A DNA stretch of 62,853 bases, filler included, from Stramenopiles sp. TOSAG23-2 (taxonomy: Eukaryota), in assembly GCA_900128395.1 (NCBI GenBank). It is 8 parts of 8 records of this genome, joined end to end, with 100 filler letters (N's around TTAATTAATTAA, not from the genome) between each part and the next. Parts side by side here need not be neighbours in the genome. Positions count along the whole stretch, not along the records: positions 23,321 to 34,866 come from LT649921.1; 7 more parts are not named here. The stretch is one strand, 5' to 3'. The notes under the pieces are model-generated. The model ran no database searches, was not told the DNA's origin, and was given only the letters and a program-made list of their open reading frames with translations. Shown one piece after another: positions 1 through 62,853 of the stretch. The position numbers were made by a program, and so were the translations under genes. Within the stretch, counting starts at the first letter, position 1, and each line of letters starts with the position of its first letter.

Positions 1-9
1 AAAAAAGAA

Positions 10-1452
10 ATGGAAAAGAAATATAAAGATCAAATTGAGGTGAATAAAAATAATAATAACAATAGTATACTAGGGAAGAAAAACAATAAAACCAATAATC
101 CATTATTAGGTAAATTGCATAAATTGTCTACCGATGAAGAACATGCAGAGGCAAATAAAAACAATAGCGATGAATCAAAATTATTGAAGAAGATGAAAAA
201 TCTTGCAAATAAACATGGTAAAAACCAAAGTGCAACTAGTGGTATGATTGAAAAAACATTTATTGCATTGATGGATTCAAAAGAATTTCAACGTCGTATA
301 TATCCTGGTTTAGAATTACCAGAAGGATCTAATGCACCAAAAAATTTAAAAGAATTATTAAATGATCCAAGATATCAAAAACCATTAGAAGATGTCATGC
401 CAAAAGTATTGGAAAAAGCTGAAACAGTTTTAACCAATGTGAAGAAAAAAGGTGCTGCAGTTGGTGATATCATGGATTTAGAAACTGAAAATATGTTACG
501 GCCACAAATATTAATGGAAGCATTTGCACGTGAAATTACTGGTGTTGTGAATCGTACTGCTGCAAATGTTGCAAAACAATATGCAATGCTAGCTGCTGAA
601 ATTGCTGATCCAGAAGATGAACGTGCATCGTATGATTTAATAACAGAAAGTGCATTGGCAAATTGGAATAATCCAGACCAAGGATTTTGTGTCATTGATA
701 ATTTCATAAATGAAGTTGATGATGAATATGATGATACATTGGATGAAAATAAAATTGAATGGTCTAAAATTGTACAAAATGATTTAAAACGTTTGTATAA
801 AAATAAGAAATTTATGCCATATTCATATGATAATTATGGTAGACCAGTACAAAATAATAATAACAATGCCATGAACGGGAAACAAAATTCAAAATCAGAT
901 CCTATCATGCCATATATTGCATGGTTAAATTCAAATGATGAAATGAAAGAAAAATACCCAGCAATTTTTGAAATATGTGAATCATTGCAATCATTAGCAT
1001 TTGAATTAAATAAGAAATCAAAAGAAGATTTAAAATTAATAAATCCGACAAATGATCAATTTTTAATTACATATTTACCTGTAGGATGTGAAATGGCACC
1101 AAGATATGATGGACAAAATGGGGATGTACAAAATGGTATTGTCACTACAGCAACATATTTTCCATATGATATGAATAATGGTGATGTATATATGGGTTTA
1201 GCATTAACAAATGGACGTGAAATTAAGATTGATATCAAAACAGAACGTGTTGTATTACATCGCAGTTTAAAAAATATGAATGGAATTAGTAAAATCATGA
1301 AACAAAAGCGTAAAGAAAATATAGAGGAAGAAACAAATTATTTAATTGATAGTGAATGTGATGGATTATTTTACATTTCCGTTTTTTTTTCTTCTAAAAA
1401 AGGTGGTGATCAAATGAAAGAGTATATGAAGAAACATAATATAAAGCGATAA
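10..1452 (+). CDS. PHD/EGLN-like 2OG-Fe(II) oxygenase-fold protein with degenerate catalytic motifs (copy 1; may be 5'-truncated at the scaffold start)
   Basis: 480-aa ORF. The C-terminal half follows EGLN motif order: GFCVIDNFI (cf. GICVVDDFL), YIAWL (ITWI), LITYLPVGCEMAPRYDGQNGD ([22 protein letters not shown]), VTTATYF (VTCIYYL), IKTERVVLHRS (PKFDRLLFFWS), FYISVFF (RYAITVWY). Confidence 0.6.
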   Translation: MEKKYKDQIEVNKNNNNNSILGKKNNKTNNPLLGKLHKLSTDEEHAEANKNNSDESKLLKKMKNLANKHGKNQSATSGMIEKTFIALMDSKEFQRRIYPGLELPEGSNAPKNLKELLNDPRYQKPLEDVMPKVLEKAETVLTNVKKKGAAVGDIMDLETENMLRPQILMEAFAREITGVVNRTAANVAKQYAMLAAEIADPEDERASYDLITESALANWNNPDQGFCVIDNFINEVDDEYDDTLDENKIEWSKIVQNDLKRLYKNKKFMPYSYDNYGRPVQNNNNNAMNGKQNSKSDPIMPYIAWLNSNDEMKEKYPAIFEICESLQSLAFELNKKSKEDLKLINPTNDQFLITYLPVGCEMAPRYDGQNGDVQNGIVTTATYFPYDMNNGDVYMGLALTNGREIKIDIKTERVVLHRSLKNMNGISKIMKQKRKENIEEETNYLIDSECDGLFYISVFFSSKKGGDQMKEYMKKHNIKR

Positions 1453-1614
1453 AAAAAAGGACGCATATGTAATATAATATCTTGATATATCTCACATAAA
1501 TTTTTATTTTATATATATATATGAAGTATTATATTTTTTTTTAAATCTCTAAAAACGCGCACACACCACACAATATAAAGTATTATGATAGCTACTTTCG
1601 TAAAATTTAAAAAT

Positions 1615-2640
1615 TTAATTAATTTTTGCATTTGAGAAATCCATCTCTGGATGTTGATCCATAAATTTCTTTAGCATATCATTCTTTTTTTGTTCATCAC
1701 TTGTTGGTTTACCAGCTGCTTTTTGTCGCTGATCAAACATCATTTTCTCCACCGTTTGGCGTGTTTCACCATCTAAATCACTTAATTTTGAATTTTCTGG
1801 CACAATCTTTTTCGTATTAATTTCTGGACCACCTTTAACTACACTTCTCCACCATTCCATTTGATTATCTTTTAATAAATATAAAACAATATCACGACCT
1901 TCATCACTATCTTCCAATGTCCAAGTACATTCATCTGGTCGAATTTTATTGAAAAATTCACCTTTTAACAACGCTGGTTTACCTTTCATACCAATTTCAC
2001 ATTTATTCGAATTGTATGTAACATTGACATGTTTACCTTTAGTACCAGATGGTACATGTACATAAATAGTAGTTTCTTTTAATGTTTGAATCCAACGATA
2101 TTCATCAGTTTCACCACCGTTACCTTCTGGTTTAGGTGTGCCATCATCATCGGAATCTTCATCTTCTTCCTCTTCTTTTGGTTTTGCTTCTTCTCCTTTG
2201 GACTCATCATCTTTTTTAACAACTGCGTTGTTGCTAGTATCCTCATCATCATCTTCAAGGATCTCAATTTCTGGGCCATCTTTAGTAGACAATGCAGCAG
2301 CTTCACGTGCTTTTTTCCTTTCCGCACGTTTTTTTTTACCATTTTCTTCTGCTAAACGCCGTTTTTCTTCCTCACGTCTTAATTGTTTTGCTTGTTTTTC
2401 TTGTGCAATACGCCGTTGTTCATCTTGTTTCTTACGTATTTTACCAGCTTCTTTGACATACCTGGATACTACATTATTAATAATTTCCTCTGCTTTTCCT
2501 TCTTCCGCACCAGTGAAAAAATCAGTTTTACGTTGTAAAAATGAAAAGAATGTATGTAATAATGATTCTACACCACCACCATTTGCAGTATGTTGTTGTG
2601 CAATGGATAATAATACTGGATCAAATCGTTGTTGTGCCAT
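1615..2640 (-). CDS. NUDC: Nuclear distribution protein C (NudC), copy 1
   Basis: N-terminal FDPVLLSIAQQH...FFSFLQRKTDFF, CS/p23 domain (GNGGETDEYRWIQTL...WW..V..G.PEINTKKIVPENSKLSDLDGETRQTVEKMMFDQRQK), C-terminal FMDQHPEMDFS. The true start is the ATG at 2640, as in copy 2. Confidence 0.96.
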   Translation of the reverse strand: MAQQRFDPVLLSIAQQHTANGGGVESLLHTFFSFLQRKTDFFTGAEEGKAEEIINNVVSRYVKEAGKIRKKQDEQRRIAQEKQAKQLRREEEKRRLAEENGKKKRAERKKAREAAALSTKDGPEIEILEDDDEDTSNNAVVKKDDESKGEEAKPKEEEEDEDSDDDGTPKPEGNGGETDEYRWIQTLKETTIYVHVPSGTKGKHVNVTYNSNKCEIGMKGKPALLKGEFFNKIRPDECTWTLEDSDEGRDIVLYLLKDNQMEWWRSVVKGGPEINTKKIVPENSKLSDLDGETRQTVEKMMFDQRQKAAGKPTSDEQKKNDMLKKFMDQHPEMDFSNAKIN

Positions 2641-2834
2641 GTTTTTATATGATGATGTTTTATAATAAATACTATAACAATTTTTTATTGTATCTTCTAT
2701 ATGTAGTATATCTATCTTTTTTACTTTTTTCCCCGACTTCAATTTTTTCAACTCAAAAGTTTTATTATTATTTTTGTTAATTTAATGTATTCAAATCTTT
2801 TTGAAAAGTTTTATTATTATTATTATACACAGAA

Positions 2835-2886
2835 GAATGCTGGAATTAGAATGCTGGAATGCTGGAATGCTGGAATGCCGGAATGC
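2835..2886 (+). repeat. Short tandem (GAATGCTG)n array at the duplication junction
   Basis: gaatgctg gaatta gaatgctg gaatgctg gaatgctg gaatgccg gaatgc lies immediately before the start of copy 2. Confidence 0.85.
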
Positions 2887-2895
2887 AAAAAAGAA

Positions 2896-4338
2896 ATGGA
2901 AAAGAAATATAAAGATCAAATTGAGGTGAATAAAAATAATAATAACAATAGTATACTAGGGAAGAAAAACAATAAAACCAATAATCCATTATTAGGTAAA
3001 TTGCATAAATTGTCTACCGATGAAGAACATGCAGAGGCAAATAAAAACAATAGCGATGAATCAAAATTATTGAAGAAGATGAAAAATCTTGCAAATAAAC
3101 ATGGTAAAAACCAAAGTGCAACTAGTGGTATGATTGAAAAAACATTTATTGCATTGATGGATTCAAAAGAATTTCAACGTCGTATATATCCTGGTTTAGA
3201 ATTACCAGAAGGATCTAATGCACCAAAAAATTTAAAAGAATTATTAAATGATCCAAGATATCAAAAACCATTAGAAGATGTCATGCCAAAAGTATTGGAA
3301 AAAGCTGAAACAGTTTTAACCAATGTGAAGAAAAAAGGTGCTGCAGTTGGTGATATCATGGATTTAGAAACTGAAAATATGTTACGGCCACAAATATTAA
3401 TGGAAGCATTTGCACGTGAAATTACTGGTGTTGTGAATCGTACTGCTGCAAATGTTGCAAAACAATATGCAATGCTAGCTGCTGAAATTGCTGATCCAGA
3501 AGATGAACGTGCATCGTATGATTTAATAACAGAAAGTGCATTGGCAAATTGGAATAATCCAGACCAAGGATTTTGTGTCATTGATAATTTCATAAATGAA
3601 GTTGATGATGAATATGATGATACATTGGATGAAAATAAAATTGAATGGTCTAAAATTGTACAAAATGATTTAAAACGTTTGTATAAAAATAAGAAATTTA
3701 TGCCATATTCATATGATAATTATGGTAGACCAGTACAAAATAATAATAACAATGCCATGAACGGGAAACAAAATTCAAAATCAGATCCTATCATGCCATA
3801 TATTGCATGGTTAAATTCAAATGATGAAATGAAAGAAAAATACCCAGCAATTTTTGAAATATGTGAATCATTGCAATCATTAGCATTTGAATTAAATAAG
3901 AAATCAAAAGAAGATTTAAAATTAATAAATCCGACAAATGATCAATTTTTAATTACATATTTACCTGTAGGATGTGAAATGGCACCAAGATATGATGGAC
4001 AAAATGGGGATGTACAAAATGGTATTGTCACTACAGCAACATATTTTCCATATGATATGAATAATGGTGATGTATATATGGGTTTAGCATTAACAAATGG
4101 ACGTGAAATTAAGATTGATATCAAAACAGAACGTGTTGTATTACATCGCAGTTTAAAAAATATGAATGGAATTAGTAAAATCATGAAACAAAAGCGTAAA
4201 GAAAATATAGAGGAAGAAACAAATTATTTAATTGATAGTGAATGTGATGGATTATTTTACATTTCCGTTTTTTTTTCTTCTAAAAAAGGTGGTGATCAAA
4301 TGAAAGAGTATATGAAGAAACATAATATAAAGCGATAA
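2896..4338 (+). CDS. PHD/EGLN-like pseudo-oxygenase (copy 2)
   Basis: Translation identical to 10..1452. The extension from 2785 in the ORF track runs through AT-rich and repeat sequence. Confidence 0.6.
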   Translation: MEKKYKDQIEVNKNNNNNSILGKKNNKTNNPLLGKLHKLSTDEEHAEANKNNSDESKLLKKMKNLANKHGKNQSATSGMIEKTFIALMDSKEFQRRIYPGLELPEGSNAPKNLKELLNDPRYQKPLEDVMPKVLEKAETVLTNVKKKGAAVGDIMDLETENMLRPQILMEAFAREITGVVNRTAANVAKQYAMLAAEIADPEDERASYDLITESALANWNNPDQGFCVIDNFINEVDDEYDDTLDENKIEWSKIVQNDLKRLYKNKKFMPYSYDNYGRPVQNNNNNAMNGKQNSKSDPIMPYIAWLNSNDEMKEKYPAIFEICESLQSLAFELNKKSKEDLKLINPTNDQFLITYLPVGCEMAPRYDGQNGDVQNGIVTTATYFPYDMNNGDVYMGLALTNGREIKIDIKTERVVLHRSLKNMNGISKIMKQKRKENIEEETNYLIDSECDGLFYISVFFSSKKGGDQMKEYMKKHNIKR

Positions 4339-4500
4339 AAAAAAGGACGCATATGTAATATAATATCTTGATATATCTCACATAAATTTTTATTTTATAT
4401 ATATATATGAAGTATTATATTTTTTTTTAAATCTCTAAAAACGCGCACACACCACACAATATAAAGTATTATGATAGCTACTTTCGTAAAATTTAAAAAT

Positions 4501-5526
4501 TTAATTAATTTTTGCATTTGAGAAATCCATCTCTGGATGTTGATCCATAAATTTCTTTAGCATATCATTCTTTTTTTGTTCATCACTTGTTGGTTTACCA
4601 GCTGCTTTTTGTCGCTGATCAAACATCATTTTCTCCACCGTTTGGCGTGTTTCACCATCTAAATCACTTAATTTTGAATTTTCTGGCACAATCTTTTTCG
4701 TATTAATTTCTGGACCACCTTTAACTACACTTCTCCACCATTCCATTTGATTATCTTTTAATAAATATAAAACAATATCACGACCTTCATCACTATCTTC
4801 CAATGTCCAAGTACATTCATCTGGTCGAATTTTATTGAAAAATTCACCTTTTAACAACGCTGGTTTACCTTTCATACCAATTTCACATTTATTCGAATTG
4901 TATGTAACATTGACATGTTTACCTTTAGTACCAGATGGTACATGTACATAAATAGTAGTTTCTTTTAATGTTTGAATCCAACGATATTCATCAGTTTCAC
5001 CACCGTTACCTTCTGGTTTAGGTGTGCCATCATCATCGGAATCTTCATCTTCTTCCTCTTCTTTTGGTTTTGCTTCTTCTCCTTTGGACTCATCATCTTT
5101 TTTAACAACTGCGTTGTTGCTAGTATCCTCATCATCATCTTCAAGGATCTCAATTTCTGGGCCATCTTTAGTAGACAATGCAGCAGCTTCACGTGCTTTT
5201 TTCCTTTCCGCACGTTTTTTTTTACCAATTTCTTCTGCTAAACGCCGTTTTTCTTCCTCACGTCTTAATTGTTTTGCTTGTTTTTCTTGTGCAATACGCC
5301 GTTGTTCATCTTGTTTCTTACGTATTTTACCAGCTTCTTTGACATACCTGGATACTACATTATTAATAATTTCCTCTGCTTTTCCTTCTTCCGCACCAGT
5401 GAAAAAATCAGTTTTACGTTGTAAAAATGAAAAGAATGTATGTAATAATGATTCTACACCACCACCATTTGCAGTATGTTGTTGTGCAATGGATAATAAT
5501 ACTGGATCAAATCGTTGTTGTGCCAT
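4501..5526 (-). CDS. NUDC: NudC, copy 2
   Basis: 341 aa, identical to copy 1 except one N/I substitution. Confidence 0.96.
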   Translation of the reverse strand: MAQQRFDPVLLSIAQQHTANGGGVESLLHTFFSFLQRKTDFFTGAEEGKAEEIINNVVSRYVKEAGKIRKKQDEQRRIAQEKQAKQLRREEEKRRLAEEIGKKKRAERKKAREAAALSTKDGPEIEILEDDDEDTSNNAVVKKDDESKGEEAKPKEEEEDEDSDDDGTPKPEGNGGETDEYRWIQTLKETTIYVHVPSGTKGKHVNVTYNSNKCEIGMKGKPALLKGEFFNKIRPDECTWTLEDSDEGRDIVLYLLKDNQMEWWRSVVKGGPEINTKKIVPENSKLSDLDGETRQTVEKMMFDQRQKAAGKPTSDEQKKNDMLKKFMDQHPEMDFSNAKIN

Positions 5527-5899
5527 GTTTTTATATGATGATGTTTTATAATAAATACTATAATAATATTTTATTGTTTCTTCTAAATGTAGTATATCTA
5601 TCTCTTTTTTATTTTTTTTCTCTGACTACAATTTTTTTTGACTCAAAAAGTTTTAATTATTATTTTTATTTATTTCATGTATTATTCAAATCTTTTCTGT
5701 TTTGAAAAGTTTTATTTTTTGATGATTTACAAGTACCACTGGTGGTAGATTGTTGTGGTGCTGGCCAGCTGGCTGGTGCAACCTGGATGGTAACGCAAAA
5801 AATAACACCATTTCCCTTAAAAGATGAAATAAGCAATGTTCAAAATAATAGCTTTAAGAGGTACCTGACCTAAAAGCTTAAGGTATGATCCAACAACAA

Positions 5900-6604
5900 T
5901 CATACCATTTGAAGTAACCATACATACATGGTATAATGATTCTTTTCCATACCTGCCATTTTTATCCAATAACAATCCCTTGGAATCTCCACTACTTTGG
6001 ATGTTGGACTATATGCCTCTGGTGATGTTGGTGAAGCTGAAGTCTCCAGTTGTGTATGCCGACGAAGACTCCGCATGCAACGGTTTAGTTTCTCCCCAAC
6101 TATTGAACGAAACGGTATCCCAAATAACTCCACCAGCTCCTTGTATTGTTCCGGGCTAACGGGTACCAGTACTTCTTCGGTGTACATTGCATATTGATTG
6201 TTACCACCTTTGGCACTTCTTTCTAAATCCAATAATCTTTCATTCATTACTGAAACCAGCCTTTTTTTTACTTCAAATAAACCATTCCAGTCCAACTGCT
6301 TGTTCTCCTCCTGCAACTGATAGTCCAAGGAATGCAAATTTTCCACTTGTTTTTTCATTACATTCATTGCATATGCATTGCTTTTTTGCAGTTTCTGGTA
6401 TAACTTTTTGTGTGCTCTAATGGAGTGGAACAACAACTGTAGTTCACTTTTCAACGGGTTCAGGTACACACTATAGCGATTGTTCCAATTAAGATACTTT
6501 GACAAAAAATTATGCCTTGCTTGTCCATCTAAACCTGCACTTTGCTTGTGAAAATTTAACAATGCCTCCTGCTCACATTGTTTCACACCTTCAACCTCTT
6601 CCAT
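5900..6604 (-). CDS. Hypothetical protein (orphan family; diverged paralog at ~7000-7279)
   Basis: 234-aa ORF with higher GC than its flanks; a homologous segment lies nearby on the opposite strand. Confidence 0.55.
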   Translation of the reverse strand: MEEVEGVKQCEQEALLNFHKQSAGLDGQARHNFLSKYLNWNNRYSVYLNPLKSELQLLFHSIRAHKKLYQKLQKSNAYAMNVMKKQVENLHSLDYQLQEENKQLDWNGLFEVKKRLVSVMNERLLDLERSAKGGNNQYAMYTEEVLVPVSPEQYKELVELFGIPFRSIVGEKLNRCMRSLRRHTQLETSASPTSPEAYSPTSKVVEIPRDCYWIKMAGMEKNHYTMYVWLLQMV

Positions 6605-6998
6605 TGCCTTGTTGAATAGATGCTGTATACACTCATCTTCATTAACACTATTTTTTCAGTACACAGCGTTTTGCATGTGTACACCGCCCCATTAAAGGTG
6701 GTCCCCACACCCATCAGCTGGCATTTAATGTTAGTGACATAAATAAACCAGCCATCTCCCAAAAGAATCTGCAAGGTCTAGGAAAGGTAAAAAAAATAGC
6801 AATAAATGATTTTATAAAAATTTATCATATTGTGAATGTTGTGTGTCTGTATACATATGTAGAAAAAAAGGAAAAAAAATCAACATTAAAAACTTGATAT
6901 ATGTTATATTGTTAATCAGATAGATATTGGTCAGTTTGTTATACCTTGAGTATATTAATATATAAAATAATGGGCAACAATGAAGAAAATTGTGAAGA

Positions 6999-7279
6999 AT
7001 GGCTGGAGGAGGTGGAATCAAATATTTTATTGTATTGGTACCAATGACACAGGATGACTACAGCAGTTGATGCAGATGTTTGGGGTACCATTTCGGTCGG
7101 TAGATACAAGTGTAAGTGGGTACATGGTGAATATGCACATGAAGCAAGCCAGGCTTGTGCATAATTTAGCAGAATCGTCGTTTGAGTGGAAATTTTTTTA
7201 TGCGATGGTCTATCATTGGTTTGGGTTCAGTCATCCTGTGGGAAAAAAGTGGTATAATATTGCTGGATTGCAATCATAG
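6999..7279 (+). pseudogene. Frameshifted paralog fragment of the 5900..6604 protein
   Basis: VLVPMTQDDY(x)QLMQMFGVPFRSV aligns with VLVPVSPEQYKELVELFGIPFRSI if one base is restored at 7062; downstream WYNIAGLQ resembles WIKMAGME. Confidence 0.6.
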
Positions 7280-7887
7280 AGGCCGATTTCTGTCTATTTT
7301 TGAGAACAATGCTATTCNNNNNNNNNNNNNNNNNNNNNNNNNNNNNNNNNNNNNNNNNNNNNNNNNNNNNNNNNNNNNNNNNNNNNNNNAATAAAATATT
7401 GTAGTGTAATAAATAGGTTTAAAAACCACCTCATTATAGCAGGTAGTAGTAGCTATTTGGAATTTATAGTAGGTTTAAAATCGATAATAAAATGATATAA
7501 TTTACATTATTATCTAAAGACATATTATTCTACATTTTATTTATAAACTCGGTAATTTATATTTTTCTATTTCCAAAACGAGAATTGAAACTGGACAATC
7601 TGTATTTTAAACGTTATGCAATTAGCTTTCGTAAAATCACACTTTCAGTTATTTATTTTTAGAACATAAAATTAAAACCATATTTCTATTAATTATTCTA
7701 CAGGTAAATACCATTACAACCACCTTCTTCGTTAATAAAACATATATTATTCAACAGGATAGTTAATATAAGAAATACTCTATACATATATGAACAGATC
7801 AATAATATAATCGATTTACAAAGAAACCAATTCTACTGTTATTCCTTTTTTTTTTGTTTGTTTAGTTGTTCAAGCGCAAACGAAATT

Positions 7888-10800
7888 ATGGCGAATAGGA
7901 GACAATTGGATAACGAACGCCCGGATGGTAGACCAATTGAAGGGTTTGTACGGATTGATCCTACCGATGGTGGTGGTGGAAATAATGACGATTTAGATAT
8001 AAGTAAAGATTTTAAAACACTGACGTTAATTATTAACTCGGAGGAAAAAAAATCAAAAGTCAAGCAAGTATTGGCATCAGATAGTACGACACGGCAATTT
8101 TATGATCAAAGTATTAGGATCAAAGTGAAAGATGTTGCCATGGGTCAAAATTTATCTGTATTATTAGTTGGTAGTTCCAAAACATCGAAACGCCAAACGT
8201 TTGAAGAAATTGTACCAGTATTTATTGAAGCGTTAGCAAACGAAATGATAAATATAAGCAACCAAGCAAAAAATGAAGGTGCTAAATTATCTTTTTTATG
8301 TGGTGCTACGTATGTAGAAATTATCGATGAAGTCGTGCATGATTTATTAAAAACAGATAATTTAAATTTACTAGTAGATGAAAGCCCTGTACGTGGTTAT
8401 GAGCCAGATGGATGTTCATACAAAGGTCCTTATAACGATTTACGACAGTTAAAAAATGATTTTGCAAGAGGTAACGGAAATCGGGAAACTGGACAAATGG
8501 ATTTTGGACTGGCATCTGTATTTTCAACTGCTGTATTTTCAATGGATGTGACAAGTTTCGTACGAATGCCAAATGGAAACAGTGATGTATACAAAAGCAG
8601 AGTTATCTTTGCGGAAATGCCTGGTACAGAATCATTAGCAAATGATGCTGCAACTCTTGCTCAACGACAAGGTGCTAATTTAAATAAATCATTAAAACAA
8701 TTTCAAAATGTTTCCAGAGCATTGGCTAATCCAAAAAGCGATGAAGCGGATTTTGCACGATTTGCTTGTAACAGCAAAGCAACGCATTTACTTGCAGAGG
8801 CATTGGGTGGCAATTCCAATACATGCATTTTAGGATTTTGTAGGCAAGGTAATTCGAAAGGTAGTGAACAAACATTGAATTTATTAAATCTTTTACAAAG
8901 AGCAACGACATATCCACTGGATCAAAATAATAATATGGTACAAGGTTATACACGGTTGTTACGTATACGTATCAAAGAGAAAGATTCACAAGTTCATATG
9001 GCTGCAATGGGTAAAGGTTTTGGTGTGGACGACAAAGAAAAAAATATACAACGTTTAAAAGACGATGTCGAAAGATTGAAAGAAAAAGGTGTGAAAGATA
9101 AATTAGAAATATTAAAATTGCGTGAGGATAATAAACTTGTTTATCAAAAATTACAAGAATTCCGTAAAAAATACAATGAATTAGTCAATAGCAAAGCATC
9201 GTTACAAGAACAATTATTGAAATCGGAAGAAGAAAAATTACGTATTTCGAAAGCTCTTGTTGATTTACAAATTGAAAATAATGATTTAGTTGAACGTTCG
9301 GAAGCAGATAAATACGAATTAGTTACAAAATTATTAAATGCTGAAAATGATATTCTAGAAATGGAAATGAAAGAACAGAAAAAAGTAAGAAGTACGGAAG
9401 ATTTGGAAACAAAAATCAAATCCTTAACAAAAGAGAAAAAGGATTTAGCTATGGAATTTGTTACATTGAAAAATAATTTTGTAAATTTAAATAAAGAGTA
9501 CAAAGCTGAATTAGCTAAAAATGAAGAACTTGGTGTTGAATTGTTAACATTGGTAAATCAAAAAAATGCAATTGAAGCGGAGAAAAAGAATTTAACAGAT
9601 GAAAGAGATGGTTTGAAAAAAGCCAATGTACGTTATACATATATATATATATATATTTAATACCGAGAATGAAAAAACTAACAATTTTATATATTTTATC
9701 ACTTATATACATATACATAATATAGTTGCAATTGAGACAAGAAATTGCAGAAGTTCAAAGTGCTAATCGGGAAACAGAAAATAGATTACGAATGGAACAA
9801 GAACGTACACAAAAATTAACATCTGAAAAAGCTAAAACGGAAATGGCATTGGAAAGAAATAGGGTGGACTTTGAAAAACGTGGTGTGTTATTAGAAAAAA
9901 GTGTTTCTGATTTACAACGTGAACGCGATAGTGAATTGTTAAATATACGTAAGGGTGGAGAAACGGAACAAAAACGATATGAAGAGAAGCAAATGAAATT
10001 GACTAAAAATTTGGGTGATTTAGAAACCAGATTGCGACAAACGCATCGTAAATTAATGGAAAGTGAAAAAAATTTAAGTAAAGCATTGCAAGATAATTCT
10101 GCATTGGATACAGCAAAAAATGCATTAGAAGTACGTGTTAAATCCATGACGGATAATTATCGTAGTAAACTGTTAGAATACTTATCTGAAAATCGTAGTG
10201 AAGGCCAAGGCGAAGAGCAACGACAATCTATTGTAAATGAAATGACACAAACATTCAAAGTTAATGAGGAACGCATGAATAGGCAGCTTTCAGAGGCAAG
10301 AAGGGAAGGCCATAATTTAATGTTACAAAATCGTGCTATTTATTCACAATACAAAGAATTAAGAAATCGTTTGGAAGATATTGATCCTACTAATAGATCA
10401 CAATTGCCACCTGAACCAAGTCGTGAACAATTTGTTGCAACGTTAAGTGAACGTGAGCAAGAATATGAACATCAACTAAATCAATTGAGAGAACGTTTAA
10501 GACAACAAACAATTGAGTTAACAACTTCGAAAGAAAAAAGTGTAGAGTCTGCTGAAACATTCCGTAAAATGTTGAAAGGTGTTGAAAAACAAAATGCTGA
10601 TTTGAATGGTGATAATAAATTATTAAAGCAACAAAAAGAGCATTTAGAGAAAGAATTAGAAATCATGGCAAGTAGCGGTGGTGGTGGTGGCGGCGGATCC
10701 GATGTAAATACAGCTAGGGCATTGAAACAATTAAAATCATTACAAGAAAATTTAATGCAGCAAATGGCAGATTTAAGACGTACTGGTGTACCAACTACTG

Positions 10801-11318
10801 GACATGTAGATGGTGGCGGCAATGTTGGTGGTGGTGCTGATCCAGTCGCCTTGGCCAATGCGAGAGAAGATGCTAGAAAAGCACGTGCGGAAGTTAAAGA
10901 AATGGAATTGCGTTTAATGGAAGCAAATAGAAAAGTAAATTCTTCCCAATCTGGTGGTGGTGGTGCAGTTCAAGCAAGTAATACCGGTGGCGGTGGTGAT
11001 AATACTGAATTGGTCACATTGAAAGCACAAGTAGAACAAGAACGTTTGCAAGCTGAAATTGATTCCTTAAGAAAGCAAATCGTAGTTGCTCAAGGTGAAA
11101 ATGTTGCTGCTGGTAAATATAGTGATGATCCAAATAAACGTGCAGCTGAATTAATGACTAGAAATGCTGTTATTGAAGAAGAGTTGAAAAATTACCAAGC
11201 TTATATGAAAAATGCACAAATGAAGTTTACAAAAACTGTTAAAAAATTAAAAACACACTTGTCATTTTGGAAAAAGAAGGCCGTTGCTGCGGGAGTTAGT
11301 CCTGATTTGAAACCATAA
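7888..11318 (+). CDS. CCDC78: CCDC78-like centriolar protein with degenerate N-terminal kinesin-like domain; exons 7888-9627 and 9726-11318
   Basis: Kinesin-like motifs (FVRIDP, YVEIIDEVVHDLL, LNKSL, SKATHLLAEALGGNSNT), DUF4472-like EEEKLRISKALVDLQIENNDLVERSEADKYELVTKLL, CCDC78-like C-terminus LMTRNAVIEEELKNYQAYM. A phase-0 intron 9628-9725 (GTACGT...TATAG) joins the two ORFs in frame. Confidence 0.75.
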
Positions 11319-11567
11319 CACAGAAGGTGCATCATATTTTGTGTGTTGTAATGTTGAAGTGATTTTTTTTACATTATAATATGATACGAGCTTCGTATCA
11401 TACTTAAAGAGAGTACGCGTAGGTGAGATAAAACATACGTACGAATACAAATTACTCGTGTAATATATAGTATATAATCTATAACTTTAAATATTTGTTG
11501 ACATACTAGAAAAATCTTGCTTAGACATGGATACTGCAATTGCTAAATTCAATCTATCTTCCTCTGT

Positions 11568-11667
11568 NNNNNNNNNNNNNNNNNNNNNNNNNNNNNNNNN
11601 NNNNNNNNNNNTTAATTAATTAANNNNNNNNNNNNNNNNNNNNNNNNNNNNNNNNNNNNNNNNNNNN
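11568..11667. other. Artificial scaffold linker 44N-TTAATTAATTAA-44N (also at 23221-23320, 34867-34966, 46489-46588, 58109-58208, 59692-59791, 61274-61373)
   Basis: Identical 100-bp cassette with stops in all six frames, seen 7 times; the flanked segments decrease in length (11567, 11553, 11546, 11522, 11520, 1483, 1482, 1480). Confidence 0.98.
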
Positions 11668-11781
11668 ATTTACGCTTATAATACATTTAAACTATCTCAC
11701 GCACTCGTTCGCTCACACATACACATATTTTTATATTAATCTTGGTCTATTTACAAAAGAATTTCCAAGTTTTCAAAACAT

Positions 11782-12123
11782 TTATGCGGAAGTGAATTTG
11801 GTTACAGCTTTAGTACCTTCGGAAACAGCATGTTTTGCTAATTCACCTGGTAATACAAGACGTACAGCGGTTTGAACTTCCCGGGATGAAAGTGTTGCTT
11901 TTTTGTTGTAACGTACTAATTTACCTGCTTCGGTTGAGACTTTCTCAAAGATATCGTTGATGAAACTGTTCATGATGGACATACCTTTTTTGGACATACC
12001 AGTGTCTGGGTGTACTTGTTTCAATACTTTGTAGATGTAGATGGAGAAACTTTCTCTTCTTCTTCTTCTGCGTTTGGTTGCGCCACCTTTCTTTGCTGAT
12101 TTCTTTGATGCTTTTTTAGCCAT
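11782..12123 (-). CDS. H2B: Histone H2B
   Basis: MAKKASKK...[37 protein letters not shown]...[23 protein letters not shown]; start ATG at 12123. Confidence 0.98.
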
Positions 12124-12497
12124 GTTTGTTTGTTTGGTTGTTTTTGTTTTTGTTTTTTGTTTTTTGTTTTTGTTTTTGTTATGTTTCTCTGTTCGTATGT
12201 GTATATGTATATATATATGTTTGTATGTGGATATATATGTTGTAATAATAATAGTATTTGAGTCGTCTGTATAGTAATGTTCACCCAATATGGTTGGATT
12301 TATCATATTTAATACTGTGTAGTTATATTATCTTGTTGTTTTATATGGTAATCATATAAAATAGTCATTTAAGTATTATTATTAAAATGATGAATTAAGT
12401 ACAATTTATATATATACTAAAGATTATATTGAAACTATTTGTATTTATATTAATAATATGAGGTTTATTATAAATAGATAGTATCTTATAATTGAAC

Positions 12498-12632
12498 AAA
12501 ATTGCGACCGATATTATTAATAATTTTAATAATTTATAAAATAAAATATCCGATGTTTGTTCGGATTGTAATGGTATTTATATGCTATTTAAAAAAATAA
12601 GAGATTCGGATTAGGGTTAAAATTGCGACCGA
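12498..12632. promoter_or_regulatory. Candidate element in the bidirectional H2A/H2B promoter: AAAATTGCGACCGA twice
   Basis: Exact 14-bp direct repeat at 12498-12511 and 12619-12632, with TTCGGATT twice between them, in an otherwise very AT-rich spacer. Confidence 0.5.
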
Positions 12633-12829
12633 ATAATTATTAAAAATACTTTTTTTAGATTTACAACAGCACAACACAATACTATTACACACACACACAT
12701 ATGATATATATATATATATAGATGTAGATACATATACATAGATAACACTTTGAGAATTAATATAGTTATATATAACAAAAAACAAAAAGAACAAATAAAA
12801 CAAAAAACAAACAAAAAACAAAAAAAAAC

Positions 12830-13207
12830 ATGTCAGGAAAAGGAAAAGGAGGTCGCGGTAAAAAGAAAGGTAAAAGCACTAGCCGCAGTGCAAAAGCAGG
12901 TTTACAATTCCCAGTAGGCCGTGTAGCTCGTTACTTGAGACAAGGACGTGTTGCAGCAAGAATCGGTGCAGGTGCTCCAGTATACATGGCAGCTGTATTA
13001 GAATACTTATGCGCAGAAATCTTAGAGTTAGCAGGTAATGCTGCACGTGACAACAAAAAAAGTCGTATCATCCCACGACACATCCAATTGGCTGTACGTA
13101 ATGATGAAGAATTGAACAAACTTATGGGTGGTGTTACCATTGCTGCAGGTGGTGTATTACCAAACATTCATGCTGTACTTTTGCCAAAAAAAAAAGGTAA
13201 ACAATAA
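12830..13207 (+). CDS. H2A: Histone H2A (canonical, no C-terminal SQ motif)
   Basis: [14 protein letters not shown]...[15 protein letters not shown]...[20 protein letters not shown]...[15 protein letters not shown]. Confidence 0.98.
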
Positions 13208-13419
13208 GTAGTATGTGTCCCCTTGTCAAAAAGCAGTTGAGAGAGAAAGTATTTTGTAAATATAACTCGTATATATATTAAAAAAAAACTGTTTTTAAAA
13301 TTTTATATTCTCCCTGTGTATTACGTATATACCTCGTACTATAGTTTATATAAATTACGATAGATCTTTGAAATTTTTCATTACTTTATATAAAAATTCT
13401 TCTTCTCTCATTTCTCATC

Positions 13420-14907
13420 TTATTTCAGTGACATCATTTCATCCAATGCAAATTTTATACCTTCGATACCTACACCATGTCTTTGTCCACAATTTGGATC
13501 CCATGAATTGTGTATCCCGACAACATGGCCATTATTTGCATTAAATATTGGAGCGCCACTACTACCCCAATATGTCCAACATGAATGCATTAATTGACCC
13601 AAATCATTACGAACTTCAATTCTTGAATTGTCATCAATATCATCATCCATATACCCATCAATATCACCAGGACTTATAGTAAATGGATTAAATCCATTTC
13701 TACGTGGCCTTGCACCTTGCGCTAATTCTAAATCCCAATCATATGGATTATGAATGCAATATACATCATCGCCAGCCTTTGCGCAACTATTTGAAATTTG
13801 GACGACTTTGATATTACGAATAGAATCATCATCATCATGAGTGATGTTATTATTTGTCGATGTTGTTGTTGTATTAGTAGCAGTGGAAGACGAAGAAGCC
13901 GATAATAATTTCCCATTGTTTTTTGATGATGATAATAATATTTTAGTGTTGCTACTACCATTACTATATTTTTCATTATTATCTAGCAAATCTATCACTT
14001 TCAAAAATGCAACATCACATCGATCATTATTATAAATACATTGTGCCACATGCAATGAACCATCGCTAAATATCATAATTTTATATCTACCTTTGTGATT
14101 GTTAACCTTCTTCTTATTATCACATTTGCTTTCTTCTTTTTTATCATTTACTTTTCTTCTTTTTGATCTTCTGCCATTTCCTTCATCATCAATATCTTCC
14201 TCTGCATCACCTTCATAGATACAATGTGAACATGTTAATATGATCAAGCTATCATTATTACTAGAATAGGTTGTTCCATCATCTTTTTTTTTCCCTTCTT
14301 CTTCTGATGTTGATATATCTACTAATACGCCACTTCCACTAGGTATAATATGAATCGATGATTTATATGAATCTTCAATTTTTCGATAAATAGTAGTGTA
14401 TTTATTATTTTTCAATTTATTAATTTGTTTTTTCGATTTACCTATACATTTTATTACATTTTCCCGAAATAAATAAATTTCATGAATGCTTATGTATATT
14501 TCATCGACTAATTGTATTCGATGCTGTTTACTAGTAATATGTTGCCATCCATCATCTGTATAATTAAAAAAAGTAGCACAAAATTTTATATCAGATAATG
14601 AAAAGGCTAATAATTTTTTTTTCAATTGTTGTTTACTATGTTTTTTATCATAATCTGATGTATACTTTAAAATTAATGTCCATATTCTTTGGATCAATTT
14701 CATTTCTTTCGACTTACTTTCTGTTTCACGTTTTGCTTTTCGTTTTTTCTTGCCATTCTTATTATTTGATATCGATGATATCCCAGCATTGTTATTATTA
14801 TTGTTGTTGTTGTCGTCATTCTTTCGAGGTGATTTTGGTCCAATAATTGATAATGAACCAGTACGTCCAAGCCTTATTCGTAATCTTTCCGATAACGATA
14901 ATTCCAT
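13420..14907 (-). CDS. Trypsin-like serine protease (Trypsin_2 type), no signal peptide, basic NLS-like tracts
   Basis: Catalytic triad contexts: GSGVLV...LTCSHC (His), DVAFLKV (Asp), HSCWTYWGSSGAPIFN...VVGIH (Ser). Confidence 0.8.
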   Translation of the reverse strand: MELSLSERLRIRLGRTGSLSIIGPKSPRKNDDNNNNNNNNAGISSISNNKNGKKKRKAKRETESKSKEMKLIQRIWTLILKYTSDYDKKHSKQQLKKKLLAFSLSDIKFCATFFNYTDDGWQHITSKQHRIQLVDEIYISIHEIYLFRENVIKCIGKSKKQINKLKNNKYTTIYRKIEDSYKSSIHIIPSGSGVLVDISTSEEEGKKKDDGTTYSSNNDSLIILTCSHCIYEGDAEEDIDDEGNGRRSKRRKVNDKKEESKCDNKKKVNNHKGRYKIMIFSDGSLHVAQCIYNNDRCDVAFLKVIDLLDNNEKYSNGSSNTKILLSSSKNNGKLLSASSSSTATNTTTTSTNNNITHDDDDSIRNIKVVQISNSCAKAGDDVYCIHNPYDWDLELAQGARPRRNGFNPFTISPGDIDGYMDDDIDDNSRIEVRNDLGQLMHSCWTYWGSSGAPIFNANNGHVVGIHNSWDPNCGQRHGVGIEGIKFALDEMMSLK

Positions 14908-15570
14908 TATTTAAATGAACGAAATACTTTCCTTGAAACGAAATAGTATGAGTGAAAACAGCGGGTATTGTAAAAAGAAAGATTTTTTGTCGTTGGTTGG
15001 TTGGTATTATTATATATATATATATCAATCTTAATCTTCCTCCTTCACTCCTTCTACATTATTATTGTTTTCATTCAAATAATTCATTCAAATAATAATA
15101 TTACATATTTATATATATTTTTTGTGATGACCTCCGTTATCCCTGATTTGAAGTCGTCCAGCACCACACAGCACTACACATTTTAATTTGCGGCGGCAAA
15201 CTTTTTGATGGAAAGCTGGAAAGGCGAAGGGAGTGCAAGAAGAGAAGAAGAAGAAGAAGAGGGTTTTATCATTGTTCTATTGCAATATAATATTTATGGA
15301 TTATGGAAGAATAGAATATATATAGAATAAATCACATATGTATATGTATAAAACATATATAATAACATATACCAAACGGATGACCATGAACAAATAAAGA
15401 TAAGTTGATAATAATAATTAATTAAAAATATATTTAAAAAGAAAAAAGTCAATATAAAATAGAATATAAGAGAATATTTTTATATATTGATAATATTATT
15501 AAATTGTATTATACTTTTATTATTATTTTTTCTTGCATCTGTTTTTTTGAATGATACACGTATATACAAT

Positions 15571-16251
15571 ATGACAGAAAATAATACGAGTTGCTCTCAA
15601 ACACATTGTCTATATATTGAAAAAGCAACTAAACGTGTGTTTTCTTACATGAAACAAAAAAATGGTAATCGTTTTGGTCAACTTGGTAGAAAGGAAACTT
15701 CTTTGCAACATCATTCAGCACCAGTGGAAGGCATTCCTGAGAAAGTGAAGCAAGTGTCTGCTGGTGGTGATAAAGATGCAGGTCATAGTGCTGCTTTGAC
15801 GGAGTTAGGTAATGTATATGTTTGGGGCTGTGATAGGTGGCAACAACTTGGATTAGGATCAGCTGATGCTGGTGGCGTTGGGTATACTTGGGAAGGTGGT
15901 AGATTATGGCAAGACACGCCACAACGTGCTTGGGTCAAAAATATTAAACACATTGCTTGTGGTTCAGACCACACTGTTGCATTAAGCAAAGACGGTTCGA
16001 CTGTATATACATGGGGTCGTGGTGAACATGGACAACTAGGGCGTAAACATAAACTTTTCGTCGGGGCTCCAGCCCCTTCGCCAATTTTAAGTGCACAATC
16101 TGGTTCTCAAAACGTTGAATTTGTCCTTGCTGTTGGAAATTGCTCGGCATCTTGTGCAAAAGATGGTTCAATAATTGCAAAAGCTGGAAAATGTAAAGGT
16201 ATTATTAATAAAGCATTTAATGCCGCGATTATTTCCAACAAAAAAGTATAA
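15571..16251 (+). CDS. RCC1-repeat protein
   Basis: GNRFGQLGR, VKQVSAGG...HSAALTELGNVYVWG...QQLGLG, IACGSDHTVALSKDGSTVYTWGRGEHGQLG. Confidence 0.88.
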   Translation: MTENNTSCSQTHCLYIEKATKRVFSYMKQKNGNRFGQLGRKETSLQHHSAPVEGIPEKVKQVSAGGDKDAGHSAALTELGNVYVWGCDRWQQLGLGSADAGGVGYTWEGGRLWQDTPQRAWVKNIKHIACGSDHTVALSKDGSTVYTWGRGEHGQLGRKHKLFVGAPAPSPILSAQSGSQNVEFVLAVGNCSASCAKDGSIIAKAGKCKGIINKAFNAAIISNKKV

Positions 16252-16434
16252 AGTATTTTTTAGAAAATTTGTTCTTCGTAAAAAAAAAAATTAATTGGGT
16301 GTAAAAGAAGAAGTTAATAGAATTTATGGGGAACGAACGTACGAACGTATATATACGCAAAAATGTATACGCATGAATCGTATAAAGTCTTCTACTTCGT
16401 ATATTCGTATATATACGTAATATATATAATATAT

Positions 16435-16695
16435 GAGAATGTTGTGAGCATTGTTGGGCGCGAAATACAATTAACGAAGGACTATACAACAGGTAATGAA
16501 ACATTTAAACAAGGAAGTAGAGGGACAGTTATTGAGGCTACCTCACGTAAGGATGGAAAATTGAAAGTTAAGTTGGATAACGACGATACAAAAACATTTA
16601 GATTGATTAAAGAATGCGATTTACAATTTTATGACGGAGTAGCTTCTTCACCTAATTGTAAATCACAGACAGAGGAAGAATCTTTTGAATACTAA
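16435..16695 (+). CDS. Small SH3-like beta-barrel domain, probably an exon or fragment; start unresolved
   Basis: VGREIQLTKDY...FKQGSRGTVIE...LKVKLDN...LIKECDL pattern with coding-like composition; no clear in-frame ATG nearby. Confidence 0.4.
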   Translation, partial: ENVVSIVGREIQLTKDYTTGNETFKQGSRGTVIEATSRKDGKLKVKLDNDDTKTFRLIKECDLQFYDGVASSPNCKSQTEEESFEY

Positions 16696-17239
16696 ATAAT
16701 TTACTAAACTTTATAAATCATTTTTGATTTGAGATGTTAATGAACTCGGGGGTAAAAGAAATTTATATAATATATGAGTAAGAGAACATTTTTATATATT
16801 ATTTTTTGAATTGAGAGTTTTTTTTTGTTTACGTACGTGTGTTAAAATGTGTATTACCGTGCCATGTGTGTATTTTTCTCTCTCTGATTATTTTTAAAAA
16901 ATACGAACGGGATGTGTCTCTACTCCTTCCTCCTTCCCCAATTTTGTAATATGATATGAACGAATTTTATAAAAATATCAATATGAATTTTTATGGGTAT
17001 ATCTTGTCGTGTGATATTTAATATAATGATGATTGAAATGATGATGCGCCACGAGAGTTTATATATGTCATATATCAATATATTATTTTCCAATAACTCG
17101 CTTTACTCTATGCATAATATATGATACAACGACACATTGTACATAATCAATGTACATCATACATCATTGCTTTTTAATTTTTCAATATTATGCCTATGCA
17201 TGTATATGTATTGATATATATATATATATATATATATAT

Positions 17240-19129
17240 TTATTGCGATTTTCCACCTTTTAAGATGCTTCCGTTTTCAAACATTTTTTTTGTCATGTCG
17301 GTAGGCTGCAATGCCTCTAATTCAGCATATGCCATTTTTCCATGATAAATCTTTTTATCAGGATTGGTTATATCGACTAAATGCCATTCTGCGGTATGAT
17401 CCATGATACTTTGCGGCTCAAATACGGCAACGAAACATTCCCCTTCTTCAAATCCACATGTATCCACAATTGCTTTGAAATATGCACCGTTGACATAATA
17501 TCCAGTTCCAAGTGTCCATCCAGTAACAGCATTTAAGAAGATCTCATTGAATAATGTTATATAATCATCCGTTTTCCATTTCATACGTTTCTCCAATTTT
17601 TCAATCATTGGAATCAATGGCCGGAAATGTGGAAAGAAAACCATATTACCACTGAAGTAATCTTCAAATTGAGAACAAAAATGCGGATTTCCTCCCCATA
17701 ATAATTTTCGGAAATGTGGAAAGAAAACCATATTACCACTGAAGTAATCTTCAAATTGAGAACAAAAATGCGGATTTCCTCCCCATAATAATTTTGCATT
17801 TTCTGTAATAAAAATACCTTCCAAACAACGTAACTTTCGTAACTTTTCCTTTGCTTTGTTGCTTACAATATGCCATGTAAAGCGCCAGTTGCCAGCATAT
17901 GGTCGAAATGCAGTCAAGAATGGCACATTTTTAGGATAGATATTACCGTACAATGGTACGACAAACAATACAATCACTAAAAAGAAGCGTAAATAAAAAT
18001 CAATGCCATAGAATACTTCAGGGATAAATGTACTCAATGAATATCCAGTAAATCCGTCTGGTGAATATTGTTCTGAAAACAAACTGAGTACATTGTAAAT
18101 GCAAAATACATTCCATTCCATTACACTTGCAAATGGTGTCATTGATAAAATATAACAATGAAAAGCTAACGCCAAAGGCACGCCAAATTGAGGATAGAAT
18201 AAGCATAATGGGCCTAATGCAACTTCCCCAATGCAACCGAATTGTGCCAAGAATTCTAAAAATTTAGATGGGTTGACATCAACCTTACCATTCTTTCCTT
18301 TTCTATCCTTGTACAACATATCTGATATTGGTAAAAAAATGCCAAGTATTGCTAAAAGCTTTGAGTTTGGCATCATAAATGCATTGACATACTTCATCCA
18401 AGGTCCAATCTTTGCAATCCCAGCCCATGTCCATAAACATGCTTGGCATAAACGCATTCCAGTCAAACCACTGGCACCCCATGGAAATAAGCAACAAAAT
18501 AACATATATACCGAATGTTCCCCACGTGATGCTTGAAAGGTTACAAAATCAAATGGTGTTAATATTGCTAAAGTAACGATAATCGGTAAAATAACTTCAT
18601 ACGTAATCAACGGTGCTTTCAATGCCATTACTAAATAGTAAATGTAGGTTACATATCCAGCACTTTGCAATATATTTCGTTTTGCGGGCACACCTGGTAT
18701 TAACGGGCATGTGATGCTACCTGGCATTAATAAATTATACCACGTAACAAAGAAGAATTTCATTCGGAAACCTAATGGTCCACCAGTAGAATTAAATCCA
18801 AGAACGTCACCAATAATATTGTAAATAATGAACCTTTTGATATTGTCTTCACCAGTTAAGGGTACATCTGGGTTCATTAATTTGTTTTGAAATAACCAAC
18901 AATACAACCAGATTTTAAAGGTATAATTTGCGAAAACCACGTATGGGAATGCATTTAAATCACCTACAATGGTATCGTTCCACGCTTTGATTCTTTCACG
19001 ATAGGTCATTTTTTTATGTTTAGCTCCCCATACGGGCGGTTCCGCTGGTAACATAAATGTTGGATAGGAACGACGGTCTTTTGGATCTTTTTCAAAAGCT
19101 TCTTTTGCATTTCCAAATACAATTCCCAT
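17240..19129 (-). CDS. DUF3556-family multi-pass membrane protein (actinobacterial type)
   Basis: Motifs TYRERIK, DVLGFNSTGGPL, TFQASRGE, WTWAGIAK, FHCYIL...VMEWN, GNIYPKNVPFLTAFRPYAGNW in DUF3556 order; intronless; in-frame 29-aa duplication. Confidence 0.75.
   Translation of the reverse strand: MGIVFGNAKEAFEKDPKDRRSYPTFMLPAEPPVWGAKHKKMTYRERIKAWNDTIVGDLNAFPYVVFANYTFKIWLYCWLFQNKLMNPDVPLTGEDNIKRFIIYNIIGDVLGFNSTGGPLGFRMKFFFVTWYNLLMPGSITCPLIPGVPAKRNILQSAGYVTYIYYLVMALKAPLITYEVILPIIVTLAILTPFDFVTFQASRGEHSVYMLFCCLFPWGASGLTGMRLCQACLWTWAGIAKIGPWMKYVNAFMMPNSKLLAILGIFLPISDMLYKDRKGKNGKVDVNPSKFLEFLAQFGCIGEVALGPLCLFYPQFGVPLALAFHCYILSMTPFASVMEWNVFCIYNVLSLFSEQYSPDGFTGYSLSTFIPEVFYGIDFYLRFFLVIVLFVVPLYGNIYPKNVPFLTAFRPYAGNWRFTWHIVSNKAKEKLRKLRCLEGIFITENAKLLWGGNPHFCSQFEDYFSGNMVFFPHFRKLLWGGNPHFCSQFEDYFSGNMVFFPHFRPLIPMIEKLEKRMKWKTDDYITLFNEIFLNAVTGWTLGTGYYVNGAYFKAIVDTCGFEEGECFVAVFEPQSIMDHTAEWHLVDITNPDKKIYHGKMAYAELEALQPTDMTKKMFENGSILKGGKSQ
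17622..17795. repeat. Perfect 87-bp tandem duplication inside the DUF3556 CDS
   Basis: 17622-17708 equals 17709-17795; encodes KLLWGGNPHFCSQFEDYFSGNMVFFPHFR twice. Confidence 0.95.
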
Positions 19130-19994
19130 GATCTCTAGTGTGTGTTTTTTTTAAACGTTTTTTTTTTTATATATATACTTTGTATACAGTTATCCAAAAG
19201 AATGTAATATATATATATATATCAATAGAAAATGTTTTGCTTTATATGTATATATACTTCGTAGAAAATGTTCTGATTTGGTTTACCCTTTTTGTGTTAT
19301 TATATATGCACATATATATGACATATCCTCTTGTTGTATGTGATGTGATTATTATTAAAAAAAAAAAATTAACATATAAATAGTACTATGAAAATATCCA
19401 TTTTATGTAAAAAAAAAAAAGAAAAAAGCAGACGCATCTAAATAGATAATATAAATAGTAAAAAACCTACAAACTAGACAAATAATACGGTACTTTATAT
19501 GATAATAATACAAGAGGCTTATTTTTAAATTATTTTAATTTTTATTTAAAATCTTATAATCTAAAAATCATGCATACAGTAGTTTGTAAAAAAAGATATA
19601 ATGCATTTTGGTGAAAATAAAATTTCTATCAATTTATTCCATTTGAAATGGATTGAGATTTTGTGAATTTTGGAATTTATGTATTTTAATCTTCCACCAT
19701 TGATATATCATTGGCGGTATAGAACGAGCGTATAATAGCCCCATTTTCAAGTATAAATTATTGTCATTTTTGATAGGTAATATGAGTATATAAGTATACA
19801 ACTAGTTATTTACTTGTCTAAATTCATCATATAATATATATTTACTTGAATACATTGAATGAATAGTTCTGATGCGTTGTTGTTCGATTAGATAGATAGA
19901 AATACGAGACATACATATAATTGCATAAAAAGAATCTTATATCACATATACACGCACTACAGCAAAGAACGAACGAACAACACAAGACAACAAC

Positions 19995-20804
19995 ATGCCG
20001 AAAAAAAAAACACATAAAAAAAGATTTGCTGCACCAAAATTTGTTGCAAATGCAGATGAGTTACAAAATCGTGATAATGAAATGGCAACACAACAAGCAG
20101 CTAGACGTGGTAGACGTATTGCTGCTGGTTGCGATGATGAAGATTTAAAAGATGCAGTACTTGCTATGAATAATACCGATGGTAACGATGGTTTCCTAGG
20201 TGTAGCAGCTGATATGGCAAGGTTAAAAATGGAACAAGAAGAAGCGTTAGAAGACAATAACAATAATAACCAACAGCAAAAACAACAGAAACAAAAAGGT
20301 GTCTCTGGTTTGATTCAAACTGGTAATCCAAATGCAAAACAAAAAACAACCTTGTCGAAAAAAGATTTAAAAGATGGAAATTACAAAAAGAAGAAATTGA
20401 CTCGTAAGGAACGTGAAAAGTTTGAAAAGGAAGCTGCGCAAAGGCGTTACTGGAAAGCCATGGAAAATGGAACTCATGCACAAGCTAAAAAAGACAAGAA
20501 AAGGTTAGAGGAAGTGAAAAAAAGACGTGAGGAAGCAAAAAAGAAAAGAGACAAAGATGTTGCAGATAAAGAAGCAGCGAATCAAAGAGCATTGGAAGCT
20601 GCAAAAGCGAATGATAGTAAAAAAAGTAGTAATGATGCAAATGATGATGATGATGCAAAGAAAGAAGTATTATCATTGGATAAAGTTACTATTAAAAAAA
20701 TGAAACCTGCTTTAATGAAAGAAAATTTAAAAATCTTAGGCTTATCCATACAAGGAAATAAAAAAGTGTTGGAAAAACGTTTATTGGAAGCTTGTGGTTT
20801 TTAA
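19995..20804 (+). CDS. PDAP1: PDAP1/PP28-like heat- and acid-stable protein with C-terminal SAP domain
   Basis: KGVSGLIQTGNPN and LTRKEREKFEKEAAQRRY...AQAKKDKKRLEEVKKRREEAKKKR match PP28; KMKPALMKENLKILGLSIQGNKKVLEKRLL is a SAP motif. Confidence 0.8.
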   Translation: MPKKKTHKKRFAAPKFVANADELQNRDNEMATQQAARRGRRIAAGCDDEDLKDAVLAMNNTDGNDGFLGVAADMARLKMEQEEALEDNNNNNQQQKQQKQKGVSGLIQTGNPNAKQKTTLSKKDLKDGNYKKKKLTRKEREKFEKEAAQRRYWKAMENGTHAQAKKDKKRLEEVKKRREEAKKKRDKDVADKEAANQRALEAAKANDSKKSSNDANDDDDAKKEVLSLDKVTIKKMKPALMKENLKILGLSIQGNKKVLEKRLLEACGF

Positions 20805-21097
20805 AGATTGACCACACCAGGAGAAAGTTTAAAAGTTAAATTAAAAAGAGAAGATATATTATACTTCTCGAATGTGTTCAATCCTTATAAATTAGGGTGT
20901 GTACGCGTTGAGAGAGGGGGGAGAGTAACGATTTGAAAATGTAAAAATGCAATGTATAATATATTTTAAATATGCAGTTTATCAATATTTAAAGATAAAA
21001 AAAAAAGAAATTTGAATCTATCTCTGTTAAAGACACTCCACACACACACACACACACACACATTTTCTGAGAGCTCATAATGCCCACTTTCTACTAC

Positions 21098-22504
21098 CTA
21101 TATAATACGTGATGAAGATGATGGTCCATGATAAAAGAAAACTTTATTTCTACCTTCAAACTCTAATTCATTTTCTTCTACTTTATATGTACCATTTGCA
21201 TTTTTCCCAACAATATTACGTATGTATTCACAGAAATCATCATACGTTTGTACAGATTGACCATTTGGTAAGCGTCGTTTTGGAAATTGAGTTGGAAATA
21301 CACAACAAGGAACAATTGCAAATGGTTTTGAATATCGAATGGCAACTTTCATAATTGCATCTGTTGCAGAATCTGGATGTAAACCTATTAAAATACTTGC
21401 ATTTTCAATCAAATCAATTTCAGATTGATCGTTTGTAGCAAAATCTTCATAAAACCAACCTTGTATACTATTTATTTCTTTAGCAGCATATCGTTTGTGA
21501 TATAAAAATCGTGCTAATGGTGATATTTTCAATCCATTTGTTAATTTTAATTGTGATTCTAATCTAAATTTCAATTGTTGTATTTGTTTCTTCGTTGTTT
21601 TCACTGGGCGTGGATCTATTACAACAGTTTGCAACCCACGTCTAATACTACTTTCAAATGCAACTTCACCTTTTCCACCAGCAATATCTAATATAATGCC
21701 TTTTTTTAAATAATCATAACCAAATTCAGCAATTAAAAAATTAACAAATTTTGCTGCCCTTCTTTCATTTTTCTTTGGTTTCCAATGTGATTTTTTTGAC
21801 GATGATAGTCGTGACTTGTTGTTGGTGGTGGTCGTCGTCGTCGTTGTTGAGATGATTTTTCGTTTCCATTTTTTTTTATTTTTTTGATTATTCACATTAT
21901 TCTTAATATTATTATTAGAAATGGAGGATGACTTGATGTTTTTATTTTTTTTAAATGGTGATTCATCTACTCTAATTGATTGACGATTATTTTTAGTATT
22001 TGATTTATTAGTATCTATATCTATATCTATATCTAATATTGCTTCGTTTATTTCATTATAAATTTCCTTCGTTTTTAAAGATATATGATTAACAAAAATT
22101 GCATGTATTACAGGTGTTTTGAAATCATCTCTTAAAATTTCAACAAAACCACCAATTATTATTTCTTGATTTGTATTATTATTATTATTATCATTATCAT
22201 TTAATGCATTGTTCTTCTTTACATAATCTTTGAAAAAAATTACTTTATCTTCTCCTTTTATAATAACATCAACATTTTTAGTATTACACATAATATCAAG
22301 ACATTCTAATGTACATATATAAAATGTCTTCGATAATTGAGTTGTATATATAATTTTTCCTTTAATCAATATTTTCACATTTTCATGTAAACCTTCATTT
22401 AATATATTTGTTTTTTTTAATATATCTAATCCATTAGTTGTTTCTGCTTTTTTTCCAAAAAACGAAGATGAATTATTAACCAACGTCGCTAACGATGCCA
22501 TCAT
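21098..22504 (-). CDS. Class I SAM-dependent methyltransferase (probably acting on RNA), possible N-terminal OB fold
   Basis: ILDIAGGKGEVAFE (motif I), VVIDPR, LIGLHPDSATDAI...KPFAIVPCCVF...LEFEGRNKV. Confidence 0.8.
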   Translation of the reverse strand: MMASLATLVNNSSSFFGKKAETTNGLDILKKTNILNEGLHENVKILIKGKIIYTTQLSKTFYICTLECLDIMCNTKNVDVIIKGEDKVIFFKDYVKKNNALNDNDNNNNNTNQEIIIGGFVEILRDDFKTPVIHAIFVNHISLKTKEIYNEINEAILDIDIDIDTNKSNTKNNRQSIRVDESPFKKNKNIKSSSISNNNIKNNVNNQKNKKKWKRKIISTTTTTTTTNNKSRLSSSKKSHWKPKKNERRAAKFVNFLIAEFGYDYLKKGIILDIAGGKGEVAFESSIRRGLQTVVIDPRPVKTTKKQIQQLKFRLESQLKLTNGLKISPLARFLYHKRYAAKEINSIQGWFYEDFATNDQSEIDLIENASILIGLHPDSATDAIMKVAIRYSKPFAIVPCCVFPTQFPKRRLPNGQSVQTYDDFCEYIRNIVGKNANGTYKVEENELEFEGRNKVFFYHGPSSSSRII

Positions 22505-22540
22505 TCAATACAAATATTATATCTACATAAATCTTCTTTC

Positions 22541-22745
22541 TTCTAAATTACGAAAACATCTATTTGTACAATTATGATACTATTTTTTTCTTGTTCTTAT
22601 CATCTTCTTCCTTTATTCTAATTCTTATTATTTTTTTAATTATTCTAAATTACGAAAACATCTATTTGTACAATTATGATACTATTTTTTTCTTGTTCTT
22701 ATCATCTTCTTCCTTTATTCTAATTCTTATTATTTTTTTAATTAT
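22541..22745. repeat. Tandem duplication, 102-bp period
   Basis: ttctaaattacgaaaacatc...ttttttaatta begins at 22541 and again at 22643. Confidence 0.9.
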
Positions 22746-23106
22746 TTGATCGATTGAACCAATCTGGCAATCTAAAATTAAAATCCGCATATATTAAAAC
22801 ACTCCAAAGTTTAAGTAGTTACTAGAAGATCGGTTTTGTTTAAGGAAATTGCCTGAAAACAAAACATAGAATTGCAAAGTGCAATTCATTCCTCTGTAAA
22901 AGATAATATACTATAGTATATATATAATAATAAAAGATACATAGCACCACATACATAGTTATATAATATCTAAGAAACAGGAAGATACTGTAAAGCGGAA
23001 GAAATACACAAATACAGAAAATATTATATAAAAAAATAAGAGAAAAGAGATAGTCATATATATCGATATATATATATACATATTAATATCTATCAGTATA
23101 AATACA

Positions 23107-23220
23107 ATGGCATCGTTAGTTACTGATGATAATCATACAACAACGACGACGACGACGACAAGAAGAAGAACAACAACAACCGAAGCATCTGAAGGAACAC
23201 ATTTTGAAGATTTACCTGGT
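23107..23220 (+). CDS. 5' fragment of a gene truncated at the scaffold end (possible F-box start)
   Basis: Open frame MASLVTDDNH...EGTHFEDLPG running into the linker. Confidence 0.4.
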
Positions 23221-23437
23221 NNNNNNNNNNNNNNNNNNNNNNNNNNNNNNNNNNNNNNNNNNNNTTAATTAATTAANNNNNNNNNNNNNNNNNNNNNNNN
23301 NNNNNNNNNNNNNNNNNNNNAGCATATTACTTTAACACGAGAAGTGTAAAATTATTATAACTTAGATTTTAACCATATATTTATATATTTATATTTTACG
23401 AACGTAAATAATACTGTGTGTGTGTGTAAATTGTTTT

Positions 23438-24421
23438 TTATAGACTCCCTGCAACAACATCAGCTTCTGCCAATTCTTCATTTCTATTTGCTTCTGCCTC
23501 AGCTCGTTCTTTTTGTTCCTCTGGATCATGTTCTAATAAATAATCGAAACGGTTTGCATTGTGAGTATATCCGACTCTATCTTCAAATGCGATGACAACT
23601 TTTCGCAATGATTCTTGATCAATAAATTCATCAAATTGCTCATCAAGTGGATGCCTTATTTTTAAAAGTTCTTTCTTCCTCAATGTCATACTTCGATCCC
23701 AATCTAACCTACGAAACATATCCATGGTTGATCGTAATCGTGTTTTACTATGTCCATGGTCGTAAAGTTTCAATACGTGCAAAACATCGACCAATTCTTT
23801 CTCGCTCCAATGCCCACTGCGATCAACATCCGTCATCGAATGCAATAAGTCTTTTAATACACGCGCTTCAAATGGTTCAAATCGTTTTGGATGAACTCGA
23901 TCCTCCACTGTATGTGGATGCCGCTCGTGTTCAGCAATAATCTCCGATTGCTGCAACCATTGATGTGCACTATGCAATGCATAGTCATGATGGCATTCAG
24001 TATCAAAATCAATATAGCCATCATTATTTTGATCAAAATCTTTCCACACATCATCTATATGAATTGGATGAGGATGTAATTCTGTACCTTTCGTTTCTTC
24101 CATATGTTCATCAACAATCAAATCAACTAAATTAACAAATTCGTCATGTGAAAGTATTCCATCATTGTTTTCATCCGCTTTGTCCAAATTTGCTTTAACA
24201 TGATCCGCAAAATGATGCTCCACAAATTGTTGATGATATGGAGCATGTTTATGCAATAACGATGACTCTCTAGCAGCAAATTCTTTCCCTGCATATCGAT
24301 TATGCGATCTTGCTGCATTGGATGTGTACATTATAAATAACATATTGATGAAGCATATTCTCACGATAAATAATTGTTGCATTGAAGAAGAAAAAATATG
24401 ATTCATTCGTTGTTGTTTCAT
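23438..24421 (-). CDS. His-rich multi-EF-hand protein, probably secretory (calumenin/CREC-like)
   Basis: EF loops DENNDGILSHDEF, DQNNDGYIDFDTE, DVDRSGHWSEKEL, DWDRSMTLRKKEL; hydrophobic N-terminal segment. Confidence 0.8.
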   Translation of the reverse strand: MKQQRMNHIFSSSMQQLFIVRICFINMLFIMYTSNAARSHNRYAGKEFAARESSLLHKHAPYHQQFVEHHFADHVKANLDKADENNDGILSHDEFVNLVDLIVDEHMEETKGTELHPHPIHIDDVWKDFDQNNDGYIDFDTECHHDYALHSAHQWLQQSEIIAEHERHPHTVEDRVHPKRFEPFEARVLKDLLHSMTDVDRSGHWSEKELVDVLHVLKLYDHGHSKTRLRSTMDMFRRLDWDRSMTLRKKELLKIRHPLDEQFDEFIDQESLRKVVIAFEDRVGYTHNANRFDYLLEHDPEEQKERAEAEANRNEELAEADVVAGSL

Positions 24422-24823
24422 GGTATATGTCTTATTAACGTGTATTTAAAAAATAAAAGAAGGAATATATCAGTTGTAACGATCGTATGAAGATATAGAA
24501 CTGGAATTATTAATTTTAATATTGATAAAAATATAGAAAAAATGATTCCTTTGTTCTTTTATTTTTGTGACTTGCAACACTTTACATATTTTAAATATGT
24601 ACAAATGGAGGATATTAAAAAAAATGCAACAAAGTTGCGAGAGCCCTGCTGGGCCTGCCCAGGGCCTGCCTTACGCACTTACGTGCTTACGGGCCTGCTG
24701 GGCCTGCATTATTTTTGGCATTTAAGTATAATATCGTTTAATCGTAGTGTATGTTCTGTCTGTAGGGCTTTTAAGTGATCAAGCTGTATATATAATTTCT
24801 CTTTGACAAAAATGCACAAATGG

Positions 24824-24935
24824 TTGAATCGTAGTGAGTGTTGTGGCGGCGTAAATAAAAAGTGTTGAATCGTAGTGAGTGCTGTGTGGGCGTAAAAAAA
24901 ACGACATCGTAGTGAGTGCTGTGCTGTAGTAAAAT
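24824..24935 (+). repeat. Three degenerate ~40-bp units with core ATCGTAGTGAGTG
   Basis: Core at ~24828, ~24869 and ~24906; flanks also similar to each other. Confidence 0.7.
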
Positions 24936-25169
24936 TTGTGACATTAAGTGCCTGCTGTGTACCTGGGAATTCCTGACATTTGTTTTTTTAGCCCATGCTG
25001 TGTTCATGTATTTTGCAGGTATTTTTTGAATTAAAGTTACCGATACCCTTATGGCATATAGCTTGATAGATTATATTACGTAGCTTAGAATACATTAGTG
25101 ATTACTATAGTAAAGTTTGTTTTAGTAAATATCCTTATTCAATTAGCTCAGCTATCATCTATAACTAAT

Positions 25170-25340
25170 AGCGAGCTAGCTGGGCTAGCTGGGCTAGCTA
25201 GCTACTAGCTTTTTGTGGGCCAAAAAGCCCAGAGAAGATCCGGTCCAGCGTCCAGCGGTCCTCTCTGCACCTCTCTTGGCTATCCAGGCTAGCTAGCTAG
25301 AGCTAGCGCTAGAGCTAGCTAGCTCTATCCCAGCTAGTCG
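25170..25340. repeat. GCTA/AGCT-rich low-complexity palindromic tract
   Basis: Dense gctagctagc and gagctagc runs on both sides of a GC-rich core (gtccagcg twice). Confidence 0.65.
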
Positions 25341-25416
25341 TCTAACGCAAAATAAAAGCTTAGAAATAGGATTACTACTGGTTAAAAGAAGAATTAATAC
25401 ATGTAGGAGGAAATAA

Positions 25417-26553
25417 TTCATTATTACAGGTTTAAATATTGATCAAAATTCATATACTTTTTCATGTATAGTTGAAAATCAAAACGGTGTAAAATCCGTA
25501 GCTAGTGGTAATTCTAATCAGATTAGTAATCAACAACCTGGTGCACCAACGTTTAGTGTGACTGAAGGAGACAAAGAGCTAGTCGTGACTTCTTTGGCAG
25601 CCCCAACCGGTGTTGTAAACCCAAATTTCAAGTGCAAAGCTCTTTTTGGTACGGATGGTAATAAAATAGAACTGATAGCTAGTAATCCTAGTACTACAAT
25701 GACATTTGCCGGCTTAACAAATGGGGAGAGTTACAACATCCAATGTCAATGTGAGAATTCAGCTGGTTACGGCGATTACTCTAATCAAGCTGCAACCAAT
25801 GCAAAAGTCCCATATGGTAAACCTACAAATATAACCACTGCTCCAGTAGTACAACAAGGAGCATCAATTGGTGGTGCTATAACAGTTAGAGTAACAACAC
25901 CACAAGGTAATGGCGCAACGTTGACAGATATCAAATGCATCAGTACACCTGGAAACAAAGTAGGGACTAGGTCCGATACGAATGGATTAACACAGGCAAC
26001 ATATGATATTGTTGTTTCTGGTTTGGATAAGGGTGTTGAAGCTGTTGGTGTGACTATATTTGTTGGCATGTCGGTAGATTATGCATTGCATATGGCTCAT
26101 GGATACCATAGTGCACATGGATCTAATCGTTTCGAGAAAGTGCGCGATGCGTTAACGCATTTGGGAATTAGTATTATTGGTGGTGCCGTTACTACTGCGG
26201 GTGCTGCAGTATTCTTATTTTTTTGCCATATGTACTTGTTCATTCAATTAGGTACTATGATGTTTATGAATACTATCTTGGCTTTGTTCTTCAGTTTGAT
26301 TTTCCTTTCATGTATGTTAATGGTTGGCGGTCCTATGACACACATGTGTGATGTATATGCATGTCTTGGAGCTGTGAAGAGCAAAATATGTGGTTGTGCA
26401 AAGAAGAACAATAAAGTCGGCACAACAATGGTTGTCACACCTAGCTCACCTGTGGAGTTAATAGAGACAGAGAAAGTGTTTATCAAAGAGGATGTAGTAT
26501 CTCCACAGAAGAAAGTTTCAGCTGTCAAGGAGGATGATGATGGTTTCGTTTAA
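25417..26553 (+). CDS. Fibronectin-III repeats joined to the C-terminal transmembrane helices of a Dispatched/Patched-type RND protein; 5'-incomplete, possibly chimeric
   Basis: FN3: ITGLNIDQNSYTFSC, FAGLTNGESYNIQCQCENSAGYG, IVVSGLDK. RND: VEAVGVTIFVGMSVDYALH...RVR-like FEKVRDALTHLGISIIGGAVTT...LFIQLG. The frame is open from 25417 with no ATG start. Confidence 0.6.
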   Translation, partial: FIITGLNIDQNSYTFSCIVENQNGVKSVASGNSNQISNQQPGAPTFSVTEGDKELVVTSLAAPTGVVNPNFKCKALFGTDGNKIELIASNPSTTMTFAGLTNGESYNIQCQCENSAGYGDYSNQAATNAKVPYGKPTNITTAPVVQQGASIGGAITVRVTTPQGNGATLTDIKCISTPGNKVGTRSDTNGLTQATYDIVVSGLDKGVEAVGVTIFVGMSVDYALHMAHGYHSAHGSNRFEKVRDALTHLGISIIGGAVTTAGAAVFLFFCHMYLFIQLGTMMFMNTILALFFSLIFLSCMLMVGGPMTHMCDVYACLGAVKSKICGCAKKNNKVGTTMVVTPSSPVELIETEKVFIKEDVVSPQKKVSAVKEDDDGFV

Positions 26554-26823
26554 GAAGTGTAAAAATTGATGTTCGTTTTAAAATCTAAAAAGTTATAATT
26601 TTATATACCCCTTCATTTTGGTATTCTATATTCTCTTTTCTGAGAATAGAGAGAATATCGACATCCCTAGGTGTGAGATCTGAGATCTTTATCATTAGAT
26701 ATATCATACGACATGGTTAGCATATCATTATGCATTGTACATTATTTGAAGCGAGTGTATTATATGATATCATTTTTAAAAGACGCATTTTCACGAATGA
26801 ATGCAAATATGATGGTTTAGACT

Positions 26824-28251
26824 TTAATCCTCTTCATCATTATCATCCTTTTTCTTATTTCGTCCTCCATTGTTTCCATCTGGCATCCCGGAGCTTATTA
26901 CTTTTGAGCCCTTAACTAAACTTAACTCATAACTTAAATGTTCTAACTTTTTCAAATTGTTCCTTAGCGTAGATATCTTTTTAAACATCCTTGATGGAAC
27001 TTTACCGTTCATGTTAATATGCAATAAGATTTTCGAAACATTCATCACAACTACTCGTGCTTTAGTTACTAATGTTTTATCTCTTCGCGTTGCTGCAGCG
27101 ACGGCAAATCTTCCTACTTCTCCAGTAAAATCTCCTAATCCTCCAAGATATTCATCAAGCGTTAGCTCTGGTATATCTACTCGTATTTCCTTTAAAGATA
27201 AAATTTTATTGGTATCGGTACACTTGAGCCATTCTTCATAGATTCTTCCTTCTGCCCATTCTTCAATCGCATTTGCATATGTACCATTACGTAATGTAGG
27301 CTCTTGTTTTAAATACGTATTAGCAATTTCAATAGCTTTTTGTTTTCCTTCCGCTAATTGTTCTTGTGCTTTTAATATTGATTTTCCACCCCTGTGTAAA
27401 CTGTATACACAATTTTTTCCAAGTTTTTGAATGTCTCGAGATTGCTTGATAACATTTTCACGCAATTGATCATATTCTTTCATTCGATCTTGCAGTCCTT
27501 TAAATTCATCTTTTGAGATTGGAGAATAATTGGTTGGGGAACTAAACTCACTAGCATTATTTTCATTCATCCCTAATGATAATTCATATAAAATATCTTC
27601 CAATCGTTTTTTACAATATTTTACTCCATCGTATTGGCGTCGTATTGGCCCATTCCTGAAATCAAAGTTCATCAATTCTTCCAATATTTCAGTTACCACC
27701 GACTTGCATAATACGACTGATTTAACATCGCCAGCGGTGGCACGTCCGACTGCATATCTTTCTAATTCTTTTGCAAAATGTATAATTCCAATTAAATATT
27801 CCGTATCACTTACATTTAAATTAAAATTACTTGATGATTTCAATGCTTCCAAAGTTATTAAACTTCCATTTCCACTATATAAGAAATTATTTAGTGCAAT
27901 CAAACACACAACGCCAGAAAAACAATCTGTTATTCTATTTTGTTGTCTTAAAATACTATTTTTAATTGGCACAACTAGCAATAATTTTTGGCATAATGAA
28001 ACAATATTACCAATGTCATTACTTTTTAATACCCCCATATGGAATTTTTGCTTGTAAAATTCCATTGTTGGGTTGATTTCATTTGTTAATAAATTAATTT
28101 GTTCTTGCGTTCCACTACGGTCGTTTAATTCTTTTAAGATGGTTTGAATGGTATCTTCCAAGCCACCATCACCATCTTGTAGTGACATCAACTCCGGTGG
28201 TGATGGTGTATACATATTTAATTTTTGGCGTTTGTTTGCCATTTCCGTCAT
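26824..28251 (-). CDS. Translin-TRAX fusion protein (two tandem translin-family domains)
   Basis: Domain 1 is translin-like: EYLIGIIHFAKELERYAVGRATAGD...FRNGPIRRQYDGVKYCKKRLEDILYELSL. Domain 2 is TRAX-like: RENVIKQSRDI...VYSLHR, AIEEWAEG, EYLGGLGDFTGEVGR. Confidence 0.88.
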   Translation of the reverse strand: MTEMANKRQKLNMYTPSPPELMSLQDGDGGLEDTIQTILKELNDRSGTQEQINLLTNEINPTMEFYKQKFHMGVLKSNDIGNIVSLCQKLLLVVPIKNSILRQQNRITDCFSGVVCLIALNNFLYSGNGSLITLEALKSSSNFNLNVSDTEYLIGIIHFAKELERYAVGRATAGDVKSVVLCKSVVTEILEELMNFDFRNGPIRRQYDGVKYCKKRLEDILYELSLGMNENNASEFSSPTNYSPISKDEFKGLQDRMKEYDQLRENVIKQSRDIQKLGKNCVYSLHRGGKSILKAQEQLAEGKQKAIEIANTYLKQEPTLRNGTYANAIEEWAEGRIYEEWLKCTDTNKILSLKEIRVDIPELTLDEYLGGLGDFTGEVGRFAVAAATRRDKTLVTKARVVVMNVSKILLHINMNGKVPSRMFKKISTLRNNLKKLEHLSYELSLVKGSKVISSGMPDGNNGGRNKKKDDNDEED

Positions 28252-28629
28252 ATTAATTTTTTACCTTCCTTACTTTTTGTGTGTCGATATATAAAGTTAG
28301 ACAAATTTCTTTTCTTTTTTATTCTTCAACTCGAATGACGTATATACGTATGATAATAATAATAATAATAATATAGGTTGAACAATTTTCATTTATTTCT
28401 ATATATATTCATTAAATTCAGCACAACAGCTCGAATGAATTATTATAATAATAACCAACAACACACACAGTGAATGGCGTGCAATGTGTGGATGGAGGAA
28501 ATTGTGTTGTGTATATAATAATAATAATAAGCTTTATTACACTATATCTATGAAGTATATATAGTTTTTGGAACATGTTAATAATAAAGAGAAGGCATAT
28601 AAATAAATATATATGTGTAGATAAGAATC

Positions 28630-30459
28630 ATGCAAATTGCATACCATAATAGTAATAATAATAATAACAACAACAAATCTTCATCCAATGAAATTTACAA
28701 AGTTGTTGATAAAAAAATTAAAAATGAAACATCTATAGAAAATTTATTGCATTTGTATAATGTTATTGATTTTCAAAATATCAATAGATGTAATAGTAAA
28801 TTTAAAAATAAATTTACACCCTTTAAAATAAATCAAACAGCATCATCAAATGCAAATATATCGCAACACCCCCTTCCACAAATCAACGCACGTACCAAAG
28901 CATATATAATTGATAATGACCATGATGGGAGAAATGGCCTTATAATATTGCCTCAAGTATTAACAACAATGCAACAAATATATTATTCGTATCACAGTCT
29001 AACCAGCTTATGTGAACCAACAACTGCAAAATCAAATTTGAATAAGAATGAATTTGAACCAAATTTATTTAAAAAATTTGTTGAAAATCATATTGATGAT
29101 GGCAATATTATAAATAAGAAAATGCTTGATTTAAAATGGACTACGCACGGTTATCATTTCAATTGGGATAAGCGAATATACCAAGAACATAATAAAAATG
29201 AATTTCCAACTTCGTTAAATGAATTATCAAAACATATTATTAAATCAACATTTGTTGCAAATAATAATAATAATGATGATGATGATGATTCTATTAATAA
29301 TAAACATTATGGTATACAAGATGATGATAATAATAATAGCAACGTTGACTTCTACCCTGAAGCCAGCATTGTTAATTTTTATTCCAATAAAGGTCGAATG
29401 GGTGGTCATAAAGACGATGTTGAACCAGATCAAACAAGTCCTGTAGTTAGCATTTCATTATGTAATGATGCAATTTTTTTAATTGGTGGTAGTAATAAAC
29501 ATATTGAACCTATACCAATACGATTACGCTCTGGTGATGTGATGATTATGAGTGGTAGTTCACGCAGGGCTGTGCATGGAATTAGTACAATTTTGCAGCA
29601 GACAATTGAACCACATTTATTAAATGGATTGATTGATTATAGTATCTCTCATATAATTAGCAAAAATAATGTCAATCCAAGCTACCAGAAAAGTAGAAAC
29701 GAGGAAAGAAAAGAAAAATTAATGGATTATTTTCAAATTTTAAGAATAAATATTAATGTCAGACAAGTATATGATCGAAGTAGAAAAACAATTGGATTAT
29801 TGAATCAAAGAAAGACAATGATACAACAACAACAAAGAATACTATCACTTGATTTACCAATAAGAAACGTACCATCAACAATTGCAGATCTGAGCAATAG
29901 TACCAAGAACAGAAATATGACATCTACAAGTGATTTACCAGTAAGAAATCTTACAAGTAACTCCTCATCACTTACAACACCCCCTGTTGTTTTTTTAGAT
30001 ATTGATGGAGTTTTAAATTATACAAGATCAAACTCTGAAATTCACTTGGAACCAGAATTAGTACAACGTTTTCGAAAATTACATGATGCAACAAGATTTA
30101 AAATTGTTCTTTCAACTTTTTGGCGTGGTTTTAAAGATTATGTTGAATATATATTGTCCAGAAAAGGATTCCCAAAGGATCAAATCATAGGCACAACTAC
30201 GTTAAATGGTAATCATGCAACCAATACTGCATCCAATCCATTGCGAAAACGTGCGGATGATATTATGGAATATTTAGCTGCAAATCCACATATTAAATCA
30301 TTTGTCATTTTAGATGATCGTATATCTGCATCAAATTCAATTTTAGCAAAACATTTTGTACATACAGTATCAAAGGAAGGGCTTACAGACGAAAAAGCAA
30401 AGGATGCATTGAATATTTTAAACAATCTAACTTGGAATAACACTTCTACAAAATTGTGA
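28630..30459 (+). CDS. ALKBH1: ALKBH1-type AlkB dioxygenase fused to a C-terminal HAD phosphatase (HAD_SAK_2 type)
   Basis: LKWTTHGYHFNWDKRIY, PEASIVNFY...MGGHKD, SISL...AIFLIGG, LRSGDVMIMSG..RRAVHGI, RININVRQV; then VVFLDIDGVLN, KIVLSTFWR, RADDIMEYL...FVILDD. Confidence 0.88.
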   Translation: MQIAYHNSNNNNNNNKSSSNEIYKVVDKKIKNETSIENLLHLYNVIDFQNINRCNSKFKNKFTPFKINQTASSNANISQHPLPQINARTKAYIIDNDHDGRNGLIILPQVLTTMQQIYYSYHSLTSLCEPTTAKSNLNKNEFEPNLFKKFVENHIDDGNIINKKMLDLKWTTHGYHFNWDKRIYQEHNKNEFPTSLNELSKHIIKSTFVANNNNNDDDDDSINNKHYGIQDDDNNNSNVDFYPEASIVNFYSNKGRMGGHKDDVEPDQTSPVVSISLCNDAIFLIGGSNKHIEPIPIRLRSGDVMIMSGSSRRAVHGISTILQQTIEPHLLNGLIDYSISHIISKNNVNPSYQKSRNEERKEKLMDYFQILRININVRQVYDRSRKTIGLLNQRKTMIQQQQRILSLDLPIRNVPSTIADLSNSTKNRNMTSTSDLPVRNLTSNSSSLTTPPVVFLDIDGVLNYTRSNSEIHLEPELVQRFRKLHDATRFKIVLSTFWRGFKDYVEYILSRKGFPKDQIIGTTTLNGNHATNTASNPLRKRADDIMEYLAANPHIKSFVILDDRISASNSILAKHFVHTVSKEGLTDEKAKDALNILNNLTWNNTSTKL

Positions 30460-30783
30460 TGAAGAATTAGTAGAATTAAGGTGTTTATTAATATCGAAAT
30501 ACCATTGTATATAGTATATATAAAACTTAGTTAGTATAGTACCTGGTATAAAAAATAAATAATAAAATAATAATAAAATAATAATAAATAGACCAACAAC
30601 AACAAATGTCGGAGAATTTTGAATTTCATTATACACATATTTCAATTTTATTTTCAGTAACATCTCTACATATACATAGTGTCTCAAAGATAATTTTTTT
30701 CCACATGTAGTTTTAATCCCTTAGCAACCCAAAATAATTGCAAACATTATCATATATATATACATATATACATATACATATAA

Positions 30784-32232
30784 ATGGAACAGTCGGCAAA
30801 CATGAATAGTGATATGAATAACTATAATAATAATAATAATGGCTATAATGAAAATATTGTAGAAAAGAAAATGTTGGTCAATAATAACCACACAACGACG
30901 ACCATTGATAGCAATAACAACAACAGCAACAATACGATCAATAGTAGCATATCGACTATTCGTGTGCCAGTTCATGTAGAGATATGCCAAAAACCAAGTT
31001 CATCGAAAAGTGCAGAGACAATTAAAAAAGCTGTATATGCCTTTTTACAAGATCCAGATGGTATTTTTAACAATGGTCCTATTTTGAATTTTCGTGAAGG
31101 GAATGATATACTTGCTAGAAACGTACAATCTATCAACGTATCTGATATAGACTATGAACAACATAGTGCTGGTGTCCCTGTATGGAAAGCAGATATTAAA
31201 TTGTATGTATACCGTATAAACATCGATGGCGCGAGTGAAGAATACACCGATGAAAGCGAAGAAAGTGTTAGTTCATGTTCACAATGGGTTTTGCCAGCAA
31301 AAGAATTTCATGGGTTATGGGAAAATTTAATTTATGATATTGATATAAAACAATCATTATTACAATATTGTTCCACCGCATTGTTATTTTCAGATCAATC
31401 CGTCAATACAAACATTATTTCATGGAATCGCGTTGTCTTGTTACATGGACCACCTGGTACCGGAAAAACTAGCCTTTGTAAAGCATTAGCACATAAAATT
31501 TCCATACGTTTATCCGATCGTTACCCAAATTCATTGTTATTAGAAATCAATGCACATTCACTTTTTAGTAAATGGTTTTCAGAAAGTGGTAAATTAGTTA
31601 TGAAATTGTTTCAACATATAAATGATTTAGTAGATGATGAGCAAGCATTAGTATGTGTATTGATAGATGAGGTAGAAAGTTTGACTGCTGCGCGTACTGG
31701 TGCAATGTCCGGCTCGGAACCATCCGATGCGATTCGTGTTGTCAATGCACTGTTAACGCAAATCGACCAATTAAAAGAACGAGAAAATGTACTTATATTG
31801 ACAACATCAAATATAAGCGAAGCAATAGATTTAGCATTTGTTGATCGTGCTGATATTAAACAATACATTGGTTTACCAAATGCACAAGCACGTTATGATA
31901 TTTTAGTTTCTTGTGTCAATGAATTGACACGTGTTGGTATTATAAATGGTCAACAATTTTTACGAACATCATCAAACCGTATTACAAATCCAACATCATT
32001 GGAAAACTTATTAATGCAAGTTGCGACATTTGCAGTTGGTTTGTCAGGTAGAAGTTTACGTAAAATACCATTTCAAGCACATGCTTTTTTTTGTAATGGT
32101 GCAAGTAGTATCGATTTACAAACGTATTTAAATGCATTGATGTTAGCTGTGAAAAAAGAATTAAAATCAAGAGTAGATTTATCTAAGAAAGGTGATACAA
32201 GTAGTAGTGGTAGTGTTAATGATAAGAAGTGA
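30784..32232 (+). CDS. TRIP13: PCH2/TRIP13 AAA+ ATPase
   Basis: QWVLPAKEFHGLWENLIYD, NRVVLLHGPPGTGKTSLCKALA, EINAHSLFSKWFSESGKLV, LIDEVESL, SEPSDAIRVVNALLTQID, DLAFVDRADIK, GLSGRSLRKIPF. Confidence 0.97.
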   Translation: MEQSANMNSDMNNYNNNNNGYNENIVEKKMLVNNNHTTTTIDSNNNNSNNTINSSISTIRVPVHVEICQKPSSSKSAETIKKAVYAFLQDPDGIFNNGPILNFREGNDILARNVQSINVSDIDYEQHSAGVPVWKADIKLYVYRINIDGASEEYTDESEESVSSCSQWVLPAKEFHGLWENLIYDIDIKQSLLQYCSTALLFSDQSVNTNIISWNRVVLLHGPPGTGKTSLCKALAHKISIRLSDRYPNSLLLEINAHSLFSKWFSESGKLVMKLFQHINDLVDDEQALVCVLIDEVESLTAARTGAMSGSEPSDAIRVVNALLTQIDQLKERENVLILTTSNISEAIDLAFVDRADIKQYIGLPNAQARYDILVSCVNELTRVGIINGQQFLRTSSNRITNPTSLENLLMQVATFAVGLSGRSLRKIPFQAHAFFCNGASSIDLQTYLNALMLAVKKELKSRVDLSKKGDTSSSGSVNDKK

Positions 32233-32537
32233 AAAGGTGAACACACACACACAACAACAAAAAAAATTTTTGAATTTTGAAGAGCGAGGGATTTTATAGA
32301 ATAGAGTATTTACAAGATTTAAAGATTTTTAATATTATTATACCATACACATATCACTATATTAATACATAATTTTATAAACTTGAAAAATAATATCATA
32401 TATACTCTACACTTCGAATCTCTCGTGTATACACATATACTTATATATATTTAAATTTAACATTTCTCTTTTTATCCCAATTATACATATATATACATGC
32501 GCCGGGCAATAGACATCTTTTTAAATAATTATCTGTT

Positions 32538-33155
32538 TTATTTACGTAATCTTAATAACATACCTTTGTTTGCTTTAATTTTTTTCTGTAATTGCATCAT
32601 ACCATATAATAAACCTTCAGCAGTTGGTGGGCAACCAGGTACATATATATCAACTGGTACTACACGGTCACAACCACGTACAACGGAATATGAATAATGA
32701 TAATATCCACCACCATTTGCACAACTCCCCATAGAAATTACCCAACGTGGCTCGGGCATTTGGTCGTAAACTTTACGCAATGCAGGTGCCATTTTATTTG
32801 TCAATGTTCCAGCTACAATCATTACATCTGATTGCCTTGGACTTGCACGAAAAACTATACCAAAACGTTCCATATCATAACGTGCTGCTGCTGCATGCAT
32901 CATTTCTACTGCACAACATGCTAAACCAAACGTCATAGGCCACATAGAACCACGTCGTGCCCAATTTACTAAATCATCCAAACCGGATACGACAAATTCT
33001 GCACCGTTCTTTCCACGTTCCAACACACTGTCTACACTGGAACCACCTACTGCCATTTGTCTACTTCCACCAAATTTAATAGCGTTCGAAAGACTATTTT
33101 TGCTATTACGTGGTACTTTCGTACGTTTAATATTACTAATAATTTGTCTCAACAT
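32538..33155 (-). CDS. NDUFS7: Complex I PSST/NDUFS7 (NuoB) subunit, nucleus-encoded with mitochondrial presequence
   Basis: [16 protein letters not shown]...[16 protein letters not shown]...[40 protein letters not shown]; basic, acid-free N-terminus. Confidence 0.98.
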
Positions 33156-33709
33156 AATGGTTATTTATTTATTAATTGATACGTATATGTATGTATTGGC
33201 AAATAAAAATACGATTATGATATGACACTTATTATATATGAAATATATGTAATATACTATATATATACTATATATATATATATCAAATGCAATGAATGAA
33301 ATATCAATGATATCTACTATTATCTTCCTTCCATTTGCAATAAACAGTCATGATCATTTATTCATTTTCATTTATTATTTTGTGATGGAACATAACTGGA
33401 CTTGTGTGGTGATTCCCCTGTACTATTTCGATGCTAAAATTGAGCAGATCTACCCTGCTGTTGCCTGCTCCTTCAGCTCAGCAAAGCAATTTATGTACGT
33501 ATTTTGATAGGTTAAGACGGATCTTTAGAATAACAATTCAGGTGTATTTTGATAGGTTAAGATGGATCATTACCTGGTAGTATATCAAATTTATGTATAT
33601 AAGTTGATACTTCAAAAAAAAAAATCCGAAATATAATTTCAAACTGCATTTACATTTTTACTACTCTGAAAATACACATAAAATATATTATTAAACAAAA
33701 CGTATAAAT

Positions 33710-34866
33710 TCACGACAATGCTTTTCCAATATTACCACTACTAGTATCCTTCTTACGTTTATATGTATAACCTAAAAAGTCTGTTTCTTTGCTCAAACCA
33801 ACTTTTCTACCACCTTGCAATGGTGTATGGCGAAAATCATCAAAATTTGATGTTAATTCTTTCACATGCCTATTGAATAATGGATCACTCCTTTTCATTT
33901 TACTCAAGGTATCAATCAATTCACCAACTCGTATACTACTTGTCGTTAAATAAGGTGCCTTCATTGAACGTACTTTATCCCAATCAAAGCTGTTCAACCA
34001 TGGATGATTTTTCATATCTTTTATACCATTTCCATAGCACAAACGATTTTCACGATCGCAAATAAGTTGACTAACGAAATCAATAGATTCTTTACTTAAA
34101 TGTGACAATGATTCTTCTGGAAATTTTAATATTTTTTTCCAATTCATAATTTTCCTACATGTATCCATGGGTTGATCGCTATAAAATAGCGGGTATCCAA
34201 CCAGGCATTCGAAAAAAATAACACCTAATGACCACCAATCGCATTCCGATCCATAGCCTTCCCCGCCTAATACTTCTGGTGCAATGTAATCTGGCGTTCC
34301 AACGGTTGAATATAATTGATTGCGTGCTCTATGCTTCGCTTTGCTACCTTTTATATTATTATTATTGTTACTATTGCCAGATGATGATTTTTTCATCATG
34401 AAATTTGGATCGTTCGTATTGACAGTTTGATGTTTCTTTGCTAAACCTAAATCAGTCAATTTTAAATGGCCATGATGATCGATTAGTATATTATCGGGCT
34501 TTAAATCACGATGTACATAACCTAAATCATGTACGCATTGCACAGCCAATGATGCTTCGACTGCATAAAATTTAACAGCATTTTCACTTAAAATATCTTC
34601 TTTCATTAATAACGACATTAAATCTCCACCTGCCATAAATTCCATAGCAAGATACAAATTAATATCATCTTTGAATGAATATTGCAATTTAACAAGCCAA
34701 CTCGTATTGGCCTCTGCTAATATATTTTGCTCTGCTCGTATATGTTCAATTTGATTTTTCATTTTCATAGCTTCCATAACCATAGCTTTTAACGCAAATA
34801 ATTCTCCAGTTTTTTTCTCCCGTACTAAACGTACTTCCCCAAATGCACCTTTTCCAACAACTGCTA
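33710..34866 (-). CDS. NDR/STK38-family AGC kinase, 5'-truncated at the scaffold end
   Basis: The frame extends upstream of the listed ORF to [24 protein letters not shown], insert before [14 protein letters not shown], hydrophobic motif FLGYTYKR. Confidence 0.93.
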
Positions 34867-34966
34867 NNNNNNNNNNNNNNNNNNNNNNNNNNNNNNNNNN
34901 NNNNNNNNNNTTAATTAATTAANNNNNNNNNNNNNNNNNNNNNNNNNNNNNNNNNNNNNNNNNNNN

Positions 34967-35180
34967 ATAAAATGATTTATATATAAGATAAAATGATTTA
35001 TATATAAGATAAAATGATTTATATATAAGATAAAATGATTTATATATAAGATAAAATGATTTATATATAAGATAAAATGATTTATATATAAGATAAAATG
35101 ATTTATATATAAGATAAAATGATTTATATATAAGATAAAATGATTTAGATCAGATAAAATGATTTAGATCAAATAAAATG
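34967..35180 (+). repeat. 21-bp minisatellite (ATAAAATGATTTATATATAAG)x8 plus degenerate 19-bp units
   Basis: Directly visible at the scaffold start. Confidence 0.95.
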
Positions 35181-36329
35181 ATACTGATAATGCAACGAAG
35201 GCAACGGCTTCTTGTTAGCTTTTGTTCGCGTGCGCTTCGCTTATTAATGGAAAACTATTGTATACATACAAACAATTATTCATTAATGTTGCGTCGCTAC
35301 TATCTAGCTCTACAACACGTACAGCACGGTATATACACATACTGTCAAATTAGCCGGTTTTGCAAAGTCCAAAAATATTACGCTTTATTTATCATCGTCT
35401 AAATGAGGCACTGAATTTATAGCTTCAAAAAAAATGTTTGCCATACACACATTGAATATACAATATGATATGGTAAATACAACAGTAGTTGATGTGGTAT
35501 TACGAAACAGACAACCAAAATTGATAGTGACAATTTATTCTCCCCGCCTTCCTATATGACAATTCGTTCTTCATCAATTGCTACGACTAGTTTGATACCA
35601 TCTATTTACCTTTATTATTATTTCTCGATTATGGGTACATCAACACATTAGTGCGAGATAGATTATTTCATGGTTATTGTAATTCTTTTGAAGAAGAGTA
35701 CAGGAATTATCATGAGTAAATTAAAACAATAAATTATAATTGCGTATAAATTATATATCATATATATATATGCATTGTATATATATATTTATACGCACAT
35801 ATTTTCAAAAATAATGTGTAAATGTTTTGTCAAATTTTTTTCCCATTCTCTTAAAAATAAAACTCAAAATTTCTAATAAATTTCTTTAAAACAACTAAAA
35901 CCTTAAACATCTGCAGAATTTGTAAATTGATATTGAAATCTAAATGAAATGAAATGAAGCAATACCGTGGACACAGCATATGCTAAAAAGGGATAAAAAT
36001 GACATTTTGTTATACTTGAGCAGGGAGACATTACAATATTGATAGGTATCATTATATAGCATGCATACAGCAATGTATAACATAGACACAGCATTAATAA
36101 ACATTACTTAGGATGGATACAGCATTAGGTAAAGGACACAGCATTACAAACAAAAACCCTAAAAAAAAACATGAAAATAAGAGACAAATTTTTCGGAATT
36201 GCAATTGTACACATTTACACACACACACACACACACACACATTTGGATGCATTGGATTTTGCAACGACGTATCTACCTTTGCAACCGACATATTTACCAT
36301 TTCCCCCATGTCCCTTTTTTTAAAGTGTT

Positions 36330-36647
36330 TCACCACTTCAACACCTTGGGTTTTTCCTCCATGACGGTCTTATTCAATGCTTGCGTTGCATTTACTACCG
36401 CCATACGTTGTTCCTCCAACAACTTCTTACTAATGCCGCCCGTCGCAGCCATTAGTTTTCGCAATGCATCTTCCGCTTCCACCTTCTTGGTTTCAGCTTC
36501 CGCAATATCCGTGAAATTCTGCTGTTGCGCAGCAATCTTCTGCAACAGCTTCTTCTTCACTGGATTGCTCTCGTTCCGAGCCGCATCCTTCAAAAGACGG
36601 AGTTTATCTTCGTCCTTTGCTCCTGTAGATGCAGTTGCACCATCCAC
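36330..36647 (-). CDS. Small helical hypothetical protein
   Basis: 105-aa Ala/Lys/Glu-rich ORF with higher GC than its flanks. Confidence 0.45.
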   Translation of the reverse strand: MDGATASTGAKDEDKLRLLKDAARNESNPVKKKLLQKIAAQQQNFTDIAEAETKKVEAEDALRKLMAATGGISKKLLEEQRMAVVNATQALNKTVMEEKPKVLKW

Positions 36648-36899
36648 TATCCATTTTCCATACTATTCCTATATAATAATTTTGAAAATTTTTTCCAATT
36701 TACATCATCCCAACTTTTCTAATATTTTCACTTTACATACCACCTACAAAGTTGTATCTGTTTTCTCTCAAACAAAATAAAAATACATCAAAAAAACAAT
36801 ATACATACCCAACATCAACCTTTAAAACATTAAAAACATGTATATAAAAATAATAAGATATACAAAGAAGAAATAAGACTAAAAGAACTTTTAGAAACA

Positions 36900-39800
36900 A
36901 CAAAAAGCTAGTTGGCAGCTCCTGCAAGTACTGGTAATTTTATTGATCATTTACAAAAAGCAATATTAAGAAGTACTGGAAGTTCAGCAGCTAAAGCAGC
37001 GGTGGATAATACAGCAAAAGCTTAGGTTGAAAAGTAGAATGAATGCAAAACAAACAAAGAAATCAAAATCACTAACAATGTCACCTTCTTTCTCAGAGGT
37101 AAATGAGAGGCAACTGGGAGATGATGTTTTTTTCTTTTACACACACAATAGTACTATTTACCTGCTATATGAAAACCTTAAATTCCGAACTCCCTTCCCC
37201 ACCATCCATTAATTTTGAACGTTTGGAAAAAACCAAAAAAAAACAACCAACAAAAATAAAAATACATATATATAAGTGCATAACTGTTTATTTACATGGT
37301 ATGTCGATCGTCGTTGTTTAGTAAATGAAAGTACAGGTAGTAAAATTGCATTAAGCGTTTTACCACCTGCACCTGATCATGTATTACAAAATATTGAGAA
37401 AAGTAAACAAGATGGTTTTAAAGCAGCATTTGAATTATTAATCTTCAGTTCCCATACAAGTACAATTATTGTTGCATTAAATCCAGAACCAACACGTTTA
37501 AAACAATGGGATCGTTATGATAAAACGAAGAATAATAACGTTAACATATTGTCTTCTTCATCATCGTTGCCACCAAATGATAATTCATCACATAATAATA
37601 ATAATAATAACAATAGAATGACAACAATGGTAGGTGAATATTTACCATGTATTGCTGTTAATTGGGGTATTATTGGCGAAGAGAAAAAGAAAAGGAAAAC
37701 AACAACAACAACAAGAAATGAATAATAATAGTAATAAAAATAAATCACCAAAACGTGGATCCATGAAAACAGATCGTTCACCAACCAATAATTGCACATG
37801 GTTGGGATACAACAATTGAATGTATTAAAATAGCAGTACATTGATCAGAAGCAAATATGCAACAAGAACGGGTTGCAACATTTATTATTATTTGAAACAA
37901 ATAGTCCAATCGTTGCATTAGAATGGAGATCAAGTAATGTATTAGTATATATGAATATCGATTATCGTGTATGTTTTTTAAATACAGAAATGTTAATTGA
38001 AATGGAAACGATTGATTTATCACAATCATCCTTAGTATATGCTACCTTACCAAAAGGCAAAAAAGTAACAACGAATAATAATAATAATAATAATAGTAGT
38101 AGTAGTAGTAGTAACGCTGCACGTTCATCAACAACAACAACAACATTGGCACAACAAAATATTAAATTAAAAGGACAACAAGCACGTTCTTTTTTTAATT
38201 CCATACAAAGTTGTGATGATGATGATCGTTTATATTTTTTATCACATTCTGATTTACAAGTTGCAAAATTAGAAAAATGGACGGATCGAATACGTACATT
38301 AAAAAATGAAGGTGAATGGATTGAAGCATTATTATTAGGATTAGAACATTATGCATTTATCCATGCAGATGATGTTGTTATAGGTAATGACGACGATGAG
38401 GATGCGGCGGCAGATACAAAATAACAACGATGATAACTTGGTTGAATAATATTACAAATAGTCCTGTAAAAACTAAAATGGATGATCGTATTATTGCTGA
38501 TTTATTAATGTGGATTATGTTGAAATTAGTTTAAGTGAAGATTTAACTTCCTCTTTAAATAATAATACAAGTAGTAGTAGTAGTAGTAGTAGGAGAAGAA
38601 GAAGAGATCTGCAACATCAAGCACAACATGGTCCAACACATATTGTATGTGAAGTTTGTATGGATTATTGCACCACAATCAAACGTAATGATTTATTATT
38701 TGGTCCAAATTTATAAACGATTTGTAAATACAAACCAAGAATATATTTTTTTAGAATTATTGGAAAAATATATTTTAATGTGATCGTGTATATTACATAC
38801 TAGCAATTATTATGCAAGATTTTATATCATATTTGAAAAAATTAAATCGTTTAACAGATGTAGAAAAATCGGTATTGCATTTAGATCCAAGACAATTGGA
38901 TATTGATAGTGTAGTATGTTTATGTGCGGAAAATAAATTGTACAATGCATTGATATATCTATTTAATAAAGGTATTAATGAATACGCAGAGCCAATTAAA
39001 TATATTGTACGTGAATTGATTGAAGAAAATAATGAAATTAGTAGTAGTAGTAGCGATGATAATAAGAATACTGAATCATCCTTTACACAAATGACAAGAA
39101 AATATGTTTCAAATAAATTATTTGAATATATTGTTAAAATTATTGGTCAACATGATAATAATAATAATAATAGTGCAACAACAACATTAATCGATGCAAA
39201 GCAACAAATATTAAAATTGATATTTACAAAACATAATCAATATGGATTTTTACCATTGATTACAATCTTAGAGATTGATAGTGAACAAATATTTGATATT
39301 CTTTCCAATATATATTACAATTCCATTACCGATGGTATTATACGTATGGATAATTTATTATCCTATATTAAAATGATTAATAAAGTTATTGTTGATGGTA
39401 AAAGCAGATGCATTTAATGAATGCAAAAATGGACAAAGTACAATTATATAAAAGCATTAGTAAATATTTTTCCATTTTCATATTGGCTTTATTTATAAAA
39501 ATGGTATCGCAATTGATATTAAAAATGTTGTAGATAGTTTAATCGAATGAAGTAAAAATAATAGCAATTAATAAGATAAGTAAATGTGAAGATGCAATTA
39601 AAGATATTTTAAAAAAAATATAGAGATGAAGCGAATAATAATGATAATGGTACGGCTAGAAGTAAGAACAACGACGATGAAGAAGTGGATTTAAAAAATC
39701 GAATAATTACAGACATACCACAATTTAAATATCAATTAAAAGAATTGAAATATATTAGTCATGAAATCGAAGGAAATTTTAAAGATGCATTAGAATCATT

Positions 39801-40040
39801 TTTAAATAATTCACAAAATCAAATACAAGCATTTTGATATGCATTTTAGATATACATGTTTATTTAATTCAATTTGATAAAACATTAATATTACCATTTT
39901 TAAAAGATACGGATGGTTATGCATTAGATGATGCATTAAATGCATGTAAAGAAAATAATGTAATCGACGCAATATAGCATATTTACTAGAACGTACTGGT
40001 AATATTGAAGAAGCATTGAAAATGTTGGTAAGAAATTTAA
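36900..40040 (+). pseudogene. VPS8: VPS8 (CORVET subunit) homolog broken by many frameshifts (pseudogene or consensus error)
   Basis: Fragments in order: WTDRIRTLKNEGEWIEALLLGL, DYVEISL, EVCMDYC...DLLFG, IFLELLEKYIL, VEKSVLHLDPRQLDIDSVVCLCAENKLYNALIYLFNKG, and FLKDTDGYALDDALNACKENNVIDA-AYLLERTGNIEEAL. Confidence 0.8.
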
Positions 40041-40156
40041 AATATATTTGTCTTGGAAATTTATTAAAAGTGAAGATAAATTTAGAAGATGATATATATA
40101 TATATAATATATATGTAATATGTTATTTTATTATTGTATATTATATATATGTTTTA

Positions 40157-40855
40157 TTAATATCCCCCCCATTGATTTTCTCGACTTTGTAATTGTTTCA
40201 CTTTTGCTTTTTCATATTGATCTACTTGTTCTTGTTGTTTTACTTCACCATCATCAACAAACATTTTTATTTTTTCGTTGTGTAGTTTTTGATTCCAACG
40301 TCTAGTCAATGTAATGCATCCCCACCCCAATGCTTGAGGGTAATGCAAGGTTTGCATTCCATTAACTACTTGATATCGAAATAAAAATTGTCCCCATGGT
40401 GTTTGGTGAGTTACGTATTCACCTTCCTCCTCGTCATCATCTCTTTTTCTCTTTTTGCTGTTGTTACTACTACTACTACTACTATTACTAGAACCATATG
40501 AATCGCATACATCATCGACGGAATCATAATCATCGAATTCATCATCGTCAGAATCATCATCATCATCATCATCATCAGTTTTAACTTCCAACGTATCTTC
40601 ATCAGTTTTAACATCCAACGTCTCTTCTTCTTGTTCTGATTCTTCTTCTTCTTCTTTGTTTCCTGATACTACATCTTCTTCTTCTTCTTCTTCAATATTA
40701 TTAACAACATTCTGCAATATACCAATAATATCGTCATTAATACTAACATCATCATCATCATCGTTATTATGATCATTCTTTATGATCAATGCCAACGTTT
40801 GTTGTGCATCTTCGATCAATATTGTTGATCGATCTTTATTATCAAACAAAGACAT
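40157..40855 (-). CDS. Acidic low-complexity hypothetical protein with NLS-like KKRKR
   Basis: 232-aa ORF with long D/E tracts and a short ordered C-terminal region. Confidence 0.55.
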   Translation of the reverse strand: MSLFDNKDRSTILIEDAQQTLALIIKNDHNNDDDDDVSINDDIIGILQNVVNNIEEEEEEDVVSGNKEEEEESEQEEETLDVKTDEDTLEVKTDDDDDDDDSDDDEFDDYDSVDDVCDSYGSSNSSSSSSNNSKKRKRDDDEEEGEYVTHQTPWGQFLFRYQVVNGMQTLHYPQALGWGCITLTRRWNQKLHNEKIKMFVDDGEVKQQEQVDQYEKAKVKQLQSRENQWGGY

Positions 40856-41483
40856 TTTTATTGCGTAATGTTTGTTTGTTCGTTCTCAAATGTGAAATGT
40901 GTGTGTGTGTATATCATATTTTGTTATAGATGTACATATTCACATGGTATATATATGTTGTACTAGTGCTCCATATTATCTCATCATTTTTTTACTCTCG
41001 ACTTTTTATAGCAGGTGCATACCATTAGTTTCACAAGCACTCCTGGAACTCCCGCGGCAATAAAAATAAACTAGTAGCATAAGCACACATCAAAAACCCA
41101 CATCATCATCTTCTTTTCTTCTCAGAGATATTTGGTATAATTTTCTCTGATCTCTGTACACCACATCAGGTTGTTGTACCACCATGGTATGGTATTATGC
41201 TAGCTCGCTACCAAAACATCAACCACGTTTACATATATACCAGGTAAATATTATTACACTTGACAACCATCTCACCAACAACAAAAGTGCAAACTGGCAA
41301 AAAACCAAAAAAAAAATACCACCATTTTTTTTTACCATAGATATATCACCATATATACAAGAACACATAAAAAACATCAAAAAATGTGAAAGTACATAGT
41401 AGAAAAAAGAAAAACAACAAACAGAAAGAAAGAAAGAAAGAAAAAAAAAAAGTACGTTTCGAAATAGAAAAACAACAATAATA

Positions 41484-42311
41484 ATGGATAACAACAAAGC
41501 GAAAAAATTTGCAAATGCATGCGTAAAATTTATGGATGAATTGAAACAACTAGTTGGTACGAATGATGAAAATAAACACATGAAAAATTTAGAAAAAATT
41601 TTCAATAAGGGTAGAAACATTCATTTAGAATTTGCAGAAAATTTTCATGAGACGTGTAAATTCGTATCGTCAACTATTGATTTGCCGCAAGATAAAAAGA
41701 TTAAAATGCTCACATTATCAGTATTAATGTATTTATACGTCAATAACGATTACGTCAATTCAACTTGGCAAAAAGCAATACAAATGAATGTGAACATCGA
41801 ACATTTGGTCATTTACAACTCGTTTTTAGCATTACGTGGTTCTAAATTATTGCAAAGTATCAAAGAATCTTCTGAAAGAAACCATGGTCCGAATACAATT
41901 CTCACGGCAGTGCAAGGTGGTAATATTGGTAACAACGACGTAGATTTAAACAGCGATCAAGTTGTATATAATGTAAATGAAGAAAACATCGCAAAAAGCA
42001 TTGAAAAGAAACTTGGTGATTTAAATTGTGAATGGAAAAATGTTGCAAGGTCTTTTGGATTGATGAAATTTGTTGAAAATAATTTTGGAAAATATGGTGG
42101 TAAAAATATCAAATTTTATAATAATGAAAAATCAGCAGTTTTTATGACATATGGTGAAACTCGCATCGTCTTTTCAGTAAATTATGAATCTATTGTTACT
42201 AAATCTAATAAATTTACTAGCGCAGGAATGTGCACAACAACAAATCGATTATCAAAAGATAATGGAATTGATATCTATGTTTGCCTTCAAAATGGTGTAC
42301 GAAAAAGTTAA
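41484..42311 (+). CDS. Hypothetical protein
   Basis: 275-aa uninterrupted ORF with an A-rich 5' leader like those of the histone genes; no family recognised. Confidence 0.7.
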   Translation: MDNNKAKKFANACVKFMDELKQLVGTNDENKHMKNLEKIFNKGRNIHLEFAENFHETCKFVSSTIDLPQDKKIKMLTLSVLMYLYVNNDYVNSTWQKAIQMNVNIEHLVIYNSFLALRGSKLLQSIKESSERNHGPNTILTAVQGGNIGNNDVDLNSDQVVYNVNEENIAKSIEKKLGDLNCEWKNVARSFGLMKFVENNFGKYGGKNIKFYNNEKSAVFMTYGETRIVFSVNYESIVTKSNKFTSAGMCTTTNRLSKDNGIDIYVCLQNGVRKS

Positions 42312-42599
42312 TTGTCATAATAAAAAAAGAAAAATATTTTCGATTGAATCTTTTATATAAGAAAAAATATTTTATATTTTTTTTTGATTCGAAAAATAGA
42401 AAGAATACGCACATACAATATGATATTAGATAGATAGATATATATATAATATAATATGGTACGAGTATTAAATAAGAGAGAGAGAGAGAGAGATAAAAAT
42501 ATATATATATACTCAAAACAATATATATTTTTTTACACTCTTATAAATAAGAGAATTTTTTATATTTTTTTACTTTCTTTTACTTTTCGTAGATACAAG

Positions 42600-44460
42600 T
42601 CGTTTTCTTTGCTAGTTTGAATAAACTTTGTTCAAGGAATCGTTTCACTTTTAACTGGTTTGTTACTCAATCTGTACATTCACATTCTCACGCCATTGTA
42701 AAAAGACTTTATATAATTTTGTATTTAACATGTTTTTCATTGAACTTCGTTGCATCTTTTGAGAGTATAACTGTTGATCTGATTTATACTTTTCCAATAG
42801 CGCAATTTGCTGCTTATAATCGCGTCCGTATGCTATGACATTTGAAGTCATACCACGTCGTAAACGTGCTAGACAATTTGCGCTTTTGCCAATATCTCAT
42901 CGTTCGATTCATCAATTGTTTTGCCTCAATCTGTACATTCACATTCTCACGCCATTGTAAAAAGACTTTATATATAATTTTGTATTTAACATGTTTTTCA
43001 TTGAACTTCGTTGCATCTTTTGAGAGTATAACTGTTGATCTGATTTATACTTTTCCAATAGCGCAATTTGCTGCTTATAATGCTCAATTTCAGCACGTAA
43101 TAAATCTTCTTTGGAATTTGCAGAAAATTTTTTTCCATGTGACAAAACCTTTATAGAGCCTTTCTTGTTGCCACCGTGTTATCCACACTCGCATTGTTCT
43201 TCTTGTTTCTCTGTTTTCAATGGCATAACTTTCCCAGCGTCTGAAAATTGGTAAAGCTTTTAAATGAAGCATTTGCTTAATGACACGGCTAGCAACTTCT
43301 CTTTGATGCTTCATTTTATTTTTAAATAAATACCATGTATAAAACGAACGAGAAAGCACTCTCGTTGTTGCCATTTCTTAATTAATCGTGCAGCATTTTG
43401 CTCAACAGTTGCAATATCACGCCCAAAACTTTTCCATAGTTTAAATGCTGCAATTAATTTACCATGTAATAATCTGATAATAATACGTCTTGCACTTGTT
43501 TTTGCAAAGTTTTTTTTGCAGCAATTCTAAAATGGTGATTTGTAGCTTCATCAGCAACAGTACGCTCTTGCTTTAAAATATTGCTAAATGCAAGTTGCAA
43601 TAAAAATGTTCTTCGACGTCTTAATGCATTTGTAGCTTCATCAGCAACAGTACGCTCTTGCTTTAAAATATTGCTAAATGCACGTTGCAATAAAAAATGT
43701 TCTTCGACGTCTTAATGCATTTGCTATTATAGATTTAATCCTAATTCGTTCAATACGATGATGGTTTAATTTCATAAACGAGCGGGATAGAGTAACATTT
43801 TGTAGACAAAGTAAAATTCGTTTAGAAGTTTCAATACGACGTTTTCTTTTCTTAATTTTTTCCACCCAACCTCCTTGAAACGATCTTTTCATTGTTCCTC
43901 GTGTCCATGATTTGTATGCGCGATTCAGCTTCATTTTATTGGTTTTTGTACCTGGCTATATTTTCTTTCAATATATCAAATGCTTGGAACATATTTGTTT
44001 TCAACAATCTACTGATAATTCGCGTCATTTTCTTTGTATTATTTCCAAATTACATGTTTCTATTTTCCATTTATTTATTGCCATTCGCTTGACTGCTACA
44101 AATCTCCTTCGCAATAAGGATTTAATAACATTTCCTTCGCGAATTATTTGCTTTGACCGCTTTAAATAGCTTTGTCATTTAGAAAATGCTAAATTTATTT
44201 TTCCAAGATTTGAATCTGTTCATTACTCGTACAATGACACTACGTTGTTTTTCCAATTGCTGTTCACACAATTGCACACGTAAAACATGTTTTCTTAAAT
44301 ATTCCCATGCTACTTGTAACTTATGCCTATTGAGACATTTTAATGTACGTTTTATTTGTTTTTCACGTAAATTTTGTATCCTTTGGTTACTATTTGCTAT
44401 TGTACGATGTGCATTCGTACATTTGATCCATTTTTTCATAGATAGATGATACTTCTTCAA
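42600..44460 (-). pseudogene. Sfi1-like (centrin-binding) basic helical repeat gene, frameshifted, with internal duplications
   Basis: Repeated spaced-Trp motifs (LSRSFYTW, LPIFRRW, LYKGFVTW, NRAYKSW, LQVAWE, MNRFKSW) in successive short ORFs; duplicated blocks ~42666-42820 / ~42925-43081 and ~43539-43628 / ~43629-43722. Confidence 0.55.
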
Positions 44461-45205
44461 AAAAACGAAGATGATGAATATATATCTCTCTTTTATTATA
44501 TACTACTATATATATAAATGATTTATATAATATATATTATTGCACTATATCGATATATATTCTATATAATAATACTATTTCCATGATGTGGTACGTCGTA
44601 AAAGTATTTGAGTGTGTGACTATTATAGCATAAAAAAAAAACGGCACGCTTTTCAGACTTCAGAAGATGCGTATTACGTTAAGGTTTCCTAGAGTAATGT
44701 ATGTATAATAGGTGATCACCGAAGCACCGAAGTACAACAATTTGATATACTAAACGATATTAATTTTAAAGTTTTAAAGTTTTAAAGATCACCAATTCTG
44801 GAAAGTACACCAATTTGATATACTACGATATTAATATGGCCTATATATATACAAGTGTTTTTGATTTATCAAATGATATGTATAAAACGCTTTTGCCAGC
44901 TGCCTTTAATTGAGGGACGACTCCTCGGATCTCTGAGCTGCTCTGCATCGTCGCGATATTAGTAGGTATTTTGGTACACACAAAGTGCTATACCAGTGCT
45001 ATAACTGGCTAACCAGCTAATAATAATAATAATTTTTCCAATATTATCATACCAGGTATAGCCGCCTGCTATAATAATAATAATGCAACACACACAACAA
45101 AAAATATATATATATCATATATACATCAATAATATATATTTCGTTTCCCTCTCTTTCTTTCTCTCTCTCTCTTTCCGTCTCTATCTCTATCTCTCCCTCT
45201 TAAAT

Positions 45206-46433
45206 ATGAAGAAAAGAATAGGAGGTCCCACCCGTGTTCGAGAAAATAATCGATACCCTATCGATAAAATTTTATATCGAACAGATGGGTTTGAGGAAAT
45301 GTTAATGGCAAGAAGATCATCTTCAGATCTAATACAAGCTATGCACCACATGGCAATATCATCCCGTTGCAATCAGCTTGGTGTTGTGAACATTTCACAA
45401 ATATTAGCAAGGGTATGGAACAGTGAGTGCAACGACGCATTGCTGAATTTGTTGATGAAAAAGGTCAACATTTTCTCATTAAATTTCGATGTGGCGGATT
45501 TTGGGAATCATGTGCATGATTTTGTGGCAATGTTATTGAGTAATAATAACATTGAAAAAACTGGTCTATGTTTGGCTTGGTTTGGTGAACTCAATGCAAT
45601 AAAAAAGTTTCAAGGGGAGGGGAGTAAAATTTATGATAAAATACGTCGGTAAGTATGATCAAACATATATATATATATATATATCAAAACAACAAAATTA
45701 AATAATAATTAGAAAAACAACTAACAGAAAAAAAATTTTCAGTAATACTCGTTTTATTATCAATAATTTACTGCTTCATAATAATGGAAAAAAAATCAGC
45801 GTATTATTTGTAAAAAAAAAATGGATTGAAAATTTTAATAAAATGTCATCAAAAGAATTGAGATATGCACATTATGGGCAAGTTTATCAAAGAAGGGGTT
45901 TCTATGCATGGAAAAAAATTGCTAATGGTAATCATTGTATGGCATATAGTAAGAAATATGAGAAGTGGTATCTATTGAATAGAAAAAAAGGAGAATATCG
46001 ATTTGTAAAAAAGGTTACAATCAATACATATGGGAACTGTGAGTATATTTTAGAAAATTTAAATGGAGAAATATATAAAACAGGTAAAGGTATTGTGATG
46101 GAAGAAATATACAATAATGGTGGTGCTATAAAATATTTTAATTGCAAAAGTTCTATTGATCAGAAATTATATAAATGTTCTATTGGTTATGATATAAAAG
46201 TAGATATTGGTTATATGGTACATATAGGAATGAAAGATGATGTGAATGGGGAAATATTATATGTATATGAAAAGGATAGATTAACAATACAACAGAAGAA
46301 AAAAAACAAAAGAAACAACAGAAGAGTTCGTAGTATGAGTAAGAAGAAAAAAAGATTGGTCAGAAATAAAAATCATATGAAGAAAAAAAAAGAAAGTTGT
46401 TGTACAAGAGTTGTAAATTTTATTTTTTCGTAA
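45206..46433 (+). CDS. Hypothetical 377-aa protein; exons 45206-45648 and 45743-46433
   Basis: Intron 45649-45742 (GTAAGT, branch CTAAC at 45721, TTTCAG) joins the 45083 and 45843 ORFs in frame via NTRFIINNLLLHNNGKKISVLFVKKKWIENFNK. Confidence 0.65.
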
Positions 46434-46488
46434 ATATGATTTTTATTTCTGACCAATCTTTTTTTCTTCTTACTCATACTACGAACTC
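46324..46488. repeat. Perfect 55-bp inverted repeat ending at the scaffold terminus
   Basis: 46324-46378 is the exact reverse complement of 46434-46488. Confidence 0.92.
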
Positions 46489-46708
46489 NNNNNNNNNNNN
46501 NNNNNNNNNNNNNNNNNNNNNNNNNNNNNNNNTTAATTAATTAANNNNNNNNNNNNNNNNNNNNNNNNNNNNNNNNNNNNNNNNNNNNTAGATATTATGT
46601 AAAAAGAAATAATAGCAAATGGTATAAGAATATAACAAATACGTAGTCATTCTATTATACGAAACATATATATATATATTATATATATCAGTATTCATAA
46701 TCATCATC

Positions 46709-49700
46709 ATGAAAATTAACAATATTTACTTTACTTTAATTGTACTTTTATTAACCGTATTGTCTTCAACAACCTTTGCAGCAAAAGACAACAAAGAATA
46801 TTCACAAGATGAATCAACAAAAGCTTTTTTAACATGGTTTAAAGATATGGGTGGAAAAGCTACTGGTGTAACTGTTGGTATATCTGAAAGTATGGGGCGT
46901 GGAGTTTTTGCGACAGAAACATTAAAACAAGATGATCCTGTCTTATCTGTACCGCTTAGCATGTGCATGTGCCGTGATACTGCTTTACACGACAAATCAA
47001 AAAGAGTTCGGAAAGCATATAAAAGTTTAAGGGATGATGAAGATTTAGTAGCTTTATTTATTTTAAGAGAAATTTCAAAAGGTTCAAGGTCGACGTTTGA
47101 GCCATATCTAAAAGTTTTACCAAAACGTGTGCCATTGACCAGTTTTTTCAGTGAAAATGAACTAAATGCATTGCAGGATAAACGGAGAGTCTCGGATGCA
47201 AAGCGAAGAGCTAGACAATTAAGAAATAGGTTTAAAAAATTATCAAGACACGTTAAAGATCTTTTCAAAGATATTCCAGAAAAAAAAAGGCGTAACAAGT
47301 ATAGTGATTATGCATGGGCAGTAGCAGTAGTAGGCAGTCGTGCATTGTCAATGTCAGGGACGAAATATTTAGTGCCATTTGCTGATATGTTTAACTATGC
47401 CCCTCATCATGAAGAACGCGAGGCTAATAACGGTGCTGAATTTTTAAGATACCACAAAGTGCAACGTGGTAATTTCAACGTTTTTGCTGACCGCGCATGT
47501 ACTAGTGGAAATCAATTAGTGGAAGATTATGGTGACAATACAAATTCATTGTACATAAATCACCATGGCTTTGTTGTGGAGGAAAACCCATTTGATTGTG
47601 TTGAATTGGACATGCCAAAAATTAATCGTAAAGAAAAGTTGCGATACAAATTAGCTACCCGTATGCATTTGAATACCAGACCGCCTGTCTGCATCCAACC
47701 TGGCAAAAAACATTTGCCAAAAGTTTTAACAGATCATTTTAAAGCATTGGCATTTTCTGACGATTGGGTTGATAAATGTTTAAAATGGTTAGGAAAAGAT
47801 AATACAAAGCAACCATCTGAGGAGGCATATAATAAATGCTTTTCAAAAGTGGATGCAAGCATATTAACACGTTCAAGGCGTTTATTTCATGATGCGCTGA
47901 AAACAAAGTTGAAGTCATATCCAACTACATATGATGAAGACAAATTATTGCTTGAATCATCTGGAAAATCAAATGGTGGTCTATTAAGTGTTAAATTAAA
48001 TTATCATGAAATCATAGCTATCAAATATCGAATGGCACAAAAGCGATTGTTGTCCTTATTGATGGTGGAACATGGGGCCAAAGCACACACTGTTTCTAGT
48101 GGAGGTGAAGGGTCTTCTTCTGATGATGGCGTAGCCGGAAAGAATAAAAATAGCAATGCTGCTGAATTAGAACAACAAAAATCAGACGAAGCAAAGGCGA
48201 AGGCATTTAATGAATGGTTTGCAACGTTTAACGCTCCGGTTAATAAAATTGAAGCACGTGCTGTGCCTGGAATGCGCATTGGTACGATTACAACTGAACA
48301 TGTGAAAGCAGAGGAGGTCTATCTTGCAGTTCCAGAAGATGCATTGATGGATTCGGATAGTGCGCAAAGATGTGACGCATTAGGCCCTATGTTTGATGAT
48401 CTGAAGAAAAAGCATCCACGTGGTGATAAATTTCATGAGTTATTAATTCATCTAATTTATGAACGATTCGTACGTAATACAGATTCATTCTGGTGGCCTT
48501 ATTTAAATGTCATACCATCGTTAAAGGAAATGCATGCGCCAGCTGTTTCGTTTACGGATTCTGAATTAGACGAATTAAGAGGATCGGAAATATTTGATGC
48601 AATTCAAGTTTACAAAGATAAAATTCGAAGAAAATACAAAGGCGTCAATAAGCACTTATTTTCAAAATATAAAAAAATATTGCCACCAGAAGTCTACACA
48701 TATGATAATTATCGGTAAGTTTCTTTTATAACATCACTTATGATATTACATATATATATATAACAACACTTTCCAGGCAAATTGAATTGAAAAGTCTTTA
48801 TATTTTTTTTTTCCAATAAAATATTTAAAGTTGTGAGATTTGCAAGACTAAATGACACATTCCGCTCAATTCCGAGGCATGCAATTAATATTGGTATTAC
48901 ATGCCATTGTAAGAAGGGGAAACAATTGATATATAGAATTTCTATCTTTCATATAATATAGGCTGTATTATATCAGTATACTAATTTTTATAGAATAATC
49001 AAAGGTAACTAACAATATGTACTATACATATATAAAAAAGCTGGTCTCATGCTATATTAGATTCCAGAAGAATATGGTGGAATGGTGAAGGTCATTTGAC
49101 ACCAATGCTTGATTTAATTAATTGTATGGAAGGTCCAGATCCATCACGAGTACATTCAACTCGTTTGGATAATACTGGTAAAAATGCCATAACAAAAGCT
49201 CCATGGGAATTTAAAAAAGGTGAACAATTGTTTGAGCCATATGGTCAACCGAATCATATATACTTGATGTATCATGGTTTTATACTACAACAAAATTCTC
49301 ACGATTGTGTGCGAATAAATTTTGAATTGCCATCAGATGATCCAAATTTTGATTCAAAAAGAAATGATATTTTACAAAATCGCATTCATCATTCAACGAC
49401 ATTGGAAGCATGTATAGCTGTTGGTAAAATACGGGGAAATGTGTTTGAATTTTTGCGCGTAGTACATGATGAACAAAGTAGGAAACGTTTATATACTATT
49501 TTGAATGAAAAACTGAAAGAAAAATTGGCAAAATATTTAACAAGTGTGGAGGAAGATGAAAAGTTATTGGATCAAGGTAAATTGGAAGATGGAACTTTGT
49601 TGAATTATCATTTAACAACTGCTATTAAATTTAGGATGAGTGAGAAGAAATTATTAAAAGAATTGATGGATTGGTCATTTAAAAAAAGTGGTGTGAAAAT

Positions 49701-49710
49701 GGAATTGTAA
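46709..49710 (+). CDS. Tandem double SET-domain (SETD3/Rubisco-LSMT type) methyltransferase with signal peptide and C-terminal KMEL; exons 46709-48714 and 49041-49710
   Basis: SET1: GRGVFAT...LVPFADMFNY...QLVEDYG...HGF; SET2: MRIGTIT...FWWPYL...LTPMLDLINC...QLFEPYGQPN...YHGF. Each is followed by an LSMT substrate-binding-like region (YPTTYDEDK..L, AIKYRMAQK; YLTSVEEDEKLL, AIKFRMSEK). Intron 48715-49040 (GTAAGT...CTAAC...AAAG) restores the frame NYR-WSHAILDSR. Confidence 0.88.
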
Positions 49711-50095
49711 AAATAAATTTTTTACGAACGATTTTAGCAAAAAATCAGGAGGAAGGGAAGATGGAGAGAGGATATACGCGTAGCGTAATATTTTTTTATG
49801 TACTCGTATTTTTTTATAAAAATATAAGAGAGAGATATTTTTTTATAAAATTCTACGAACGTTATATATTTTTATTATAGGTAAATTTTTGGAAGGCTGG
49901 AAGGAGTTTTTAAATTTTAAATTTTATTGCATTTTTTCCACACGTAAATGAAATAATCCCGGTCTTTAAAATAAAAAATGTGTATGATTCGTATGATACA
50001 TATAATATATATGATACGAAAAATAAAAAAAATAATTTTTATATTATTCGTATTATTTAATTTTAAACAAACCAGAATAAATTTTTAGCCACACT

Positions 50096-50608
50096 TCATT
50101 TCGGTCTATTCTGTAATAAGCTGCGCAAATACGCATCTGCCATTTCATTTGTTTGTATTGTTTCATTTATGCGTTTCTTTAAATGTTCATTTTCATTACG
50201 TTCAATTAATAACTTCTTTTGTAAAGATTTCACTTTCATCTCTAATTGATTAATTTTATCATTTTGTTTTGTTGTAATAGCAATTTGCTTTTCCATCTCG
50301 CGCTTTAATCTATTATATGCATTAGCATCTGAAACGTTTTTACGCATCCGCGTATTTTTTTTTCTTTTTGTGGAGGAAGATGTATTAGGACGAGACGATG
50401 ATGATGAATTGCATGAGGCGGAAGATTTAGCTCTATATTCATTTCTGAACATATTATTATTATTATAATTATTATTTGACATTATTGTCGGGGCTGTAGT
50501 GACATTTCGTCGTCCAATTTGATGACGATACCCACGAAATTTATTTGGTAATTTGTTTTTTTTAGAATAAAAGCTTTTGAGTTCAGATGGCCTTGCTGGT
50601 TTGATCAT
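50096..50608 (-). CDS. Small basic coiled-coil hypothetical protein
   Basis: 170-aa ORF with RPxT/S-type low-complexity motifs and a C-terminal heptad region. Confidence 0.6.
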   Translation of the reverse strand: MIKPARPSELKSFYSKKNKLPNKFRGYRHQIGRRNVTTAPTIMSNNNYNNNNMFRNEYRAKSSASCNSSSSSRPNTSSSTKRKKNTRMRKNVSDANAYNRLKREMEKQIAITTKQNDKINQLEMKVKSLQKKLLIERNENEHLKKRINETIQTNEMADAYLRSLLQNRPK

Positions 50609-50789
50609 ATTTACTTCATATCAATCTATCTGTTATCTATTATACAACAAAATGTATATTACATAAAATAGATCATGCAAATATATATCAGAATATACAT
50701 ATATATATATATATATGTATATTCATATTATTACAAATTCATTCTAAAATATAAAAATCAAGACTATAAAATAAGATCATATATTAACA

Positions 50790-51152
50790 ATGGCAGCAAA
50801 AGGTGGTGGTAAATATGGTGGTACTTTAGGCGATGATGCAGTTTCGGCAATGAAGAATTGGGCAAGCAGATTATTAGCGGAAGAAAGCGCATCAAGAATG
50901 TGGTATAAAGATTGGGGATTTTTAGCGACGGGTGATCCAAATGATAAGCAAGGGGAAAACATTGATGGGCGTTTAGCCGCTGCAGAGAAAGAGCTTGCAA
51001 TACTTGAAGCGAAAGCGAAAGCAGAAGGATGGAAACAAACCAGCTCTAGTGTATATGATACTGGTGTAAGTCCAGAGGCACATATCGCAGGTGTTTGGAC
51101 AAAACGTCGATCTCAAAATGATCCAAATATACGTCCTACAAACCCATACTAA
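50790..51152 (+). CDS. LLC1/C20orf85 (CIMIP1)-like ciliary microtubule inner protein
   Basis: DAVSAMKNWASRLLAEESASRMWYKDWGFL matches the family pattern W..R...E......W...WGFL. Confidence 0.65.
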   Translation: MAAKGGGKYGGTLGDDAVSAMKNWASRLLAEESASRMWYKDWGFLATGDPNDKQGENIDGRLAAAEKELAILEAKAKAEGWKQTSSSVYDTGVSPEAHIAGVWTKRRSQNDPNIRPTNPY

Positions 51153-51570
51153 TAAATAAAATGTAAATTATAAAGTATACAAGTGTGAAGCACTATAAGA
51201 AATGAAATGTAAAAAAAAGGAGAGAAAACATTTTCCCCCGAATATTTAATATATATTTATATATTTATATTATGTGATATTGATTAAATACGACGTACGA
51301 AGTCGTATCATAATATAATATATCATACGTAACGGTTTATGCATTAATTGAACTTCGTACCGAACACTTCGTAAATAATTTTTATGTATGTGGATAGTAC
51401 GCGGTACAAAAATAAAATCGCTCTTTAATAAAAAATGTGCTAGACAAGATAAATTAGAAGCATTATTAATATTTATATAAAAAAATATATATTAATACGA
51501 ATAATAATTCATTTTTTAGAGAAGAAAAAATATATTTATATACACTGATACACACACGATACACCCACTC

Positions 51571-53735
51571 TCAGTTATTAATCTTCTGCCTATGCTTCTT
51601 CATTATATTTTGTATTTTCATTGCAGACATATGTTCGTTTAAACAATCTAATGAAAGATCACGTACATGCAAAAGTATTTCTTTCTCTGATTCTGATTGT
51701 ACAGTAAGTGTAGTACTATGATTTGTTGTATCATCGTCACCACCACCACCAGGCTTACTCTCCTCTTCAAGTTTCATCTCATTCAAAATATTTTGGGTAA
51801 AATTTAGAAATTTTTTCGTTGATGTAGATATAGCTAAATATAAAATTTCCTCAGCTGCAACAACTCCACCTAATGACTTGCTCTGTACAACTTTTGAATA
51901 AAGAGTTAGACATGTACCAATATCTACATCTTTAAAATAATATTCAACACCACCAGCACCATATTCATGAACCAAGGCATTTGTTACATCACTAAGAAAG
52001 CGTGGCACGTTTGTACCATCATCAACGCCCTCCCCCAATGTTTTACGACGTGGTGATCCAGGTACATGATTTTTTGTACTTTTCTGTGGTAATAACAACA
52101 CTCCAAAAATAACTTCGAGTCTATCTGAAGACGATGGTAACAGGTTTAAACATTTCATACCAATCTCATCCAATGCTTCTCTCATAGTCGTGTACCATTT
52201 CCATTCTGTTGGACTTGTATCATTTGGTAATATATCAGATAAATTGCTAGGTAAACCATCTAAAAATAAACGGGACAAAGCAATATTACTAATAAATTGG
52301 ATCATACATTCCGTCGTTATATTTTGTATTATTGAATCTATTTCCACAAATAAATGAAAACATATAATGGAATCTCGTAGTAATATAGATGGTCCTTGGT
52401 CTGAAAACTGAAAGATGTCATCGCCATTCTTTTGATCACTAACTACAATAAATGATTTACACGATCGTATACTTGTTTTTATAAAACGATTGATGGAAAA
52501 TAAAATATCTGCAATATTTACGTGACTGGAAAAAATGTTTATGAGTTGTTCATCGAAATTATGATGTTTCTTTTTTAACGATGTTAATAATGTATCAATT
52601 GCATCTTGTTTCTTTGGTATACTGTGAATTTGATGTTTAGAATTTTTAATGAAATTTGAAAAAATAGTTGTTAAATCCAATGGTTGCAAAGATGACTTTT
52701 CATTATTACCATTATTGTTGATGTTGTTCTTTGTCATATTCGTTGTTTTAATGTTATTATTATTATTGGTGGTAGTAGTAGTAAATGTACTCTTCTTGTT
52801 ACAGTTGGTGGATTTAAATTCGTCGACTTTATTACCATCATTATCATTATTATCAATAATATTATTTCGAAGTAACTTTATTGTAACATCTTGTTCTTTC
52901 AATGTTTTTTCTGCAAGTTTTAATTTTGTTTCTAAAAATTTTACTTGATTTTTATTTTCGTCATAATCATTGTAATTATTATTTGCATCGTACTTTCTCG
53001 ATAATAGTTGCAATTGCTCTTTCAAGGCATTGCGTTCCTGAACCAATCTCTCTGTTCTTTCCCGATATTCTTCAGTATTTTTATTATATTTCATTTGAGA
53101 TTTTGCAAATTCTGATTTTAAATTCAATAATCTTTGTGACAAATTTGTTGTAGAATGATGTGTTGAGATAGGCGAAACGCTTTTTGCCGTTGTTGCTTTC
53201 AATCTTACTAAAGCATTTTGGTAAAATTGGAGTTGTTCATCACTATTTGCTTTCATATCCTTTAATTTTTGATTCTCCATTTGCAAATTTTTATTAATAG
53301 ATATTAATTTTTCTATCTCAGCCTCCAGATTGTTTTTAAGTTGCACATCAGCTGAAAATTGCTCTAATTGTAATATTTCTTTTTCCAATTTTCGATTTTC
53401 GCTTCGTTCATCAGCCATTATCTCTAACAATAGGTCACTTTCTTCTTTTACTTTGAAATGTCTTTTTGTTAAATCTATTACTTCTGCTTTCAACTGATCA
53501 TTTTCTTTTTGTACTCGTTCCAATAGCATTAAGATTTGTGCGTTCTTATTGTTATTATTATTATTATTATTATTTGTAAACGAATTAGAATATTCTTCAT
53601 GAGAGGTATTATTCATAACGCTTTTCATAGATGAATATGTTTTTGGGTAGCGATTTCCATTCGATGCTTTAACATTTTTTGCATGTTTTTTCCAATCTGT
53701 TAATCTCATCGTGTTTGTATCTTTATCTTCTAATT
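51571..53735 (-). CDS. Large coiled-coil protein, terminal exon (upstream intron runs into a gap)
   Basis: Long open frame preceded on the minus strand by an (AT)n tract and the acceptor ...TAAAACAG; N-terminal coiled coil, C-terminal helical region ending in IQ-like SAMKIQNIMKKH. Confidence 0.7.
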
Positions 53736-53751
53736 CTGTTTTATGTAGTAT

Positions 53752-53783
<32 letters not shown>

Positions 53784-53839
53784 NNNNNNNNNNNNNNNNN
53801 NNNNNNNNNNNNNNNNNNNNNNNNNNNNNNNNNNNNNTA

Positions 53840-54406
53840 TTCGCATCGTACTTTCTCGATAATAGTTGCAATTGTTCTTTCAAGGCATTGCGTTCCTGAA
53901 CCAATCTCTCTGTTCTTTCCCGATATTCTTCAGTATTTTTATTATATTTCATTTGAGATTTTGCAAATTCTGATTTTAAATTCAATAATCTTTGTGACAA
54001 ATTTGTTGTAGAATGATGTGTTGAGATAGGCGAAACGCTTTTTGCCGTTGTTGCTTTCAATCTTACTAAAGCGTTTTGGTAAAATTGGAGTTGTTCATCA
54101 CTATTTGCTTTCATATCCTTTAATTTTTGATTCTCCATTTGCAAATTTTTATTAATAGATATTAATTTTTCTATCTCAGCCTCCAGATTGTTTTTAAGTT
54201 GCACATCAGCTGAAAATTGCTCTAATTGTAATATTTCTTTTTCCAATTTTCGATTTTCGCTTCGTTCATCAGCCATTATCTCTAACAATAGGTCACTTTC
54301 TTCTTTTACTTTGGAATGTCTTTTTGTTAAATCTATTACTTCTGCTTTCAACTGATCATTTTCTTTTTGTACTCGTTCCAATAGCATTAAAATTTGTGAG
54401 TTCTTA

Positions 54407-54441
<35 letters not shown>

Positions 54442-54597
54442 TGTAAACGAATTAGAATATTCTTCATGAGAGGTATGATTCATAACGCTTTTCATAGATG
54501 AATATGTTTTTGGGTAGCGATTTCCATTCGATGCTTTAACATTTTTTGCATGTTTTTTCCAATCTGTTAATCTCATCGTGTTTGTATCTTTATCTTC
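53840..54597 (-). repeat. Second, slightly divergent copy of ~52983-53730 on the other side of an N gap
   Basis: Same coding sequence with substitutions (N/H, A/S, F/S) and a longer poly-Asn tract. Confidence 0.9.
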
Positions 54598-55762
54598 GAA
54601 GTGATACATGTTTCGATACTTCTTCAAAATTTTCGATTTGGCACTTTATGTGAGATTTGTGTAAAATATTAAAAAGTATATGTGACCAAGTATCAGGCAA
54701 TCCAGGCAAGCAATAAATACATTTGCCATTTTTAATAAACGGTTTTGCACCCGCCCATGTGTTTGACACGCTTGTTACATCTAATATTGAAAAAGATGTC
54801 TTGCTAAATTTTATAAATGCTTTTCTCCATATATCTTTAACGACAATTGCAGATTCTTTATCGATTTTTTTATTGGCTTCACATTTTGATTTGATAATAT
54901 GATGTTTTGGGGAAACGAAAAATATTACTTTAGAAACGGAAGTTTTATCAATCGTTGATAAAATTCTTTCAACTTTACTTTCATATGCTTCACTATTATG
55001 TTTTAAATGACTTGATAAAATATTTGTACCGTCATCCTCAAATAATGGAAACGTTAATACTAACGTCTTCACGCGAGGAATAGTTTTTAACCAAGTCAAT
55101 GGTTCAAAGTGTTTTAATCGATGATATTCCACTATTGCTTTGTCGTTATCATTACCTTTTCCAACTAATTTTTTCCATGAGTTTGCTAAATTTTTAATAC
55201 GATGATCACCTAGAAAAATCAATGGTGAAGTGCAACCATTGTTGATCATTTCAAGAGCGTGGCTAGGATTGAAACGTAACATCTTGCAATTACTCGGTAC
55301 AAATCGATGTCTAGATCCTACAAGACTCTTCATAAAATTTGGTCGTTTGCTGCAACTATATGAATCTTTCGTATTGCTATTATTATATATTTTTGATTGG
55401 CCTAAAGGATCAATTTTTTCATACCATTTTTTCCAGTTGCAATTGAAATCTCGTCTAATCCATTTTCCAGTCATATGTCCAAGCTGGGGACTCGTACAGA
55501 TATTATCATCATCTTGATCAATCAATGAATTCCCGCACAAATAGTCGCAAAATTCAGTACGAACAAACCCAATTCCTTTTTTTTTAAAACCTTTCCGACC
55601 ACTTCGTATTGGAGCTTTTCTTAAACTATTTTTCTTTTCAATAATGTTTAATGGAAGTGAATATACAATTGGTATAATATAATAATCAGCCAACAGCAAA
55701 AATAGACATAAAATAATTCTACAGTGTCTTTTATACTTATATTTATTTTTAATTATCTGCAT
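54590..55762 (-). CDS. TBL/PC-esterase (Cas1p/GDSL-like O-acetyltransferase) family type II membrane protein with degenerate catalytic motifs
   Basis: N-terminal hydrophobic anchor; GKWIR, RFVPSNCKMLRFNP, LIFLGDH, ILDVTSVS, CLPGLPDTWSHILFNIL. Confidence 0.75.
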   Translation of the reverse strand: MQIIKNKYKYKRHCRIILCLFLLLADYYIIPIVYSLPLNIIEKKNSLRKAPIRSGRKGFKKKGIGFVRTEFCDYLCGNSLIDQDDDNICTSPQLGHMTGKWIRRDFNCNWKKWYEKIDPLGQSKIYNNSNTKDSYSCSKRPNFMKSLVGSRHRFVPSNCKMLRFNPSHALEMINNGCTSPLIFLGDHRIKNLANSWKKLVGKGNDNDKAIVEYHRLKHFEPLTWLKTIPRVKTLVLTFPLFEDDGTNILSSHLKHNSEAYESKVERILSTIDKTSVSKVIFFVSPKHHIIKSKCEANKKIDKESAIVVKDIWRKAFIKFSKTSFSILDVTSVSNTWAGAKPFIKNGKCIYCLPGLPDTWSHILFNILHKSHIKCQIENFEEVSKHVSLRR

Positions 55763-56605
55763 ATTGTGTTTCGTTATTTTCTATCATATGCAAAGGTCAC
55801 ATGTGTGAGAGAATTATGAAGCAATAGTAACAGGAAGACATATACATACATACATGGCATTACTATATGTAACAACAATTATTAAAAAAAAAAAAACTTT
55901 ATTAAAAAATTCTTCTGCTTCTTATATATATATTGGTGGTGGTATTATTAATATTATTAGTAGTACCATCAAGTATANNNNNNNNNNNNNNNNNNNNNNN
56001 NNNNNNNNNNNNNNNNNNNNNNNNNNNNNNNNNNNNNNNNNNNNNNNNNNNNNNNNNNNNNNNNNNNNNNNNNNNNNNNNNNNNNNNNNNNNNNNNNNNN
56101 NNNNNNNNNNNNNNNNNNNNNNNNNNNNNNNNNNNNNNNNNNNNNNNNNNNNNNNNNNNNNNNNNNNNNNNNNNNNNNNNNNNNNNNNNNNNNNNNNNNN
56201 NNNNNNNNNNNNNNNNNNNNNNNNNNNNNNNNNNNNNNNNNNNNNNNNNNNNNNNNNNNNNNNNNNNNNNNNNNNNNNNNNNNNNNNNNNNNNNNNNNNN
56301 NNNNNNNNNNNNNNNNNNNNNNNNNNNNNNNNNNNNNNNNNNNNNNNNNNNNNNNNNNNNNNNNNNNNNNNNNNNNNNNNNNNNNNNNNNNNNNNNNNNN
56401 NNNNNNNNNNNNNNNNNNNNNNNNNNNNNNNNNNNNNNNNNNNNNNNNNNNNNNNNNNNNNNNNNNNNNNNNNNNNNNNNNNNNNNNNNNNNNNNNNGAA
56501 AAGGATAAAAAAAGGCAATAGTAAGAGATATAACAATTGTAAAATAGAAATCTATTATTTTATTGATTTTTCATAGTGTCTGTAAAGAAAGAATAATAAG
56601 AAAAT

Positions 56606-58108
56606 ATGTCAACCACTACACCAATACAAACATTTCGATATGTAAACAAACCAGTTCAAGAGGCCGGTGTTGTGTACAGATATTTAGATAGGCCTTCAAC
56701 ACGTTTATCACATGGGCACGTTGCTAAGATTAATAAACCATATCATAGTCATCAACAATTGTTAATACATGATGATAGTGAAAATGCAATATCATCTGCG
56801 ATTATGAAAGCTGCAACTGAGTTTGATTTTTTACAAGAACGATTGCCAAATACCCAAACAATTACTTGGACAAAATTTAAGCGTCCTCCTCCAAAAAATA
56901 AGCAAACTACGATAGAGTTACGAAAACAACAACTTGATAGTTTGTATAGAAAAAGGGCAGTATTGTCTGAAATATCATGCTACGTAATGGAAAATGAGGA
57001 TACAATGAAAGATCTATTTAAGCATTTAAATCGAAATGAATTTGGTTGTATTGATATTAGAGAAATTCATGGTTTTTTATGTGCTACAAAAGCATTGAAT
57101 GTTTCGCCTAAAGAGCTAAAAAAAGCAATGATTTCAATAGAAGCCATTTCTCCTATTAAAACTTTGTCCATGTTTTCCAAAGCAATCAGCAAATCACAAT
57201 TACGTCTGTTAAAACTAGATCCGGTTGCATCGCATTATAAATCAAGGCAAAAGCTTAGGCCAGTAACTGCACCGCGTGAGAGGCGAAATGTGAATACAAA
57301 AAATAGTCCAGATAATGACACAATCGATGAAACTATTTTAAACAAAGCAAAATCGTTAAACTTAACTGAAATAACAAATAATAATAATAATGATATCAGT
57401 AGGAAAAGTAAAGTCACTAATAGAAGTAAACGAAGCAAGAACAGCAAGAATGGTAGTAAATTAGAGATTGAAAAAGATCCCTCAACAGTCGGTGTATGGG
57501 AAAGAAGGGCACAGCCATTTCTTGGTAAATTTACAAAACCAGCCATGGCATTTGCGTTTGTATATAAAGAAAAAGATAAATTAAGTAATGATCAAAAAAA
57601 TACTTATAATGATAATAGTAATGACACAGATCATCATAACAAGGCACATCTATCGGATTATGTAGTGACAGAAGATGCAACACCTGCTGTATTTGTAGCT
57701 AAAAAATTCTCTGCGCGATTAAAAAAGAAAGCATTAGCAATGCATGATGAAAAGAAAATTTTAGGATATTTAGAAGAATGGATGGATAGTAAATATTTAC
57801 GTATAAGAGATGCGTTTATGCGTATTGATACAGATGGTAGTGGAGAACTTGATATAAGTGAATTTGAAGATCTATGCATATCCATGGGACTTTCTTTATC
57901 AAAAGCTGAGTTAAAATGGGTATTTGGACGTATAGATACAGATAAATCCGGTGAAATAAGTTTCCAAGAATTTGACGATCACATACGTCTGCAACGAAAA
58001 AAATTAGCTATCTTACGAAATGATAAACGAGTTGGTGGGGAGAAAGGTGATCGTACACTTTATGCAAAACGAGATAGAGATGGACCAACAGGAACAGTGA
58101 TTGATTTT
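56606..58108 (+). CDS. EF-hand protein, 3'-truncated at the scaffold end
   Basis: DTDGSGELDISEF and DTDKSGEISFQEF loops, plus the degenerate NRNEFGCIDIREI. Confidence 0.8.
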
Positions 58109-58210
58109 NNNNNNNNNNNNNNNNNNNNNNNNNNNNNNNNNNNNNNNNNNNNTTAATTAATTAANNNNNNNNNNNNNNNNNNNNNNNNNNNNNNNNNNNN
58201 NNNNNNNNCA

Positions 58211-59089
58211 AGTGTTGAATGTTTTGCCTGTGGTTTAAATCAATTTGATTATATGGTAGTGGATGATGACCAACAAAAAGCGGAAGTTAAAATTTGTCGT
58301 AAAACATGTCAATCAATATTCGATGACTGTAAAGATGATGATGGATTTCGAGACAAGGAAGGGATGAAACCTGATAATGCAAATCAAGTATGTGCATATA
58401 TTGACCAATTAGATGATGATGATATTGAAATAAAAATAACTGATTCTATTGATCATTGTTTTTTATATGACAATGATGGTCCAAAAATTGTTTCAACATC
58501 GCCATGGACTGGTAATCATGAAGTTAGTGCAGCAACGGAAGAATTTAGCGTTGTCTTGGATGAACCTGTTGCATTTGGAAAAAGTGGTAAAATAAGATTG
58601 TATGATGGAAATGGGAAAGAAATTTCAGTATTGGATATCGTTGAAGATTCAGAGAATATTAAATTAGTAAAAACGAAAGAAGAGGATGATACTATTGAAA
58701 TCAAATTTGCAAATCATATGGATGATAATAATAATAATAAAAAAAATTGTATATTAAAGGCACAAAATAGTAAATATTTTATTGATATTGACGAAGGTTC
58801 ATTTATTGATCGTAATAATAATTCATTTGCTGGCATACATGGACGGGCATGGGAATTTCAAACCGAAGGAGTTGATAAATGCCCGTTTAGACATTCAGTA
58901 GATGTTGGGTTGATAATTGGCTTATCCTTACTTGGTGTCTTTCTGATTGGAATCATTACCTTTGTCGTGATATATTATCGTCGTCGTGTACGGGAGACAC
59001 AACGTAAATATACTACTGTAAATGATACATTATCATTAAATGTTTTTAATGGTGATGTCATCATTCCTGATTTAGATGGTAAGATATAG
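58211..59089 (+). CDS. Type I membrane protein (5'-truncated): Cys-rich folate-receptor-like module + Big_5/SbsA Ig-like domain + transmembrane helix
   Basis: VECFAC...ICRKTCQSIFDDCKD; DNDGPKIVSTSP...VLDEPV...YFIDIDEGSFID...FAGI...WEFQT; TM IIGLSLLGVFLIGIITFVVIYY followed by RRR. Confidence 0.65.
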   Translation, partial: SVECFACGLNQFDYMVVDDDQQKAEVKICRKTCQSIFDDCKDDDGFRDKEGMKPDNANQVCAYIDQLDDDDIEIKITDSIDHCFLYDNDGPKIVSTSPWTGNHEVSAATEEFSVVLDEPVAFGKSGKIRLYDGNGKEISVLDIVEDSENIKLVKTKEEDDTIEIKFANHMDDNNNNKKNCILKAQNSKYFIDIDEGSFIDRNNNSFAGIHGRAWEFQTEGVDKCPFRHSVDVGLIIGLSLLGVFLIGIITFVVIYYRRRVRETQRKYTTVNDTLSLNVFNGDVIIPDLDGKI

Positions 59090-59259
59090 TGTGTATATAT
59101 ATAATATACGTATATACGAAGTAATATATAAGTAAATATACTACTGTAAATGATACATTATCATTAAATGTTTTTAATGGTGATGGCATCATTCCTGATT
59201 TAGATGGTAAGATATAGTGTGTATATATATAATATACGTATATACGAAGTAATATATAA
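59004..59259. repeat. 128-bp tandem duplication of the CDS end and 3' UTR
   Basis: Units start at 59004 and 59132; one visible substitution (gatgtcatc vs gatggcatc). Confidence 0.92.
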
Positions 59260-60062
59260 AATCTTTTAATATAATAAAAATAAAATAAAATATATTAAAA
59301 AATTTAAAAAAATATACGAACAAGAGATACCGTGGTGTATTTTATTCTTTATTATTCGAATTGCATACCAGCATACTGGCATACCAGCATACTTATGCCT
59401 CTCTTTCTCTTTCTGCTCTGCTGCTGCTAGACTACCACCAGTGTGGTAGACCTAATACATGTACCAGGTGGGATAGCTCAGCTAGTTGCGTACTCATTTT
59501 CAGCAGCACCTTCCCAAGCTGGCCACCACTACTGCAAATCTTTTTTTTTGATATATATATCGATATACAAGTAAAATATAAAATAGGATATTATAGAAAA
59601 TATACGCATACCAGCATAGTAGGTATAACATAAAGTATTGAAACAAAACAAAGAAACAATCAATATTCAAATTCGATTCATATATATCTTANNNNNNNNN
59701 NNNNNNNNNNNNNNNNNNNNNNNNNNNNNNNNNNNTTAATTAATTAANNNNNNNNNNNNNNNNNNNNNNNNNNNNNNNNNNNNNNNNNNNNGAACGCAAA
59801 CAAAGATTTATATATATATACATATTGTAAACAACAAAGAAAACAAGAGAGTCAAGAACGAAAGAAATTTATAACAACAACAACCGTTTGATATTGATCA
59901 TATATATAATTAGTTATTTAGTTTAGTATAACATTTTATATATTATTTTAAAAGGCAACATAATATACATATACAAAACATGGGAAATCAAATAAATTTA
60001 CAAATTTCTAGTAATGCAGATCATGCAGATGCATTGGCAGGATATCGTGGGTCGTACTACTA

Positions 60063-60617
60063 TTAAACACCACCGTGCTGGTAATGGGCATTACCAATGT
60101 TTCCGTATGCTCCACCCTCACCACCTTTATCACCTAATTGTAATGCAATTTCTAAATGTTTATGATGATATTTCAATGCATCTTGATAATTTCCAAGATC
60201 GTTATGGGCTTTACCAATGTTGCAGTATGCTCTACCCTCACCACCTTTATCACCTAATTGTAATGCAATTTCTAACTGTTTATGAAGATATTTCAATGCA
60301 TCTTGATAATTTCCAAGACTGTTATGGGCTACACCAATGTTTCCGTATGCTCCACCCTCACCACCTTTATCACCTAATTGTAATGCAATTTCTAAATGTT
60401 TATGATGATATTTCAATGCATCTTGATAATTTCCAAGACGGATATGGGCAATACCAATGTTGGAGTATGCCAAACCCTCCCTAGATGTATTCCCTGTTTC
60501 TTGAGCATACGATAAAAAAATCGTAAAATCTTTTAAAGCACCTTTATAATCACCTTGTCGATATTTCACCTGTGCATTTTTATACAATGCCTTCGCTTCT
60601 TCTTCCGTTAACGACAT
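60063..60617 (-). CDS. TPR-repeat protein (TTC28/TPR_12-like 40-aa repeats)
   Basis: Three near-identical 120-bp units encoding LGNYQDALKYHHKHLEIALQLGDKGGEG.AY.NIG.AH. Confidence 0.88.
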   Translation of the reverse strand: MSLTEEEAKALYKNAQVKYRQGDYKGALKDFTIFLSYAQETGNTSREGLAYSNIGIAHIRLGNYQDALKYHHKHLEIALQLGDKGGEGGAYGNIGVAHNSLGNYQDALKYLHKQLEIALQLGDKGGEGRAYCNIGKAHNDLGNYQDALKYHHKHLEIALQLGDKGGEGGAYGNIGNAHYQHGGV

Positions 60618-60656
60618 GTTTCTTTTATACTAATCATACAATATATCTATATATCC

Positions 60657-60733
60657 CACACACATCCACACACATCTACATCTACACATCTATCTACACA
60701 CATCTATACACATCTACACACATCTACACACAT
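60657..60733 (+). repeat. (CACATCTA)-type degenerate microsatellite upstream of the TPR gene
   Basis: About 7 variable units visible directly. Confidence 0.8.
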
Positions 60734-61373
60734 AAACAAATGGTAAAACAGATTTAATCATTTAATCTTACAATACCATACACACAACACCACATAACAT
60801 TGCCCCTTCACGGCGTGGCCAAAACATTCAAATTTAGACATAGGAGTTTTGGTGTACTTCCACTGGAAAACTAGTAGTCTTTTATGGTTTTTCATTTATT
60901 TTCAATGCTATCCTGTAGGGGGTAGGGTGTGGTCGAATCTTGTACTTTATGTAGAGTAATTACTACTGATTATCTATATAATACGATGTAATGCTATGTC
61001 ATGCTACTGGAAATAGTGAGACCCATTTTCCAATAGTGTATCGATACATTCGATAAAATTAATATATTTTTTTGAAGTTTAGGTGCGTTATCCACAATTT
61101 TCATTGTGATGTTATTAATGTATATTTATTACTAATTACAAGTATGAATGAATGAATCGATAATTGGAAGTAGAAATTATAGAAAATATAAAAGATATAT
61201 ATATATATACTATATCATACAACATATCAACAACAACAACATGGCATCATTAACTATTAACCCAGCACTTTGCNNNNNNNNNNNNNNNNNNNNNNNNNNN
61301 NNNNNNNNNNNNNNNNNTTAATTAATTAANNNNNNNNNNNNNNNNNNNNNNNNNNNNNNNNNNNNNNNNNNNN

Positions 61374-62035
61374 TGATTTTTCTTCTTTTTGCCGTAGACA
61401 ACCTTTTTTTTCTTACCTCCAGTGTTTACAAAGGCATCTGCACTAATCATACCAGAATCAATCATTCGTTGACGGGCAGCAGCTGCTTTTGCTTCCCGTT
61501 CTTTTTCTGCCTTCGATTTAATTAAACCTTTTGCTTTCAACTCTTTTTGCCTTTCCTTTTTCAACCTACGTTTTTCTTTTTTAGCATCTTCAATAGCTTG
61601 CAATCTTTCCTCCTCCTCACGTATTAAACGCTCTTCCTCTTCCTTTGCTTTTCTCATCGCTTCTTCTTCTGCTTTTTGACGTGCTTGTTGTTCTTGAATT
61701 TTCTTTGCCATCGCACTTACTGGCTTTTTAGCATTGCCACCACCACCACCACCTTTTTTACCTTTCTTTTTTTTCTTTTTTTTATTACCGCCGCCACCAC
61801 CACCACCGCCAGTATCGCCTAAAAATGCAGCAGCTGCTGCAGCAGCTTTCTGTTCAGGTGTTTGTTCAGTATTTGAAGGTGGTTTAACATCGCCATTAGT
61901 TTGTGGTGCGGGCGGCGCATCGACGTTATTGTTGTTTCCACCCCTTTTACCTTTTTTACCTTTCTTTTTCTTTTTTTTATTTCCACCACCTCCTCCAGTG
62001 TCACCAAGAAATGCTAATGCAGCAGCTTCTGCCAT
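61374..62035 (-). CDS. Probable eIF5B N-terminal charged region, 3'-truncated
   Basis: KKKKGKK tracts, E/K/R-rich helix, ELKAKGLIKSKAEKEREAKAAAARQRM...KKKKVVYGKKKK as in eIF5B N-termini; the GTPase domain is not in the window. Confidence 0.65.
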
Positions 62036-62853
62036 GTTATTATAATTTTTTTTTAAATTAAAGAAATCTTGTTAATATATATAATGTCACCGCTTCAACG
62101 AGTGACTACTTGACATAGAATTTTGTCTTAAAAATAAGTATATATGTGTTTATATATATATGTATCTATATATGTATTATGTAAAATGTGTATGATTTTG
62201 ATAATTATGTATATATATTTATATCGATACACAGTAAATGCAGATAGAGATGTATAATATATTTTCATCATACATAGTGAGTGTATTTATTATTATTACA
62301 ACAAGGTATCGGATGTCTTTTCTTCTTCATCTTATTTTTGAAAATAATAATAGCGTTGCAATACCATCATTACCATCCAGGTATAATAATAAAATTGAGG
62401 AAGCCAAATAAATGGCCACAAATTATGCCTCTCCCCGAGTGGCGTAAGAATATACACAGCACTACATCAGTACCAAGGTAATACCATTGATTATTAGATG
62501 ACATTAACTTTTCTGGTTTTCAGTGATAATACAATACGACTGTATTATATTAATTAAAAATTAGTATTTTAAGAAACACACACCACCCCACGTATCTTCT
62601 TAGGACCTATATATATATATAATATTATATGCGCATATAACATATATAGTATAGAACTCACGCATTGTATAAACAACAGACTGCTTTACAAATATGTATG
62701 AATTTTCATAATATCGACACGCCCTCTAATATATATATATATATCTTTATAACATCTTTTTCTCAATATTAAAATCATATTTTTCTGATCTAGACCTGAA
62801 GTCTAAAAAATTTTTTGGATGGATAATTGCATATTTATAAAAATCTGGAACAT

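Follow-up and report, generated by a model that had tools for sequence, protein, structure and literature searches.

The window, that is the whole stretch of DNA that was analysed, covers 62,853 nucleotides (filler included) from Stramenopiles sp. TOSAG23-2 (assembly GCA_900128395.1). In its ORF listing, the minus strand carries a single uninterrupted open reading frame (26824..28251, -) of 475 amino acids plus stop, hereafter P0001, that starts with an ATG and is preceded by an in-frame TAA 12 nt 5' of this codon. It encodes a single-chain translin-TRAX (C3PO-like) protein. A TRIP13-like protein is the neighbour of this ORF. Whole P0001 matched the Pfam Translin family (PF01997, curated cut-off 25.9 bits) in two stretches with 123.8 bits, and each half taken separately was above the cut-off (53.0 bits for residues 1-239 and 77.5 bits for residues 240-475). 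The sequence-only reading had described one ORF of 475 residues with two translin-fold repeats and had proposed a double PF01997 match as a check; both are borne out. The two halves share just 32% identity over 79 residues (E 2e-7), and the repeat is for this reason considered to be old rather than recent.

The protein begins with a short peptide, TPSPP (residues 15-19; 28195..28209, -), that follows the family pattern [LMI]-P-x-x-P. In an alignment of 105 sequences, P16 is a proline in 83 of 105 and P19 in 93 of 105, the remaining rows being gapped at P19. It is followed by a translin-type, non-catalytic domain (residues ~29-226; 27574..28167, -) supported by PF01997, solved relatives, the family profile and the structure model, and then by a short structured linker (residues 227-246; 27514..27573, -) with an AF2 pLDDT of 91-94 and a helix at residues 230-236. 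The TRAX-type catalytic domain comes next (residues 247-453; 26893..27513, -), as indicated by PF01997, the match to the human TRAX chain 3pja_J, the family profile and the model. Finally, the chain ends with a Lys/Asp/Glu-rich tail (residues 454-475; 26827..26892, -) that is modelled at low confidence (pLDDT 46-54) and without secondary structure.

The N half is of the translin type. Among proteins of solved structure, translins gave the top matches (E 1.7e-11), and eukaryotic TRAX was absent from the matches. Near the end of the domain lies the translin-type C-terminal motif FDFRNGPIRRQYDGVKY (residues 196-212; 27616..27666, -) that aligned with LKNDSLRKRYDGLKY of mouse translin, the stretch IRRQYDGVKY (203-212) standing opposite LRKRYDGLKY in the HMMER alignment. 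The segments CFSGVVCL and GIIHFAKEL, also quoted from the N half in the sequence-only reading, were likewise found in P0001. Conservation was scored on 177 near-complete fusion proteins, P0001 and its copy P0002 counted. Their N halves keep the motif FDFRNGxxRRxYDGxKY (R199 in 171, N200 in 176, R204 in 174, D208 in 175, K211 in 174 and Y212 in 170 of the 177), which is lost from the C halves. Conversely, the catalytic carboxylates have been lost from the N halves: the column equivalent to D374 holds mostly Gly (103), Ser (23) or Thr (12) and the one equivalent to E334 holds most often Arg (63), Glu (26) or Ala (24). The earlier proposal of a translin-type, non-catalytic N domain is therefore upheld by loss of the carboxylates together with retention of the translin motif.

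The C half is of the TRAX type. Of the solved structures, human TRAX matched best (3pja_J, E 1.8e-5); fly TRAX and NEQ131 were matched as well, and translins reached just E 0.16 or worse. The metal-binding carboxylates 1 and 2, E331 and E334, are contained in EEWAE (residues 330-334; 27250..27264, -), and carboxylates 3 and 4, D374 and E378, in DFTGE (residues 374-378; 27118..27132, -). HMMER alignments placed EEWAE opposite QEYVE and GDFTGE (373-378) opposite ADLTGE of human TRAX. Both segments are present as had been quoted and all four acidic residues are intact, as had been claimed. In the same way, the fusion C halves keep E331 in 176, E334 in 175, D374 in 175 and E378 in 177 of 177 members. 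In the C3PO of archaea and animals, the residues equivalent to this tetrad bind the two catalytic cations.

At the structural level, AF2 modelled the whole two-domain chain of P0001 with a mean pLDDT of 91.0 and a pTM of 0.85, and each half adopts the all-helical translin fold. Residues 30-237 of the model superposed on human translin (3qb5_C) with a Z of 18.4 and an rmsd of 2.2 over 197 residues, and residues 243-458 on human TRAX (3pja_J) with a Z of 21.4 and an rmsd of 2.3 over 209 residues. The model of a choanoflagellate member, P0021 from Didymoeca costata, reached a pLDDT of 93.5 and a pTM of 0.88. The high whole-chain pTM of these two members suggests a fixed arrangement of the translin-type and TRAX-type domains in the predicted structures.

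The fusion is by no means restricted to this organism. Homologue searches covered proteins of 261-832 aa (best 120), 30-221 aa and 131-419 aa (the latter with N-half words only). At least 120 homologues were found among the matches listed from the 261-832 aa proteins, and in all 120 of those listed an N-type region is followed by a C-type region. In addition, 642 cluster representatives matched at E <= 1e-30, the best 150 listed being all fusion-family proteins. Transcriptomes from choanoflagellates, diatoms, a raphidophyte, a euglenid and a diplonemid contain proteins of this kind, and MMETSP and EukProt transcriptome ORFs labelled 'complete' bear the fusion. It is not peculiar to this organism, nor is it established as a trait of stramenopiles: choanoflagellates and ochrophytes possess it, as do a euglenid and a diplonemid. 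Among the 21 matches of the N-half search (131-419 aa) there was no canonical translin or TRAX, all of them being fusion fragments or fusion-type proteins. N-only matches such as P0130 were considered as split genes and rejected as truncated models, in which an N domain and the beginning of a C domain are followed by an apparent intron read-through.

An assembly misjoin or a gene-model artefact that fused two adjacent genes has a negligible probability given that the architecture recurs in these 120 homologues from many sources, that three metagenome contigs encode the fusion as an uninterrupted frame of 490-564 residues, and that contigs from independent runs match the junction at identities of at least 99%; no observation in favour of such an artefact was made. 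A contig of 844 nt from the RNA-library run X2 spans positions 27038-27878 across the linker, gapless and without joint, and an X1 contig likewise spans the junction, the RNA status of X1 being a guess; RNA-library contigs may include DNA, and a linker-crossing contig is no proof of a single transcript. The oligo-dT contig X14 (27511-27709) was discarded as a bridge, as it enters the C half by ~3 nt only. Contig cover is absent at 26636-26719 and past 28316. The case that was to refute the sequence-only reading, two separate genes or a misjoin near the linker, was accordingly not encountered.

It could also be that the frame is single but that mostly two separate proteins are made from it, through internal initiation or linker cleavage, which would amount in function to an ordinary two-subunit C3PO. 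The length of the linker is variable in the family (median 13 residues, range -5 to 82), and one close relative, L081, 99% identical to P0261, has a C-type ORF alone. The 216 nt upstream of this ORF look non-coding, and its initial Met aligns with a linker Met of fused relatives. Nevertheless, the linker of P0001 is short and modelled with a pLDDT above 90, the frame is open across the N/C junction in all 177 near-complete members, the two halves co-diverge, and the runs that cover the linker show neither a joint nor a contig end there, so that production of two proteins is regarded as highly improbable. Fused and unfused forms coexist among relatives that are 77-99% identical, and the fused state is not universal, as L081 exemplifies.

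The 105-sequence family profile was compared with translin and TRAX sequences. All nine translin sequences (9/9) matched profile positions 27-230 only, and all eight TRAX, AfTRAX and NEQ131 sequences (8/8) matched positions 238-440 only, with one stretch each. In the same way, translin chains matched the N half over chain residues 14-227 (76.9 bits) while the C half did not reach E 0.01, and TRAX chains displayed the reverse pattern, with the C half matched and the N half not at E 0.01. Canonical translin and TRAX scored just 77 and 68 bits against the fusion-family profile, and both fusion halves were far closer (150-250 bits) to a set of single-domain proteins that carry both motif sets. These include Saprolegnia P0271, Achlya P0270, Albugo P0291, Coccomyxa P0277, Helicosporidium P0278 and Platysulcus P0265. 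They consist of one domain of ~200-220 aa, share the acidic tetrad with the fusion C half and FDFRNG..YD.LKY with the N half, and both halves resemble them most closely in sequence; P0271, for instance, is 48% identical to the fusion N half over 98 aa and 37% identical to the C half over 221 aa. Relatives with up to 52% identity to the single-domain proteins are found in DPANN archaea and Patescibacteria, and the single-domain proteins probably function as homo-oligomers like the archaeal enzyme.

A tree of 79 rows was built from the halves together with single-domain and prokaryotic homologues, without canonical translin or TRAX. For this reason, the orthology of the halves to these two proteins rests on profile scores, which suggest it at the level of sequence. 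All N halves formed one clade (100/99) and all C halves another (100/99). Of 21 bipartitions, 12 are common to both subtrees, whereas 1000 label shuffles gave 0.22 on average and never more than 3; in each subtree the euglenozoan members are the first to diverge, and the halves of P0001 lie near choanoflagellate and marine sequences. Two clades and mirrored subtrees imply that the duplication is old and that the halves have evolved as one gene. A recent internal duplication of a TRAX-like gene, which would have been fatal to the sequence-only reading, was thus not found, the halves being two separate and old clades. At the base of the tree, single-domain eukaryotic proteins with both motifs (oomycetes, green algae) stand beside DPANN and Patescibacteria homologues, and they constitute a grade that gives rise to the N and C clades. 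The support of the backbone is weak (76-89).

From all these data, it is likely that the ORF encodes a natural single-chain C3PO nuclease whose N and C domains arose from one duplication of a single-domain ancestor. The strongest competing view accepts the same protein and likely the same chemistry. It holds that the family went through an internal duplication of its own, in a single-domain gene of archaeal type with both motif sets, separate from the duplication behind the translin and TRAX of animals, fungi and plants, and that the N half is just translin-like, translin and the N half having both kept an ancestral motif and lost the carboxylates in parallel. Several observations fit with it. 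Both motif sets are kept in 19 of 19 single-domain eukaryotic proteins (oomycetes, Platysulcus, green algae), which score high on both half-profiles (150-250 bits for C and 150-195 bits for N), and the N and C clades emerge from this single-domain grade. In addition, a tree in which N and C were constrained as one clade was not rejected (lnL difference 3.7, p-AU 0.40), and the translin motif is partly present in prokaryotic homologues, which makes it ancestral and not a novelty of translin. On the contrary, the match of translin chains to the N half over nearly the whole chain given above, and that of TRAX chains to the C half, argue against a separate duplication, as does the single-domain profile, which reaches translin through its C-terminal half only (61.4 bits). 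A separate duplication also demands that the same functions were split twice in parallel, and the weak backbone is of no help to it either. It is held to be rather unlikely, though the least so of the alternatives.

Going one step further, the fused gene could be the ancestral eukaryotic state, from which animals, fungi and plants would have obtained separate translin and TRAX genes by a later fission, a scenario that is put forward as a speculative and unlikely one. Translin and TRAX would then have been born as the halves of a tandemly duplicated archaeal-type C3PO with both motifs, a form still found, with one domain, in oomycetes and green algae. The presence of the fusion in three distant supergroups (choanoflagellates, ochrophytes and euglenozoans), the single N and single C clades with mirrored subtrees in which euglenozoans come first, and the fused and unfused forms among close relatives are compatible with fission. 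Since choanoflagellates, the closest relatives of animals, carry the fusion, fusion versus fission can be tested by a tree.

Compared with animal C3PO (human 3PJA/3QB5; Drosophila 3AXJ, 3RIU and the 4:4 cryo-EM model of PMC6144819), the fusion shares the two domain types with their roles, the four acidic residues of the TRAX-type part and the seven-helix fold, at 16-24% sequence identity with the solved chains. Animal C3PO is made of separate subunits whereas the fusion is one chain, translin-type domain first, with a linker of ~20 residues, and the conserved [LMI]PxxP peptide ahead of the N domain distinguishes it from the animal complex. As both subunits are one chain, they can occur only at 1:1, which leaves no room for the 6:2 reported for the human crystal or for the 2:6 and 3:5 proposed for the fly. 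The C domain superposes on archaeal C3PO (Nanoarchaeum equitans NEQ131 5JR9/5JRC/5JRE; Archaeoglobus fulgidus AfTRAX 3ZC0/3ZC1) with a Z of 19-19.6 and an rmsd of 1.8-2.0. It keeps four residues equivalent to Glu82, Glu85, Asp117 and Glu121, given as the cation-binding residues of NeC3PO in PMC5100593. Archaeal C3PO has one kind of subunit, all catalytic, while half of the domains of the fusion would be catalytically dead, judging from their residues.

In the proposed mechanism, the translin-type and TRAX-type domains would pack within one chain into a built-in translin-TRAX pair. The single chain would set the 1:1 ratio, and folding of the TRAX part would no longer depend on a translin made separately; in PMC6144819, TRAX is stated to fold only with translin. 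Several chains, most simply four, may form a hollow barrel of eight domains like the 4:4 fly complex, and putative RNA substrates of the cell would be cleaved inside the cavity at four TRAX-type sites. A two-copy prediction of P0001 was run with ESMFold2, without alignment and with 3 controls. P0001 scored 0.35 against 0.00 for the best control, a pass that may stem from solved C3PO structures already learnt by the model, and its runs had a contact agreement of at least 82% and a partner pLDDT of at least 79. The mark is reached by 21 of 30 solved one-chain pairs and by 0 of 23 solved single chains and, for eukaryotes, by 17 of 29 pairs, though by just 1 of the 7 that lack an older solved relative, and by 0 of 30 single chains. 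Residues 14-22, which include the proline-containing peptide, are within the predicted interface of the two copies. Such a prediction holds no information on four copies, and the tetramer is inferred. The gene belongs to an old family spread across choanoflagellates, ochrophyte stramenopiles and euglenozoans, and its halves would descend from a single duplication of an archaeal-type single-domain enzyme endowed with both motif sets.

Whether the fusion had already been catalogued was left undecided in the sequence-only reading. Databases do carry it, under generic names such as 'Translin', and a literature search, whose reach did not extend to Gupta, Kale and Kumar 2012, retrieved no paper on a natural translin-TRAX fusion. 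That 2012 work reportedly described proteins with translin and TRAX motifs together in unicellular eukaryotes, and it may cover the single-domain forms or even the fusion. The fusion is a conserved arrangement in many protists that is apparently undescribed in print.

The subunit ratio of C3PO is disputed. The human C3PO crystal has a translin:TRAX ratio of 6:2. For the fly, PMC6144819 describes full-length Drosophila C3PO as four TRAX-translin heterodimers (4:4), the heterodimer being its building unit, and mentions that 2:6 and 3:5 have also been proposed. The suggestion of a 4:4 barrel as a third C3PO architecture was thus overstated, as a 4:4 composition had been reported before for the fly complex. 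A natural family whose chains each hard-wire a single translin-type domain to a single TRAX-type domain represents independent evolutionary evidence for the 1:1 heterodimer as the functional unit. In addition, TRAX is hard to produce without translin and the fusion supplies a ready single chain for structural and enzymatic studies. Taken with the single-domain proteins that carry both motifs, it makes up a series that leads from a homo-oligomeric archaeal nuclease to a hetero-oligomer composed of catalytic and scaffold parts.

The translin-TRAX fusion is encoded on the minus strand (26824-28251) by an uninterrupted ORF of 475 aa, with an in-frame TAA 12 nt upstream of the ATG. Two matches to the Pfam Translin model (PF01997) in the protein total 123.8 bits, and each half scanned alone lies above the curated cut-off of 25.9 bits (53.0 bits for residues 1-239 and 77.5 bits for residues 240-475). 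The two translin-fold repeats described in the sequence-only reading were thereby recovered, and the motifs it quoted are all present in the protein. Identity between the two halves is only 32% over 79 residues. In a sequence search against all solved structures, the N half retrieved mouse, human and fly translins (E 1.7e-11 to 1.6e-10) and eukaryotic TRAX was not found, while the C half retrieved human TRAX (E 1.8e-5), fly TRAX and archaeal NEQ131, its translin matches being no better than E 0.16. A family profile built from 105 members gave the same partition: the match of every translin chain is confined to positions 27-230 (up to 76.9 bits), and that of every TRAX, AfTRAX and NEQ131 chain to positions 238-440 (up to 68 bits). 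The two approaches agree with the earlier proposal of a translin-type N half and a TRAX-type C half.

When modelled with AlphaFold2 and the family alignment, the whole chain reached a mean pLDDT of 91.0 and a pTM of 0.85, with two helical domains joined by a short linker of pLDDT above 90. Residues 30-237 of the model superpose on human translin (Z 18.4, rmsd 2.2, 197 residues) and residues 243-458 on human TRAX (Z 21.4, rmsd 2.3, 209 residues), and Foldseek was concordant. The predicted fold of a choanoflagellate member is equally compact (pLDDT 93.5, pTM 0.88).

The fusion is widespread among protists. When 5.8 billion proteins were searched, 289 of the 8000 candidates scored at 261-832 aa matched; in the best 120 of these 289, the ones listed, an N-type region is followed by a C-type region in 120/120, some being incomplete. 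Among 1.84 billion cluster representatives searched in full with HMMER, 3667 family members pass E <= 1e-3, and 642 reach E <= 1e-30. Classification of 375 proteins with half-profiles identified 260 with the N-type then C-type order, of which 177 are near-complete. Carriers include the choanoflagellates Stephanoeca diplocostata, Didymoeca costata and Acanthoeca spectabilis, the raphidophyte Chattonella subsalsa, the diatoms Coscinodiscus wailesii and Nitzschia sp., the diplonemid Lacrimia lanifica, the euglenid Eutreptiella gymnastica, a chrysophyte single-cell genome and Triparma verrucosa. Whether the fusion is already catalogued in other protists, a question left by the sequence-only reading, is answered positively for choanoflagellates, ochrophytes, a euglenid and a diplonemid. 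Many named members are transcriptome-assembly ORFs marked complete. In the metatranscriptome run X2, an 844-nt contig spans 27038-27878 and runs through the linker (27514-27573) unbroken and without a joint; a contig from run X1, which is only guessed to be RNA, likewise crosses it. RNA-library contigs are no proof of a single transcript, since DNA may be present in such libraries; a misjoin near the linker, considered earlier as an artefact, was not seen in either contig. The single-chain translin-TRAX protein is real, most probably expressed, and widely conserved.

Across the 177 near-complete fusions, the C halves retain the catalytic tetrad almost without exception (E331 in 176/177, E334 in 175/177, D374 in 175/177 and E378 in 177/177). 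In the alignment to human TRAX, EEWAE lies opposite QEYVE and DFTGE opposite DLTGE. These C-half positions correspond to the cation binders Glu82, Glu85, Asp117 and Glu121 of NeC3PO (PMC5100593) and have E123, E126 and D204 as counterparts in fly TRAX (PMC6144819). In the N halves, the E331 column holds D, E or K, the E334 column R, E or A, the D374 column G (103), S (23) or T (12), and the E378 column D (78) or E (69). The translin-type motif FDFRNGxLRRxYDGxKY is retained in 170-176 of the 177 N halves and gone from the C halves. The division of features first read from one protein, an N half with the translin motif and without the catalytic carboxylates and a C half with all four acids, extends to the family. 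Between the two profile matches, linker length varies from -5 to 82 residues, with a median of 13. Ahead of the translin-type domain, an [LMI]-P-x-x-P peptide (residues 15-19; 28195-28209, minus strand) is also conserved, its P19 being present in 93/93 ungapped rows.

An IQ-TREE phylogeny of 79 rows was built without canonical translin or TRAX, from N and C halves of the 177 fusions (24 of each, chosen by hand), 13 single-domain and 18 prokaryotic proteins. It contains one N-half clade (100/99) and one C-half clade (100/99), with prokaryotes together on one side (99/98) and single-domain eukaryotic proteins as a poorly resolved grade at the base. The N-half and C-half subtrees have 12/21 bipartitions in common (mean 0.22 and maximum 3 in 1000 label shuffles). 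Separate clades and shared bipartitions place the duplication before the split of all fusion-bearing lineages, with joint evolution of the two halves from then on. A recent internal duplication, the alternative raised earlier, is not seen, as N and C halves fall in separate clades; a constraint tree holding them as one clade was not rejected (p-AU 0.40).

Apparent N-only proteins were rejected as stand-alone genes, being truncated fusion models. In three gene models of one lineage (P0130, P0404 and P0408), the C domain breaks off directly behind its SLHR motif and unrelated residues follow, suggesting that their fusion genes carry an intron there. A lone C-type (TRAX-type) ORF of 228 aa (L081:217-900), 99% identical to the C-type protein P0261, follows 216 nt of non-coding-looking sequence, at which the contig ends. 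A recent fission, an additional copy or an upstream exon lying past the contig end might each explain it. Three metagenome relatives of P0261 (77-82% identity; L082, L083 and L084) are full fusions in one open frame.

Shorter relatives were found as complete proteins of 200-220 aa on megabase contigs (P0264-P0301; loci L001-L080). They occur in oomycetes (Saprolegnia, P0271; Achlya, Albugo, Hyaloperonospora and Phytophthora), in the deep stramenopile Platysulcus tardus (P0265) and in green algae (Coccomyxa, P0277; Helicosporidium, Micromonas, Sanguina and Asterochloris). Both half-profiles give them high scores (C 150-250 bits, N 150-195 bits), whereas the C half of a fusion gets no more than about 50-100 bits from the N profile, and 19/19 combine the catalytic tetrad with the translin-type motif. 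Their profile best matches archaeal NEQ131 (69.5 bits), and matches human TRAX via its N-terminal half (65.1 bits) and human translin via its C-terminal half (61.4 bits). Prokaryotic relatives, with up to 52% identity, belong to DPANN archaea (Woesearchaeota, Nanoarchaeota) and Patescibacteria (118/194 pattern matches confirmed). The oomycete and green-algal proteins look like surviving archaeal-type C3PO.

Work on fly C3PO describes a TRAX-translin heterodimer as building unit, burying 4,441 Å² per molecule, a 4:4 full-length assembly, and misfolding of TRAX without translin (PMC6144819). The fusion would hard-wire exactly that unit in one chain, so a 4:4 barrel formed by four fusion chains is plausible. 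The suggested third C3PO architecture does not stand, 4:4 having been reported for full-length fly C3PO (PMC6144819). A two-copy prediction passed the mark with a score of 0.35 (best of 3 controls, 0.00), with at least 82% of contacts agreeing between runs and pLDDT of at least 79. This mark was reached by 21/30 proteins solved as one-chain pairs and 0/23 single chains, and by 17/29 eukaryotic proteins but only 1/7 of those lacking an older solved relative; because C3PO structures exist, the predictor may have reproduced learned examples. In the predicted interface, the final C-domain helix of one chain meets the N domain of the other; residues 14-22, which contain the [LMI]PxxP peptide, also belong to it.

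The window is AT-rich (GC 24-37% in 2-kb steps) and gene-dense (24 ORFs of at least 250 aa); the source is a compact eukaryotic genome. A gene for a 609-aa protein (28630-30459, plus strand) lies upstream of the fusion gene in divergent orientation, its start 378 bp away, and encodes an AlkB-like 2OG-Fe(II) oxygenase domain (PF13532, 107 bits) and PF18143 (94.6 bits), the 'HAD domain in Swiss Army Knife RNA repair proteins'; this head-to-head placing of an RNA-repair-type protein and an RNA nuclease may be chance. The convergent neighbour, a 331-aa ORF (25558-26553, plus strand), had no Pfam match at E <= 1e-5. An oligo-dT RNA contig over it departs from the window at 26558 with 39 loose letters, which could reflect a splice joint or a chimeric contig. 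Further on lies an unremarkable eukaryotic gene for a TRIP13/Pch2-type AAA+ ATPase (30784-32232, plus strand) with TRIP13_N, AAA and TRIP13 lid domains.

Database labels of fusion members read 'Translin' or 'predicted translin family RNA/ssDNA-binding protein', and a full-text literature search, outside which Gupta et al. 2012 fell, found no paper describing a translin-TRAX fusion. That work, to our knowledge the one evolutionary study of the superfamily, reportedly describes unicellular eukaryote proteins with both motif sets and may bear on the novelty of the fusion. The main value of the fusion lies in what it brings to C3PO assembly and to the origin of the translin/TRAX pair.
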